DNA of 64,000 nucleotides from an uncultured delta proteobacterium (GTDB lineage Bacteria > Myxococcota > Myxococcia > SLRQ01), in assembly GCA_963727485.1 (NCBI GenBank), contig CAVSGM010000003.1, positions 384,001 to 448,000 on the forward strand. The letters are read 5' to 3'. Of this stretch, positions 1 to 64,000 are shown piece by piece (the first letter of the stretch is position 1; each line of letters starts with the position of its first letter). The notes under the pieces were generated by a model, which was not told the origin of the DNA, made no database searches, and was given only the letters and a program-made list of their open reading frames with translations. The position numbers and the translations under genes were made by a program.

Positions 1-500
1 CGGAGCCGGTGAGGGTCACCGCGTGGCGCAGCCAGGCGCAGGCGCCCTGGTTGCAGGAGATCTCGCAGGGGCCCTCGTCCTCGCCGGTGGGCGCGGTGAG
101 GGTCACGTGCCACCGGCGCTTCTCGACCTCCTTGGGATCGAGATCGCCGGTGGTGTAGTAGCGGCGCCAGAAGCTGGTGGCGCGCTTGAGCATGAACGCC
201 GGGTCCCGGGTCTTGAGGAAGACCCGGAACACCACGTTGAGGTCGTGGTCGGCGGTGTAGCGGGCCAGGTCCTCGGCCTCGCGCTCGAGGCTGCCGGCGT
301 GGGCGCGCATGTAGGCGGTGAGGGTGCGGTTCCACAGGCCCATGGGGTACCAGCCGCTGGCGAGGATGAGCCCGCCGAGGGCCTCCCGGTCGCCTCCGGG
401 AGAGGCCGTCGACCACGGCCTGCCACGCCGCCTCGCCCTGGCGCTCCCGCGCGTAGTTGGACAGATGGACCAGCAACCCCCCTTTGACCTCTGCGCCCAT
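1..500 (-). CDS. DUF2378/TIGR02265-like myxobacterial protein; frameshift near 391-402; 3' end runs off the window
   Basis: ATG at 500 gives MGAEVKGGLLVHLSNYARERQGEAAWQAVV; a second frame continues DREALGGLILASGWYPMGLW...FMLKRATSFWRRYY with GC3-rich codons. The VKG...WYP pattern is recalled for this family. Not in the ORF track. Confidence 0.55.
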   Translation of the reverse strand, partial: MGAEVKGGLLVHLSNYARERQGEAAWQAVVDGLSRRRPGGPRRAHPRQRLVPHGPVEPHPHRLHARPRRQPRARGRGPGPLHRRPRPQRGVPGLPQDPGPGVHAQARHQLLAPLLHHRRSRSQGGREAPVARDPHRAHRRGRGPLRDLLQPGRLRLAAPRGDPHRL

Positions 501-540
501 CCTCCCGATTGGACCAGAGGCGGCGCCTGGGGGCAATGCG

Positions 541-1503
541 TCAGGGCACGAAGGGCGGATCCACCACCTCGGCGCCCACGCCCTCGACGTCGAGGCGGGT
601 GCCGGGCTCCCCGACCTCGTGGCGCAGGCGCGCGAGGGCGACGGTGATGCCCAGGGTCGGCGAGCGCAGGGCGCTGGTCACCTTGCCCACCCGCTTGCCG
701 TCGGGGCGGGTGACCGCGGTGCCCGGGGCCGGGGGCTCGGCGCCGTCGAGGAGCAGGCCCCGGACCAGCCAGTTCACGTGGCCGCGGCTGCGGACCCGGA
801 CCACGGTCTCCTGGCCCACGTAGCAGCCCTTGGTGGCGTGGAGGATGGGGCCCAGGCCCGCCTCCATGGGGAGGGTGTCGGCGGTGAGCTCGGCGCCCCA
901 GGCCGGGAGGCCCGCCTCCACCCGGAGGACCTCGCCGGCGGCGGGATCGCCCGGGGCGACGCCGGCGATGGCCAGGGCCGAGACGATGGCGTCGACGTCG
1001 GCGGGGGCGCAGAGGACGGTGGCGTCGGGGACGCCGTGGAGGCCGAGGCGGGCGACGATCACCGGGCGGCCGGCGAGGGTGCCCGGGCGGTGGGCGTGAT
1101 CGCCGTCGGGGAGCGGGGCGCCGAGGAGGCCGGCGATCTTCGCCGGCGCCTCCGGGCCGAGGACCGGGAGGGTCTGGCGATCGGTGAGGGCGAGCTCCAC
1201 GTCGTCGGCGATGACGTAGCCGTCGAGGGCCGCGAGGACGGTGTCGCCGAGCGACGCCGGCACCCCGAGGTGCACCGCCTCCTCGGCGACGAGCACCTCC
1301 ACCGGGGCCACCATCCGCCCCTTGTCGGTGAGGAGCACCGAGCGGTTGCCGGCGCCGGGGGCGACCCCGAGGACGACGTTGGAGAGCAGGGCGTGGAGGA
1401 AGCGCAGCCGGTCGGCGCCGGTGACGTCGATCCAGGCGAGCGACGTCGGCGGGAGGCAGACGAGGTGTTCGCGCGCGGCGCGCACGGTGGCGTCGGTGTC
1501 CAT
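541..1503 (-). CDS. ygfZ: YgfZ/GcvT-like folate-binding protein
   Basis: KGCYVGQE signature, VTGADRLRFLHALLSN, LRVEAGLP; ATG at 1503. Confidence 0.85.
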   Translation of the reverse strand: MDTDATVRAAREHLVCLPPTSLAWIDVTGADRLRFLHALLSNVVLGVAPGAGNRSVLLTDKGRMVAPVEVLVAEEAVHLGVPASLGDTVLAALDGYVIADDVELALTDRQTLPVLGPEAPAKIAGLLGAPLPDGDHAHRPGTLAGRPVIVARLGLHGVPDATVLCAPADVDAIVSALAIAGVAPGDPAAGEVLRVEAGLPAWGAELTADTLPMEAGLGPILHATKGCYVGQETVVRVRSRGHVNWLVRGLLLDGAEPPAPGTAVTRPDGKRVGKVTSALRSPTLGITVALARLRHEVGEPGTRLDVEGVGAEVVDPPFVP

Positions 1504-1773
1504 GGGCTTCGATTTAGAACAACGCGCGCCGCCCGGCCATGGGGCGCGTGTCAGGCGCCTGCGACAGGGGCGCGCGCGGCGCCTAGCACTGTGGGCCGCA
1601 GGGCGCAAGGGTCAGAACGATCCGGTGCGCCTCTCGCCCCCTTGGAATCATGCCGAAAGTGGGTTGACGCTTTGGATCCCCGTGTGATCTAAACACGCGT
1701 GCCATCGGCGAGCGCGGATCGCGATCGGGACCAGGTGGCGACAACACTCCATACCTTTTGTGGGGAGAACGAT

Positions 1774-2088
1774 ATGACCCAGGGTCAGTTCAAGAAGGAT
1801 TGGGCCGTCATGGTCCAGAAGCGGTTCGAGGGCGCCACCAAGAAGGAGGCCACCGGCCTCCTCGAGGACCTCGTCGGCTACATCGCCAAGAACAGCAAGA
1901 AGGCCGAGAAGGTGAACATCCCCGGCCTCGGCATCTTCACCGTGCGCAGCCGTCCGGCGCGCTGGGGCCGCAACCCCCAGACCGGTGAGAAGATCCGGAT
2001 CAAGGCGTCGAAGAAGATCGCCTTCCGTGCCGCCAAGGCCTTCAAGGAGGCCACCGGCACCGCGAAGAAGCCCGCCGCCGCCAAGTAG
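1774..2088 (+). CDS. HU/IHF-family DNA-binding protein
   Basis: IPGLGIF...RPARWGRNPQTGEKIRI..SKKIAFRAAKAFK motif; GGGGAG RBS before ATG 1774; Lys/Ala tail. Confidence 0.92.
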   Translation: MTQGQFKKDWAVMVQKRFEGATKKEATGLLEDLVGYIAKNSKKAEKVNIPGLGIFTVRSRPARWGRNPQTGEKIRIKASKKIAFRAAKAFKEATGTAKKPAAAK

Positions 2089-2113
2089 GGCGTCGGTCGC
2101 TTCGCGACTGCGA

Positions 2114-2152
2114 GAGGGGTCCCGGGTTCGCCCGCGGACCCCTTTCTTTTTT
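2114..2152 (+). terminator. Rho-independent terminator
   Basis: GGGGTCC-CGGG-TTCG-CCCG-C-GGACCCC hairpin followed by TTTCTTTTTT, just downstream of the HU gene. Confidence 0.85.
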
Positions 2153-2169
2153 CCGTCGCCGCCCTACCA

Positions 2170-3640
2170 ATGGACGCCATGGAGACACGCAGCTTCAAGC
2201 ACTTCGTTGGCGGCGAGTGGGTCGGCTCCGAGAAGACCCGCGACGTCGTCTACCCCTGGGACGGCTCGGTGGTGGGGACGGTGCAGCTCGCCGGCCCCGA
2301 GTCGGTGGAGCGGGCCATCGAGGCGGCGGTCCACGTGGCGGACGAGCTGGCGCGCACCCCGGCGCACCGGCGCGCCGCCTGGCTCGAGGGGATCGTCGAC
2401 GGGATCCGCGCGCGGCGCGACACGCTCGTCGACCTCATCATCCACGAGGGCGGCAAGCCCCGGCGCTTCGCCGAGGGCGAGGTGGCCCGGGCGATCCAGA
2501 CCTTCACCCTCGGCGTCGAGGCGGCGCGATCGCTGGGCGGCGAGGTGATCCCCATCGACGCCGTCCCCAGCGGCGAGGGGCGGATTGGGATCACCCGGCG
2601 CTTCCCCAAGGGGCCGGTGGCGGCGATCACGCCCTTCAACTTTCCCTTGAACCTGGTGGCCCACAAGGTGGCGCCGGCGCTCGCCGCCGGGTGCCCCCTG
2701 GTCCTCAAGCCCGCCGACGAGACCCCGCTCTCGAGCCTGGTGCTCGCCGAGATCGCCGAGGAGGCCGGCGTCCCGGCCGGGGCCTTCAACGTGATCCCCT
2801 GCGAGGTCGCCGACGCGGCGCCGCTCACCGAGGATCGGCGGATCCAGGTGCTCACCTTCACCGGCAGCGCCCGGGTGGGCTGGCAGCTCAAGCGCCAGGC
2901 GGGCAAGAAGCGGGTCCTCCTCGAGCTTGGGGGCAACGCCGCCGCCATCGTCCACGCCGACGCCGACCTCGACCACGCCGTCGAGCGCTGCGCCTACGGC
3001 GCCTTCGCCCACGCCGGGCAGGTGTGCATCTCGGTGCAGCGCGTCTACGTGCACCGCTCCGTCTATGAGCCCTTCGTCGACGCGCTCACGGCCGCGGCGA
3101 AGGACACCCCCGTCGGCGATCCCGACGACGGCGCCACGGTGTGCGGGCCGCTGCGGGCGGACCAGGACGCCGACCGCCTCGAGCGGTGGATCACCGAGGC
3201 CCGGGACGCCGGCGCCACCATCCGCTGCGGCGGCGAGCGCCACGGCCGGATCGACCCCCCCGACGGTGATCACCGGCGCCGACCCCAAGCTGCCCATCTC
3301 CTGCCAGGAGGCCTTCGGGCCGGTGGTGGTCGTCTACCCCTACGACGACCTCGACGCGGCGATTGCCGAGGTCAACGACTCGGACTACGGGCTCCAGGCG
3401 GGGATCTTCACCAACGACCTGGCCGCGACCTTCCGCGCCTTCGAGCGCCTCGCCGTCGGCGGGGTGATCCACAACGACGTGCCGACGTTCCGCGTGGACC
3501 ACATGCCCTACGGCGGGGTGAAGGACTCGGGGATGGGGCGCGAGGGCGTGCGCTACGCCATCGACGACCTCACCGAGCTCCGGGTGCTGGTGCTGAAGCC
3601 CCGGGCCAGGCCCGGGGCGGTCAGCGTGCTCAGGGGCTGA
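2170..3640 (+). CDS. NAD(P)-dependent aldehyde dehydrogenase; frameshift near 3250-3261
   Basis: ITPFNFP, FTGS, LELGGNA and GQVCIS (catalytic Cys); the C-terminal QEAFGPVV and PYGGVKDSG lie in another frame after GATC plus a C7 run. Confidence 0.9.
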
Positions 3641-4871
3641 CGTCGCCGGTGGCGTTGCCGGAGTAGGTGTTTCCCGCTTCCTGCAGGGCGCCCTTGGTGT
3701 CACCGGGGTTGGCCGGATGCAGGAACACGCCCCAGCCCGCGCTGTCGCGGACGGTGCTGCTGTTCATCACCAGGCGGCTGCCCGAGTCCACGCCGATGTT
3801 GGTGGGCTCCGAGCCGTCGCTGAGGACGGTGGGCCCGCCGCCGTAGGCGATCTCGGCGAAGCCCAGCTCGTTGGCGGTGGAGGCGGTGGCGAAGTTGATC
3901 CCCCGCCAGGAGCCCGCGGTCTCCACCACGCCGGTGATCACGATGGGGGCCGCGGCGGTGCCCACCGCGTGGAAGGAGCCATCCCCCACGGGGTTGCCGA
4001 TGTGGATCGCCGAGTCGCGCGCCATCGCGAGCTGGGCGCCGGCCTCCACCACCACGTTGCCCGAGATGCCGACGTCCCCGGTCACCTGGTAGGGCACGTC
4101 CAGGGCGTGGATCGTGAGGTCGTCACCCACCGGCCCGCCAACGATGCTCACATACGGGGCCGCGGTGTTGCCCGCGAAGGTGGACGCGCCGTCGGGGACG
4201 CCGAGCATCGCGGCCGGCAACACCATGGCGGCGCCGGCGTTGCCCTCAAACGTGTTTCCCGAGAAGGCGGGGATCTGCGGGGACTCGCCGGCCAGGGTGG
4301 TCACCTGGATGCCGGCGGCCGCGCCGTCCGTGAAGGTGGCGTTGGCGATCTTGAGGCGGCCGCTGAAGCTGATGCGCACGCTGGCCGGGTCCTCGTAGCC
4401 GACGCCCATGGAGCCACTCCCGGCGTCCGCCACCGTCACCCGGTTCAGCTCGTTCGCGGTCGACGCGGAGCCGAAGGCGATGCCCTTCCAGAACCCGGCG
4501 CTCTGCGTCTTGCCGCGGAAGACGATGGGCGCGGCGGCGCTCCCGACCGCGGAGAGCGACCCCTGGCCGGTGGCGTTGCCGACGATGAGGCAACCATCCC
4601 GCTGGAACTCGATGACCACCCCCGGATCCACCACCAGGTTGGCGCTGACGGCGAGGCAGCCGGAGACCTCGTAGTCCGGGACGGTCCCCGGGCGGAGGTC
4701 GGTGAGCGTGGTGTCGGTGTCGATGTTGGCGTCGATGAGCTGGGGGCCCGACGGAGTGCCGGGGCCACCGGGCCCGCAACCGGTGCTCCAGGCGCCGATC
4801 AGAATCGTGGCGCCGAGCCGGGCCACCTGCCTCAGACGCGCACGCACGTGTCCTGCGGATGAAAGCTTCAT
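3630..4871 (-). CDS. Secreted lipoprotein with an internally duplicated beta-helix-like region
   Basis: GGAGG RBS; signal ending WSTGC; two copies of A-VG-(S/T)-AAAPIV..G....AG.W.GI.F..ASTANEL. Confidence 0.7.
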   Translation of the reverse strand: MKLSSAGHVRARLRQVARLGATILIGAWSTGCGPGGPGTPSGPQLIDANIDTDTTLTDLRPGTVPDYEVSGCLAVSANLVVDPGVVIEFQRDGCLIVGNATGQGSLSAVGSAAAPIVFRGKTQSAGFWKGIAFGSASTANELNRVTVADAGSGSMGVGYEDPASVRISFSGRLKIANATFTDGAAAGIQVTTLAGESPQIPAFSGNTFEGNAGAAMVLPAAMLGVPDGASTFAGNTAAPYVSIVGGPVGDDLTIHALDVPYQVTGDVGISGNVVVEAGAQLAMARDSAIHIGNPVGDGSFHAVGTAAAPIVITGVVETAGSWRGINFATASTANELGFAEIAYGGGPTVLSDGSEPTNIGVDSGSRLVMNSSTVRDSAGWGVFLHPANPGDTKGALQEAGNTYSGNATGDVSP

Positions 4872-5026
4872 TGGTCCTCCCCAACGGGTGTAGGTGCACC
4901 TAGGCAGTGAGCACCCCACCCCCGGGGTGTCTCGCGACCACTGCCGAGGAGACGCTACCGGATAGGGCGCCCTGCTGCCAGCAAGCGGCGCCTCCATAGG
5001 ACCCCTACGCCAAGACCCGGGACCGG

Positions 5027-6139
5027 GTGCCGCGCGTCGCGCGATGGCACGGGCCGGTGCCTCGGCGTATCCTGGTCGAGATGCCCTGGCGTCCCCGAAA
5101 GCCCCTGCTCCTCGCCGGCGCGGCCCTCGACCAGCTCTTCGTCGCCGCCACCTTCAAGAGCCCCCGGGCCGTCCGCCGGGCCCTGGACCAGGTCACCGTG
5201 GAGAAGCTCGACCGCCTCGGCGAGCTCTACCGCGCCGCGGACACCGAGGGCCGGCTCTTCCCCGAGGTCGACACGCCCTGGCCCTCGACCACCCCGGTCC
5301 GCGACCTCGAGGGCGGCCAGGTCGTCGACCTCGCCTGGCCGAGCGCCTGGAAGCCCCTGCACCCGGACTACGGGCGGATCCTCGACGCGGTGCCCCAGAC
5401 CCGCACCGCCCACGCGAGGTGGCTCAAGCACCGCACGCCGGCGCCGGCGATCATCACCATCCACGGGTGGGGCGCCGGGCGCTTTGGCCTCGAGGAGCGC
5501 GCGTTTCGCGCCGAGTGGCTCTACCGCCGGGGCCTCGACGTGCTCCTGTTCACCCTCCCGTTCCACGCCCGGCGCGGGGCCGGGGGCCTGGCGATGCCGG
5601 CGTTCCCCTCGACGAACCCGGTGCGCACCAACGAGGGCCTCGCCCAGGCCATCGGCGATCTTCGCGGGTTGGTGCAGCTGTTGAAGGATCGCGGCGCGCC
5701 GTCGGTGGGGATCATGGGCATGAGCCTCGGGGGGTTCACCACCTCGCTGGCGGCGACGGTGATCCCGGACCTCGCCTACGCGATCCCGATGATCCCGGTG
5801 GCGTCGCTCGCGGGGCTGATGTGGCACAACGGCGACGGCACCGAGGCGCGCCGCGACGCCGAGCGCCAGGGGCTCACCAAGGACCGCTTCGTCGACGCCT
5901 TCGCCGCCACCGCGCCCACCGAGCGGGCGCCGAAGGTCGATCCCGACCGGGTGCTGGTGATCGCCGGGAAGCGCGACCGGGTGATCCCCGGCGAGCACGC
6001 CGAGCGCCTCAAGGGCCACTTCGACGCCCGGGAGGTGGTGCTCTTCCCAGGCTCGCACCTGATGCAGACCGGGCGCGACGTGGCCTTCGGGGCGGTCCTC
6101 GATCTCCTCGAGGAGCTGAAGGTCGTGCCGCGGGGCTGA
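5027..6139 (+). CDS. Alpha/beta hydrolase (start may be ATG 5081)
   Basis: IHGWG oxyanion region, GMSLGG nucleophile elbow, D-RVI and GSH catalytic candidates. Confidence 0.8.
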   Translation: MPRVARWHGPVPRRILVEMPWRPRKPLLLAGAALDQLFVAATFKSPRAVRRALDQVTVEKLDRLGELYRAADTEGRLFPEVDTPWPSTTPVRDLEGGQVVDLAWPSAWKPLHPDYGRILDAVPQTRTAHARWLKHRTPAPAIITIHGWGAGRFGLEERAFRAEWLYRRGLDVLLFTLPFHARRGAGGLAMPAFPSTNPVRTNEGLAQAIGDLRGLVQLLKDRGAPSVGIMGMSLGGFTTSLAATVIPDLAYAIPMIPVASLAGLMWHNGDGTEARRDAERQGLTKDRFVDAFAATAPTERAPKVDPDRVLVIAGKRDRVIPGEHAERLKGHFDAREVVLFPGSHLMQTGRDVAFGAVLDLLEELKVVPRG

Positions 6140-6341
6140 GCCGACCGGGCCCGCGCTCGCCGCCGGCGACGATCCCCGTGACATCGTAGAGGCACAGGGA
6201 GCACTGGTCGAGCACACCGGGTTCACCGGCGGTGCAGGCGGCGGCGTTGGTGAGGGTGAGGTCGAAGCTCTTCGCGGTCTCGTCGCCGTTGGCAAAGACG
6301 AGGTTGTTGAAGAGCTCGAAGGACTGGGCCCTCGGCGCGTC
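6140..6341 (-). pseudogene. Fragment of a coding sequence without its own start or nearby stop
   Basis: DAPRAQSFELFNNLVFANGDETAKSFDLTLTNAAAC...CSLCLYDVTG with GC3-rich codons; the coding signal switches to the plus strand abruptly at about 6342. Confidence 0.4.
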
Positions 6342-6761
6342 GTGCTCTACCCCGTGGCCTGTGTTGCTGGCGATGAGGTCGTACTCGCGGTGGAGGCCGG
6401 TCGGCTCACCTACAGCGGGGACGTCTCCACGCTCCATGGTTCCTTCGTTGCGTCTGACACGGTGGGCCTCAACGGCTCCTCGGTGACGCTCAAGTGGGTA
6501 ATGGGGGACGCCTTCAATCAGTACGCAACGACGGTGTATCTGCGCACCCACACCACAAGCGACCCGAACCCCGAGCTCAAGGGCGTGGCGACCCTCACCG
6601 GGAAGCTCTCCGGCGCCACCCTGAGCCTTCACGGCGTGGACACCTACACCGATGCGAGCACCGGCAAGGTCCTGGAGACCGACGACTGGCCGAGGCTGAA
6701 GCTGTTTCGGGTAACCGCGTGCCCGTTCACCGGGGCGCCGCCGTGGCCTCGGCATGGGTGA
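6342..6761 (+). pseudogene. 5'-truncated paralog of the downstream lipoprotein
   Basis: TLKWVMGDAFNQYAT vs TLTWKMSQAFEDQAT; TDASTGKVLET vs TDARTGNVLTT; RVTAC vs RLGAC. Lacks signal peptide and lipobox; lower GC. Confidence 0.55.
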
Positions 6762-7348
6762 CGTGGCGCGTGCACCGGCTCGCGGGCGTAGTCCTCGTCC
6801 TCGCCATCGCCTCCTGCGGCAGCGGCCCCACCGGCTTCGACGGCTTCTGGTGGGCGTCGTACCAGGACAACGGCGGCCGGGCCTTGTGGCTTGCCGCCGG
6901 CCAGGGCCGCAGCGGGCGCGTCTGGACCATGGCGGCCTTCCCCCTCGACTTCGCCCACACCGAGACCGTCGCCAACTGCCGGAACCAGTGGGCGCAGCAT
7001 GGCGCCGAGGTCACGTACACGGGCGCGCCCGACTTCATCGAGGCCCAAGGGGAGGTGGCCGAGTCCCGGCTCACCGTCTCCCAGGGCGTCGCTACCCTCA
7101 CCTGGAAGATGAGCCAGGCGTTCGAGGACCAGGCCACGCAGGCGTGGCTCGCCGACCACCCCTCGGCGGACCCCAGCCTGAAGGTGCACACCAAGCTGAG
7201 CGCCACCGGGCTGCTCCCGGACCCCAACACCCTGGACCTCCACCTCGAGGTCCTGGTCACCGACGCCCGCACCGGCAACGTGCTCACCACCGAGGCCTCC
7301 GACTGGCGGTTCCACCGCCTCGGGGCCTGTGCCCTCTCTCCCATGTGA
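6758..7348 (+). CDS. Hypothetical lipoprotein
   Basis: GTG start overlapping the upstream TGA (GTGA); hydrophobic signal LAGVVLVLAIAS-C. Confidence 0.7.
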   Translation: MTWRVHRLAGVVLVLAIASCGSGPTGFDGFWWASYQDNGGRALWLAAGQGRSGRVWTMAAFPLDFAHTETVANCRNQWAQHGAEVTYTGAPDFIEAQGEVAESRLTVSQGVATLTWKMSQAFEDQATQAWLADHPSADPSLKVHTKLSATGLLPDPNTLDLHLEVLVTDARTGNVLTTEASDWRFHRLGACALSPM

Positions 7349-7454
7349 GCGGGTATCCGGGCGACCCCGCGCCGGTGCCTCTCGCCCGCGTGTCCCGCGC
7401 CCGAGCGTGCCCTACCTTGAAGCCGATGGGGGGGCGCCGGGGACCGGGCCCGGC

Positions 7455-7483
7455 TTGACGCGGTGCATCATCCTGCCTAGCGT
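7455..7483 (+). promoter_or_regulatory. Sigma70-type promoter with an overlapping palindrome TGACGC-N3-GCATCA
   Basis: TTGACG-17 nt-TAGCGT, 64 nt before ATG 7548; 22/29 identical to the promoter at 14900. Confidence 0.7.
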
Positions 7484-7547
7484 ACCCGGCACCGCGATCG
7501 CCGATTGGGAGCGGTCAGCGCCAGCCACCAGACCAACGGAGGAACCA

Positions 7548-8702
7548 ATGGCCTACAAGGCAGACGCCTGGGTGCTCTACGCCGGCAAGTCGGACACCCC
7601 CGAGCGGGCGAAGCTCGTCCGGGAGACCATCGAGATCGACGCGCTGAAGGCGAACGAGGTCCTCGCCGAGCCCCTCTACGGGTGCTGGGAGGGGAACATG
7701 GGCCACGCCCTCGATCGCACGCCGGTCGACATCTGCAAGCAGCGCGGCGAGGAGAAGGTGGTCCTCGGCAACGCCGGGGTGGTGCGCATCAAGGAGGTGG
7801 GCAAGGACGTGAAGAACGTCGAGCCCGGCCAGCGCGCCATCATCTTCTGCAACGGCGAGGAGGACGAGTGGGGCTACCCCAAGAAGATCATGGGCTTCGA
7901 CGCGCCCGGGTCCATGGGGTGCCTCGCCACCAAGATGAAGATGACCGAGCGCCAGGTCATCCCCATCCCCGACGACACCAAGCACTCGCTGGCCCAGTGG
8001 GCGGCGTTCTCGCTTCGCTACGTCACCGCCTGGAGCAACTGGGAGCTCGCCCACGGGACCTTCCGGCTCCTGGTGAGCTGGGACGAGATGGCCTCGCCGC
8101 ATGTGTGGGGCTGGGGCGGCGGGGTGACGCTGGCCGAGCTCGACCTGGCGCGCCGCCACGGGTGCCGCACGGTGATGCTCTCGGGGAACGAGAAGCGCCT
8201 CCAGACCATCGCCAAGGTCGGGGTGACGCCCCTGAACCGCAAGCAGTGGGGGCCCCTGTCCTTCGACGAGGCGCGCTACAAGGCCGACCCCGAGTACAAG
8301 AAGGCGTACCGGGAGGCCGAGCAGGGCTTCCTCGAGGCGGTCACCGAGAAGACCAAGGGCCGGATGGTCCAGATCTTCGTCGACTACGTGGGTGGCCCGG
8401 TCTACCGGCCGACCCTCAAGGCGCTCTCCCGCGAGGGCATCATCACCACCGCCGGCTGGAAGGAGGGGATGAAGCTGTGGGACCTCCGGGCGGTGGAGTG
8501 CATCGAGCGCCACCAGCACATCCACACCCACTACGCCCGCTACCCCCAGGGGTGGAAGGCGGTGGCCTACGCCGAGGCCAACGGGTGGATGCCGCTGGTC
8601 GACGATTGGGTCTACGGCTTCGACGAGGTCCCCGAGCTCGCCGAGAACTACGACTGCGGGAAGGTCGACTGCTTCCCCACCTTCTCCATCAACGCCGAGT
8701 AG
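7548..8702 (+). CDS. Divergent crotonyl-CoA carboxylase/reductase-like MDR enzyme (384 aa)
   Basis: MDR fold cues (LGNAGVVRIKEVGKDVKNVEPG, VWGWGGG, FVDYVG); IMGFDAPG resembles Ccr IWGFETNFG and HTHYAR resembles GSHFAN; GGAGG RBS; ethylmalonyl-CoA pathway context. Confidence 0.7.
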   Translation: MAYKADAWVLYAGKSDTPERAKLVRETIEIDALKANEVLAEPLYGCWEGNMGHALDRTPVDICKQRGEEKVVLGNAGVVRIKEVGKDVKNVEPGQRAIIFCNGEEDEWGYPKKIMGFDAPGSMGCLATKMKMTERQVIPIPDDTKHSLAQWAAFSLRYVTAWSNWELAHGTFRLLVSWDEMASPHVWGWGGGVTLAELDLARRHGCRTVMLSGNEKRLQTIAKVGVTPLNRKQWGPLSFDEARYKADPEYKKAYREAEQGFLEAVTEKTKGRMVQIFVDYVGGPVYRPTLKALSREGIITTAGWKEGMKLWDLRAVECIERHQHIHTHYARYPQGWKAVAYAEANGWMPLVDDWVYGFDEVPELAENYDCGKVDCFPTFSINAE

Positions 8703-8724
8703 TCACGAGATTCCAGGAGACGTC

Positions 8725-9867
8725 ATGACCGACTTCACCGAGGTCCGGGAGCAGATCCGCGCCGCCCAGAAGATCCACCGCGCCGAGGCGGAGATGATCC
8801 GGGGCGCCAAGGTGCCCTACTACCGCCGCGGGGAGATGAGCATCCCGGGGTTCAAGATGAAGGCCGGGGGCGACCCGGAGAAGGACGCCCGTCAGACCTC
8901 GCTCAAGCTCATGGGCAAGGCGGCGACGCTGCCGGTGGACTTCTTCTTCTACGACCTCGAGGACGCCTCCCCGGACAACCCCGACTTCAAGCCCTTTGCC
9001 CGGCGCTTCGTGATCGAGGCCTTCCAGGAGCTTCAGTTCGGCGACCGGGTGCGGGCGTTTCGGCCCAACAACATCCGCACCGCCTACTTCGAGGACGACC
9101 TGGTGGAGGTGGTCGGGGCCATCGGCGACAAGCTCGACGCCATCGTGCTCCCCAAGAGCGAGAACGCCGAGGAGGTCGCCGACGTGCAGAAGGCGCTGCG
9201 GGCGATCCAGAAGGCGGCCGGCCGCGACCACCGCATCGCCATCGAGGTGCTCATCGAGTCGCCCAAGGCCTTCACCCAGATCGACCGCATCGCCGCCCTC
9301 GACGACGTCTCGGCGCTGATCTTCGGGGCCTGGGACTTCGCCCGGACCATCGGCGGCCGGGTGGAGCCGGAGACCTGGCTCGCCGACCAGGGGACCGCGC
9401 GCCAGATGCTCCCCATCGTCGCCGCCGCCCATGGCAAGGACGCCGTCGACGCGGTGACCGCGACGCTCCCCATCCGCGCCAAGGACCCGAACGACACCGA
9501 GGCCGCCGAGCGGCACCGCCGGGCCCTGGAGCTGGCCCGCCGCGACGCCGACGAGGCCCGGCGCATCGGCTACGCCGCCAAGTGGATCCTCCACCCGGAC
9601 CAGATCGCGCCCATCCAGGGGGCCTGGACCCCGGAGCAAGGCGTGGCCCAGGCGGCCCTGAAGCTGGTGGCCACCTACGCCCGCGCCGCGGAGACCGGCT
9701 CCGGCGCCGAGGTCCACGGAGAGCAGCTCGCCGACAAGGCGGTGGTCGGGACCGAGTGGTGGAACGTGCGCGCGGCGCTCAAGGCCGGGGTCCTCACGGA
9801 CGCCGACGTGCAGGCCACCGGCTACACCCTCGACAAGCTCGAGCGCACCGTGAGGACCCGGGACTGA
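8725..9867 (+). CDS. CitE/HpcH-family CoA ester lyase, probable malyl-CoA/beta-methylmalyl-CoA lyase
   Basis: YDLEDA, RPNN, LDAIVLPK, IEVLIES, IFGAWDF and KWILHPDQI motifs; pathway context. Confidence 0.8.
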   Translation: MTDFTEVREQIRAAQKIHRAEAEMIRGAKVPYYRRGEMSIPGFKMKAGGDPEKDARQTSLKLMGKAATLPVDFFFYDLEDASPDNPDFKPFARRFVIEAFQELQFGDRVRAFRPNNIRTAYFEDDLVEVVGAIGDKLDAIVLPKSENAEEVADVQKALRAIQKAAGRDHRIAIEVLIESPKAFTQIDRIAALDDVSALIFGAWDFARTIGGRVEPETWLADQGTARQMLPIVAAAHGKDAVDAVTATLPIRAKDPNDTEAAERHRRALELARRDADEARRIGYAAKWILHPDQIAPIQGAWTPEQGVAQAALKLVATYARAAETGSGAEVHGEQLADKAVVGTEWWNVRAALKAGVLTDADVQATGYTLDKLERTVRTRD

Positions 9868-11492
9868 TGGCCGCCACCGTGGCGAAGGCCGAGGCGGCGC
9901 TGAAGCGCGCCCGGGAGGTCCTGGATCGGGTCGCGACGCATCTGGCGAAGCAGGTCGACGGCGGCGGCCGGGTCTCGACCAAGAAGCTCGACGCCATCCA
10001 GCCCGAGGCCTTCGGCTTTGCCCGGCGCCTCGCCGAGCTCACCGCCGCCGAGGCGCTGCTCGCCTGGGGGAAGGCCCACGGCGACCACGAGCAGGCCCTG
10101 GCCATCACCTACGCCGCCACCGTGAGCGCCGAGCTGGCCAGGTGGCTGCGGTTCCAGGAGGCCGAGCTCGGCGCGGTTGCCGCCACCCTCGACGCCGACG
10201 CGTCCTTCGTCACCGCGGCCCTGTCCACCGCGCGCCTGGTGTCGCTGGGCGGCGCGCTCCTCGATCGCGACGCCGACCCCGAGGGCGCCCGGGGCCTGAC
10301 CGAGGACCACCTGCCCATCCAGCGCGAGTTCGCCCGCTTCGCCGACGAGCAGGTGGCCCCGGTGGCCGAAGAGATCCACCGCCACGACCGGCTCATCCCC
10401 GAGCCGCTCTTGAAGGCCATGGGCGAGCTGGGGGTCTTCGGGATCTCGGTCCCCGAGGCCTACGGCGGCACCTACATCGACCACACCACCATGATCGTCG
10501 CCACCGAGGAGCTGTCCCGGGCGTCGCTGGGGGCCGGGGGCTCGGTGATCACCCGCCCGGAGATCGCCGCCAAGGCGGTGCTCGCCGGGGGCACCGAGGC
10601 GCAGAAGCAGACGTGGCTCCCCCGCTTCGCCTCCGGGGAGAAGATTGTCAGCGTCGCCGTCACCGAGCCCGACGCCGGCTCCGACGTCGCCCGGGTGAAG
10701 GTCACCGCCCGGAAGGTCGACGGGGGCTACGCCATCAGCGGCGAGAAGACCTGGTGCACCTTCGCGGGCCGCGCCGACGTCTTCGTGCTCCTGGCGCGTA
10801 CCGGCAGCGCCGACGAGGGCCACCGGGGCCTCACCCTCTTCCTGGTGGAGAAGCCCGGGCAGCCCGCGGGAGAGGGCGACGAGTACCACTTCGTCCACGC
10901 CCAGGACGGCGGCGGCCGCTGCGAGGGCCGCGCCATCCCCACCGTGGGCTACCGGGGGATGCACAGCTTCTCGGTGAGCTTCGAGGACTACTTCGTCCCC
11001 GACGAGAACCGCCTCGGCGACGAGGGCCGTGGCTTCTACCTCCAGATGAAGGGCTTCGAGGGCGGGCGCATCCAGACCGCGGCCCGGGCCGTGGGGGTGA
11101 TGGAGGCCGCCTTCCGCGCCGCGCTCCAGTACGCCCGCGACCGCAAGGTCTTCGGCCAGGCGCTCGCCGACTACGCCCTGACCCGGGTGAAGCTGGTGGA
11201 GATGGCCACGCGCATCCAGGCCGGCCGCCAGCTCGCCTACGTGGTCGGCGCCCTGATGGACGACGAGCAGGGCGCCATGGAGGCGTCCCTGGTGAAGTTC
11301 CTCGCCTGCCGCGACGCCGAGTGGGTGACCCGGGAGGCGATGCAGCTCCACGGGGGCATGGGCTACTCCGAGGAGTACCCGGTCTCGCGCTACTGGCAGG
11401 ACGCCCGGGTGCTCTCGATCTTCGAGGGCGCCGAGGAGGTGCTCGGCCTGCTGGTCATCGCCCGGCAGGCCCTGGGCGCGAAGCTCGGCTGA
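9867..11492 (+). CDS. mcd: Acyl-CoA dehydrogenase, probable (2S)-methylsuccinyl-CoA dehydrogenase
   Basis: 541 aa with an N-terminal extension; TRPEI, TEPDAGSD, GYRGM, RIQTAARAVG, IFEGAEE; TGATG coupling. Confidence 0.8.
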   Translation: MAATVAKAEAALKRAREVLDRVATHLAKQVDGGGRVSTKKLDAIQPEAFGFARRLAELTAAEALLAWGKAHGDHEQALAITYAATVSAELARWLRFQEAELGAVAATLDADASFVTAALSTARLVSLGGALLDRDADPEGARGLTEDHLPIQREFARFADEQVAPVAEEIHRHDRLIPEPLLKAMGELGVFGISVPEAYGGTYIDHTTMIVATEELSRASLGAGGSVITRPEIAAKAVLAGGTEAQKQTWLPRFASGEKIVSVAVTEPDAGSDVARVKVTARKVDGGYAISGEKTWCTFAGRADVFVLLARTGSADEGHRGLTLFLVEKPGQPAGEGDEYHFVHAQDGGGRCEGRAIPTVGYRGMHSFSVSFEDYFVPDENRLGDEGRGFYLQMKGFEGGRIQTAARAVGVMEAAFRAALQYARDRKVFGQALADYALTRVKLVEMATRIQAGRQLAYVVGALMDDEQGAMEASLVKFLACRDAEWVTREAMQLHGGMGYSEEYPVSRYWQDARVLSIFEGAEEVLGLLVIARQALGAKLG

Positions 11493-12276
11493 GCGCCCGG
11501 GCCGAGCGGACGCAGGCCCGGGGCCGGCCGTTCAGGAGCCGCGACCCCTCGAGCCACCTGGGGTCGGGGGCGTAGGCGAAGAGCAGTCCCCCGTGCTTCA
11601 GGTCGTCGATGAGCAGGCGCGAGACGTCGTCGTCGACCGCCGGGCAGCCCCAGCTGCGCCCCAGCTCCCCGTGGGCCTCGATGAAGTCCTCGCTCACGTA
11701 CCAGGCGCCGTGGACCACGATCCGCCGTCGCGCCGCCTGGTCGTTGAAGCCGGGGTCGAGCCCCCGGAGCGCCAGCGAGTACCCGTGGCGTCCCTCGTAG
11801 GTCGCCGTGGCGAGGTAGAGCCCCAGGCTCGTCTGGAGGCTGTGCTCCCGGTTCGAGAACCGGGTGGGCGTGAGCTCCCCGCTCCCCCGCCCGTGGGCCA
11901 CCCGCAGGTGCAGGAGCAGCCGCCGGCGCACCAGGTCGAAGACCCACATCCGCCGCCGGGTCGACGGCAGCCCGTAGTCGATGACCGCCAGGGTGGGCCG
12001 GGGCGCCAGCCCCTCGGCGCGCACGTGGCGCACCGCGCGCAGGGCCAGGCGCAGGACCGCCGGCTTCAGCCCCGGCGCCTGGGCCAGGAGCGCCGGCGCC
12101 AGGGTGGCCCAGTCGATGCGCCGGTCCACCCGCACCCGCTCCGCGTGGGTCCAGCGTTGCGTCGGGGCGCCGGCGACCGCGGCCCGCCCCCCAAGGCCCA
12201 CCATTCCGCACACGAGCGCGGCGATCGCGAGCCGCAGCAAGGTCCGGGGGAGGTGGCGATCCCGAACCCGGCTCAA
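11455..12276 (-). CDS. Murein L,D-transpeptidase catalytic-domain family protein (YkuD_2-like)
   Basis: IDYGLPS..RRMWVFDL, VAHGRGSG, FSN, SLG, IVVHGAWY, GRSWGCPA; TTG start overlaps the upstream TGA. Confidence 0.85.
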   Translation of the reverse strand: MSRVRDRHLPRTLLRLAIAALVCGMVGLGGRAAVAGAPTQRWTHAERVRVDRRIDWATLAPALLAQAPGLKPAVLRLALRAVRHVRAEGLAPRPTLAVIDYGLPSTRRRMWVFDLVRRRLLLHLRVAHGRGSGELTPTRFSNREHSLQTSLGLYLATATYEGRHGYSLALRGLDPGFNDQAARRRIVVHGAWYVSEDFIEAHGELGRSWGCPAVDDDVSRLLIDDLKHGGLLFAYAPDPRWLEGSRLLNGRPRACVRSARALSRASRPGPAGR

Positions 12277-12974
12277 GGCCCCCCCGAGCCGGGCGCCGCC
12301 GGCGGGCGGTGGGTCGCCGCGGGGAGGTCCCGGGGGGCCGGGGACGGCGTGACCTCGGGCGCCGGGCCGGTGAGGATGAGGCCGAGGCCCACCAGGAGCA
12401 TCCACAGGACCACGTCGCCGGTGACCGCCCGGTTCAGGTGCTTCCTGGCCTCGGCGGCCCCGGCGGCGAGGCGGTCGTTCACCACCGCCGCCACCGGGGA
12501 GAAGTCGGCGATCCCCCGGCGGGGCAAGAGGAAGATCTGGCCGTCCTCGTCGAGGAGGTAGATGGCCTCGGGGGCGGAGACCGCGAAGCGCATCCGCGCC
12601 CAGGGGCGCTCGAAGCGCCGGCCGCCGCCGTCCTCGACCACCAGGCCGAGGACGTCGACGGTGGCCCGGATGCGTCGCTCGTCCTCGGAGAGCATCGCGA
12701 ACACCCGGCGGCTCAGGGCGTGGCGCCTGGCGTAGAAGAAGTAGACCGTCAGCAGGCCCAGGCCCATGGCCAAGGCGACGATGAGCGGCCCCTGCACCGC
12801 CCAGCGATCGACGGCCAGCCGGGTCATGGCCCAGAGGATGATCCAGATGGCCACCGGCCACCGGAGACGCTCGGCGCGGACGCCGGGCATCGCCGTCATC
12901 GACTGGTAGAGGTCGTCCTCGGTGACCTCGTACTCGAGGACCAGGGGCGCCCCGAGAATCCACCGACCCGCTGG

Positions 12975-12978
<4 letters not shown>
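12273..12978 (-). CDS. YcxB-like membrane protein; frameshift at 12956-12960
   Basis: ATGA coupling to the ligase stop; removing one base at GAATC gives MTSGSVDLGAPLVLEYEVTEDDLYQ, then two TM helices and FLLPRR. Confidence 0.6.
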
Positions 12979-14792
<1,814 letters not shown>

Positions 14793-14899
14793 GAGGACCT
14801 CCTGAGTGCGGAAAAACGGCGCCCAGGAGCGCCGCGGACGGGGGGTCTCTATCATAGGAGCACGGGTTCGGCGAGCACGCCGGCGGGGGCGGGACCGCG

Positions 14900-14928
14900 T
14901 TGACGCGCTGCGTAACGCTGTCTATCGT
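14900..14928 (+). promoter_or_regulatory. Sigma70-type promoter with an overlapping palindrome TGACGC-N3-GCGTAA
   Basis: TTGACG-17 nt-TATCGT, 63 nt before ATG 14992, in the divergent fadD/mch intergenic region. Confidence 0.7.
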
Positions 14929-14991
14929 CCGCCTCACGCCGCCCGGCCGAGGGGCCGGCGCCTGGGAACCGCGAACGGAGGGGAGACGACG

Positions 14992-16023
14992 ATGGCCACC
15001 GAGGACAAGGGCTGGCGGGGGAACTTCTTCGAGGACTTCGAGCTGGGGCAGCGGATCGTCTGCCCCACGCCGCGGCGGCTCACCGAGGGCGACGTGGCCG
15101 CCTACCTGGCGCTCACCGGCGACCGGACCCCGGGGTTCTGCGGGGCCGACGCGGTGATCCATCCGCTCATCGTCTTCCACGCGGTGATGGGCCAGACCGT
15201 GCGCCCCATCTCGCTGAACGCCCGGGCGAACCTCGGCTACGCGGGGATGGTCTTCCGCCGCCCGGTGCGCGTGGGCGCCACCCTCACCACCACCGTGGAG
15301 ATCCTCGGCCTCAAGGAGAACTCCAGCAGGAAGACCGGCATCGTGTGGGTGCGCACCGAGGGGCGCGACGACGACGGTGAGAGGGTCCTCGACTACGTGC
15401 GCTGGGTGATGGTCCACAAGCGCGGCGAGGCGGAGACGAGGTGGCTCGCCGAGCCGGTGGTCCCCGAGCTCCCCAAGGTGGTGGCGCCGGCCGAGCTGCC
15501 CACCGGCCACCTCGCCCTGCCCACCGCCGAGGCCACCGGCGGCCGGTTCTTCTTCGAGGACTACGAAGAGGGCGAGCGCATCCACCACGTGGACGGGCAG
15601 ACGGTGAACCACTCGGACCACATGAGCTTCACCCGCCTGTTCCAGAACAGCGCCAAGGTCCACTTCGACGCCCGGCTCACCGGCGGCGACCCCCTGGTCT
15701 ACGGCGGCTACCCCATCTCGCTGGGCTACGCCCAGGCGTTCAACGGCCTGGAGAACCGGGTGGGCCTCGCCGCCATCAACGGCGGCACCCACGCGAACCC
15801 GGTCCACGCCGGCGACACCCTCTACAGCTTCACCGACGTGGTCGCCAAGGACGACCTCGGCGACGCGCCGGTCGGCGCCCTGCGCTGCCGGCTCCTGGTG
15901 GTGAAGAACCTCGACCTCGCCGAGCGCCCCGACTTCGATCCCAGGCCCGGGGGCAAGCACGACCCGGCGGTGGTCCTCGATCTCGACCTCTGGGAGCGGG
16001 TGGTGAAGCAGGGGGCCGCCTGA
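14992..16023 (+). CDS. mch: Mesaconyl-CoA hydratase (double hot-dog MaoC family)
   Basis: GNFFEDF, ISLNARANLGYA, GLKENS..TGIVWVRT, YVRWVMV, second domain FFEDY..GERIHHVDG, NSAKVHF. Confidence 0.88.
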   Translation: MATEDKGWRGNFFEDFELGQRIVCPTPRRLTEGDVAAYLALTGDRTPGFCGADAVIHPLIVFHAVMGQTVRPISLNARANLGYAGMVFRRPVRVGATLTTTVEILGLKENSSRKTGIVWVRTEGRDDDGERVLDYVRWVMVHKRGEAETRWLAEPVVPELPKVVAPAELPTGHLALPTAEATGGRFFFEDYEEGERIHHVDGQTVNHSDHMSFTRLFQNSAKVHFDARLTGGDPLVYGGYPISLGYAQAFNGLENRVGLAAINGGTHANPVHAGDTLYSFTDVVAKDDLGDAPVGALRCRLLVVKNLDLAERPDFDPRPGGKHDPAVVLDLDLWERVVKQGAA

Positions 16024-17933
16024 TGCGCCTCGGCGACCGGCCTCCCTGGATCGTGCGCACCTACGCGGGCTTCGGCGACGCCGAGGCCACCAACGCGCGC
16101 TACCGGGCGAACCTCGACCGGGGCCAGCGGGGGCTCTCGGTGGCCTTCGATCTGCCCACCCAGAACGGCTACGACGCCGACGACCCGCTCGCCGCCGGCG
16201 AGGTCGGGGGCACCGGGGTCGCCATCAGCCACCTCGGCGATCTGGCGCGGCTCTTCGAGGGCATCCCGCTGGGCGAGGTGAACACCTCGATGACCATCAA
16301 CGCCACCGCCCCCTGGCTCTACGCCCTCTACCTGGCGCTGGCGGAGCAGGAGGGGGTGCCCTGGGGGGTGCTCCGGGGCACCACCCAGAACGACCTGATC
16401 AAGGAGTTCGTGGCCCGGGGCACCTACGTCTTCGACCCGGAGACCAGCCTGCGCCTCTCCCGGGACCTGACCACCTTCGCGGTGACGCACACCCCCAAGT
16501 GGAACCCGGTGAACGCCTGCGGCTACCACTACATGGAGTCGGGGGCGACGCCGGCGGAGGAGGTGGGCTTCGCCATCGGCGGGGCGGTGCTCCTCCTCGA
16601 CGCCATCCGCCCCAGGCTCGAGGCCGAGGCCTTCACCCGGGTGGTGGCCCGGATCAGCTTCTTCGTGAACAGCGGCATCGAGCTGGTCCCGGAGATCGCC
16701 AAGCTCCGGGCCTACCGCAAGCTGTGGCAGCGCACCTGCGAAGCGCGCTACGGGGTGCCCGACGTGCCGTTTCGCGCCGGTTGCCAGGTGCGGTCGCTGA
16801 CCCTGACCGCCGCCGAGCCCGAGGTGAACATCGTGCGCATCGCCTACGAGGCCCTGCCCGCGGTGCTCTCGGCCTCGGCCCGGGTGGGGGCGCTGCAGCT
16901 CCCGGGGTTCCGCGAGGCCCTGCAGCTGCCCACCGAGAGCGAGCAGGTGCTCTCCCTGCGCACCCAGCAGGTCCTGATGTACGAGACCGGCCTCGGCGAC
17001 TGGGGCGACATCTTCGAGGGCTCCACCATCGTCGAGCGTCTCACCGACGAGACCGTCGCCGCCGCCGCCGCGGTGGTGGAGAAGATGGTCGGGCTCGGCT
17101 ACGCCGGATCCATCCCCTACCTCTCCCGGCGGCTCACCGAGGGGCTCGTCTCCTGGCGGCGGAAGGTCGACGCCGGGGAGCAGGTGTGGATCGGGGTCAA
17201 CGCCTTCGAGGACCCGGTGGACCTGGTGCCCACCGGAGGCGCCGAGCGCGAGGGCGCCGACCCCGAGGCGGTGAGCCGGCACCTCGAGCGCCTCGCGGCC
17301 CACCGGCGCACCCGCGACGCCGCCCGGGTCGAGGCCGCCCGCGCCGCCCTCGCCGAGGCGGTGCGCGCCGGTGACAACGTCCTCCCGGCGTCCATCGAGC
17401 TGGCCCGGGCCGGGGGCACCACCGGCGAGTGGACCGCCACCATCGAGGCGGTGGTGGGGACCCGCTACGCGGCGCCGCTCGGGGCCGAGGGCGGCGGCGG
17501 CGAGGACCTGGGCGTCCCCCGGGCCCCGCGTCCCCTGCGGGTGGTGCTCGCCAAGAGCGGCCTCGACGGCCACGTGAACGCGGTGAAGCTCCTCGCCGCG
17601 GCCTGCAGCCAGGCGGGGATGGAGGTCGTCTACACCGGCCTCAAGCAGACCCCCGAGGCCATCGTCGCCACCGCCCTCCAGGAGGACGCGGACCTGGTGG
17701 GCATCTCCAGCCTCTCCGGGAGCCACCTGCACATCGCCCGGGAGGTGATGCGGCTGCTCGGGGAGAAGGGCGCCACCGACCTCCCGGTGATCCTCGGGGG
17801 CATCGTCCCCGAGGCCGACCGCGCGCCCCTCGAGGCCATGGGCATCCGCGCGGTCTTCACCCCCGCCGACGCCCGGGTCGGGGAGATTGTCCAGCGGATC
17901 ATCGATCTCGCCCTCGCCGCCCGCCCGGGATGA
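16023..17933 (+). CDS. ecm: Ethylmalonyl-CoA mutase (MeaA-like, B12-dependent)
   Basis: PWIVRTYAG, GLSVAFDLPTQ, NTSMTINATA, GTTQNDLIKE, SFFVNSG, LQLP; C-terminal B12 domain GLDGH..SSLSGSH..LGG. Confidence 0.85.
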   Translation: MRLGDRPPWIVRTYAGFGDAEATNARYRANLDRGQRGLSVAFDLPTQNGYDADDPLAAGEVGGTGVAISHLGDLARLFEGIPLGEVNTSMTINATAPWLYALYLALAEQEGVPWGVLRGTTQNDLIKEFVARGTYVFDPETSLRLSRDLTTFAVTHTPKWNPVNACGYHYMESGATPAEEVGFAIGGAVLLLDAIRPRLEAEAFTRVVARISFFVNSGIELVPEIAKLRAYRKLWQRTCEARYGVPDVPFRAGCQVRSLTLTAAEPEVNIVRIAYEALPAVLSASARVGALQLPGFREALQLPTESEQVLSLRTQQVLMYETGLGDWGDIFEGSTIVERLTDETVAAAAAVVEKMVGLGYAGSIPYLSRRLTEGLVSWRRKVDAGEQVWIGVNAFEDPVDLVPTGGAEREGADPEAVSRHLERLAAHRRTRDAARVEAARAALAEAVRAGDNVLPASIELARAGGTTGEWTATIEAVVGTRYAAPLGAEGGGGEDLGVPRAPRPLRVVLAKSGLDGHVNAVKLLAAACSQAGMEVVYTGLKQTPEAIVATALQEDADLVGISSLSGSHLHIAREVMRLLGEKGATDLPVILGGIVPEADRAPLEAMGIRAVFTPADARVGEIVQRIIDLALAARPG

Positions 17934-17967
17934 CCGGCGCCCTCCGGCGCCCTGGCCGGCGGCACCG

Positions 17968-18037
17968 GACGGCCCCGGGGCGGCGGGACATGACGGCGCC
18001 GGGGGAGCGGAACCTGACGTCCCCGGGGCGGCGGGAC
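17968..18037 (+). repeat. 22-bp imperfect direct repeat, two copies 48 bp apart
   Basis: GACG(G/T)CCCCGGGGCGGCGGGAC at 17968-17989 and 18016-18037. Confidence 0.6.
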
Positions 18038-18049
18038 TATGCTCCGGCC

Positions 18050-18709
18050 ATGCGCCGCACCCGCCTGCCCCTCGTCGCCCTCGCCGCCGCCCTCGGTCTC
18101 GCCTCCACCGCCTGCGGGGTCCAGAGCGCCCCCACCACCGGCGACCTCACCCTCCACTACACCTTCGACCAGCAGACCTGCGACGCCGCCGGGGTCACCG
18201 AGATCGACATCACCGTGGACGGGGTGTCGGTCAGCGACGGGGCGACCCTCAAGGTCGACTGCGCCACCTACGCCGCCGGCGCCGCCATCCAGGCCCTGTC
18301 GCTGGGCACCTACTCGGTGGAGATCCAGGGCCTCGACGGGAGCGGGAACGTCCTCTACGACCTCGGCGCCCAGACCGTGGACCTCAAGGGCGGGAGCAAC
18401 GTGTTCAGCTTCGACCTCCCGGCGGTGACCGGGAAGCTGACCCTCTACTGGCTCTTCGCCGGCAGCTCCGCCTGCGGCCAGGTGGCCCAGGTCCACGTGG
18501 TGGTGCTCGATCCCCAGGGCAGCAGCTTCGACGACCAGACCTACCCCTGCACCGACGCCGGGATCGTGTACGACGCCGCGGCCGCCGGGACCTACACCGT
18601 GAGCATGCAGGGCCTCGACAGCACCAACCGGGTCCTCTACAGCGCCTCGGACAAGACGGTGCAGGTCCTCGCCGGCCAGGACAACCAGTACCAGATCCAG
18701 CTCAACTGA
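18050..18709 (+). CDS. Lipoprotein with two tandem beta-sandwich-like repeats
   Basis: Lipobox STAC; repeats G.LTL...F....C...GTY(S/T)V..QGLD..(G/N).VLY. Confidence 0.75.
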   Translation: MRRTRLPLVALAAALGLASTACGVQSAPTTGDLTLHYTFDQQTCDAAGVTEIDITVDGVSVSDGATLKVDCATYAAGAAIQALSLGTYSVEIQGLDGSGNVLYDLGAQTVDLKGGSNVFSFDLPAVTGKLTLYWLFAGSSACGQVAQVHVVVLDPQGSSFDDQTYPCTDAGIVYDAAAAGTYTVSMQGLDSTNRVLYSASDKTVQVLAGQDNQYQIQLN

Positions 18710-18865
18710 CGGCGCCGGCGGGCGAGGGGCCCGGCCCCGGGGGGATCCCCGGCACCCCGCGCCCGCCCTGGTCGAAGGCCCCCGGCCGCACTATGCTGAT
18801 CGCGCTCCGGGGGCCCGGCGTGGGGCGCGCCCGCGGCCGGTGGCTCCCCGGGCGAAGGACGCACC

Positions 18866-20587
18866 ATGCAAGCCACCGCCGCCCCGACCCATCCCCCCGA
18901 GTCGAAGCACGCCGACCTCGACCGCTCCATCGGCATCCTCCAGGAGCACAAGGACGCCTGGGCGTCGCTCCCCCTCGACCGGCGGATCCGCTACCTCCGG
19001 GGTCTGCTCGACGGCTCGGCCAAGGTCGCCGAGCGCCACGTCCGGGCCGCCTGCGCCGCCAAGGGCATCCCCTTCGACGCCCCGGTCGCCGGCGAGGAGT
19101 GGCTCGCCGGGCCGGTGATCCAGGTGCGGGTCATCCGCCTGCTCCTCGAGACCCTGGAGAAGCTCGCCCGTGAGGACGGGCCGAGCCTGCACCCGGGGGC
19201 CATCCACCCCCGCCCCGACGGGCAGACCACCGTCGACGTCTTTCCCCTGACCACCCTCGACAAGCTCCTCTACCAGGGGTTCACCGCGCGCATCTGGCTC
19301 CCCCACGGCGTCGGTCCCGGCGAGGTCACCGACCACATGGCGGCCTTCTACCGGGAGGCCGGCCCCAAGGGGAAGGTGGCCCTGGTCCTCGGCGCCGGGA
19401 ACGTGGCGAGCATCGGGCCCCTGGATCTGGTCCACAAGCTCTTCGTCGAGGGGCAGGTGGGGCTGCTCAAGTTCAACCCGGTCAACGACTACACCGGGCC
19501 CTTCGTGGAGGAGGCCTTCGCCGAGCTCATCCGCGACGGCTTCGTCCAGACCTGCTACGGCGGCGGCGACGTCGGCGAGTACCTCACCCAGCACCCGGGG
19601 ATCGACGAGATCCACATGACCGGCAGCGACCGCACCCACGACGCCATCGTCTTCGGCGTCGGCGACGAGGGGAAGCGCCGAAAGGCCGCGAACGACCCGC
19701 GGATCACCAAGCGCATCACCTCCGAGCTGGGGAACGTCAGCCCCATCATCGTGGTGCCCGGCGAGTGGTCGACGGCGGACATCGACTTCCACGCCCAGAA
19801 CGTCGCCACCCAGCTGGCCCAGAACGTGGGCTTCAACTGCAACGCCGCCCGGGTGATCATCACCCACGCCGACTGGCCCCAGCGCAAGGTCTTCATCGAG
19901 CGGATCGGGCAGGTCCTGGCCTCGCTCCCCCAGCGGCCCGCCTACTACCCGGGCGCCGAGGGGCGCCTCGACAGGTTCATCGGCGCCCACCCCGACACCG
20001 CGGTGAAGGTGGGCAAGCGCGAGGGGCAGGTGCTCCCCTGGACCCTGCTCCCCTCGGTGGACGCCTCGAACCCCGGCGACATCACCTTCACCACCGAGGC
20101 CTTCGCCCCGGTGACCGCCGAGACGCCGCTTTCGGCCGAGAGCCCGGCGGCGTTCCTGGAGAAGGCGGTGGCGTTCGCCAACGACACCCTCTGGGGCACC
20201 CTCAACGCCGAGGTCATCATCGACCCGGCGGCGGCGGCGCGCCTGGCCGCCGAGCTCGATCAGGCCCTCGCCGATCTGCGCTATGGGAGCGTGGCGGTGA
20301 ACCACTGGCCGGCCCTCTCCTACGCGCTGGGGAGCACCAGCTGGGGCGCCTTCCCGGGCCACACCCTCGACGACATCCAGAGCGGCATCGGGGCGGTGCA
20401 CAACACCCTGCTCTTCGACGCGCCGGAGAAGACGGTCATCCACGGGCCCTTCCGGGTCAGGCCCAAGCCGCCCTGGTTCGTGACCCACGCCCGGGCCCAC
20501 GAGGTCGCCCGGCGGATGCTCACCCTCGAGCACCGGCCGTCGATGGCGAAGGTGCCGGGCCTGCTCCTCCAGGCGATCCGCGGCTGA
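18866..20587 (+). CDS. Aldehyde dehydrogenase family protein
   Basis: LVLGAGN, HMTGS, SELGNVSP, GFNC (catalytic Cys), EAFAPV. Confidence 0.85.
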   Translation: MQATAAPTHPPESKHADLDRSIGILQEHKDAWASLPLDRRIRYLRGLLDGSAKVAERHVRAACAAKGIPFDAPVAGEEWLAGPVIQVRVIRLLLETLEKLAREDGPSLHPGAIHPRPDGQTTVDVFPLTTLDKLLYQGFTARIWLPHGVGPGEVTDHMAAFYREAGPKGKVALVLGAGNVASIGPLDLVHKLFVEGQVGLLKFNPVNDYTGPFVEEAFAELIRDGFVQTCYGGGDVGEYLTQHPGIDEIHMTGSDRTHDAIVFGVGDEGKRRKAANDPRITKRITSELGNVSPIIVVPGEWSTADIDFHAQNVATQLAQNVGFNCNAARVIITHADWPQRKVFIERIGQVLASLPQRPAYYPGAEGRLDRFIGAHPDTAVKVGKREGQVLPWTLLPSVDASNPGDITFTTEAFAPVTAETPLSAESPAAFLEKAVAFANDTLWGTLNAEVIIDPAAAARLAAELDQALADLRYGSVAVNHWPALSYALGSTSWGAFPGHTLDDIQSGIGAVHNTLLFDAPEKTVIHGPFRVRPKPPWFVTHARAHEVARRMLTLEHRPSMAKVPGLLLQAIRG

Positions 20588-20621
20588 CGGCGCGGCCGGT
20601 GGCGGGCGCGCGGCCCCGGCG

Positions 20622-20949
20622 TCAGTCCCCGACGCCGGGGAAGTGGTGCACGTACTTCACCCGGAGATCGGGGAAGTGCTTCACCACCTGCACCTTGAGG
20701 TCGGGGAAGTGCTTCACCCGCTGCCACTTCCCGCACTGGTCGGGGAAGTGCTCGACCTGCTCCACCTTGAGGTCGGGGAAGTGGTCCACGATCTGGATCT
20801 TCAGAATCGGGGAAGTGCTTCACGAACTCGATCTTGCCCCAGAGCTTGTGGCCCTTGTAGGTGCAGTCGGGGCCGACCTTGCCGGCCAGCGCCGCGGAGC
20901 TCGCGGTGACGAAGACGAGGGCGAGGAGCGCCCGGACCAGCCTGCGCAT
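20622..20949 (-). CDS. Small secreted protein with six V-x-HFP(D/G) repeats; frameshift at 20804-20808
   Basis: Signal MRRLVRALLALVFVTASSAALA; corrected frame VKHFPDLKIQIVDHFPDLKVEQVEHFPDQCGKWQRVKHFPDLKVQVVKHFPDLRVKYVHHFPGVGD. Confidence 0.75.
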
Positions 20950-21049
20950 CGTGGCCTCCCTGGCGATGCGGGTGAGCCTCGGTTGTAGCGACTCGGGGGC
21001 GGCGTCGGCAAGGGGACCTACGGCTCCCGGGGTCGTGTACCCTGGCACG

Positions 21050-22438
21050 ATGGCGGAGCTCGGCGAGGCGGCGGAGCCGGCGCAGCGGCCGGCCGGGGAG
21101 GACGGCGAGGGCGCCGGGGGAGGGGATCCGGCCCGCCCCGCCGCCGGCGACCTCGCCATCACCCTCGGCGGCCTCGAGCGCTTCTGGCGCGAGCACGTGG
21201 TCTACGCGGACTGGACCGCCGAGGAGGAGCGCGCCTTCCGGGTCCAGGCCCGGAAGGTCACCGCCGGCCTGCTTACCGGCTTCCTCCTCGCGGGCCTCCT
21301 CGCCCTGGTGCTCACCTGGCCCACCGACGAGGTCCTCCTCCGGGGCCGGGTGCCGGCCCTGGCCTTCAACCTCTGGCGCTCGGTGTTCCTGGTTACCGGC
21401 TCGCTGCTGGTGCTCATCCTCCGGCTGCCGCGCCTCGCGGAGGCCGGCTGGACCCACCCGGTGGCCATCGCCGTCCTCCTCCTCGACGCCGCGGTCGCCG
21501 GCTACGCCAGCGGGTGGATGGGCGGGCTGCACCTGCCCTACTTCTACATCGTCTACGCCCTGGGCGGGGTGGGGCTGGTGTTCCACATCCGCCTCCTCAA
21601 CCGGATGCTGGTCACCTTCGGCCTCACCGTCGCCTTCGCCGGCGCCTTCTTCCTGCCCTTCCCGGCGAACCTCGAGGGGCCGTTCCTGGTGTCGGTGGGC
21701 CTGGTGGTCGGGGTCCTCGATCTCCTCTTCATCTGCATCGGCCACTTCATCTACGACCAGAGCCGGGTGAACTTCCGGCAGCGCCTCGCCATCGAGGAGG
21801 CCCACGACCGGAACGAGGCGCTGCTCCTCAACATCCTCCCGGCGCCGATCGCCGATCGCCTCCGCGCCGAGCAGCGCCCCATCGCCGACGCCTTCCCCGC
21901 GGTCACCGTCCTCTTCGCCGACATCGTGGGCTTCACTCCGCTCTCCGACGCCCTGCCGCCGGAGCAGCTGGTGGCCTTCCTCAACCGCCTCTTCTCCGCC
22001 TTCGATGGCCTGGTCGACCGCCACGGCCTGGAGAAGATCAAGACCATCGGCGACGCCTACATGGTGGTCGGCGGGCTCCCGGCGCCGCGGCCCGATCACG
22101 CCGAGGCGGTGGGCTCCCTGGCCCTGGAGATGCTGGAGACCGCGGCGGCGCTCGAGGGCCCCGACGGCACCCCGGTGCGCCTGCGCATCGGCATCCACAC
22201 CGGCCCCGCCGTCGCCGGGGTCATCGGGGTGCGCAAGTTCAGCTATGACCTCTGGGGCGACACGGTGAACACCGCCAGCCGCATGGAGTCCCACGGGGTC
22301 CCCGGGCGGATCTGCGTGTCGGAACAGACCTTCCACGCCCTCGAGGGGCGCTTCTGCTTCGAGCCCCGGGGCGAGGTCGAGGTCAAGGGCAAGGGGCGCC
22401 TCGCCACCTGGCTCCTCACCCGGCGCCGGACCGGGTAG
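21050..22438 (+). CDS. Membrane-bound class III adenylate cyclase
   Basis: About six TM segments; VTVLFADIVGFT, EKIKTIGDAYM (Lys) and YDLWGDTVNTASRMES (Asp) indicate ATP specificity. Confidence 0.9.
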   Translation: MAELGEAAEPAQRPAGEDGEGAGGGDPARPAAGDLAITLGGLERFWREHVVYADWTAEEERAFRVQARKVTAGLLTGFLLAGLLALVLTWPTDEVLLRGRVPALAFNLWRSVFLVTGSLLVLILRLPRLAEAGWTHPVAIAVLLLDAAVAGYASGWMGGLHLPYFYIVYALGGVGLVFHIRLLNRMLVTFGLTVAFAGAFFLPFPANLEGPFLVSVGLVVGVLDLLFICIGHFIYDQSRVNFRQRLAIEEAHDRNEALLLNILPAPIADRLRAEQRPIADAFPAVTVLFADIVGFTPLSDALPPEQLVAFLNRLFSAFDGLVDRHGLEKIKTIGDAYMVVGGLPAPRPDHAEAVGSLALEMLETAAALEGPDGTPVRLRIGIHTGPAVAGVIGVRKFSYDLWGDTVNTASRMESHGVPGRICVSEQTFHALEGRFCFEPRGEVEVKGKGRLATWLLTRRRTG

Positions 22439-22922
22439 CCCGCCGCGGGGCAAGTCGTCGCTGCGACCAGAGGAAGAGCGCCACCCCGCCGACGATGCAG
22501 ATGTCGGCGACGTTGAACACCGGCCAGTGGTGCAGGTGGATGAAGTCGACCACGTGGCCCACGGTGATCCGGTCGAGGAGGTTGCCGGCGTCGCCGGCGA
22601 GGACCAGGGCGCAGGCGAGCTGCTCCAGCCCCGAGGCCTCGCCCCGGCGCCGGCGCACCACCCAGAACCCGGCGACGCCCAGCCCGAGCAAGAGCTCCAG
22701 GCCGAGGATCAGCGGGAAGCGCGCGGGCTCGGGCACCAGGCGCAGGAGGCCGAAGCTCACGTCGCGGTTCTCGGTGTAGGCGAGGTCGAGGAACCCCGGG
22801 ACCACCGGCACCGGGGCCCGGGCCTCGAGGCGGGTGACCGCGAGGTGCTTGGTGACGTGGTCGCAGCCGACCAGGCCGACCATGAGCGCCGCGAGGACGA
22901 GAAGGGACAGGTGCTTGCGCAT
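22416..22922 (-). CDS. lspA: Signal peptidase II
   Basis: D..TK, N...SFG, GNLLDR, VVDFI, WPVFNVAD. Confidence 0.9.
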   Translation of the reverse strand: MRKHLSLLVLAALMVGLVGCDHVTKHLAVTRLEARAPVPVVPGFLDLAYTENRDVSFGLLRLVPEPARFPLILGLELLLGLGVAGFWVVRRRRGEASGLEQLACALVLAGDAGNLLDRITVGHVVDFIHLHHWPVFNVADICIVGGVALFLWSQRRLAPRRATRSGAG

Positions 22923-22952
22923 GGAGGCCTCCGCGCCGGCGAGTCTACCGCT

Positions 22953-24041
22953 TCAGCCCCAGAGCCGGTCGATGCGCCCGACCTCGACGGCCCGGTCGGC
23001 GGTCTTCCCCAGGACCGTGACCCCGAGGATCATCGCCTGGAAGCGCGGGTCCTGGGTCAGCCCCTGCTTGAAGCGCGCGTAGATCTGCTGGGCGATGACC
23101 GCTACCTTGAACAGGCCGAAGACGTAGTAGAAGAGGATGCCGGCGACGTCGTCGCCGCTCTTCTCGGCGTAGCGCGCCACCACCTCGGCGCGGGTGAGGT
23201 TCCCGGGGAGCGTCGTGGGCCCCACCGGGAGCATCCGCATCTCGGGGCTGTCGTCCGGGTCGACCCAGTAGCCGAGGCTGGTGCCGAGGTCCATCAGCGG
23301 GTCGCCCACCGTGGCCATCTCCCAGTCGAGGACGGCGACGATGCGGGTGAGGTCGGCGGGGTCGAGGACCAGGTTGTCGTACTTGTAGTCGTTGTGGATG
23401 AGCGCCGCCCCGCGCTCGGGGGGCACGTGGTCGAGGAGCCAGGCGGCGGCCCGCTCCACCTCGGGGAGGTCGTCGGTGCGGGCGGCGGCGTAGCGCCGGG
23501 TCCACCCCTCGACCTGCCGGCGCACGTAGCCCTCGGGGTGGCCGAGGTCGCCGAGGCCGCAGGCGGCGAAGTCGACCCCGTGGAGCTCGGCGAGGCCGTC
23601 GACCAGGGCCTCGGAGAGGGCCCGCATCCGCTCGGGCGGCAGCGCCACGCCGGCTGGGGCCTGCTGCTTGCGGAGGATGACGCCCTCGACCCGGTCCATG
23701 AGGTAGAAGGGCGCGCCGAGGACCGCCGGGTCGTCGCAGTAGAGACGGGCCCGGGGCGCCTTGGGGTAGACGTCCGCGAGCCGCGAGAGGATCCGGTACT
23801 CCCGGCCCATGTCGTGGGCGCTCTTGACCTTGGTGCCGAACGGCGGGCGCCGGAGCACCAGCTCCCGGCCCCCGGCGCGCACCAGGTAGGTGAGGTTGGA
23901 GTGGCCCCCGGGGAACTGGAGGACCTCGACCTCGCCTTCGGCCTCGGGCATCCGCTCGGCGATGAACGCCGCCAGGCGCTCGGTGTCCAGGGCCTCGCCC
24001 TCGCGGACCGCCCGCGCCTGGTCCACCGGGCCCTGGCTCAT
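22953..24041 (-). CDS. APH-family phosphotransferase (LvaA / ACAD10-11 kinase-like)
   Basis: [46 protein letters not shown] coupling. Confidence 0.88.
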
Positions 24042-25246
24042 CGGCGGGTCTCCATCCCGTGGCCCCGGAGGATGCGCCGCGCCACCGCCGACTTGTGGAC
24101 CTCGTCGGGGCCGTCGTAGATCCGGGCGGCGCGCTCGTGGGCGTACCAGGAGGCCAGCGGCGTGTCGTCGGTGACCCCCAGGCCCCCGTGGACCTGGATG
24201 GCCCGGTCGAGGACCCGGTTCAGCACCCCGGCCACCTGGAACTTGATGATCGAGATGTCGCTCTTCGCGGCGTAGGCGCCCTCCCGGTCGATGCGCCAGG
24301 CGGTGCGCAGGACCATCAGGCGCGCGGCGTCGATCTCGGCGCGGCTCTCGGCGATCCAGTCCTGGACGTTGCTCCGGGTCCCGAGCGGCTTGCCCGGCGC
24401 CAGCTCCCTCGTCGCGGCCCGGTCGCACATCAGGTCGAAGGCGCGCTCGCAGATCCCGATCCAGCGCATGCAGTGGTGGATGCGTCCGGGCCCGAGGCGC
24501 TCCTGGGCCAGGAGGAAGCCGGCGCCCTCGGCGCCGAGGAGGTTCGCCCTGGGGACCCGCACCTGGTCGAAGCGGGTCTCGCCGTGGCTCGCCCAGCCGC
24601 CGCCGGCGTGGCCCATCACCGAGATGTTGCGCACCAGGCTGTAGCCCTCGGTGTCGGTGGGCACCAGGATCTGGCTCGCCCGGGCGTAGGGGCTCTCGGC
24701 CTCGGGGTCGGTGACCGCCATGCAGATGGCGAGCTGGGCGCCGTCCGCCGAGGAGGTGAACCACTTGTGGCCGGTGATGACGTAGTCGTCGCCGTCATGC
24801 TCGGCCACCGTCGACATCCACACCGGGTTGGAGCCGGCGTGCTCGGGCTCGGTCATGGCGAAGCAGCTGCGGATCTTCCCGGCCACCAGCGGCCCCAGCC
24901 ACCGGTCCTTCTGCTCGGCGGTGCCGTGCTCCAGGAGCAGCTCCATGTTCCCCACGTCCGGGGCGGCGCAGTTGAACACGAAGTGGCCGATGGGGGTGCG
25001 GCCCAACACCTCGCTCAAGTGGGCGAACTCCGAGAGCGAGAGCCCGGCGCCGCCGGCCGCCTTGGGGATGTGGGGGGCGAACAGGCCCATCTCCCGCACC
25101 TGGTCGCGCAGGCCCTCCAGGCGCTCGGCCGAGGCCACGAAGCCGGCGGCCATCACCTCGCCCTCCACGGGGATGAGCTCGGTGTCCACGAACGCGCGCA
25201 CCCGGCTCACCAGCTCCCGGGTCTTCTCCTCGATGCCAAAGTCCAT
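24038..25246 (-). CDS. Acyl-CoA dehydrogenase (LvaC / ACAD10-11 type)
   Basis: [43 protein letters not shown]. Confidence 0.9.
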
Positions 25247-25270
25247 GACGCCTCCTGCGAGAGTCGGGGC

Positions 25271-25984
25271 TCACCTCCCGGTGAGCAGCTCCGCGGTAAG
25301 ATGGGGCACGGCGTTGAACCGGGCGAGGGACAGGCGCCCGGTGGTGAAGCGCAGCTCGGTGAACGCCGCGTTGACGTGCACCCAGGACAGCCCGAAGACC
25401 TTGTGGGGGTCGGTGGCGCCCACCGCCTCGCCCACCGCGGCGCCGATGGCGCCCCCGGAGGTGAACGCCAGGATCCGCTGCCCGGGCGTCGCCGCCTCGC
25501 ACACCGTGTGGACGCCGGCGGCCACCCGCGCCCGGAAGGCGGCGAAGGGCTCGAGGCCTTCGGCCTCGAGGCGCCCCTCGACCCAGGCGTCGGTGATCAC
25601 CCGGAACACCCGGCCGAAGGCCCGGCGGGCCTCGAGGCTCCCGGTGCCCATGGCGCTGACCGCCTGTTGAAGCGACGGGTCCCGGGCGAGGGCCCAGGGG
25701 ACGCCCCGGGCGATGAGGACCTCGGCGTCGTACTCGTCGAAGGCGGCGTCGAGCTCGGCCTCGGGCCAAGGGCGACCCACGTCGTGGAAGGCGGCGGCGA
25801 CGGCGGCCTCGGTCTCCCGGTGCCGGGCCCGGGGCCCCACCCGCACCCGGTCCACCGCCGCGGGATCGAGGGCGAGGTGCCGCCCCAGGGCCTCGGCCTG
25901 GCGGCGGCCCAGGTCGGTGAGGCCCAGGTAGCCCTCGGGGGCGAAGCGCGCCTGCCCGTGGCGCACCAGCACCAGCTCGCCCAT
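25271..25984 (-). CDS. Histidine phosphatase family protein
   Basis: LVRHGQA, RHRET, EYD, FTSGG; TGATG coupling to the SDR. Confidence 0.85.
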   Translation of the reverse strand: MGELVLVRHGQARFAPEGYLGLTDLGRRQAEALGRHLALDPAAVDRVRVGPRARHRETEAAVAAAFHDVGRPWPEAELDAAFDEYDAEVLIARGVPWALARDPSLQQAVSAMGTGSLEARRAFGRVFRVITDAWVEGRLEAEGLEPFAAFRARVAAGVHTVCEAATPGQRILAFTSGGAIGAAVGEAVGATDPHKVFGLSWVHVNAAFTELRFTTGRLSLARFNAVPHLTAELLTGR

Positions 25985-26745
25985 CAGACCACGTGCCCGC
26001 CGTCGACCATGTAGACCCCGCCGGTGCAGTAGGCGGCGGCGCCCGAGGCGAGGAAGACCACCGTCCCCGCCACGTCGTCGGGCTCGCCGATGCGGCCCAG
26101 CGGGAGGTGGGAGACGAACTCGCGGGTGATGGACTCGTTCTCCCACAGGGCCCGGCTGAACCGGGTCTTGATGAGGCCCGGGCACACGGCGTTGACCCGG
26201 ATCCCCGACGGCCCCCACTCGCGGGCCAGGACCTTGGTGAGGCTCACCAGGCCCGCCTTGCTCACGCTGTAGATCCCCAGGCCCGGCTCCGGGCGGATCC
26301 CGCCGATGCTGGAGATGTTCACGATGCTCCCGCCTCCGCGCGCGGACATGGAGGGGTGCACCCCTTTGGCGAGCTCGAAGGGCGCCTCGAGGTTGACCTC
26401 CATGATCTTGCGGAAGGCGGCGGCGTCGACGTTGAGCGACGGACCGAAGACCGGGTTGGTGGCGGCGTTGTTCACCAGGACGTCGACGCCGCCGTAGGCC
26501 TCGAGGGTGCGGGCGACCAGGGCCTCCCGGGCCTCGGCGTCGCCCACGTGGCAGGCGATGGCCGTGGCCTCGCCTCCGTCCGCGCGGATGGCCTCGGCCA
26601 CCTGGTCCACCGCCGTCTGCTTGCGGCTGCTGACCACCACCTTGGCGCCGGCCGCCGCGAGCCCCCGGGCCACGGCCTCGCCGATGCCCTTGGACGCCCC
26701 GGTGACCACCGCGACCTTGCCTTCGAGGGAGAAGCGATTGGCCAT
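25984..26745 (-). CDS. SDR oxidoreductase (DHRS4-like)
   Basis: TGASKGIG, NNAATNP, YSVSK, PGLIKT. Confidence 0.92.
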   Translation of the reverse strand: MANRFSLEGKVAVVTGASKGIGEAVARGLAAAGAKVVVSSRKQTAVDQVAEAIRADGGEATAIACHVGDAEAREALVARTLEAYGGVDVLVNNAATNPVFGPSLNVDAAAFRKIMEVNLEAPFELAKGVHPSMSARGGGSIVNISSIGGIRPEPGLGIYSVSKAGLVSLTKVLAREWGPSGIRVNAVCPGLIKTRFSRALWENESITREFVSHLPLGRIGEPDDVAGTVVFLASGAAAYCTGGVYMVDGGHVV

Positions 26746-26855
26746 GGCGGCCACCGTACGGAGCCGGCGGCCCGCGGGCAAGGGGCGCGTGGGGAGGGCG
26801 CCCCCGGGGCGCTTCGGGGGGCGTGGCGGCGGCGCGTGTCTAGGCTTCGTCCGAC

Positions 26856-28343
26856 GTGGACCCCCCGAAGCCTCCGCCGGGCCGCTCGCGGATCGCCGAC
26901 GTCGGGCTCTTCCTGGGCCCGGCGCTGGCGGGGGTGGCCTGGTACGCGCTCCCGGGTGGCTACCTCGGCGACGGCGGCGCCCACGTGGTCCTCGGCCCCG
27001 GCGCCCGGGCCACCGCCGCCACCGGCGCCTGGATGGCCACCTGGTGGCTCACCGAGGCGATCCCCATCCCCGCCACCGCGCTCCTCCCCATCGCGCTCCT
27101 GCCCACCCTGGGGCGGATGAAGGTCGGGGCCGTGACCGCCGCCTACGGCCACCCGCTGATCTTCCTGTTCATGGGCGGGTTCATCCTCTCGCTGGCGATG
27201 CAGCGCTGGGGCCTCCACCGGCGCTTCGCCCTCACCGCGCTCGCCCGGGTGGGCTCACGCCCGGACGCCCTGGTCGCCGGGTTCATGGCGGTCACGGCGC
27301 TCCTGTCCATGTGGGTGTCGAACACGGCCACCGCCCTGATGATGCTCCCGGTGGGCCTCTCGGTGGTGGCGCTGGCCGAGGAGGAGGGCGGGGCGGAGCG
27401 CCTGGGACCGGCGCTGCTCCTGGGCATCGCCTACGCCGCCTCCATCGGCGGCACCGGCACCCTCATCGGCTCGCCGCCCAACGGCTTCTTCGCCTCCTAC
27501 GCCGAGCAGCGCTTCGGCCACCCGGTGGCCTTCACCGACTGGATGCGCTTCGCGCTGCCCTTCATGCTGGTGTTCCTGCCCCTCGCCTGGTGGCTCCTGG
27601 TGCGGGTGCTGGAGCCGGTGGGGCGCCGGCGCCTGCCCGGGGTCGACGCCCTGGTGGCCGAGGCGAAGGCGGGCCTCGGCCGCGCCGACCCCGGCGAGCG
27701 CTGGACCCTCCTGGTCTTCGGCCTCACCGCCCTGGCGTGGATCGTCCGCCCGTTCCTGGCCCGGCTCGGGGCCGGGGGACACCATCCCCTCGCCGGCCTC
27801 TCCGACGCGGGCATCGCCATGACCGCGGCGGCGCTCCTCTTCGTGCTCCCGGTGGACTGGAAGCGCCGGGTGTTCGTCATGGACTGGGAGACCGCGGCGC
27901 GGTTGCCCTGGGGCGTGCTCATCCTCTTCGGCGGCGGGCTGGCGCTGGCCCACGCCATCGACGCCACCGGCCTCGGCGCCTTCGTGGGCCACGCCCTCGG
28001 GGGCCTGAAGGGCGTCCCGGTGTGGGTCCTGGTGCTGGCCGTGACCACGGTGGTCGTCTTCCTCACCGAGCTCACCAGCAACACCGCCACCGCGGCGACC
28101 TTCATCCCCATCCTCGCCAGCGTCGCCACCACCCTCGGCCTCGATCCCTACCTGCTGATGGTGCCGGTGGCGCTCGCGGCGAGCTGCGCCTTCATGCTCC
28201 CGGTGGCCACCCCGCCCAACGCCATCGTCTTCGGCTCCGGGCGCATCTCCATGCGGTCCATGGCCCGGGCGGGGATGGTGCTCAACCTGGTGAGCATCGT
28301 CCTGGTGACCGCGGTGACCCTGCTCCTGGTCCGCGGTCCCTAG
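26856..28343 (+). CDS. SLC13/DASS family sodium:dicarboxylate/sulfate symporter
   Basis: SNTAT twice, GSPPN, PVATPPNA; many TM helices. Confidence 0.92.
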   Translation: MDPPKPPPGRSRIADVGLFLGPALAGVAWYALPGGYLGDGGAHVVLGPGARATAATGAWMATWWLTEAIPIPATALLPIALLPTLGRMKVGAVTAAYGHPLIFLFMGGFILSLAMQRWGLHRRFALTALARVGSRPDALVAGFMAVTALLSMWVSNTATALMMLPVGLSVVALAEEEGGAERLGPALLLGIAYAASIGGTGTLIGSPPNGFFASYAEQRFGHPVAFTDWMRFALPFMLVFLPLAWWLLVRVLEPVGRRRLPGVDALVAEAKAGLGRADPGERWTLLVFGLTALAWIVRPFLARLGAGGHHPLAGLSDAGIAMTAAALLFVLPVDWKRRVFVMDWETAARLPWGVLILFGGGLALAHAIDATGLGAFVGHALGGLKGVPVWVLVLAVTTVVVFLTELTSNTATAATFIPILASVATTLGLDPYLLMVPVALAASCAFMLPVATPPNAIVFGSGRISMRSMARAGMVLNLVSIVLVTAVTLLLVRGP

Positions 28344-28352
28344 AGGGCCCGC

Positions 28353-29096
28353 CTAGCGCTGGTCGCCGTGCCACTGGGCCAGCGGGTGGCCGTAGTGGGC
28401 GCGGACCAGCTCCCGGTGGCGCCGGCCCAGGAACGGGCGGATGGCGAGGAGGCCGAAGAGGAACCCGCCGACGTGGGCGAACACCGCGATGCCGCTGCCC
28501 TCGGCGGCGGTGTGGGAGAGCGCCATCGAGGTGCCGTAGAGGAACTGCTGGAGGAACCAGATGCCGAGGAAGAGGATCGCCGGGATCTCGAAGAACAGCG
28601 GGATGAACACGATGAGGATGAGCATCCGCACCCGGACCAGGGGGAAGAGCAGGAGGAAGCCGCCCATGATCCCGGAGATCGCCCCGGAGGCGCCGATCAT
28701 GGGGACGTTCGACGCCGGCGCCATGAGGATCTGGGCGTGGGCGGCGAGGACCCCGGCGAGGAGGTAGAAGACCAGGAACCGGACCCGGCCCATCCGCCCC
28801 TCGAGGACCGAGCCGAAGACCCAGAGGTAGAGCATGTTGCCGCCGATGTGCAGCCACCCGCCGTGGATGAACATCGAGGCGAAGAGGGGCAAGAGCCACA
28901 GATCCACCCTTGCTGGGGCCTGGGTCAGCGCCGCCAGGTAGTGGTGGGGCACCAGCCCGTAGACCTCGATGAACCGGTTCAAGAGGGGCTTGGGCAGCGA
29001 GATCTCGTGGAGGAAGACCACGAAGTTCGCGGCGATGAGCAGCCCGGTTACCAGGGGCAGGTGGAGGCGGCGGATGTAGACGCGCAGCGGGAACAT
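28353..29096 (-). CDS. Rhomboid intramembrane serine protease
   Basis: HGGWLHIGGNM, GASGAISG, AHVGGF. Confidence 0.92.
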   Translation of the reverse strand: MFPLRVYIRRLHLPLVTGLLIAANFVVFLHEISLPKPLLNRFIEVYGLVPHHYLAALTQAPARVDLWLLPLFASMFIHGGWLHIGGNMLYLWVFGSVLEGRMGRVRFLVFYLLAGVLAAHAQILMAPASNVPMIGASGAISGIMGGFLLLFPLVRVRMLILIVFIPLFFEIPAILFLGIWFLQQFLYGTSMALSHTAAEGSGIAVFAHVGGFLFGLLAIRPFLGRRHRELVRAHYGHPLAQWHGDQR

Positions 29097-29108
29097 GACC
29101 CTCTAGGG

Positions 29109-31119
29109 TTAGGCCCGCGGCGCCCGGCTGGCACGCGCGATCAGATGGGCCACCCGCTCGAGCTCCGCCCGGCGCTGCTCCTCGCGCATCGGCGGCCGGC
29201 CCCGAACCAGGGAGCGCACCGCGCCGGTGTCCGGGGCGAACCACACCGGGAGCGCCGAGCTCCGGCTGCCCCGGAGCAGGGTGAGGGCCGCCTCGGCGAT
29301 CCGGGCCATCGCCTCCCGGGGCGCGGGCCGGGGCCACCACCCGGGAACGCCGGCGGCGGTGGCGGCGGCCTGGATCAGGGGCGCCGCCTCCCGCTCCAGA
29401 AAGGCGAAGGCGGCGTCCCGGCGGTCGTGCCGGCCGAGGGCCTCGGCGACCAGGACCTGCTCCACCCGTGCGGCGTACCGGGTGCCGTGGATCTCGCAGG
29501 CCCGATTCGAGGGCGTCGGCTGCCTCGGGGAGCCGACCCAGGCGCCACAGGGCCTCGCCCTGGTACATGGGCATCGAGGCGCCCACGTAGCCGAGGACCT
29601 CCCGGCCCCGCTCCAGGGCCTCGAGGGCAGCCTCGGGCTCGCCGCTCCGGGTGAGGGTGGCGCCGAGGCCGAACCAGCCCCAGGTGGTCCGGGCTGCCCG
29701 CTCGAGCACCGCCTCGAAGCAGGCCCGGGCGTCGTCGATGCGATCGGCCCAGAGGAGCAGCTCGCCCCGGTAGCACTCGGCCACCGGCGAGTGGTCGACC
29801 TGGTCCAGGAAGCGCTCGAGGGCGGCGAGGGTGTCGTCGATGCCCCGCCAGGTGATCTCGTGCTGGAGGTCCCGGGCGCGGCGCCGCACCGTCGGGAGGA
29901 CGGGCACCGCCTCGAGCCCTCCGGGCCGGGGCCGGGGCCGGGTCGGCCAGGGCGTCAGGTTGTTGCCCAGCGCGGCCAGGCAGGCCTCGGCGGCGGCGAC
30001 CAGGGGCGCCGTGGAGCCGCCCCCGGGGGGCACGGTCACCGGGAAGCCCGCGGCGGTGAGCTGATCGGCGAGCCACTCGTAGCCGCGGGCCTCGAACCAC
30101 CGGGGCGCTCCCCGGGCGAGGTGCACCAGGGCGTGTCTTGCCTTGGCGGCCAGGTAGTCCGGGCGGCGGTTCTTGGCCTCGAAGATGTCGTCGGCGGCGC
30201 CCGCGAGGTCCCCGAGGAGGCGGCGGTGCTCCGCCCGCCAGAGCCACGCCTCGGGCCAGTCGGGGGCGGCGGCGATCACGGCGTCGAGGCGGGTGCCGGC
30301 GTCGTCGGCCCCCCGGCGCACGGCCACCGCCGCGTCCACCAGCTGCGCCAGGGTCGTCTCGGGTGCGCGCGCCAGGGTGTCCCGGGCGAGGCGGCCGGCC
30401 TCGTCGAGGTCCCCTCGGAAGAGGGCGAGCTCGGCGGCGATCGCCTGGGCCGCCGGCACCTCCGGGTGGGCGGCGGCGAGGGCGGCGAGGCGGTCCGGGC
30501 GCCCCTGCTCGAGGTGGAGCTCCCGGGCGGCGGACCAGTCGCCGGTGCCGCTGCGGAGATGGGCGGCGAGGAGGTCGGCCACCGCTTCGGTGTCCCCGGC
30601 GGCGGCGGCCGTCCTGGCGGCGTGGAGGTGCAACCCGGTCCGCTTCGCCTCGGGGAGCCCCTCCTGGGCCAGCCGCTCCCGGATCAGCTCCAGGGCCCGT
30701 GCCGGGGCCCCGGTCCGGGCGAGGAGGAGCGACGCGGTCTCCAGCAGGGCCGGATCCCGAGGCCCGGCCAGGTGCGTCTCGAGCTCGGCGCGGGCCTCCT
30801 CCAGATAGTGGAGGCGGATGAGCCAGGCGAGGCGCATGCGTCGGGGGTAGGCCGGATCCGGTGCCATCCGTGCGGCCGCCTCGAGGTCGGCGAGGCCCTC
30901 GTCGAAGGCGCCGGTGGCCAGGCGCGTCCTTGCCACGAGGAGCCGGGTCGTCGCTCCGTCGGGATCGGCGTCCACCGCCTCGGCGAGACCGGCGCGCAGC
31001 GCCTCCGGGTCCCCGGCGTCGGCGGCCCCCAGGGCCCGCCGGAGGGCCCTGGCAGCGGGCAGGGGCAGGGCTGCGACGGGGAAGCGGGGGCCTCGGCGGC
31101 CGGGCGGCGAGCCAGACAT
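29109..31119 (-). CDS. TPR-repeat protein; frameshift at 29504-29508
   Basis: Repeated A..A...P..A helical motifs (AWLWRAE, CYRGELLLW, WFGLG, YQGEALWRLG); removing one base at GATTC gives ...ALDRACEIHGTRYAARVEQ to stop 29109. Confidence 0.7.
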
Positions 31120-31216
31120 TGAGCCATGATCCGGGGAATCCGGGGCCCTGTCGAGCGACCCCGGGCCACCGATAGGGATTGGCGAGCCGGTGGGCGCCAT
31201 GGTAATTGGGCGGCCC

Positions 31217-32590
31217 ATGACACGCACCCGGATCCCGTTCCTCGTCCCTGTCTGCGCCCTGCTCGTCGCGGCGGGCTGTGCCACCACCCAGTCCCAGGGT
31301 CCCTCGGGCGCCGAGGCCGTCACAGCCAAGGCCAAGGGGCCCACCCAGAGCTTCAAGTTCGATTGGCCCAAGGAGGCCAAGATGAAGCTCACGGTCCACC
31401 GCACCCAGACCACCGAGGGTGGCGGCAAGACCAACACCTGGGACGGCACCAGCGCCATGCTCCTCACCGCCGAGCACCAGCCGGGCGGCGGGATGGTCGT
31501 GCACGCCACCGATCAGGCCTTCGAGGGCAACCCCAAGGCGCCCTTCCCCGAGCTCCTGGCCCGGGTGGCCACCACCACCATCCCCACCCTGGTGATCAGC
31601 CCCGCCGGGGACCTCGACCGGGTCGACGGGGTCCACAAGATCCTCGACATCTACGCCAGCGCGGCCGGCATCGACCTCTCCAAGGTCCCCGCGGCCCAGA
31701 TGCAGCAGATTGACGCTGCGGTGCAGAAGGCCATGCACTCCACCGCCTCGGACCTGTGGAACAACATGGTGGCCTTCTGGGCCGGGCGGACCGCGCCGGT
31801 GGGCCAGAAGATCACCAAGAAGAACCTGGTGCCCATCCCCGCCCTCGGGGGCGGCCGGGTGACCATGAACCTCGACTACCAGGTGGTGGGCAAGGTGCCC
31901 TGCGTCGCCGGCGAGACCAAGCCCGACTGCGTGCAGGTCGAGCTCGACAGCCACCCCGACGCCACCGAGGTCCACAAGCTCCTCGACCAGCAGCTCAAGC
32001 AGGCCGAGGCCCAGGCGGCCGCCGAGGCCAAGGCGGCGGCGGACGCGGCGGCGAAGGCCAAGGCCGATGCCGAGGCCGCCGGCGCCGCGACCACCGAGGG
32101 GACCCCCAAGGCCGGCGCCGACCAGGCGAAGGCGGCCGCGGACAACGCCAAGGCGGCCGCGGACAACGCCAAGGCCGGGGCCGATCAGGCCGCCGGGGCC
32201 GCGGCGGGCGCCGCCGCCGAGCCCGCCAAGCCCACGCTCACCAAGCCGGTGATGGTCGGCCTCTCGAACACGGTGCACATCGTGCTCATCACCGACCCCC
32301 AGACCCTCCTGCCCTACACCCTGGTGAAGACCCGCGACACCGAGGTCACCACCCGGATGCCCACCGGCCAGGACGAGGTCCAGAAGCAGCACGAGAAGAT
32401 CACCTACACCTTCGCCCACGGCGCGGCGGCGGTGGCCCCCAAGCCCATGGTGGCGCCCGCCCCCAAGACCCCGGCGCCGCCGGCGGACGGGGCGGCCAAG
32501 CCCGCTGACGGCACGGCCAAGCCCGCTGACGGCGCCTCCGCACCCAGCGGCGCCGCGGCGAAGCAGCCCGCCACCGGCTCGAAGTCCTAG
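31217..32590 (+). CDS. Lipoprotein with an Ala/Lys-rich low-complexity insertion and tail
   Basis: Lipobox AAGC; tandem KAAADNA and AKPADG repeats. Confidence 0.75.
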   Translation: MTRTRIPFLVPVCALLVAAGCATTQSQGPSGAEAVTAKAKGPTQSFKFDWPKEAKMKLTVHRTQTTEGGGKTNTWDGTSAMLLTAEHQPGGGMVVHATDQAFEGNPKAPFPELLARVATTTIPTLVISPAGDLDRVDGVHKILDIYASAAGIDLSKVPAAQMQQIDAAVQKAMHSTASDLWNNMVAFWAGRTAPVGQKITKKNLVPIPALGGGRVTMNLDYQVVGKVPCVAGETKPDCVQVELDSHPDATEVHKLLDQQLKQAEAQAAAEAKAAADAAAKAKADAEAAGAATTEGTPKAGADQAKAAADNAKAAADNAKAGADQAAGAAAGAAAEPAKPTLTKPVMVGLSNTVHIVLITDPQTLLPYTLVKTRDTEVTTRMPTGQDEVQKQHEKITYTFAHGAAAVAPKPMVAPAPKTPAPPADGAAKPADGTAKPADGASAPSGAAAKQPATGSKS

Positions 32591-32598
32591 GCGAGCCG

Positions 32599-33867
32599 TT
32601 GCGGGGTGCCCCGGTCGATTTGACGGCGTTCCGGCCCGTGCCCCGGACCGGGGTCATCTTCGTCACCACCGAGGCGGCGGCCGCCGGGTTCACCCCCGGT
32701 GACCCCGCCTGGGCCAACCTGGGCCAGGGGATGCCCGAGACCGGCCCCCTGCCCGGGGCCCCGCCGCGCCTCGCGCACCTCGAGGTCGCCGAGGCGGACC
32801 TGGAGTACGCCCCGGTCGCCGGGATCCCCGAGCTCCGGGAGGCCGTCGCCAGCCTCTACAACCACCTCTACCGGCGGGGGATGCCCTCCCAGTACGGGCC
32901 GGAGAACGTGGCCATCGCCGGGGGCGGCCGGGCGGCGCTGACCCGGGCGGTGGCGGCGCTCGGCCAGGTGAACCTCGGGCACTTCCTCCCCGACTACACC
33001 GCCTACGAGGAGCTCCTCGACCTCTTCCGGAGCTTCACCCCCATCCCCATCCTCCTCGACCCGGGGCAGGGCTACGCCTTCCCGGTGGACAGCCTCCGCA
33101 AGGAGATCCTGGGGATGGGCCTGGGGGCGATCCTGCTCTCGAACCCCTGCAACCCCACGGGGAAGGTGATCCGCGGCGAGGAGCTCGCCGGGTGGGTGGC
33201 GGCGGCGCGCGAGCTCGACTGCGCGCTGGTCCTCGACGAGTTCTACAGCCACTACATCTGGACCGGCAACGGCGACGCCCCGGCGGCGCCGGTGAGCGCC
33301 GCGGCCCATGTCGAGGACGTGGAGCAGGACCCGGTGATCGTCGTCGGCGGCCTCACCAAGGACTGGCGCTACCCGGGGCTGCGGGTGAGCTGGGCGCTGG
33401 GGCCGTCCACGGTGGTCGAGGCCATGGCCAGCGCCGGGAGCTTCCTCGACGGCGGCGGCGCCCGGCCCCTGCAGCGCGCCGCCTTGGGGCTGGTGACCCC
33501 GGAGCACGTCGCCGCCGAGCACGCGGCGCTCCACCAGGCGTTTGGCGCCAAGCGCACCCTGATGCTCGAGGGTCTCGAGCGCCTGGGCATCACCGTCGAC
33601 CGCTACCCCGAGGGCACCTTCTACGTCTGGGGGAACCTCGCGGGGCTCCCCGGCGAGCTCTCCGACGGCATGACCTTCTTCCGGGCGGCCCTCGCGGAGA
33701 AGGTCATCGTGGTCCCCGGGGAGTTCTTCGACGTGAACCCCGGCCGCCGGCGCCCCGGGCGGGCGAGCCGGTTCCGCAGCCACGTGCGCTTCTCCTTCGG
33801 CCCCGACGAGGCGCAGGTGCGCCGGGGGCTCGAGGGGCTGGCCCGCGCCGTGGGCCGCGCCGGCTAG
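32599..33867 (+). CDS. PLP-dependent aminotransferase class I/II
   Basis: NLGQGMPE, SNPCNPTG, DEFY, GLTKDWRYPGLRV (PLP Lys). Confidence 0.88.
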   Translation: MRGAPVDLTAFRPVPRTGVIFVTTEAAAAGFTPGDPAWANLGQGMPETGPLPGAPPRLAHLEVAEADLEYAPVAGIPELREAVASLYNHLYRRGMPSQYGPENVAIAGGGRAALTRAVAALGQVNLGHFLPDYTAYEELLDLFRSFTPIPILLDPGQGYAFPVDSLRKEILGMGLGAILLSNPCNPTGKVIRGEELAGWVAAARELDCALVLDEFYSHYIWTGNGDAPAAPVSAAAHVEDVEQDPVIVVGGLTKDWRYPGLRVSWALGPSTVVEAMASAGSFLDGGGARPLQRAALGLVTPEHVAAEHAALHQAFGAKRTLMLEGLERLGITVDRYPEGTFYVWGNLAGLPGELSDGMTFFRAALAEKVIVVPGEFFDVNPGRRRPGRASRFRSHVRFSFGPDEAQVRRGLEGLARAVGRAG

Positions 33868-35231
33868 CGGCCCGGCGTGGGCGCGCCGTCGGCCCGGGCG
33901 CCGGGGAGGCTCCGCAGCGCGTCGATCTCCCGGCCGAGGACCCGCTCCATCGCCGGGTCGTAGCCCGTGTGCCGGTAGCGGATGCGCCCCTCGGGCCCGA
34001 TCACCAGCACCGTGGGGATGGCGTCGAGGTGGAGGGCCTGGGCGCCGGCGTCGCCGGCGAGGTGGCCCATGGGCACCGTGGTCCCCCGCTTGTGGAGGAA
34101 GCGCCGGACCACGGTGAGATCATCGTCCACCGAGACCCCGAGGAAGCGCACCCCCTCGCCCCGGTAGTGGGCGAAGAGGGACTCCATGTGGGGGAGCTCG
34201 GCGAGACACGGCCGGCACCAGGTGGCCCAGAACCACACCACCGCCACGTGCCCCTGGGCCAGCTGACGGGTGTCGATGGGCTGGCCCTCGAGGGTGGTGG
34301 CGGCGAAGGTCGGCAGGGGCTGGCTCTGGGCGTGGTGAAGTACCTGGAGGCGCGCGGCCTGCCGCTCGGCGGCCTGGTCCTCGGCCGAGGCCTTCCGCGC
34401 GGCGTCGAGGAGCCGGTCCACGTCGACCCGGCCCCGGAGCTTCTCCAAGGCCGCCTTGGCGGGCTTCGCCCCGTCGCCCCCGAGGGCCACCGCCCGGGCG
34501 AGGTGCTCGGCCGCCTTCTCCACGTGCCCCTGCTTCAGGAGCGCCTCGCCGAGGTGGTAGTGGACCTCGGAGGCGTCGAGGAGGGCCACCGCCCGGGTCA
34601 GGTCCTTCACCGCGTCGTCGGTCTCCCCGAGCTTGAGGAGCACCCACCCCTCGGTGTCGAGGTAGGCGCCCCGGCGGGAGCGCAGGGCCTTCGCCCGCCG
34701 CTCGCTCCCCTGGCCGGCCCCCTGGCTCTCGAGGTGGTCGAGGATTTGGAGCGCCTGGTCGACCCGGACGTAGGCCTCGGTGAGGTGGGTCCCCGCCTCG
34801 CCGTAGGCGTAGGCCATGGCGTTGAGCATGTCCGCGGTGGGCAGGTCGTCACCGAGCGGCACGTCCCGGGCCACCTTGGCCATGGCCTCGAGGTTCCCGT
34901 CGTCGGCGTAGCCCTGGACCAGGATCCCGGCGACGAAGCCCCGGATCCCCGAGCCCGGGGGCAGCTGGGGGTAGACCTCGGCGAGGAGGGCGACCCGGTG
35001 CGCGGGGTCGTTGGTGCGCAGGGCCTCGTCGAGCTTGGCCTTGATCTCGCCCACGGTCATCGGGCGGGAGGCGGGGGTGGCGGCCCCGGTGTCGCCGGGG
35101 GCCTTGGCCTCGGCCTTCGCCTCTGCCGGCGGGGTGGGGCGGGGCGCGGCGGTGGCGCACCCGGCGAGGAGGAGCAGGACCGCGCTAGCGGCCGCCGCGA
35201 AGCTTGGAGATCTCGTCGAGGATGGCGTCAC
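33864..35231 (-). CDS. Lipoprotein with TPR repeats and a C-terminal TlpA-type thioredoxin
   Basis: Lipobox LAGC; YLDTEGWVLLKLG and YHLGE TPRs; FWATWCRPC and IPT cis-Pro loop. Confidence 0.85.
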   Translation of the reverse strand: MTPSSTRSPSFAAAASAVLLLLAGCATAAPRPTPPAEAKAEAKAPGDTGAATPASRPMTVGEIKAKLDEALRTNDPAHRVALLAEVYPQLPPGSGIRGFVAGILVQGYADDGNLEAMAKVARDVPLGDDLPTADMLNAMAYAYGEAGTHLTEAYVRVDQALQILDHLESQGAGQGSERRAKALRSRRGAYLDTEGWVLLKLGETDDAVKDLTRAVALLDASEVHYHLGEALLKQGHVEKAAEHLARAVALGGDGAKPAKAALEKLRGRVDVDRLLDAARKASAEDQAAERQAARLQVLHHAQSQPLPTFAATTLEGQPIDTRQLAQGHVAVVWFWATWCRPCLAELPHMESLFAHYRGEGVRFLGVSVDDDLTVVRRFLHKRGTTVPMGHLAGDAGAQALHLDAIPTVLVIGPEGRIRYRHTGYDPAMERVLGREIDALRSLPGARADGAPTPGR

Positions 35232-36333
35232 ACTCGGCCTCGGTGTTGTAGAAGTGCGGCGAGATGCGGATGCCGCTCTGGGGGCGGTAGTCGATGAGGA
35301 AGTCGCGCGCGATGAGGGCCTGGCTGACCGCCTCGGCGCCCTCGAAGTCCACGCAGATGGTCCCGCCCCGGGCGTGGTCCTCCACGGGGGTGTTCACCGT
35401 GAGCCCCTCGGCCCGCGCCCGCTCGAGGATGCGGCCGGTGAGGTGGAGGCTCCGGGCGCGGATCTTCTCCACGCCCACCTCGGCGATGATCTCGTAGCCG
35501 CTCCGGGCGCTGTAGAGCGCCGGCACCGAGGGCGAGCCGCCCATGAACCGGTGGATGTCGTCGGCGTAGTCGATCTCGCCCATCTCGAAGGCGAAGGGCC
35601 GCTTGTGGGAGAACCACCCGGTCATCGCGGGCTTGAGCTCCTCGATGTGGTCGGGGCGCACGTAGAGGTAGCATGCGCCGGGGCCCCCGCAGAGCCACTT
35701 CACCGAGCCGCCGACGCAGAAGTCCACGCCGAGCTCGGTGACGTCGAAGGGCACCGACCCGGTGGCCTGGTAGCTGTCCATGCACACCATCGCCCCCACC
35801 GAGTGGGCCTTCTCGATGATCGCCGCCATGTCCTGGACGGCGGCGCTGCGGAAGAGCACGTGGCTGATGGGGACGATCAGCGTCTCCTCGTCGATGGCGT
35901 CGAGGAGCTTCCCGGTGGGCGGGTGGATGCCGTCGTCGCTTGGGACCATCTCCACCCGGGCGCCGTGCTTGCGGTGCTCGAGCCACACGTAGGCCACCGA
36001 GGGGAAGTTGAGGTCGGTGAACACCACCTTGTTGCGCGTGCCCGCGAAGTCGAAGCACGAGGCGAGGATCGCCTGCAGGGTGGACACGTTCTGGTGCATC
36101 ATCACCGTGCCCTTGGGGGCGCCGATGATCTGGCCGATGAGGTCGGCGGTCTCGGTGACCCGGGGCAGCCACTTGTGCCAGGCCTCGACGCCCTCGTGGT
36201 CCCAGTCGTCGGCGAACTCGGTGAGGCGGTCACGCACCTTGCGGGGCATGGCGCCCAGCGAGTTGTTGATGAGGTAGACCTTGCGCTCGAGGATGGGAAA
36301 CTCGGCGCGCCACGCGAGGAGCTCGTCGTGCAT
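35185..36333 (-). CDS. kynU: Kynureninase-like class V PLP enzyme
   Basis: [39 protein letters not shown]...IRISP; TDO-like gene nearby. Confidence 0.75.
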
Positions 36334-36483
36334 GGGCTTTCGTACCATGGGCGGCCGGACCCGGTCACCCGCCCGGCGGTTGCGTCCCCCCGGAGGCCAC
36401 CCCAACGTGCGGACCCACCCCGAAGCACCCCGCCGCGCCCGCCGCCATGGTCAAGGCGGCCGGCGCTGGGGTAGAAGGTCGCC

Positions 36484-38482
36484 ATGCCCAAGGCCTCCGA
36501 CATCGACCAGCTCGCCGTCGACACCGTGCGCACCCTCGCCATGGACGCGGTCCAGAAGGCGAACTCCGGGCACCCGGGGACCCCCATGGCCCTGGCGCCG
36601 CTGGGGTGGATGCTCTTCCGCAAGCTGCGCCGCCACGACCCGGCCCACCCCGAGTGGGCCGACCGCGATCGCTTCGTCCTCTCGGCGGGCCACGCCTGCA
36701 TGCTCCAGTACGCCCTGCTCCACCTCACCGGCTACGACGTGTCCCTCGACGACCTCGAGCACTTCCGCCAGTGGGGCGCCAAGACCCCGGGCCACCCGGA
36801 GTACGGCCACACCCCGGGCGATCGAGGCGACCACCGGGCCGCTCGGCCAGGGGATCAGCATGGCGGTGGGCATGGCCATGGCCGAGCGGCACCTCGCCCG
36901 GCGCTTCAACCGCCCGGGCCACGCCCTCTTCGACCACCACACCTTCGTCATCGCCTCCGACGGCGACCTGATGGAGGGGGTGAGCAACGAGGCCTCCTCC
37001 ATCGCCGGGCACCTGAAGCTCGGCAAGCTCGTCGTCTTCTGGGACGACAACCACATCACCATCGACGGCCACACCGACATCTCCTTCACCGAGGACGTGG
37101 TCGCCCGCTACGCGGCGCTGGGCTGGCACACCCAGAGCGTCGACGACGGCCGGGACCTCGGCGCCCTCGAGGCGGCGGCGAAGGCGGCGATGGCCGACGA
37201 CCGGCCGAGCTTCATCCGGGTGCGCACCACCATCGGCTGGCCGGCGCCCCACAAGCAGGACACCCCGGGGGCCCACGGCTCGCCGCTGGGCGAGGACGAG
37301 GTGAGGGCCACCAAGGAGATCCTCGGCTGGGATCCCGACCAGCACTTCGTGGTGCCCGAGAAGCTCGGCGCCGAGCGCGAGGCGGTCCTCGCGGCGGGCC
37401 GCGAGCACTACGCCGACTGGGAGGCGCGCCTCGCCGCCTGGCGCGAGGGCGCCGGGGAGCTCGCCGCCGACCTCGACCGGGTCCTCGAGGGCCGGCTCCC
37501 GGAGGGCTGGGATGCCGGTCTGCCCACCTTCGACGCCGACCCCAAGGGCGTCGCCAGCCGCGCCGCCGGCCACCAGGTCCTCAACGCCCTGGGCCAGCGC
37601 CTCCCCGAGCTCGTCGGTGGCTCCGCGGATCTCGCCGCGTCCAACAAGACGAAGATCGACGGCGCCGCCGAGTTCGCCCCCGACGGCGAGGGGCTGCCCC
37701 GGGTGGTCCATTTCGGCATCCGCGAGCACGCCATGGGCGCCATCTTGAACGGCATGGCGCTGCACGGCGGGGTGACGCCCTTCGGCGCCACCTTCTTCGT
37801 GTTCACCGACTACATGCGCCCGGCGATCCGCATGGCCGCGCTCCAGAAGCTCCCGGTGCGCTACGTGTGGACCCACGACTCCATCGGCCTCGGCGAGGAC
37901 GGGCCCACCCACCAGCCCGTCGAGCACCTGGCCTCGCTCCGGGCGATGCCGGGGATGACGCTGTTGCGCCCGGCCGACGCCAACGAGACCCGGGAGGCGT
38001 GGATCGCCGCGATGCGCCGGGCGGGCCCCGCGGGCCTGGTGCTCTCGCGCCAGAACCTCCCCACCCTCGACCGGTCGCGCTACGCCGCCGCCGACGGGGT
38101 CCACCGGGGCGCCTACGTCCTCGAGGGCGACGACCCCGAGCTCATCCTCCTGGCCACCGGCAGCGAGGTCCACCTCGCCGTCGCCGCCCACGAGCAGCTC
38201 CTGAAGGACGGGGTGCGCAGCCGGGTGGTCAGCGTGCCCTCCTTCGCCCTCTTCCTGGAGCAGGACCAGGCGTACCAGGACCAGGTGCTGCCGCCGGCGG
38301 TGACGAAGCGGGTGGTGGTCGAGGCCGGGACCCGCTTCGGCTGGGAGCGGCTCGCCGGGAGCGAGGCCGGCTACGTGACCCTCGACCACTTCGGGGCCTC
38401 GGCGCCGGCGGGGGAGCTCTTCGCCCACTTCGGCTTCACCGTCGACCACGTGGTCGAGGTGGCCCGGGGGCTGCTGAAGTAG
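36484..38482 (+). CDS. tkt: Transketolase; frameshift near 36819-36820
   Basis: [24 protein letters not shown], then in a shifted frame [38 protein letters not shown]. Confidence 0.95.
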
Positions 38483-39185
38483 GTGCGGCGCCGGGATTGG
38501 CGGCCCGTCCGGCTGAGGACTCCGGCCGCCACTCCCGGGTCAGCACGTTGATCACCCGCCACAGCTCCGGGAACATCTCCTCCACCGTCCCGTGGATGAG
38601 CTGGTGGGCGGGCACGTCCTTGAGGCTCTTCACGTCGGCGCCGATGATCCGGCGCACCAGGCTGAAGTGCACCGCCCGGAACTTCTGGAAGGCGCTGTCG
38701 AGCTCCATGAGCCCCTGGGCCAGCTGGTAGAGGTCCTCGTGGACCTCGGGGGTGCGGAAGAGCTCGGCGAGGCTCACCCCCCGCGCCGTCCGGGCGGTCT
38801 CGAAGGGCGGCCAGAGGAGCTCCGCGGCGTGGTCGAGGATCCAGTTGAACCCCGGCGAGTCCTGGCCCGAGCCGTGGCCGAGCCCCAGGCGGATGGGGTG
38901 GTAGTCCGCCGGGTCCATGCGCTCCAGGGGCCGGAGCTGGTGGCCGCAGATCCCCAGGATGTCCCCGCCGCGCTCCAGGAGCCGCGCCGCCTGGTGGAGC
39001 CGCCCGTCCGCCACCAGCGCCGGCACCCGGCGCAGGTCGTGGGCCAGGACCTTGAGCCACAGCTCCATGGCCTGGTGGGTGACCTGGAAGAGCAGCTCCT
39101 CCGGGTTGTTGAGGTCGGCCTCGTCCTTCTGGAGGGCCAGGAGCGCGTCGGTGCCGATGTAGGCCTCGTACTCGGTCTTCGCCAT
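38436..39185 (-). CDS. Tryptophan 2,3-dioxygenase family heme enzyme (atypical loop)
   Basis: Y..Y....[46 protein letters not shown]. Confidence 0.82.
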
Positions 39186-39288
39186 GGCGACGAGGTATCA
39201 CCCCCGGGGCCGCGGGGGTAGGCGCGGCGCGTCCAGATGCACCACGGGCCCGTCCGCGGGCGAGGCGGACGGGCCCGGGCGAAGGCGA

Positions 39289-40026
39289 TCAGTCGCCGTG
39301 GGCGGGGTGCACCGCGTGGCCGCGGTGGTCCTTGTCCTTCTTGGCGTCCTTCTTGGCCTTCTCGGCCTGGGCCTTGCTGGGCCTGGCCGGGTGCGCCGGG
39401 TGCGCGGCATGCGCCCCGTGGGCCGGCTGCGCCATCTGGTGCGACGGCAGGGGCCGGGTCGCGCGACGGGCCGGGGTCGGCCGCAGCGCCGGGTGCGCCG
39501 GGTGGGCGGGCATCGGCCGGGCGGCGGGACGGCCGGCGGGGCGGGCCTGGACGGCCGGGCCCGCGGGCTGCGCCGGGTGGCCGTAGGCGGGGTGGCCCTG
39601 GTTCACCGGGCGGCCCTGGTCGACCGGACGGCCCACCGGGCGGCCGGCGGGCCACGCCGGGTGCGAGGGATGGACCGGCTGGCCGAGGCGCCAGTAGTGC
39701 CCCTCACGCTGGAAGTCGGCGTCGAGGATCTGGCCGCCGGTGCTGGCGACCCACACCCGGAGGTGCTCGGTGACGAACGGCCGGGGGTGGGAGACCAGCA
39801 GCACCCGGTAGCGATCCGGACCCACCCGGGCCGCCTGGACGATGGACACCTGCCGCTGGCCGTGGCGCAGGCAGTAGTCCTGGGCGATCTGCCGCGCCTG
39901 GTAGAGGCTGATGGGCCGCTGGTAGGGCGGCATCGAGGTCGGGGGGACCGAGTGGTAGACGCAGCCGGCTCCGAAGAGGAGCACGGCGGCGGCGGCGGGC
40001 AGGGTCAGTCTGGCGAGTCGGGACAT
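39289..40026 (-). CDS. Lipoprotein with a PepSY-like N-domain and a Pro/His/Ala-rich tail
   Basis: GGAGG RBS; lipobox GAGC; ISLYQARQIA...TGGQIL; HPA repeats. Confidence 0.65.
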   Translation of the reverse strand: MSRLARLTLPAAAAVLLFGAGCVYHSVPPTSMPPYQRPISLYQARQIAQDYCLRHGQRQVSIVQAARVGPDRYRVLLVSHPRPFVTEHLRVWVASTGGQILDADFQREGHYWRLGQPVHPSHPAWPAGRPVGRPVDQGRPVNQGHPAYGHPAQPAGPAVQARPAGRPAARPMPAHPAHPALRPTPARRATRPLPSHQMAQPAHGAHAAHPAHPARPSKAQAEKAKKDAKKDKDHRGHAVHPAHGD

Positions 40027-40087
40027 GTCGGGCCTCCTGGCCGGTGGGTCGGACCGTCGGCAGGGACGACCGCCGGTCCGGGGATAT

Positions 40088-40888
40088 TCACGCAGTGAGC
40101 TCCAGGCGTCCGTCCGGGGTGAGCCCCTCGGGCCCGACCCGGAGCCGCGCCCCCAGGACCACCACCCCGGCCTCCCGGGCGTCGGCGAGGGCGTCGGCGA
40201 AGGTGGGATCGATGTCCCGGGCGGCCTCCAGGCGGTCGACGTCCCCGCGCTGGGCGATGAAGGCGACGGCGGCCCGGGTGCCCGCCCGGGCGAGGGCGGC
40301 GAGCTCGGCGAGGTGCCTCGCGCCCCGGGCGGTGACCGCGTCGGGGAAGCGGGCGAGGCTTCCGGCGGCGAGGGTCACCGACTTGCACTCCACCCAGGTG
40401 GGCGTGCCGTCCGGGGCCTCGAGGCGCCAGTCGAAGCGCGAGCGCCCCAGGCGCACCTCGGGGCGCCGGGCGGCGACCTCGCCCAGCTCCGGGAAGGCGC
40501 CCTGATCGAGGAGGAGCGGGAAGGCGTCGTTGGCCCGCGTCGTCACCGTGCCCACCCACGCCGAGGGCTCCCGCATGGCGACGCAGGTCCACAACAGCTT
40601 GCGCTTCCCCTCGGGGTAGGGCCCGTCGAGGAGGACCGCCCGGCCCGGGGCGGCGGTGCCGGTGAGGCGCCCGGGGTTCGGGAGGTGGGCCTCGACCACC
40701 TCGCCGGTGGCCTCGAGGCGGCACCGGGCGGCGAAGCGGTGGGGCCGCTCCAGGAAGGTCCCGGGCACCGGCGCGGACGCCACCCGGGTCAGGGGCAGGG
40801 ACCGCGGCGCGCTTGCCCCCCGGTCGGGGCGTCGTGGTCGGGGCGCAGGGATGGGCTCACGAAACCACAGGCCCGCGCCCGCGGGCAA
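40088..40888 (-). CDS. sfsA: SfsA family DNA/RNA nuclease (start uncertain; GTG 40783 possible)
   Basis: RPHRF, AHLPNPGR, SRFD, VECKSVTL, FPDAVTARG.RHL.EL, IDP.FA. Confidence 0.9.
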   Translation of the reverse strand: MPAGAGLWFREPIPAPRPRRPDRGASAPRSLPLTRVASAPVPGTFLERPHRFAARCRLEATGEVVEAHLPNPGRLTGTAAPGRAVLLDGPYPEGKRKLLWTCVAMREPSAWVGTVTTRANDAFPLLLDQGAFPELGEVAARRPEVRLGRSRFDWRLEAPDGTPTWVECKSVTLAAGSLARFPDAVTARGARHLAELAALARAGTRAAVAFIAQRGDVDRLEAARDIDPTFADALADAREAGVVVLGARLRVGPEGLTPDGRLELTA

Positions 40889-40958
40889 CCAGGGCAGGAC
40901 GCAGGAGGTGGGCGTCGCCGGTCAACTCCCGGCCGCCCCGGCCGATGGGAAGGGCAAG

Positions 40959-43709
40959 ATGGCCCACGTCGACGACGACGCGTCCCGGGCGGGGCTCGCC
41001 GCCTTTCTCCCCGCGGGGGTGCCCCGGCGCCTCGCCGAGGGCGGGGGCCGCCTCGCCTGGCGCCGGGAGGTGACCGTCCTCTTCGCCGACCTCACCGGGT
41101 TCACCGACCTCTGCGAGGGCCTCGCCCCCGACGCCGTCGCCGAGCTCCTCTCGGGGATCTTCGACCGGATGACCGAGGTGGTGGAGGCCCACGGGGGCCT
41201 GGTGGACAAGTTCCTCGGCGACGCCTGCATGGCGCTCTTCGGCGCCCTCGACGCCCGGGGCGACGACGCCACCTGCGCCGCCCGGGCCGCCCTCGACCTG
41301 GTGGACGCGGTGGCCGCCTACGGGCGGGCCCAGGCGGCGCGGCTCCGGGGCCGGCCCCTCTCGGCGAGCGTGGGCCTGGAGACCGGCCCGGCCTTCGTGG
41401 GGGTGGTCGGCGAGCGCCAGCGCACCTTCACCGCCTTCGGCGACACGGTGAACACCGCCGCCCGCCTCGAGGCCCTCGCCGGCCCCGGGGAGGTCATCGC
41501 CGGGGAGGCGGCGGCGGCGCACCTCGCCGAGTCCCTGGTGAGCCGGCCCCTGGCCCCGGTGGCCCTCAAGGGCAAGGCCCGGCCCCAGCGGCCGGTGCGC
41601 ATCCTCCGGGGCGCGCCCGGGGCCGGGGAGGGCGTCTCCCTGGTCGGCCGCCGCGCCGCCCGCACCGCGGTGGCCCGGGGCCTGGAGCGCGCCGGCGCGG
41701 TCGTCGTCGCCGGGCCCCCGGGCTCCGGGAAGTCGGCCCTGGTGGAGACCCTGGTGGTCCCCGGGGCCTTGGTCGCCCCCGGCCGCGCGGGGATGCCTCC
41801 GGGCGACCTCCTCGCCCGCCTCCTCGCCGCCGCCGGGACCCCGGTGGCCGGAGACCCCGGCCCCGAGGCCCTGGGCCTCCTCCTCGCCCGGGTGCTGGCC
41901 CGCCGGGCCCGGGCCGGGGGGCTCCTGGTGGTCACCGATGACCTCGACCTCGCCAGTGAGTCCGACCGCCGCCTCCTCGCCCGGGCGGTGGCCCGGGCCC
42001 GGGGCGCCGGGGGGCGGTGGCTCGCCGGGGCCACCCACCCCGAGCTCGCCCTCCTCGAGGCGGCGGCGGTGGTCCGGGTGGACCTGGCGCCCCTGGACCT
42101 CGACGCCGCCCGGCGCCTCCTCGAGGCGCGCCTCGCCGCCGCGGGGGTGCCGGTGCCGAAGGTGGCGGCGGTGGAGCAGGTCTGCCGCGCCGTGGGCCTG
42201 TGGCCCGGGCCCCTGGTGGAGGCGGCGCGGGTCCTGGCGGCCACCGGGGGCGAGGTCCCGGTCGGTGGCCTCCCCCAGGACCTCGACGCCCTGATCCTCG
42301 CCCGCCTCGACCGCCTCCCCGGGCCCGAGCGGGCCCACCTCGACCGGTGGGCGGCGAGGACCGAGGCGGCGCGGCTCGCCGGTCTCCCGGCGGCGCCCGG
42401 GGCCGCCCTCGCCGCCGCCCCGGCGGCGCCCGGTCCCGGGTTGCTCCGGGCCGTCGCCGGGGGCCTCGCCGCCCCGGCGCGCCGGGCCCTCCACCGGGAC
42501 CTGGCCGCCGACCGCGGCGTCCCCCCGGCCCTGCGCCTCGCCCACCGGGCCCTCGCCGGCGGGCCCCAGGGCGCCCGGGCCTACCGGGCCCTGGCCGCCT
42601 GGCTCCTCCGCCGGGCCCACCCCGCCGCGGCCCTGGAGGCGGCGTCCGCGGGGCTCAAGATCCTCCACCAGACCCCCAGGCCGCGGCGCGAGGCCCTGGA
42701 GACGGCGCTGCACCTGGCGCGCGGCGAGGCCCGGCGCCTCACCGGCGATCGCCTCGGCGCCGCCGAGGCCTTCCAGACCGCGGCCCGGGGGTCCGGCCGC
42801 GCCGGGGTCGACGCCAGGCGGTCCCTGGCGCGGCTCCTCTGGCTCCGGGGCGATCTCGGGGCCGCCGCCGAGCTCGCCGCCCGGGCCGAGGCCGAGGCCC
42901 GGGCCGCCGGGTGGGCCGACCTCGCCGCCGCCAGCCGGGTGCTCCGGGGCAACGCCGCCTTCGAGGCCGGGGACCTCGCCGGCGCCCGGGATCACTACCT
43001 CGCCGCCCTCCCCGAGGCCGAGGCCGCCGACCCGCCCCTGGCCCGGCGCCTGCGCATGAACCTCGGCGCCGCCCGGGCGGCCGGCGGCGACCCCGCCTCG
43101 GCCCTGCAGGCCTTCGACGCCCTGGCGCCGGACGCGGTCGCGGATCCCGAGCTCGCCGCCCAGCTCGCCCACAACCGGGCCATGGCCCTCCGGGATCTTC
43201 GCCGCCCCGAGGCCGCCCACGCCTTCGCCGACGCCGCCGCCCGCGCCGACGCCCTCGGGGACCTCCGGCTGGCGGCCATGGCCCGCCTCGAGCTCGGGGC
43301 CGCCCTCCTCGACGCCCCGGGGGCCGCGGCCTCCGCCCCCGGCGGGGGCGATCCGGTGGCCACCGCCCGCGCCGAGGTCGCCGAGGCCATGGAGCGCTTC
43401 GCCCTGGTGGACGATCGCCTCGGCCTCGGGGACGCCTACAAGCTCGCCGGCCGGGCCGAGGCCCGCCTGGGGCAGCCGCGCCGGGCCCTGGCCTGGCTCC
43501 AGCGCGCCGTGGATCTCCTGGGCCGCGAGGGCGCCACCTTGGCCCTGGCCGAGGCCCTCGACGGCCTCGCCGAGGTGCAGGCGGGCCTCGGGGAGGCCCA
43601 CGCCGCCGACGCCGCCCGCCGCCGCGCCGCCCACCTCCGGCGCCGGGCGGGGGTCACGCCGGACCCCGACGGCGCCGCTGACCCGGCCGGGGCCCCGGCA
43701 ACCCCTTGA
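40959..43709 (+). CDS. Class III nucleotide cyclase - STAND-like P-loop NTPase - TPR protein
   Basis: VTVLFADLTGFT, DKFLGD, GDTVNTAARLE; LVGR, GPPGSGKS, LVVTDDL, LILARLDRL; C-terminal TPR-like helices. Confidence 0.85.
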   Translation: MAHVDDDASRAGLAAFLPAGVPRRLAEGGGRLAWRREVTVLFADLTGFTDLCEGLAPDAVAELLSGIFDRMTEVVEAHGGLVDKFLGDACMALFGALDARGDDATCAARAALDLVDAVAAYGRAQAARLRGRPLSASVGLETGPAFVGVVGERQRTFTAFGDTVNTAARLEALAGPGEVIAGEAAAAHLAESLVSRPLAPVALKGKARPQRPVRILRGAPGAGEGVSLVGRRAARTAVARGLERAGAVVVAGPPGSGKSALVETLVVPGALVAPGRAGMPPGDLLARLLAAAGTPVAGDPGPEALGLLLARVLARRARAGGLLVVTDDLDLASESDRRLLARAVARARGAGGRWLAGATHPELALLEAAAVVRVDLAPLDLDAARRLLEARLAAAGVPVPKVAAVEQVCRAVGLWPGPLVEAARVLAATGGEVPVGGLPQDLDALILARLDRLPGPERAHLDRWAARTEAARLAGLPAAPGAALAAAPAAPGPGLLRAVAGGLAAPARRALHRDLAADRGVPPALRLAHRALAGGPQGARAYRALAAWLLRRAHPAAALEAASAGLKILHQTPRPRREALETALHLARGEARRLTGDRLGAAEAFQTAARGSGRAGVDARRSLARLLWLRGDLGAAAELAARAEAEARAAGWADLAAASRVLRGNAAFEAGDLAGARDHYLAALPEAEAADPPLARRLRMNLGAARAAGGDPASALQAFDALAPDAVADPELAAQLAHNRAMALRDLRRPEAAHAFADAAARADALGDLRLAAMARLELGAALLDAPGAAASAPGGGDPVATARAEVAEAMERFALVDDRLGLGDAYKLAGRAEARLGQPRRALAWLQRAVDLLGREGATLALAEALDGLAEVQAGLGEAHAADAARRRAAHLRRRAGVTPDPDGAADPAGAPATP

Positions 43710-43727
43710 TCTCCCGGGGCCGGCGGC

Positions 43728-43743
43728 TGGCACGCCTCGTGAT
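43728..43743 (+). promoter_or_regulatory. Possible sigma54 promoter (perfect -24, imperfect -12)
   Basis: TGGCACG-CCTC-GTGAT versus consensus TGGCACG-N4-TTGCW, upstream of the AGGAGG RBS of 43772. Confidence 0.3.
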
Positions 43744-43771
43744 GTACCGAGGGACAGGAGGTCCCAAGACC

Positions 43772-44344
43772 ATGCACCAGCTCTCCCGTCTCGCCCTCGC
43801 CGTCCTCGTCTCTGGCCTCGTCGCCACCGCCCCCGCGGCCGCCCGTGCCGACGGTCACGGCCACCCCAGCCACAGCGCCGCCGCCCGCGCCGGCGTCTGG
43901 GTCGAGGGGTGGAGCGCCGCCGCCTCGGTGAAGGCCGACGCCGGCGGCGACCTCTTCATCCCCGGGGTGGTCCGGGTCCACATCCCCGCCGGGGCCCTCC
44001 CGGAGGACATGGTGATCTATGTCCGCGCGGAGGTGGTCCACGTCGACGGCCAGGCCTTCCTCGCCTTCACCTTCGGCCCCAACGGCTCGGTGTTCAACGA
44101 ACCGCTGACGGTCACCGTGTCGCCCCGGCTCATCCGGGGCATGAACCTGAAGCCCGGCCAGGTCTGGTACGACGCCGGCAGCCTCGCCGACGGCAACCTG
44201 AACTGGGTCCCCGCCGACGCCACCGCCCAGACCGGCCCCACGAATGATCGCGACGGCCTCGACGGCGAGCGCTACGTCTTCCAGGTCCACCACTTCTCCC
44301 GCTACGCCCTGGGGAGCATCGTGTGGAGCGGCCAGTGGTGGTAG
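43772..44344 (+). CDS. Secreted ZU5-like protein with a C-terminal HFS motif
   Basis: Signal ending APAAARA; GGDL...VHIPAGAL....I, FGPNGSVFNEPLTVT, VHHFSRYAL. Confidence 0.7.
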   Translation: MHQLSRLALAVLVSGLVATAPAAARADGHGHPSHSAAARAGVWVEGWSAAASVKADAGGDLFIPGVVRVHIPAGALPEDMVIYVRAEVVHVDGQAFLAFTFGPNGSVFNEPLTVTVSPRLIRGMNLKPGQVWYDAGSLADGNLNWVPADATAQTGPTNDRDGLDGERYVFQVHHFSRYALGSIVWSGQWW

Positions 44345-46083
44345 GCCGCGCGACCGAGGACCGGGCCCCCGCGCTGGACGCGGTGGCCCGGGCGCTCCTC
44401 GCCGGGGGCCTCTCCGACGCCGCGGTGGAGCGCGCCTGCTTCGCCGAGACCGTGGGCGGGGCCTGCCTGGTGGACGCGCTGCTCGCGACCGGGGAGGTGC
44501 CGCCGGTGGCCTTCGCGGCGGCGGTGCGGGCGGTCCACGGGCTCCCGGCGGTGGGCCCCGAGGCCCTGGCCCGGGCGCCCGCCGAGGGGGCGGCGTGGCT
44601 CCCGGTGGCCCTCGCCGGCGCCGCCGGCGCCGTGGCCCTCGCCCGGGGCGAGCACCTCCGGGTGGCGATCTCGGATCCCTCTCGCCTCGAGGCCCTGGAG
44701 GCCCTGCGCCAGGCGGTGGACCGGCCGATGGACCTGGTCTACGGCCCCCCGGGCGCGGTGCGCGAGGCCTTCGGCCGGGTCTACCACGTGGTCTGGCCCG
44801 AGACCTTCTACCGCGAGCCCGGCCGCCGGCGCCTCGACCCCGGGGGCTTCCCCACCGGCGCCGGCGTCCCCGGGGTGCCCCGGGACGCGGTGGCCTCGGC
44901 GGCGTTCCTCGAGGGGCGGCTCTGGGAGGCGCGGAGCAGCCGCCAGGTGATCGAGGCGGTGCTCACCTTCCTCGCCGGGTGCTACGACGCCGCCGCCTTC
45001 TTCCTGGTGGAGGGCGAGCTGGTCGCCGGCCGCGAGGCCATGGGCGACCCGGACCTCAAGCGCGTGGTGCTCCCGCGCCGGGGGCCGACCCTCTTCTCCC
45101 GGGTCCTCGACGCCCGCCGGCCCTTCGCCGGGCCGCCGCCGGCCCACCTCGCCGACGCGGTGGTCCACCGGCGGGTCTCCCGCCCGCCGCCGCGGCAGGT
45201 GCTCTACGTGCCCCTGTGCTTCGACGCCACACCGGTGGGGCTCCTCTACGCCGACGCGGTCCGGGACGACGCCCGCCTGCCCCCGGGGATGGACCCGGCC
45301 CGCCTCGGCACCCTCACCGTCTCGGCGCTCCAGGATCTCTTCGCCCGCCACCTCCAGGCGGTCTTCGACCTGGCGGCGGAGGGGGACCGGCGCCGCCGCC
45401 CGGCCGGCGTCCCCGCGGACCCCGGTGACCCGGTGGCGCACGTGGCCACGGTCGCCGGCCACGACCGGGGGGCGGTGGCCGAGGTGGTGCGCCTCGGGGC
45501 CGCGGCGATCCCGGCCCTGGTCGAAGCCTTCCCCGGCCGGCTCCGGCCGGAGGTCGACGCCGATCCCGACGCCCGGGAGGACGTGGCCCGGCACTCGGAG
45601 CTCCTCGCCGCGGTGTCGGCCATGGGCTCGGCCGGGGTGGCGGTGGCCCTGGCCGCCCTCTCCGACCCGGACCCGGTGCGCCGGCGCTTCGGGGCCCTGC
45701 TCTTCACCCGGCTCCCGGCCCGGGAGGGCCTCCCGGCCCTGGTGGCCCTCCTCGCCGACGACGCGCCCGGGGTCGCCGACGCCGCGGTGCGGGCCCTCTC
45801 ACGCCAGGGGCGCACCGCCGAGGGCCCGGCCCTGGCCCGCCGCCTGGTCGAGGGCCTCGCCGCCGAAGGGGTGGACGACGCGCCCCACCGCCGGCGCCTC
45901 CTCCGGGTCCTCGGGGCCCTGGGGCAGCCGGCGACGGTCCCGGCGATCCTGGGGACGCTGGCGGACCCCGAGGTCGCCGCCGACGCCGAGGCCGCCCTGG
46001 AGGCGCTCCTCGGCCCGCCGCCCCCGGGGCGCGACCGGGTCCGGGCCTGGCGCCGCCACTGGCGGCGGGTCGGGCGCCAGTAG
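44323..46083 (+). CDS. GspE-N (T2SSE_N)-like + GAF-like + HEAT-repeat protein (start uncertain)
   Basis: LRVAISDP...EALEALRQAVDRPM..V......REAFGRVY; VLYVPL.....VGLLYAD; HEAT motifs ALSDPDPVRR and LLADDAPGVADAA. Confidence 0.65.
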   Translation: MERPVVVGRATEDRAPALDAVARALLAGGLSDAAVERACFAETVGGACLVDALLATGEVPPVAFAAAVRAVHGLPAVGPEALARAPAEGAAWLPVALAGAAGAVALARGEHLRVAISDPSRLEALEALRQAVDRPMDLVYGPPGAVREAFGRVYHVVWPETFYREPGRRRLDPGGFPTGAGVPGVPRDAVASAAFLEGRLWEARSSRQVIEAVLTFLAGCYDAAAFFLVEGELVAGREAMGDPDLKRVVLPRRGPTLFSRVLDARRPFAGPPPAHLADAVVHRRVSRPPPRQVLYVPLCFDATPVGLLYADAVRDDARLPPGMDPARLGTLTVSALQDLFARHLQAVFDLAAEGDRRRRPAGVPADPGDPVAHVATVAGHDRGAVAEVVRLGAAAIPALVEAFPGRLRPEVDADPDAREDVARHSELLAAVSAMGSAGVAVALAALSDPDPVRRRFGALLFTRLPAREGLPALVALLADDAPGVADAAVRALSRQGRTAEGPALARRLVEGLAAEGVDDAPHRRRLLRVLGALGQPATVPAILGTLADPEVAADAEAALEALLGPPPPGRDRVRAWRRHWRRVGRQ

Positions 46084-46110
46084 CTCGGCCTGCCGTGCGC
46101 CCGCCGGCGC

Positions 46111-46989
46111 CTAGAACCTGAAGGCCACCGCCGCCGCCGGGTAGACCGCCAGGCCCCCGAGCTGCTCCGGGCTGCCGAAGATGGTGCTGGTGGAGGTGGC
46201 GTAGCCCACGTTCACCTCCACGAAGAGCTTCACGAACGACGGCCCGATCCCGATCCCGAAGGCCCCGCCGCCGTAGTGGACCAGGCCGGCGAGGGTGGCC
46301 TTGGCGTCGAGGGTGCCGCTGGGGGTGTCCACGTGGAGCACGGCGGGGAGGCGGTACCACCCCAGGCGGTACTTGCCGGCGAGGTAGAGGTCGAGGACGC
46401 CGCCGAGGAGCCGCCAGCCCCCCAGCAGGGTCACCTCGCCGTCGTAGCGCTGGGGGTTCTGGAAGTGGGCGTACTGGAAGAGCTGGCTCGCCTGCTTGAG
46501 GTGGCTCTCGAGCTGGAAGAGCGAGACGTCGAAGGTGTAGACCTCGACGCCGCCGAGGAGGGCCAGGGCGAAGGTCCCCTTGTCCCCGGTGAGCTGCCAC
46601 TTGGCGTCGACGCGCCAGGCGCTGGTGGACCAGGTGAAGCCCGCGTCGAGGTGCTTGAGGAGGCCGAGGCGCCCGCCGATCTCGGCCACCGGCTCCGGGG
46701 GGAGCACCGCCAGGGAGGCGGCGAGGCGCAGGATCTCGGCCTGGGTCTTCTGGTCGGGGAGCTGGGCGTTGCCGGCCTCGGCGGCCTTCAGCTCGGCGGC
46801 GTGCTGGTCGGCGAGGGTCTTGGCCTCGGCCAGCTGGCCCACCGGGAGGTAGGCGCCGCCGCCGGCGTAGGCGCGCACGTGGAGGGGCTCGAGGGTCCGC
46901 GGGGTCTGCACCGTGGCGAGGTTGGTGGCGCAGCCGGTGGCGAGGAGGGCCGGGACCAGGACGAGGGCGAGGCGACGGGGGAGGCGCAT
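46111..46989 (-). CDS. Outer-membrane beta-barrel-like lipoprotein
   Basis: Lipobox ATGC; QTPRTL; alternating strands; C-terminal Phe (VAFRF). Confidence 0.7.
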   Translation of the reverse strand: MRLPRRLALVLVPALLATGCATNLATVQTPRTLEPLHVRAYAGGGAYLPVGQLAEAKTLADQHAAELKAAEAGNAQLPDQKTQAEILRLAASLAVLPPEPVAEIGGRLGLLKHLDAGFTWSTSAWRVDAKWQLTGDKGTFALALLGGVEVYTFDVSLFQLESHLKQASQLFQYAHFQNPQRYDGEVTLLGGWRLLGGVLDLYLAGKYRLGWYRLPAVLHVDTPSGTLDAKATLAGLVHYGGGAFGIGIGPSFVKLFVEVNVGYATSTSTIFGSPEQLGGLAVYPAAAVAFRF

Positions 46990-47036
46990 GGGGCCATTGT
47001 CGTCGCCGGCGGGGGTGGCCGCCAGTGACGGGGATC

Positions 47037-47772
47037 TCACTTCTTCCAGGCGGGGACCCGGAAGGCCTCGTGGGCAGTCGTCCTGGTGCTGGCGGGCGTC
47101 CATGAGCGCCTCGGGGCGGGGGAAGGCCGAGAGGTGCGCCCGGGGGATGGTGAGCCAGAGCTGGGTGAGCACGGTCTGGCCACCGGGGGTCTTCTGGCAG
47201 CGCAGCTGGATCGCCGCGGCGTGGGGGGTGTGGAAGGCGCGCTCAAAAGCGGCGACGAGGGCGTGGCGGCGCACCCGGTGGCCGGCGAGGTGCGCCAGGT
47301 GCCGGCCGAAGGCGCTGGTCGCCACCTGCCGGCGCATCGAGAGCTCGGTCTCGAAGAAGGTGCGCGCGTCGAAGCCGAAGCACTGGACGTGCTTGTCGTA
47401 CTCGTGGGTGAGGAGGCTCTGCGGCAGGTGCGGCATCACCTGCAGCACGGCGCGCCGGAGCTTGGTCGGGATGGGCGGGGGCGCGTCGGTGGGGTGGAAG
47501 AGGTCGCAGCCGTGGGCCCACCAGTAGGGCGGCGGCTTGCCGGCGCGGACGAGGGACGGCGGCCTCGAGGCCCAGAGTCCGTGGAGGCCGAGGCCCACGT
47601 GGGGCTGGTCCGCGGCGCACCGGTGGGTGAGGCAGAAGCCCGCCTGCCAGGTGAGCGCGAGGGTGTAGTGGTCGAAGCCGCCGTGGCGCTTCGGGGCGAG
47701 GGGGGCGGGGCCGGCGCCGAGGGCGAGGAGGGACAGGGCGGCGACGAGGGGCGTCAGGCGGCGGGGGCGCAT
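47037..47772 (-). CDS. Secreted ribonuclease T2; probable frameshift near 47070
   Basis: YTLALTWQAGFC, LHGLW (CAS I), HEYDKHVQC (CAS II); alternative-frame end EAFRVPAWKK-stop at 47037. Confidence 0.85.
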
Positions 47773-47887
47773 GGCGGCACTTGAGCACGGGGGCGCCGGG
47801 CCGGCAACGCCGGTCCCCGTGACGGCCCCGTTCCCCTGCGGTATGCCGGACGGGCGCGAGGTTCCGCACTCGCCACGGAGGAAAGCC

Positions 47888-49594
47888 ATGGCTCGTCACG
47901 TCCGCCGGGTGACCCGGCGCGCCTTCATCCGCCTCGCCGGGGCCGCCGCCGCCGGCGCCGACGTCCTCCTCGCCGCCTGCGCCACCCCGGTGAAGCGCGC
48001 CCGGGCGGCCACCGGGGCCGGCGAGGCGACCGGCGGCCCCGCGTCCGCCTCCGCATCGGGCGGCGCCACCGCCCCCACCACCGCCGGCGCCATCCCCCTG
48101 GAGGAGGCGACCCTCGAGGGCCTCGAGGCGGCGATGGCCGCGGGGAAGGTCACCAGCGAGCAGCTCGTCGAGGCCTACCTGGCGCGCATCGCCGCCCTCG
48201 ACCCCAAGCTCAACGCCATCATCGAGACCAGCCCCACGGCCAGGGCCGACGCGCGGGCCCGGGACGCCGAGCGCAAGGCGGGCAAGGCCCTGGGCCCGCT
48301 CCACGGGATCCCGGTCGTCCTCAAGGACAACCTGGACACGGTGGCGCCGCTTGCCACCACCGCCGGGTCCCGGGCGCTGGCCGGGCTCACCCGCGCGCAG
48401 GACGCCCACGCGGTGGCCAGGCTCCGGGCGGCGGGCGCGGTGATCCTCGCCAAGGCCAACCTCTCCGAGTGGGCCAACTTCCGCTCCACCCACTCCTCGA
48501 GCGGGTGGAGCGGCGTGGGGGGCCAGGGCCGAAACCCCTACGCCCTCGATCGCTCGCCCTGCGGCTCGAGCTCGGGGCCGGCACAGGCGATGGCGGCGAA
48601 CCTCGGGGCGGTCGCCATCGGCACCGAGACCGACGGCTCCATCGTCTGCCCCTCGGCGATGTGCGGGGTGGTCGGCCTCAAGCCCACGGTGGGCCGGGTG
48701 AGCCGCCACGGGGTGGTGCCCATCTCCCACAGCCAGGACACCGCCGGGCCCATCACCCGCACCGTCGCCGACGCCGCCCGGGTGCTCGCCGCCATCGAGG
48801 GCCCGGATGCCGCCGACCCGGCGACCCGGGACGCCGGGAAGCACACCCTCCCGGCGCTCACCAAGCTCCTCGACGCCGACGCCCTGAAGGGCGCGCGCAT
48901 CGGCGTCCCCCGGCAGAGCTTCTGGGGCTACAGCCCCCACGCCGACGCCGTGTGCGAGGCGGCGCTGAAGATCCTGGCGAAGCAGGGGGCGGTGCTGGTG
49001 GATCCCGCGGACCTCCCCGAGGCCAAGGCTTTGGCGGCCGGCGACGCCGAGAACGAGGTCCTCCTCTACGAGTTCCACCACGATCTCGACGCCTACCTGA
49101 AGGCGCTGCCGGCCTCGGCGCCGGTCCACAGCCTCGCCGAGCTCATCGCCTGGAACACCGCCCACGCCGACCAGGAGCTGCCCTTCTTCGGCCAGGAGCT
49201 CTTCGAGGAGGCGGTGAAGAAGGGACCCTTGACCGAGCCCGCCTACCAGAAGGCGCTGGCCGAGTGCCACCGCCTCGCCCGGACCAACGGCATCGACAAG
49301 GTCATGGACGAGCACCAGCTCGACGCCCTGGTGATGCCCACCCTCGATCCGGCGTGGGTCATCGATCTGGTCTGCGGCGACTACATCGGTGGCGCCGGGT
49401 CCACGCCCGCGGCGGTGTCCGGCTACCCGTCGATCACCGTGCCCGCCGGCGACGCCTTCGGGCTCCCGGTGGGGCTCCTGTTCACGGGTCGGGCCTGGAG
49501 CGAGCCCACGCTCATCCGCCTCGCCCATGCCTTCGAGCAGGCGACGAAGGCGCGGCGCAAACCGGGGTTCGAGCCGACCCTCCGCCTGGGGTGA
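47888..49594 (+). CDS. Tat-exported amidase-signature enzyme
   Basis: TRRAFI twin-arginine; KDNLDT, GSSSG, GTETDGSIVCP. Confidence 0.92.
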   Translation: MARHVRRVTRRAFIRLAGAAAAGADVLLAACATPVKRARAATGAGEATGGPASASASGGATAPTTAGAIPLEEATLEGLEAAMAAGKVTSEQLVEAYLARIAALDPKLNAIIETSPTARADARARDAERKAGKALGPLHGIPVVLKDNLDTVAPLATTAGSRALAGLTRAQDAHAVARLRAAGAVILAKANLSEWANFRSTHSSSGWSGVGGQGRNPYALDRSPCGSSSGPAQAMAANLGAVAIGTETDGSIVCPSAMCGVVGLKPTVGRVSRHGVVPISHSQDTAGPITRTVADAARVLAAIEGPDAADPATRDAGKHTLPALTKLLDADALKGARIGVPRQSFWGYSPHADAVCEAALKILAKQGAVLVDPADLPEAKALAAGDAENEVLLYEFHHDLDAYLKALPASAPVHSLAELIAWNTAHADQELPFFGQELFEEAVKKGPLTEPAYQKALAECHRLARTNGIDKVMDEHQLDALVMPTLDPAWVIDLVCGDYIGGAGSTPAAVSGYPSITVPAGDAFGLPVGLLFTGRAWSEPTLIRLAHAFEQATKARRKPGFEPTLRLG

Positions 49595-49599
49595 TCACC

Positions 49600-51210
49600 A
49601 TGTCCGACCTGCATCGCCTGTCCGTCCTGCGTTGCCTCCGCCTCGCGCCCCTGGTGGCCGCGGCGCTCCTCCTCGCCCCCGCCGCCGCCCGGGCCGACCA
49701 GACCCTCACCTTCGACGCCGACGTCCCCGCCTCGGCCCCGGACACCTTCGACGTGCCCTTCCAGGTCCCCGCGGGGATCGTGGAGATCGAGGTCGACCAC
49801 ACCGACGGCTCGAACCGGAACATCCTCGACTGGGGCCTCGAGGATCCCGACGGCTTCCGGGGCTGGGGCGGGGGCAACGCCGAGCCGGCCATCGTCGGCG
49901 TCGACCGCGCCTCCCGCAGCTACCTCCCGGGCCCCATCACCCCGGGCACCTGGAAGGTGGTCGTGGGCAAGGCCCAAATCCTCGACCCGCCCGGGCACTA
50001 CCACCTCGTGGTCACCCTCCGGACCCAGGCGACCCTGGCGCCCCAGCCCGAGCGGGCGCCCTACACGCCGGTCGCCGCGCTGGAGACCGGGGCGAGGTGG
50101 TACCAGGGCGACTTCCACGTCCACAGCCGGGAGAGCGGCGACGCCTCGGCGACCCTCGACGACATCGCCACCTTCGCCCGGGGCCGGGGCCTCGACTTCG
50201 TGGAGATCTCCGACCACAACACCGTCAGCCAGCTCGACTACTTCGACGCGGTGCAGGCGCGGCACCCCCACCTGCTCCTGGTCCCCGGCGAGGAGTGGAC
50301 GACCTACCACGGGCACGCCAACGCCATCGGCGTCACCCGCTACGTGAACCATCGGCTGGGGGTGGACGGGGTCACGGTGGACACCGCCGCCGCCGACGTC
50401 CGGGCCCAGGGGGGCCTGTTCTCCATCGACCACCCGATGCTGAACCTGGGGCGCATCTGCATCGGCTGCCCCTGGACCCTGCCGACGCCCACGCCCCTCG
50501 ACGGGGTGGAGATCGAGAACGGGGGCCTCAAGGAGACCGCGGGGATCTTCACCAAGGACAGCCTCGCCTTCTGGGACACCCTCTGCGCCGGGGGCCGGCA
50601 CCTCGCGGCCCTCGGGGGCTCCGACGACCACCACGGCGGTGCCGGGGGCGGGAGCTTCTACAGCCCCATCGCCGATCCCACGACCATGGTCTACGCGCAG
50701 GCCCTCGACGTGCAGTCGATCCTCGACGCGGTCCGCGCCGGCCACACGGTGGTCAAGCTCCAGGGCCCCGGCGATCCCATGATCGAGCTCACCGCCGGGG
50801 ACGCCATGGTGGGCGACACGGTCCACGCCGACGCGGTGACCCTCAAGGTGAAGGTCGAAGGCGGCCAGGGCGACACCCTCCACCTGGTGCGCAACGGCGG
50901 CCTCGACGGCACCGTCATCCCCATCGACGCGGATCCCTTCGTGGTGACCCGGAGGGTGTCGGCGCCGGCCACCGGCGAGGACCGGTGGCGGGCGGAGGTG
51001 TGGGAGAGCGACAACCTCCCCCACACGGTCACCAGCCACCTGTGGATCGCCGCGGCCGCCGGCGACGCGGGGGCTGGCGCGGGCGGCGCCGGGGGGTGCG
51101 GGTGCGGCGCGGTCCCCGGGGCCGGCCGGGCGGATGCGGCGCTGGTGCTCCTGGCCGCCATCGCCCTGGGCCTCGGGGTTCGGCGCCGGCGGCGCCCGTC
51201 GATCCCCTAG
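49600..51210 (+). CDS. PHP-fold (CehA/McbA-like) metallohydrolase with a MYXO-CTERM-like anchor
   Basis: Signal peptide; GDFHVHS, SDHN, GHAN, IDHP, GGSDDH; tail GGCGCG...LVLLAAIALGLGVRRRRR. Confidence 0.85.
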   Translation: MSDLHRLSVLRCLRLAPLVAAALLLAPAAARADQTLTFDADVPASAPDTFDVPFQVPAGIVEIEVDHTDGSNRNILDWGLEDPDGFRGWGGGNAEPAIVGVDRASRSYLPGPITPGTWKVVVGKAQILDPPGHYHLVVTLRTQATLAPQPERAPYTPVAALETGARWYQGDFHVHSRESGDASATLDDIATFARGRGLDFVEISDHNTVSQLDYFDAVQARHPHLLLVPGEEWTTYHGHANAIGVTRYVNHRLGVDGVTVDTAAADVRAQGGLFSIDHPMLNLGRICIGCPWTLPTPTPLDGVEIENGGLKETAGIFTKDSLAFWDTLCAGGRHLAALGGSDDHHGGAGGGSFYSPIADPTTMVYAQALDVQSILDAVRAGHTVVKLQGPGDPMIELTAGDAMVGDTVHADAVTLKVKVEGGQGDTLHLVRNGGLDGTVIPIDADPFVVTRRVSAPATGEDRWRAEVWESDNLPHTVTSHLWIAAAAGDAGAGAGGAGGCGCGAVPGAGRADAALVLLAAIALGLGVRRRRRPSIP

Positions 51211-51716
51211 GCGGCCTGGGTCTGGCCGCTGGGCGCCGCGTCGGCGGCCGCCGGGGCCTCGGGCCGCCGCCCGCGCCACCACCAATCGAGGAGCCGGTCC
51301 ACCGACAGCGGCCCGGCGCCGGCGACGGCGAGCCAGACGAAGAGGACGATGAGCAGGTACTCGGAGAGCATGAAGAAGTCCGAGGGGCTCGAGACGTCGG
51401 CCCACTTGGCGGTGACGATGGCCACCACCATGGTGCCGATGAGGGGCAGGGCCGCGATCCGGGTGAGCACCCCGAGGAGGACGGCGGTGCCGCACACCAG
51501 CTCGAGGGTCGCCACCATCGGTGCCTGCAGGTGGGCGGCGGGGATCCCCAGGCTCTGGAAGTAGCCGATGACCCGGTCCAGGTGGTGGAGCTTGCCCCAG
51601 CCGGAGAGGATGAAGATCCAGCCGATGCTGATCCGGGCCACCGTCGGCGGGAGCCAGGTCAGGCGGCGGGCGAGGGCGAGAACGACGCTTCGGGTCCGGT
51701 CGACGAGGGCGGGCAT
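51207..51716 (-). CDS. DoxX family membrane protein
   Basis: RISIGWIF..SGWGKL, ELVCG....LG..TR, GAGPLSVD; GGAGG RBS. Confidence 0.9.
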   Translation of the reverse strand: MPALVDRTRSVVLALARRLTWLPPTVARISIGWIFILSGWGKLHHLDRVIGYFQSLGIPAAHLQAPMVATLELVCGTAVLLGVLTRIAALPLIGTMVVAIVTAKWADVSSPSDFFMLSEYLLIVLFVWLAVAGAGPLSVDRLLDWWWRGRRPEAPAAADAAPSGQTQAA

Positions 51717-51808
51717 GGGGCCTCCAGGCAGCGGGTCGGGCGACGCCCTGGACTTGGTCCGCTGCCGGCCGGCGGTTACGCGCGCCCGCCGCCCGACCTC
51801 GCGCGCGA

Positions 51809-53645
51809 TCACGGGCCGTGGACGATGGTGCCGCTGTCGCCCACGGCGAAGACCTCGCCGTTGGGCGCCGCCCAGATGGCGTTGAGCCCGGGCGTCGACG
51901 CCGGCAGCGTCTCCTTCACCCACCCGGTGCCGTCCCACGCCTCCAGGTAGCCGCCCGAGCTGCCGTAGCCCGAGGCGAAGACCCGGTTGGTGGCGGTGCC
52001 GGAGATCCCGGTGAGCGAGCCCCCCTGGCCGGTGGTCGTCAGGCTCCAGGTGCTGCCGTCGTAGTGCTCCACGTCGCTGCCGTCGACGAGGAAGACGTCT
52101 GTGGGGCTCGTGGCCCAGAGGGCGAAGGCGTCGGGCTGGGGCGTGGTCACCTTGGCGAGGCCGGTGCCGTCGTAGTGCAGGAGGACGCCGGCTCCCCAGT
52201 AGACGTCGGTCTTGGAGAAGGCCCAGAGGCTGTCGCCGTTGGCGTTGGGGTAGAGGGCGAGGGTGGCGAGGACCGTCTCGGTGGTGCCCTGGACCTCCTC
52301 GAGCTTCGGGGCCTGGTAGCAGCAGGCGGTCCACCCCGCGAGGAGCACGTCGCCCGGTCCCAGGACGGTGAGGCCCACCGGCGCGAGGGCGTCGAAGGCG
52401 GTGCTGGTGAGCACCGACGACCAGCTGGTGCCGTCGAAGTGGAAGAGCTGCACCGTGGAGCTGCTCACCTGGGCGATGGCATAGACGTCGGTGGCGCTGG
52501 TGCCGTCGATGGCCCAGATCTGCCCCGAGGTCGGGGACTGGACCTTCCAGGCGCTGCCGTTGAAGTGCACCAAGGCGCCGCTGTAGCCCCCGGCCCACAC
52601 GTTGTTGGCGCTGGAGCCCCACACGGTGGTGAGGTTCCGGCTGGTGTTGCTCACCATGGTGGTCCAGCCCGAGGCCTTGCAGGCGCCGTTGACGCAGCCG
52701 CTGGCGCAGGGGACGAAGGTGGAGGCGTAGCTGCACGACCCCGCGGCGCAGGTGCCGGTGGCCTCGAAGATCACGGCGGTGTTGGCGTCCTGGCACGTGC
52801 TCGGCGGCGGGGCGTCGCAGACGACCGGCACGCCCCTGCACACCCCGGTGTTGCAGGTGTCGCCGGTGGTGCAGGCGTCGCCGTCGTCGCAGGTGACGCC
52901 GTCGGCGTAGGGGTAGGTGCAGCTGCCCGCGGCGCAGGTGCCGGCGGTGCCGTAGCACACCGAGGGAGGGGTGTTGCAGGTCATGGAGGCGCAGGGGTCG
53001 GTCTGGCAGGCGTTGTTCACGCAGCCGCCACCGGTGCACTGGAGGGTCTTCTTGGTGTAGGTGCAGCGCCCGCCCTGGCAGACGCCGGTCTGGTCGTAGG
53101 TGGACAGCTCGGTGCCCGAGAGGCACGCCGGCGCCGGCGGGGTGTTGCACACCATGGCGGTGCCGGCGCAGACGCCGCCGGTGCAGGTGTCCTGGACGGT
53201 GCAGGGGTCGCCGTCGTCGCAGGTGGCGCCGTCGACCACCGGGTAGACGCAGGCGCCGCTGACGCAGGTGCCCTGGATCGCGTGGCAGGCGTCGGGCGGC
53301 GTGTCGCAGGGGCCGCAGGTGGGGCCGCCGTCGGTCGCGGTGCCGCCGTCGGTGACCGTGCCGCCGTCGGTGACCGTGCCGCCGTCGGTCGCCGGTCCCG
53401 CCATCGGGGACGGTTCCGCCGTCACGCGTGGTCCCCCCATCGGTGACCGCGCCGCCGTCGGTGCCGGTCCCGCCGTCGGTCGTCCCGCCGGCCGGGGTGA
53501 CGCAGGTGCCGCTCTCACAGGTGAGCCCGGCCTGGCAGCCGTGGCTGGGCCCGCAGCTCGCCCCGGGCCCGGCGGCGACGGTGGCGCCGCAGGCGGCGAG
53601 GAGGGAGGCGGTGGCGAGGGCGAGGACGAGGCGCGGCGAGGGCAT
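51809..53645 (-). CDS. Cys-rich repeat lipoprotein with a C-terminal beta-propeller; frameshift near 53392
   Basis: Lipobox LAAC; DGG hexapeptide repeats; CDDGD(P/A)CT..DTC repeats; VWGSSANNVWA.G..G..VHFNG..W propeller repeats. Confidence 0.8.
53323..53490 (-). repeat. 18-bp coding tandem repeat (TDGGTV-type)
   Basis: Repeated GTGCCGCCGTCGGTGACC units with degenerate copies. Confidence 0.7.
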
Positions 53646-53716
53646 GGTCACTCCGGGCATCCGTGGAAGCCTGCGACCCTACGGAGCCGCCCCCGCATCT
53701 GGCAAGGGCCACGGCG

Positions 53717-54085
53717 TCAGCGCTTCACGAACGCGACCCAGGCGAAGATCGCCCAGCCCACCAAGAACCCCACGCCCCCCAGCGGCGTGATCGCCCCGAG
53801 CCAGCGGATGCCGGTCAGCGCCAGGAGGTAGAGGCTCCCGCTGAAGAGCACGATGCCGATGAGCATCGCCCACCCGGCGGGGTTCGCCCGGGCGCCGGCG
53901 ACGGTGCACAGCCAGGCGACGGCGATGAGCCCCAGCGCGTGGTACATCTCGTAGCGCGCCCCGGTCTCGAAGACCTCGAGCATGTCCGGGGACAGCTTGC
54001 CCTTGAGGCCGTGGGCGGCGAAGGCCCCGGCGGCGACGGCGAGGAAGGCGTTGACGGCGCCGAGCCCGGCGAAGATGCGTTCCAT
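53717..54085 (-). CDS. DUF423 (YgdD/TMEM256) membrane protein
   Basis: GAFAAHGL, FETGARY.MYH, LFSGSLY, GAITPLGG. Confidence 0.92.
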   Translation of the reverse strand: MERIFAGLGAVNAFLAVAAGAFAAHGLKGKLSPDMLEVFETGARYEMYHALGLIAVAWLCTVAGARANPAGWAMLIGIVLFSGSLYLLALTGIRWLGAITPLGGVGFLVGWAIFAWVAFVKR

Positions 54086-54253
54086 GGGCGCGGTCCTATC
54101 ACGGGCGGCGGGGCGGGTCGCCCCCGGGGGGTCTTTGACATCCCCGGATCCCCGCCTTAAATCGCCCCCGGACCGACGGGCGCTCCGGGCCCGTCCTTGA
54201 CGCTCCGGAGGGCGCAAGGTAATCGAAGCGCCCCGGCATCCCGGCTCCGCGAC

Positions 54254-55291
54254 ATGGCCTCCGATCCCCACCCCGCAGGCGGCGCCCCGAAGGCGCCCTC
54301 CGACGCGACCCGGGGCCGGTCAGCGGGCGCGGCTCGCCGCGGTGCGTCAACCCGGCCGCGCCTCCCCGAGTGGTTCAAGGTCCCTCTGCCCGGCGGCGAG
54401 CGCTACGCCGGCCTCAAGGACATGCTCCGGGGCCTCAAGCTCCACACGGTCTGCGAGGAGGCCCACTGCCCCAACATCGGGGAGTGCTGGAACGGCGGCA
54501 CCGCCACCATCATGGTCCTCGGCGAGACCTGCACCCGGGGCTGCCGGTTCTGCGCGGTGAGCACCGGCAACCCCCACGGCGTCCTCGATCCCGACGAGCC
54601 CGAGAACACCGCCGTCGCCGTCGAGCGCATGGGCTTCGAGTACGTGGTCATCACCAGCGTCGACCGGGACGACCTCGAGGACTACGGCGCCGACCACTAC
54701 GGCCGGGTCATCGAGGCCATCAAGACCCGCACCCCGCACGTGCGCGTCGAGGTCCTCACCCCCGACTTCCAGGGGCGCCCCGAGTCCATCCAGCGGGTGG
54801 TCGACGCCGGCCCCGACGTCTTCGCCCACAACCTGGAGACCGTGCGCCGCCTCCACCGCCGGGTCCGCGACGTCCGGGCGAAGTACGACCAGTCCCTCGA
54901 GGTGCTGCGGCTGGCCAAGGAGGCGGGAGCGCGGTTCACCAAGAGCGCGGTGATGGTCGGCCTCGGGGAGACCCGGGACGAGGTCCTCGAGGCCATGGGC
55001 GACATGCGCGGGGTCGGCGTGGAGCTCCTCACCATCGGCCAGTACCTGCGCCCCTCGAGCAAGCACATCGCCGTGGACCGGTTCTGGACCCCCGAGGAGT
55101 TCGCGGACCTCGAGCGCGAGGGGCTGGCCATGGGCTACCGCTACGTGGCCTCGGGGCCGCTGGTGCGCTCGAGCTACCGGGCCGGCGAGTTCTTCATCAA
55201 GGCGCTCCTCGATCGTGAGGCCCCGATCCCCGCCCGCCCCCGCGCCGCCTGCCCGTCGTCCCCTGATCGGAGAGACCGATGCCGGAGATGA
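54254..55291 (+). CDS. lipA: Lipoyl synthase
   Basis: CEEAHCPNIGEC, CTRGCRFC, RSSY; the extreme C-terminus may be frameshifted (alternative end RRLPVVP-stop at 55266). Confidence 0.96.
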   Translation: MASDPHPAGGAPKAPSDATRGRSAGAARRGASTRPRLPEWFKVPLPGGERYAGLKDMLRGLKLHTVCEEAHCPNIGECWNGGTATIMVLGETCTRGCRFCAVSTGNPHGVLDPDEPENTAVAVERMGFEYVVITSVDRDDLEDYGADHYGRVIEAIKTRTPHVRVEVLTPDFQGRPESIQRVVDAGPDVFAHNLETVRRLHRRVRDVRAKYDQSLEVLRLAKEAGARFTKSAVMVGLGETRDEVLEAMGDMRGVGVELLTIGQYLRPSSKHIAVDRFWTPEEFADLEREGLAMGYRYVASGPLVRSSYRAGEFFIKALLDREAPIPARPRAACPSSPDRRDRCRR

Positions 55292-56256
55292 ACATCATCC
55301 AGGCGGTGAACAGCGCCCTCGACGGAGCCCTGGCGGCCGACGAGCGGGTGCTGGTCCTCGGTGAGGACGTGGGGAAGTTCGGCGGGGTGTTCCGGGCGAC
55401 GACGGGCCTCTACCAGAAGTACGGCGCCGAGCGGGTCATCGACACCCCGCTGGCCGAAGGCGGCATCATCGCCAGCGCCATCGGCATGGCCCTCTACGGG
55501 ATGCGGCCGGTGGCGGAGATCCAGTTCTCCGACTTCATCTACCCGGGCTTCGACCAGATCGTCTCCGAGCTCGCCAAGCTGCGCTTCCGCTCCGGGGGCC
55601 AGTACCCGGCGCCGGTGGTGGTGCGCACGCCGGTCGGCGGCGGGATCAAGGGCGGGCTCTACCACTCCCAGAGCCCCGAGGCCTACTTCTGCCACACCGC
55701 CGGGCTCACGGTGGTCGCCCCGTCCAACCCCTACGACGCCAAGGGGCTGCTGGCCTCCGCCATCGCCAGCGAGGACCCGGTGATCTTCATGGAGCCCAAG
55801 CGGGTCTACCGGGCGAGCAAGGGCGAGGTCCCCGTCGAGCCCTACACCATCCCCATTGGCCAGGCGGCGGTGGTGACCGAGGGGAACGACGCCACGGTGC
55901 TCGCCTGGGGCGCCATGGTCCACGAGGCCATGGAGGCGGTGGACACCGTGCAGCAGGAAGACGGCGTCGCCATCGACCTCATCGACCTGCGGACCCTGGT
56001 GCCGCTGGACATCGACACCATCGTGGAGTCGGTGTCGCGCACCGGGCGGCTGGTGGTGGTGCACGAGGCCCCGCGCACCGCCGGCTACGGCGCCGAGATC
56101 GTGTCGCTCATCGCCGACAAGTGCTTCGACCGGCTCCTGGCGCCGCCCACGCGGGTCACCGGCTTCGACACGCCCTTCCCCTACGCCCTCGAGATGGACT
56201 ACCTCCCCCGCGCACCCCGGATCGCCGCCGGCCTCCGCCGGGTGCTCGCCCACTGA
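55279..56256 (+). CDS. 2-oxoacid dehydrogenase E1 beta subunit
   Basis: GEDVG..GGVFRAT, DTPLAE, EIQFSDF, YHSQSPE, IDLRTL.P.D. Confidence 0.95.
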   Translation: MPEMNIIQAVNSALDGALAADERVLVLGEDVGKFGGVFRATTGLYQKYGAERVIDTPLAEGGIIASAIGMALYGMRPVAEIQFSDFIYPGFDQIVSELAKLRFRSGGQYPAPVVVRTPVGGGIKGGLYHSQSPEAYFCHTAGLTVVAPSNPYDAKGLLASAIASEDPVIFMEPKRVYRASKGEVPVEPYTIPIGQAAVVTEGNDATVLAWGAMVHEAMEAVDTVQQEDGVAIDLIDLRTLVPLDIDTIVESVSRTGRLVVVHEAPRTAGYGAEIVSLIADKCFDRLLAPPTRVTGFDTPFPYALEMDYLPRAPRIAAGLRRVLAH

Positions 56257-56276
56257 TACGGAAACGGAGCCCTCCC

Positions 56277-57770
56277 ATGGCCTACGAGTTCAAGCTGCCC
56301 GACCTGGGCGAAGGTGTCGTCGAAGGCGAGATCGTCAAGTGGCTGGTGTCGAAGGGTGACACCGTCGCCGAGGATCAGCCGCTGGTCGAGATCATGACCG
56401 ACAAGGCGACCGTCTCCATCCCCTCGCCGGTGGCCGGGACCGTCGCCGAGATCAAGGGCAGCGAGGGGGACGTGGTCGAGGTCGGCCAGACCATGATCGT
56501 CATCGACGCCGGCGGCGCCGGGGCGGCCAAGGCCGAGCCCAAGGCCGAGCCCAAGGCCGAGCCGAAGGCCGAGGAGGACCCCGCGCCCAAGCAGGCGCAG
56601 GACCCCGCGCCGAAGGCCGAGGCGAAGCCCGCGCCTTCGAAGAACGGCGCCCAGGCCGCCGAGGCCTCGCCGGAGACCCGGCCCTCCGAGGCCGCCGCCC
56701 ACGTCCACGAGGACACCCCGCCGGCGCGGCTGGTCCACGGGCTGCCCACCCGGAGCACCTCGCCCCTCGCCGGTCGCATCCGCCCGGCGCCCCCGCGCGC
56801 CGCCGCCGCCGCCCCCGCCGAGACCTCCGCGGCCCGGGTCCTGGCGAGCCCCGCGGTGCGCCGCCGGGCCCGGGAGATGGGCGTCGACCTCGCCGCCGTC
56901 GCGGGCAGTGGCGAGGCGGGCCGGGTCACCGCCGCCGACCTCCAGCGCGCCGCCCAGAATGGTCACGGGAACGGCGCCGCCTCCAGCAACGGCGCCGCGC
57001 CGGCCAAGAAGGCCGCGCCGAAGCCCCCCTACAACCTGCCCCCGGGCGTCTCCGCCCCGCCTGAGGGCGGTGAGGCGCGCATCCCCCTGCGCGGCCTGCG
57101 CAAGCGCATCGCCGAGAAGATGCAGCAGTCCAAGAACACCGCGGCGCACTTCACCTTCGTGGAGGAGGTGGACATGCGCAAGCTGGTGAAGCTGCGCGCC
57201 GAGCTCAAGGAGACCGCGGCGGCCGAGGGCGTGAAGCTCACCTACATCCCCTTCTTCGTGAAGGCGGCGGTGGAGGGGCTCAAGCGCCACCCCCAGCTCA
57301 ACATCACCCTCGACGAGAAGACCCACGAGCTGGTCTACCGCGGCTACTACAACATCGGCATGGCGGTGGCGACCGACCGCGGCCTCATCGCCCCGGTGAT
57401 CAAGAACGCCGAGCACCTCTCGCTCCTGGGCATCGCCCGGGAGCTCGATCGCCTCGCCACCGCCGCCCGTGAGGGCACCATCGGCGTCGACGATCTCCAG
57501 CACTCGACCTTCACCATCACCAGCCTCGGCGCCCAGGGCGGCCTCTTCGCCACCCCGGTCATCAACTTCCCCGAGGTGGCGATCATGGGCATCCACCAGA
57601 TCAAGGACACGCCCATCGTGGAGGACGGGGAGATCATCCCGGGCAAGGTGATGCTCCTCTCGCTCTCGTTCGATCACCGCCTGGTCGACGGGCACGTGGG
57701 CGCGGCGTTTGCCTACGAGGTCATCCACCTCCTCGAGAACCCCGAGCGGCTCTTCCTGGAGCTCAAGTGA
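56277..57770 (+). CDS. Dihydrolipoamide acyltransferase E2 (single lipoyl domain)
   Basis: LPDLGEG, TDKA lipoyl Lys, ASPAVRRRARE, DHRLVDG. Confidence 0.95.
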   Translation: MAYEFKLPDLGEGVVEGEIVKWLVSKGDTVAEDQPLVEIMTDKATVSIPSPVAGTVAEIKGSEGDVVEVGQTMIVIDAGGAGAAKAEPKAEPKAEPKAEEDPAPKQAQDPAPKAEAKPAPSKNGAQAAEASPETRPSEAAAHVHEDTPPARLVHGLPTRSTSPLAGRIRPAPPRAAAAAPAETSAARVLASPAVRRRAREMGVDLAAVAGSGEAGRVTAADLQRAAQNGHGNGAASSNGAAPAKKAAPKPPYNLPPGVSAPPEGGEARIPLRGLRKRIAEKMQQSKNTAAHFTFVEEVDMRKLVKLRAELKETAAAEGVKLTYIPFFVKAAVEGLKRHPQLNITLDEKTHELVYRGYYNIGMAVATDRGLIAPVIKNAEHLSLLGIARELDRLATAAREGTIGVDDLQHSTFTITSLGAQGGLFATPVINFPEVAIMGIHQIKDTPIVEDGEIIPGKVMLLSLSFDHRLVDGHVGAAFAYEVIHLLENPERLFLELK

Positions 57771-59077
57771 GCCCGGCGGCGGCCAAGAAGAAGCCGGTCG
57801 CGGCCAAGAAGAAGGCCGCCGCGAAGAAGCCGGCCCAGGCCAAGAAGGCCGCGACCAGGAAGAAGCCCGTCGCCAAGAAGCGGGCGCCGGCGCGCAAGCA
57901 GGCCGCCGCCCCCCACCGCCGCACCGCCGCCGACGTGATGGCGCCGCTCGACACCGTCCCCCGCCTCGAGGCCGTCGAGACTCCGGGTGTCACCACCTTC
58001 GGCCTGGTGGACCCCACCGGCAAGCCCACGGTCAAGGACCCCTTCAAGGCCGCGGGCCTCAAGCCCGCCCGGGCGCTGGCCATCTACCGCTCCATGCGCC
58101 TGGTCCGGGCCCTCGACGCCCGGATGATGACCCTCCAGCGCCAGGGGCGGGTGGGCTTCTACGGCGCCTGCACCGGGCAGGAGGCGGTGCCGCTCGCCGC
58201 CGCCGAGGCGATGCGCCCCGAGGACTGGATCTACTCGGCGCTCCGCGAGGGCTCGGCGATGCTCCACCGGGGCTACGACCTGAAGACCTACATCTGCCAG
58301 ATCTTCGGCAACTCGGGCGACGCCCTCAAGGGCCGCAACATGCCCAGCCACATGGCCGACCGGGCGGTGAACCAGGTCTCCTGGTCGTCGGTCATCGGCC
58401 CCCAGATCTCCCAGGCGGTGGGCTCGGCGTACGCCGCGCGCCTCAAGGGCGACGAGGTGGTCAGCGTCGCCTTCATGGGCGACGGCGCCACCTCCAGCGC
58501 CGACTTCCACAGCGGCATGAACTTCGCCGCGGTGTGGCAGGTGCCCGCGGTCTTCGTCTGCCAGAACAACAACTGGTCGATCTCGCTGTCCACCGAACGC
58601 CAGACCGCCAGCGCCAGCATCGCCCACAAGGCGCTGGCCTACGGGATGCCCGGCTACCGGGTCGACGGCAACGACGCCTTCGCGGTCTACGCGGCGGTGA
58701 GGGACGCGGTGGAGCGCGCCCGCAAGGGCGGGGGCCCGAGCTTCCTCGAGTGCGTCACCTATCGCATCGGCGCCCACTCCAGCTCCGACGACCCGCGGGT
58801 CTACCGGGACGAGCGCGAGGTCGACGTGTGGAAGCAGCGGGACCCGGTCGACCGGCTCCAGGCGGTGCTGATGCGCACCGGCCACCTCACCAAGGCCGCC
58901 GACGCGAAGATCGCCGAGGAGGCCACGGCGACGGTGACGGCGGCGGCGAAGGCGGCTGAGGCGATGCCCCCGCCGGCGCGGGAGACCCTGTTCACCGATG
59001 TCTACGCCGAGCTCCCCTGGAACCTCAGGGAGCAGCGCTCGGAGCTCTTCTCGATTCAGGACGACAAGCGCGCCTGA
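57767..59077 (+). CDS. 2-oxoacid dehydrogenase E1 alpha (branched-chain-like) with a Lys/Ala-rich N-terminal extension
   Basis: QRQGR.GFY, GQEA, GRNMPSH, GDGATS...NN, YRIGAHSSSDDP; GTGA coupling to E2. Confidence 0.93.
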   Translation: MSPAAAKKKPVAAKKKAAAKKPAQAKKAATRKKPVAKKRAPARKQAAAPHRRTAADVMAPLDTVPRLEAVETPGVTTFGLVDPTGKPTVKDPFKAAGLKPARALAIYRSMRLVRALDARMMTLQRQGRVGFYGACTGQEAVPLAAAEAMRPEDWIYSALREGSAMLHRGYDLKTYICQIFGNSGDALKGRNMPSHMADRAVNQVSWSSVIGPQISQAVGSAYAARLKGDEVVSVAFMGDGATSSADFHSGMNFAAVWQVPAVFVCQNNNWSISLSTERQTASASIAHKALAYGMPGYRVDGNDAFAVYAAVRDAVERARKGGGPSFLECVTYRIGAHSSSDDPRVYRDEREVDVWKQRDPVDRLQAVLMRTGHLTKAADAKIAEEATATVTAAAKAAEAMPPPARETLFTDVYAELPWNLREQRSELFSIQDDKRA

Positions 59078-59100
59078 GGGGCGTGCGCAGGAGGCGAGGG

Positions 59101-60508
59101 ATGGCGCGTTCCTACCAGGCGGTGGTGGTCGGCGGCGGACCGGGGGGCTACGTGGCGGCGATCCGCCTGGGGCAGCTCGGGGTGAAGGCCGCGGTCATCG
59201 AGCGCGAGACCGTGGGCGGGGTGTGCCTCAACTGGGGCTGCATCCCCTCCAAGGCGCTGATCCACGTGGCCCACACGGTCAGCCACCTCAAGGAGGACGG
59301 CGGCACCTTCGGGGTGAGCGCCACCGGGGTGAAGGTCGACATCGACCAGACCCGCAAGTGGAAGGACGGGATCGTCAAGAAGCTCACCGGCGGCGTGGCC
59401 CAGCTCATCAAGGGCAACGGCACCGAGCTCATCGAGGGCGAGGCCACCTTCAAGGGCAAGGGCCGCCTCGAGGTCAAGGGCAAGGACGGCGCCGTCGAGG
59501 AGATCACCTACGAGCAGTGCATCGTCGCCACCGGCGCCCGGGTCATCGAGATCCCCGGCTTCGAGATCGACGGGAAGGACGTGTGGAGCGCCCGGCAGGC
59601 GGTGGACCTCCCGGAGATCCCGAAGAAGCTCACGGTCATCGGCGGCGGGGTCATCGGCCTCGAGCTCGGCACCGTCTACGCCAAGCTCGGCTCCGAGGTC
59701 ACGGTGGTGGAGATGACCGGCGGCCTGCTCCCGGGCACCGACCGGGAGCTGGTGCGCATCGTCGAGCGGCGTCTCAAGAAGCTCGGGGTCAAGGTGATGA
59801 CCGACACCAAGGCCAAGAGCCTCGAGCGCGGGAAGAAGGGCCTGAAGGTCACCGTCACCGGGAAGGACGGCGACCAGACCTTCGACGCGGACAAGGTCCT
59901 GGTGGCCGTGGGCTTCAAGCCCAACGCCGACCGCTTCGGCCTCGAGACCCTGGGCCTCCAGACGGGCCGCGGCGGCGCCATCGTCACCGACGCCCGGATG
60001 CAGACCTCGGTCCCCGGCATCTACGCCATCGGGGATGTCACCGGCGCGCCGTTCCTCGCCCACCGGGCCTTCAAGCAGGGTGAGGTCGCCGCCGAGGCCA
60101 TCGCCGGCAAGGCCTCGGCCTACGACGTGGCGGCGCTCCCGGCGGCGGTGTTCACCGACCCGGAGATCGCCACCACCGGCATGACCGAGGAGGAGGCGAA
60201 GGCCGCGGGCTACGAGGTGAAGATCGGCAAGTTCATGTTCGCGCGCCAACGGCCGGGCGCTGGGGACCGCCGAGGCCAACGGCTTCGTGAAGACCGTGGT
60301 CGACGCCGACGAGGGGGTCATCCTCGGGGTCCACATCGTGGGCCCGAACGCCTCCGAGCTCATCGGCGAGGGGACGCTCGCCATCGAGATGGGCGCCGTC
60401 GCCGAGGACCTGGGCCTGACCATCCACACCCACCCGACCCTCTCCGAGGCCCTCCAGGAGGCGACCCTCCAGGCCATCGGCGAGGCGGTCCACGCGATGA
60501 ACAAGTAG
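59101..60508 (+). CDS. lpdA: Dihydrolipoyl dehydrogenase E3; frameshift near 60244
   Basis: [28 protein letters not shown]-terminal ANGRA...HPTLSE in a shifted frame. Confidence 0.95.
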
Positions 60509-60512
60509 CGCC

Positions 60513-61223
60513 ATGGGCGAGCCGCTCCCGCAGGGCCCCCACCAGGCCGTCAGCCGCATCCGGGTCCTGAAGGCCGGGCGGCTGGGGTACGCCGAGGGCC
60601 TGGCGCTCCAGCAGCGCCTCGCCGCCGGCCGGGACGCGGGCGCCGAGCCCGACACCCTGATCCTCCTGGAGCACGACCCGGTCATCACCCTCGGCCGCGG
60701 CGCCCACGCGGAGAACGTGCTCCTCTCGGAGCAGCAGCTGGCGGAGCAGGGCGTGAGCCTCTTCCCCACCGACCGGGGCGGCGACGTCACCTACCACGGC
60801 CCCGGCCAGGTGGTCGCCTATCCCATCTTCGACCTCAAGCCCGACCGGATGGACGTCCGGCGCTTCGTCGCCTCGCTCGAGGAGGTGATGATCCGCACCT
60901 GCGCCGACCACGGCGTGACCGCCGGCCGCCACGAGGGGAAGATCGGCTGCTGGCTCGGGGGCGAGGTCTCCGAGGGGCCCTGGCGGAAGATCGGCGCCAT
61001 CGGCGTGCACCTCTCGCGGTGGATCACCACCCACGGGCTGGCGTTCAACGTGAAGCCCGAGATGGATCACTTCCGGCTCATCGTCCCCTGCGGGATCGCC
61101 GAGTACGGGGTGACCAGCCTGGCCACCGAGCTCGGCGAGGGCGCCTGCCCCACGGTGGCGGCGACCATGGACCGGATCGCCGGGCACTTCGCCGAGGTCT
61201 TCGGCGCCGCGGTGACCGGGTAG
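60513..61223 (+). CDS. lipB: Octanoyltransferase
   Basis: LEH.PV.TLG, RGGDVTYHGPGQ, KIGAIG, HGLAFN, IVPCG. Confidence 0.96.
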   Translation: MGEPLPQGPHQAVSRIRVLKAGRLGYAEGLALQQRLAAGRDAGAEPDTLILLEHDPVITLGRGAHAENVLLSEQQLAEQGVSLFPTDRGGDVTYHGPGQVVAYPIFDLKPDRMDVRRFVASLEEVMIRTCADHGVTAGRHEGKIGCWLGGEVSEGPWRKIGAIGVHLSRWITTHGLAFNVKPEMDHFRLIVPCGIAEYGVTSLATELGEGACPTVAATMDRIAGHFAEVFGAAVTG

Positions 61224-61325
61224 CGCGCGGGGCGGCGCCCATGGACCTCCAGGCGACCACGAGCCCCTGGCGCGGGGTTGTACCCCAGCCGGGGTTTGGT
61301 AGGTTTGGTCTGGAGGGATCTACCG

Positions 61326-61664
61326 ATGAAAGCACTTTCAGTCTCCGTGGCCGTGGTCGCGCTCGTGGTGGCCACGGCGTGGGGTATCGGGTGCGTTCAG
61401 ACCTGTCCGTCGAGCGGGTGTGGCGCCGACCAGAGATGCCAGCATACGGTCGACACCGGCACCTTCTGCTGCGGTGCGCCCGGGACGGCCCCGGGGGGCT
61501 GCTGCTACCCGCCCGACGGTGGCTCGGTCTGCAGTTGCATCGCTGACTACGGTATGACCGAGTGCACCACCGACGCCGACTGCTGCAGCGGTCACTGCGC
61601 CAAGGTCAGCGGCAAGCCTACGGCTCGCGGGCATTGCCTGCTGCCTGACGGCGGCACGCCATAG
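61326..61664 (+). CDS. Small secreted Cys-rich (lipo)protein
   Basis: GGAGG RBS, hydrophobic signal ending GIGC, 15 Cys, CTTDADCCSGHC. Confidence 0.7.
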   Translation: MKALSVSVAVVALVVATAWGIGCVQTCPSSGCGADQRCQHTVDTGTFCCGAPGTAPGGCCYPPDGGSVCSCIADYGMTECTTDADCCSGHCAKVSGKPTARGHCLLPDGGTP

Positions 61665-61682
61665 CCCGCCGGTCTCGCGCCC

Positions 61683-62552
61683 TCACCGCTTCTCGAGGTC
61701 GGCGTTGTACATGGCGTAGCGAAGCGCCAGCCCGCCGACCAGCACGCACACCGCCGCGGGCATCGGCGCCACCACCGCCCGCCCCAGGGCCGCCGGCGCC
61801 AGGAGCACCGCGGGGACGAAGCCGCCCACGGCGAGCCCGCCCCACCACATCGGCGCCAGCCGCCCGCGGACCAGCAGGCGCACCCGGGGGTGACCCGCGC
61901 CGAGGCGCCGGCGCAGGCGGTCGGCCCACAGCAGCGAGAGGATCACCACGCCGAGGGCCATCAGCCCGGTGGCGGCGCCGATGCGGAAGGTCGCCAGCCA
62001 CGAGCCAATCCACGGCCGGGCCAGCAGGTGGAGCGCCCCGCCCGAAGCCAGCGCCAGGGTGAGGAAGATGGGCCCGGGGAGCGTCGAGGCGCTGCCCACC
62101 GGCCGGGAGCTGCCGACGAGGAGCAGCCCGGTGTAGCTCGCCAGCCCCAGGGCGAAGACCACGGCAATCCAGTCGAAGACCCGGATCCCCGGCACCCGCG
62201 CCACCCCGAAGGCGGAGATCGACGCCAGGGCCATGAGCACCGCGAAGCCGGTCAGAAGCCACACCCCCAGCGACAGGGGCGAGACCGGCTTGAACACCGT
62301 GAGCAGCCGCCACATCCGCAGGGGCTTGGTGAGCTCGGCGGTCAGCAGCCCGGCGCCAATGGAGACCCCGATGAGCCCGGCGAGGTCGCCGAGGCGGGCG
62401 TGGGCGAGGCCCGCGGGATCGTGGAGGAAGATGCCGACGAGCAGCCCCACCACGTAACTTCCCGCGGCCAGCCCCCCAAGGAAGAACCACAGCGGCGCCA
62501 CCACCCGCCGGGGGAGGTGGTTGAGCGCGGTCCGTGGATCAGGGGCCGACAT
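61683..62552 (-). CDS. NrfD/PsrC-family membrane anchor
   Basis: FFLGGLAAGS, ELTKPLR.W, SPLSLGVW, YTG.LL; multiple TM helices. Confidence 0.85.
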   Translation of the reverse strand: MSAPDPRTALNHLPRRVVAPLWFFLGGLAAGSYVVGLLVGIFLHDPAGLAHARLGDLAGLIGVSIGAGLLTAELTKPLRMWRLLTVFKPVSPLSLGVWLLTGFAVLMALASISAFGVARVPGIRVFDWIAVVFALGLASYTGLLLVGSSRPVGSASTLPGPIFLTLALASGGALHLLARPWIGSWLATFRIGAATGLMALGVVILSLLWADRLRRRLGAGHPRVRLLVRGRLAPMWWGGLAVGGFVPAVLLAPAALGRAVVAPMPAAVCVLVGGLALRYAMYNADLEKR

Positions 62553-63298
62553 TGTGACCCGAGAGGAGCTGGAGCAGGATCGCCATCCAGAAGGCCGCCG
62601 CGGCGGCGACGCCAATCCACGCGCCGAGGAGCCGGTGGGCCGGCCGCTCCACCGTGGCCGGGTCGGGGAGGCCGTAGACCTCCGGCGGAATCCGGGAGGA
62701 CGGTGAGGACCCGCAGGCCCCCGAGGAGGTGCTCGCCGTAGAGGCTGGCGTCGGGGTGCCCGTTCTGGCGGAGCCTGGCCACCTGCCCGCGCCCGCGCTC
62801 GAGGAGGGCGTCGCGGTCGCCGAAGCGGATGGCGTCGGTGGGGCAGACCTTGGCGCAGGCGGGGCCGAGGCCGGCGTCGACCCGGTCGTGGCAGAAGGTG
62901 CACTTCTGGGCGATGCCCTTGGACGGGGACACCGCGATGACGTCGAAGGGGCAGGCGGGGACGCAGTGCTGGTTCCCGTTGCACACCTGGCCGTCCACCA
63001 GGACGAAGCCCTCGGCGTTCCTGGAGATGGCGCCGGTGGGACAGGCGTCGAGGCAGGGCGCCTCGGGGCAGTGCTTGCAGCTGTCCGAGTAGAACTGCCA
63101 GGGCGCCGGGCTGCCGGGGTCGCCGGCGCGGTCGACGAACTTCACGTGCTTCCAGGTGTCCCCGGAGAGGTGCCCCGGGCTCTCGTAGCCGGTGAGCGCG
63201 GAGACGGGCTCGATGGGCAGCTCGTTCCACTCCTTGCAGGCCACCTGGCAGGCCCGGCACCCGATGCAGGTGCTCACGTCGACGAGCATCGCCTTCAC
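62539..63298 (-). CDS. FdnH/HybA-like polyferredoxin with a C-terminal TM helix; frameshift at 62688-62692
   Basis: CIGCRACQVACKEWN, CKHC.EAPC..ACP, CNGNQHCVPACPF, KCTFC.DR...PACAKVCP; corrected end PPEVYGLP + TM. Confidence 0.88.
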
Positions 63299-63448
63299 GG
63301 GGCGGCATCCTACCCCGGGTGGCCGCTGGCGTCAGGTGCGGGTCCATGTAAGGGCCCCGGGCGTGGTGCAGCGCGTCATCCCGTCCATACTGGACCCGCA
63401 GTGCCCGCGGAGATGGGACGCGCGGCCGAAGCTTCCAGGAGAACCACC

Positions 63449-64000
63449 ATGAACCGCGTCCACGTCAGAGCCCTGTTCGTCCTCGCCGCCCTCGGCGGTG
63501 CCCTCGCCATGACCCCGGCCTACGCCCGGCCCTGGCGGGTCAACGAGATCCCCAACGGCAGCGTGAACAGCTGCTACACCTGCCACACCCAGAACGGCTA
63601 CTGGAACGCCTTCGGCACCGATCTGAAGAACAACTACGGCATCAACGGCCCCGGCGCGCCGCCGGTCCCCTGGGCCCAGGTCTACGACGCCGACTCGGAC
63701 CAGGACGGCCAGACCAACGGCCAGGAGCTCGGGGACCCCTGCGGGGTGTGGACCACCGGCTGCGCGCCCCAGTTCACCAGCGGCGTCTCCAACCCCGGCA
63801 ACCCCTCGAGCACCACCAGCACCATCCCCACCTGCAGCAACGCCGGGAAGGCGCCCGCGTGCCAGCAGGGCGGCGGCGGGGGCACCGGCGGGTCCACCCC
63901 AGGCACCACCTCGCCCAGCGGCTGCACCGCGGCGTCGGGGCCGGCGAGCCTCGGGGCCTTCGGGCTCATCGCCCTCGCCGGGCTGCTGACGCGCCGCCGC
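63449..64000 (+). CDS. Secreted temptin-like CxxCH protein with a MYXO-CTERM-like tail (stop just beyond the window)
   Basis: AGGAG RBS; MNRVHVRALFVLAALGGALAMTPAYA-RPWRVNEIPNGSVNSCYTCH..NAFG.D...DSDQDGQTNGQELGDPC..W...SNPG; tail SGC...FGLIALAGLLTRRR. Not in the ORF track. Confidence 0.8.
   Translation, partial: MNRVHVRALFVLAALGGALAMTPAYARPWRVNEIPNGSVNSCYTCHTQNGYWNAFGTDLKNNYGINGPGAPPVPWAQVYDADSDQDGQTNGQELGDPCGVWTTGCAPQFTSGVSNPGNPSSTTSTIPTCSNAGKAPACQQGGGGGTGGSTPGTTSPSGCTAASGPASLGAFGLIALAGLLTRRR

Follow-up and report, generated by a model that had tools for sequence, protein, structure and literature searches.

What does an MDR protein do at the head of an operon of ethylmalonyl-CoA (EMC) pathway genes, in a genome in which the canonical crotonyl-CoA carboxylase/reductase (Ccr) of this pathway is not found? 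The gene lies in a 64,000-nucleotide stretch of DNA (the window) from an uncultured delta proteobacterium of the Myxococcota, whose genome assembly is 5.55 Mb in size, 93% complete and has 73% GC. A first-pass annotation, made from the letters of the window alone, had proposed it to be a divergent CO2-fixing enoyl-CoA carboxylase/reductase (ECR) followed by Mcl- and Mcd-like genes. The open reading frame, here called ccr*, has a GGAGG upstream. The relevant features are:

7455..7483, forward strand: promoter-like 29-mer (TTGACG-17-TAGCGT) before ccr*, carrying an imperfect palindrome of 17 bp across its -35 box
7548..8702, forward strand: ccr*, IcuL-type enoyl-CoA carboxylase/reductase by sequence, 384 aa, heading ccr*-mcl-mcd
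N50 (7695), F117 (7896), D118 (7899) and H328 (8529), forward strand: codons of the predicted CO2 pocket of ccr*
C101 (7848), I114 (7887) and Y329 (8532), forward strand: codons of the predicted chain-length triad of ccr*
8725..9867, forward strand: mcl, malyl-CoA/beta-methylmalyl-CoA lyase-like, 380 aa (best PDB matches 4l9y and 5ugr, 86 and 78 bits; Pfam HpcH_HpaI)
9867..11492, forward strand: mcd, (2S)-methylsuccinyl-CoA dehydrogenase, 541 aa (8ciw, 465 bits, full length)
12975..14855, reverse strand: fadD-like long-chain acyl-CoA ligase, transcribed away from mch with the second palindrome lying between the two
14900..14928, forward strand: second promoter-like 29-mer (TTGACG-17-TATCGT) before mch-ecm, with the same palindrome
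14992..16023, forward strand: mch, mesaconyl-CoA hydratase, 343 aa (8hgn, beta-methylmalyl-CoA dehydratase, 275 bits; PF19315)
16023..17933, forward strand: ecm, ethylmalonyl-CoA mutase-type B12 mutase, 636 aa (assigned by mutase comparisons)

The identity of the protein is not apparent from standard models. Pfam reports only weak MDR domains, and the top NCBIfam model, TIGR01751, scores it at 51.9 bits, far below the cut-off of 378.55, so that by this Ccr model it is not a canonical Ccr. Zinc-dependent alcohol dehydrogenases are recognized by a GHE motif and by catalytic and structural zinc cysteines; the window protein has GNAG at residues 74-77 and no four-Cys lobe. It is, however, 64% identical (244 of 384 residues) to IcuL of So ce836 (SOCE836_041200), and only about 18-19% identical to CinF. 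Its relatives comprise 1,423 clusters at E <= 0.001, with 97 representatives at 50% identity and E <= 1e-30, many of them fragments; none was found in the viral contigs searched. Databases label members 'zinc-binding dehydrogenase' or 'NADPH:quinone reductase-like'; together with the identity to IcuL, this strongly supports the earlier proposal of a reductive carboxylase that normally passes for a zinc-binding dehydrogenase. What does not hold is that it forms a distinct clade, since the IcuL-like family was already described in 2022.

That work introduced IcuL, TgaD and Leu10 as a non-canonical CCR family catalysing the reductive carboxylation of enoyl-SNAC substrates in vitro (Xie et al., bioRxiv 10.1101/2022.11.22.517467). 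All three carboxylate in vitro, and IcuL shares 52.6% identity with Leu10 and 48.6% with TgaD; the window protein is closer to IcuL than IcuL is to either. This comparison is to the So ce836 IcuL only, the enzyme assayed in vitro being that of So ce377, and no TgaD, Leu10 or AsmB6 sequence was among the 20 clusters looked up. With more than 25% identity to IcuL, a clear distance from the CinF type and a length of 384 aa, the window protein is, judged by its sequence, a member of this known but obscure family, with which it shares the length of about 380 aa, the identity of about 18% to CinF and the residue set N-[Y/F]-D-H discussed below. Whereas the members described so far come from PKS/NRPS clusters and use chains of C6-C8, it is encoded in an EMC operon. 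Location in a PKS/NRPS cluster was a selection rule of the published survey, which was limited to antiSMASH BGC proteins, rather than a defining property. The terms 'ethylmalonyl' and 'primary metabolism' are absent from the main text of that report (bioRxiv 10.1101/2022.11.22.517467), and our search, which covered the open literature, turned up no publication that assigns IcuL-type enzymes to the EMC pathway.

The earlier annotation had further equated four residues, by eye, with the CO2 pocket of the Kitasatospora setae enzyme. Asn50 (7695-7697), Phe117-Asp118 (7896-7901) and His328 (8529-8531) are encoded exactly where it had put them, and their equivalence was reproduced by two profile alignments. 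In one, a family profile built from 73 of the 120 matches listed was compared with the PDB, where its best match was the M. extorquens-type Ccr 4gi2 (E 5e-11); in the other, it was compared with a profile of eight canonical Ccr (probability 98.3%, E 2.5e-14). In both, N50 corresponds to the second Asn of NYN, F117 and D118 fall on Y and E of WGYET, and H328 matches the His of GSHF. A PDB search with the single sequence did not single out Ccr; the family profile did. N50, F117 and H328 thus agree with Asn81, Phe/Tyr170 and His365 of canonical Ccr, while Asp118 stands in place of Glu171. This replacement, also pointed out earlier, is real but not peculiar to the window protein: it is the family norm, with Asp at position 118 in 79 of 81 aligned rows and Glu in two, and the So ce836 IcuL has the same set in the form N-Y-D-H. 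The complete set N-[Y/F]-D-H recurs in all 73 rows of alignment A1, in 78 of 81 locus proteins (of the remainder, two carry Glu and one is truncated) and, at identities as low as about 18-25%, in 33 of the 36 full-length representatives of 50% clusters. Two Myxococcus members (L036, L038), with Glu at 118 and Asn at 51, are nearer to the canonical motif. In KsCcr, Asn81 and Phe170 are critical residues of the CO2 pocket; F170Y is fully active and E171A still forms 97% carboxylated product (PMC6628652).

The predicted structure agrees with this assignment at the level of the whole fold. For the AlphaFold model (pLDDT 92), the top six Foldseek matches are ECRs, and the ten best VIA structural matches are likewise all ECRs (Z 35.4-38.9, rmsd 2.4-3.3), nine of which align over 357-361 residues versus at most 335 among the listed non-ECRs. 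The K. setae ECR 6OWE, against which the first-pass annotation had suggested superposing a model, is among them (Z 36.7, rmsd 2.5, 357 aligned residues); the first non-ECR follows at Z 34.8 with 327 aligned residues, the Z margin over other MDRs being small. As modelled, the protein has the ECR fold with the ECR-specific insertions. With canonical Ccr (TIGR01751; K. setae 6OWE, 4GI2, AntE, CinF) it shares the fold, three of the four CO2-pocket residues, conserved equivalents of Thr160 and Arg231, a closed C/I/aromatic triad and the pathway context; it differs in its low identity of 15-20%, in Asp for Glu171, in being 30-60 aa shorter and in having GWGGG for GASGG.

The pathway context is more complete than first noted. 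The Mcl- and Mcd-like neighbours were borne out by structure-database matches (4l9y/5ugr and 8ciw, respectively), with mcd scoring 465 bits against 8ciw versus 239 for the best match below the two top long-form enzymes, and mch and ecm also lie in the window, beyond these neighbours. The genes are tightly strung: 22 nt separate ccr* and mcl, the mcd start overlaps the mcl stop and, 3.5 kb beyond ccr*-mcl-mcd, the ecm start overlaps the mch stop. The mutase has Gly and Pro, which mark Ecm, opposite His and Asn of human MCM, and is 60-65% identical to mutases from genomes with canonical Ccr. The fadD-like gene between the operons is not conserved next to homologues, and its membership in the pathway is uncertain. 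Upstream in the window, an aldehyde dehydrogenase gene (2170-3640) is frameshifted near 3255 within a run of seven C, probably through an assembly error.

The rest of the genome contributes a PCC beta subunit (834 bits), two separate MCM genes and hbd-crotonase; ecm, mcd, mch, mcl, pcc and mcm are all present, the window mcl being the sole malyl-CoA lyase-like gene. Neither isocitrate lyase (ICL) nor malate synthase was found in the 93%-complete genome, nor was a second Mcl or malyl-CoA thioesterase. A canonical ccr elsewhere in the genome would have counted against the proposal; a TIGR01751 search of the same assembly found none. The strongest match to this model, at C3:367568 (110+66 bits), was rejected as a Ccr, being an ordinary Zn-ADH/Qor-like protein. 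For the epimerase, the best candidate is a small, full-length VOC protein (G000:C1:585625-586026, reverse strand) that scores 49 bits against a cut-off of 115 and may be a divergent methylmalonyl/ethylmalonyl-CoA epimerase; similar-scoring matches occur in the other family members searched. Compared with the EMC pathway known from Rhodobacter and Methylorubrum and predicted for Binatota, the gene set ecm, mcd, mch, mcl, pcc and mcm and the failure to find ICL are alike; here, however, ccr is replaced by a non-orthologue, the epimerase is divergent or missing, and Mcl2 was not found. For Binatota, ccr has been reported in five orders, the proteins being unnamed in the report (PMC8262859; bioRxiv 2020.09.14.296780), and the EMC pathway has been called in these groups through annotated ccr, again with unnamed proteins (PMC10576062).

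Is this arrangement a peculiarity of one genome? For locus comparison, the best 80 of 148 GTDB relatives were kept; after dropping L027, the remaining 79 loci comprise 30 of EMC type, 24 of PKS/NRPS type, 14 of a Binatia type and 11 others. Most of the genomes compared are incomplete MAGs and the relatives are not independent; the tallies take in the unpublished G555 (class counts) and G020, and no claim depends on either alone. The co-occurrence of homologues with ecm, mcd or mch, on which the first-pass proposal hinged, was indeed seen: an mcd (at least 55%) lies directly downstream in 30 of the 80 loci, in several phyla and with three weak mcd matches dropped, and ecm is present in 23, mcl in 13 and mch in 12. 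The 24 loci adjoining PKS/NRPS genes were recognized by clustering, with a Pfam check for 11; PKS/NRPS-cluster loci include L018, L019, L020, L025, L026, L029, L036, L064, L071 and L077-L087, and family members occur in many such clusters in Acidobacteriota, Betaproteobacteria, Planctomycetota and myxobacteria. In the 14 Binatia-type loci, the next gene encodes a 3-hydroxyacyl-CoA dehydrogenase. No carboxylase gene accompanies the operon across loci.

The contexts also separate at the genome level. Canonical Ccr exceeds the cut-off in one of the 80 genomes, which is of PKS context, and in none of the 30 EMC-context genomes. In one genome, G013 (L018, L104), an IcuL-type gene adjoins a PKS, and a short canonical-type Ccr of 375 aa is encoded next to an acyl-CoA ligase. 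Ecm was detected in 44 of 79 genomes and ICL in 20 of 79, with no overlap. By class, an Ecm-type mutase (E <= 1e-150) is found in 29/30 EMC, 12/14 Binatia-type, 1/24 PKS and 2/11 other genomes, and ICL (E <= 1e-40, a threshold that missed three of eight control genomes) in no EMC or Binatia-type, 19 PKS and one other. Given this threshold, the incomplete MAGs and the relatedness of the genomes, Fisher values for these tallies are too strong. The remaining pathway enzymes are patchier: the epimerase exceeds its cut-off in 13 of 31 EMC-context genomes, and Mch of the window type occurs in only four of 44 further genomes searched, with a divergent double-hotdog Mch homologue (28-33%) in four of five family carriers and five of five canonical-Ccr genomes tested. 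The textbook EMC set is accordingly documented in this genome and about a dozen more rather than across all carriers. Seven Bdellovibrionota-type carriers (L048, L049, L053, L056, L058, L060, L076) have lone genes with a closed C-I-Y pocket; neither Ecm nor ICL was found in them. In a phylum sample, the Ecm query matched two of 401 genomes, with three candidates scored in each, which is too shallow for reverse co-occurrence.

The predicted substrate pocket follows the same division. In the Caulobacter Ccr, the triple mutation of C146, I169 and F373 opens the active site (PMC8360864). These residues are spaced by 23 and 204 positions, and C101, I114 and Y329 of the window protein align to 4gi2 residues spaced by 23 and 205. 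C-I-Y is kept in 30 of the 31 EMC rows (the other being truncated), in 14/14 Binatia-type and 11/11 other rows, and in 7 of 25 PKS rows. IcuL has Ala at 114, where the window protein has Ile. One 50%-cluster representative has exactly P-A-G, and the most distant representatives keep C-I-Y. From these alignments, the triad keeps its presumed short-chain state in metabolic copies and varies in PKS copies, and residues 101, 114 and 329 may predict unusual extender units of PKS clusters. In a quick tree, EMC members fall on both sides of the central branch and PKS members sit on longer branches that need at least two origins; the window protein is on the same side as IcuL. Apart from midpoint rooting the tree is unrooted, and it is biased to the query, as L027 was dropped and only the best 80 of the 148 relatives entered it; it therefore does not give the direction of recruitment.

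Binatia offer a view of both carboxylase types within one class. A hand count over 151 genomes, with 11-12 candidates scored per genome, gave Ecm in 123, canonical Ccr in 73 and the IcuL-type family in 22. Only four of the 22 carry both types, where about 11 would be expected if they were independent, and 16 of the 18 with the IcuL type only have Ecm. Neither carboxylase was seen in 36 of the 123 Ecm-positive genomes, one of which has a truncated canonical match; Ecm therefore does not strictly imply a carboxylase, and these 36 may reflect genes that were overlooked, a carboxylase of a third type or a route through carboxylation of butyryl-CoA. Some of them (e.g. G485, G502, G614; L164-L166) carry an ecm-epi-mcl-mcd cluster. 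Three genomes with neither Ccr type encode, at about 9000-10400 on the reverse strand of L155, L156 and L157, an MDR protein of 346-356 aa that scores about 280 bits on TIGR01751 and is divergent from an mcl-like gene; it is a candidate for a third Ccr type or a plain reductase. A pduO-MBL pair is directly followed by canonical ccr in four of 10 loci (six having short flanks), and the same pair has an IcuL-type gene 2.5-9 kb downstream in 10 of 15 loci, which fits displacement near one site.

Regulation may tie the two operons of the window to each other and to carbon storage. Their promoter-like 29-mers are 22/29 identical and are mutual best matches across the 5.55-Mb genome, and the palindrome over the -35 box, TTGACGCA-N-TGCGTCAA, is a candidate repressor site. 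Copies reaching 13/16, a score that shuffles never attained (at most 12/16), lie upstream of 13/30 EMC, 0/24 PKS, 0/14 Binatia-type and 1/10 other loci; the consensus was partly drawn from the same loci, the upstream slice of L024 is faulty and that of L053 is too short. Of 13 sites in the genome, two belong to the EMC operons, seven are without a link and four (G000:C1:485864, C2:697886, C3:20281, C1:1003529) precede phaR-like (PF07879), weakly phasin-like, thiolase and SDR genes. The PhaR box is GCN3GC[GA], upstream of phaR and phasin genes (PMC10888616); the palindrome core fits this pattern, which is of low information in a 73% GC genome. Because both operons share the palindrome with phaR-like, phasin-like and thiolase genes, their pathway is probably linked to PHA and fatty-acid carbon flow by a regulator of the PhaR type. 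Two PHA-synthase-like genes lie at C1:653-663 kb.

Since an IcuL relative heads the EMC genes where canonical Ccr was not found, we regard it as a likely stand-in for Ccr: on sequence and context, it probably performs the crotonyl-CoA carboxylase/reductase step of the EMC pathway. By analogy with ECR chemistry, NADPH would give a hydride to C3 of crotonyl-CoA, and the resulting enolate would attack a CO2 that Asn50 holds in place together with a water molecule bridged by His328 and Asp118, while Phe117 would keep solvent out; Cys101, Ile114 and Tyr329 would close the acyl pocket and thereby favour C4 substrates. Ethylmalonyl-CoA would then be converted by an epimerase, Ecm, Mcd, Mch and Mcl, in the end yielding glyoxylate and propionyl-CoA and allowing acetyl-CoA assimilation without isocitrate lyase.

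The enzyme might instead be a plain crotonyl-CoA reductase, with PCC or another biotin carboxylase then turning butyryl-CoA into ethylmalonyl-CoA. The shorter Asp in place of Glu would suit this, as would the reduced by-product in every published assay of the family (bioRxiv 10.1101/2022.11.22.517467), the three carboxyltransferase beta-type genes of the genome and the 36 Binatia noted above. Yet IcuL has the same Asp and its family carboxylates, the KsCcr E171A variant still carboxylates to 97% while the critical Asn and Phe are both kept here, and the operon travels without any carboxylase gene, which makes this route unlikely. We consider it quite unlikely that the protein carboxylates another enoyl-CoA (acrylyl-, pentenoyl- or a branched C5-C6 form) as part of a pathway variant whose later steps use the same enzymes. 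IcuL and Leu10 hardly turned over the shorter of the C5-C8 SNAC esters assayed (bioRxiv 10.1101/2022.11.22.517467), and such strictness for C6-C8 chains, the fadD between the two operons and the Bdellovibrionota-type carriers, which keep the pocket without Ecm and in three of seven cases have an Mcd-like gene, speak for it; but Ecm, Mcd and Mch lie near enzymes that act on C5 dicarboxylates, the triad is closed where IcuL has Ala at 114, and the Binatia context adds the 3-hydroxyacyl-CoA dehydrogenase. Highly improbable is an accidental position in the operon of an enzyme that supplies extender units to a PKS elsewhere in the genome: all described members serve PKS and the window protein shares IcuL's side of the tree, but the conserved pairing with mcd across phyla and the promoter common with mch-ecm argue against it, and the ORF list of the window holds no PKS gene.

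If the enzyme is the crotonyl-CoA carboxylase/reductase of this pathway, its role in central metabolism is what is new, the IcuL-type family itself being known. On a broader scale, we lean slightly towards the view that IcuL-type enzymes form a second housekeeping crotonyl-CoA carboxylase lineage that serves an overlooked EMC pathway in uncultured Myxococcota, Binatia and Bacteroidota, swaps with canonical ccr within one chromosomal neighbourhood and was recruited into PKS clusters more than once by opening of the triad, the positions also mutated by engineers in canonical Ccr; it would be an untapped source of CO2-fixing enzymes and possibly uses NADH, which TgaD accepts (bioRxiv 10.1101/2022.11.22.517467). 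Ccr is the marker gene for calling the EMC pathway, and as the stand-in scores 52 bits against a cut-off of 378, this pathway and its net CO2 fixation would be under-called in several uncultured phyla. The finding would also tie a natural-product enzyme family to central metabolism and provide it with a mapped CO2 pocket (N-F/Y-D-H) and a chain-length rule (101, 114, 329) for polyketide side chains. Finally, synthetic cycles for CO2 fixation are built around ECRs, and for these a C4-specific IcuL-type member would be directly useful.
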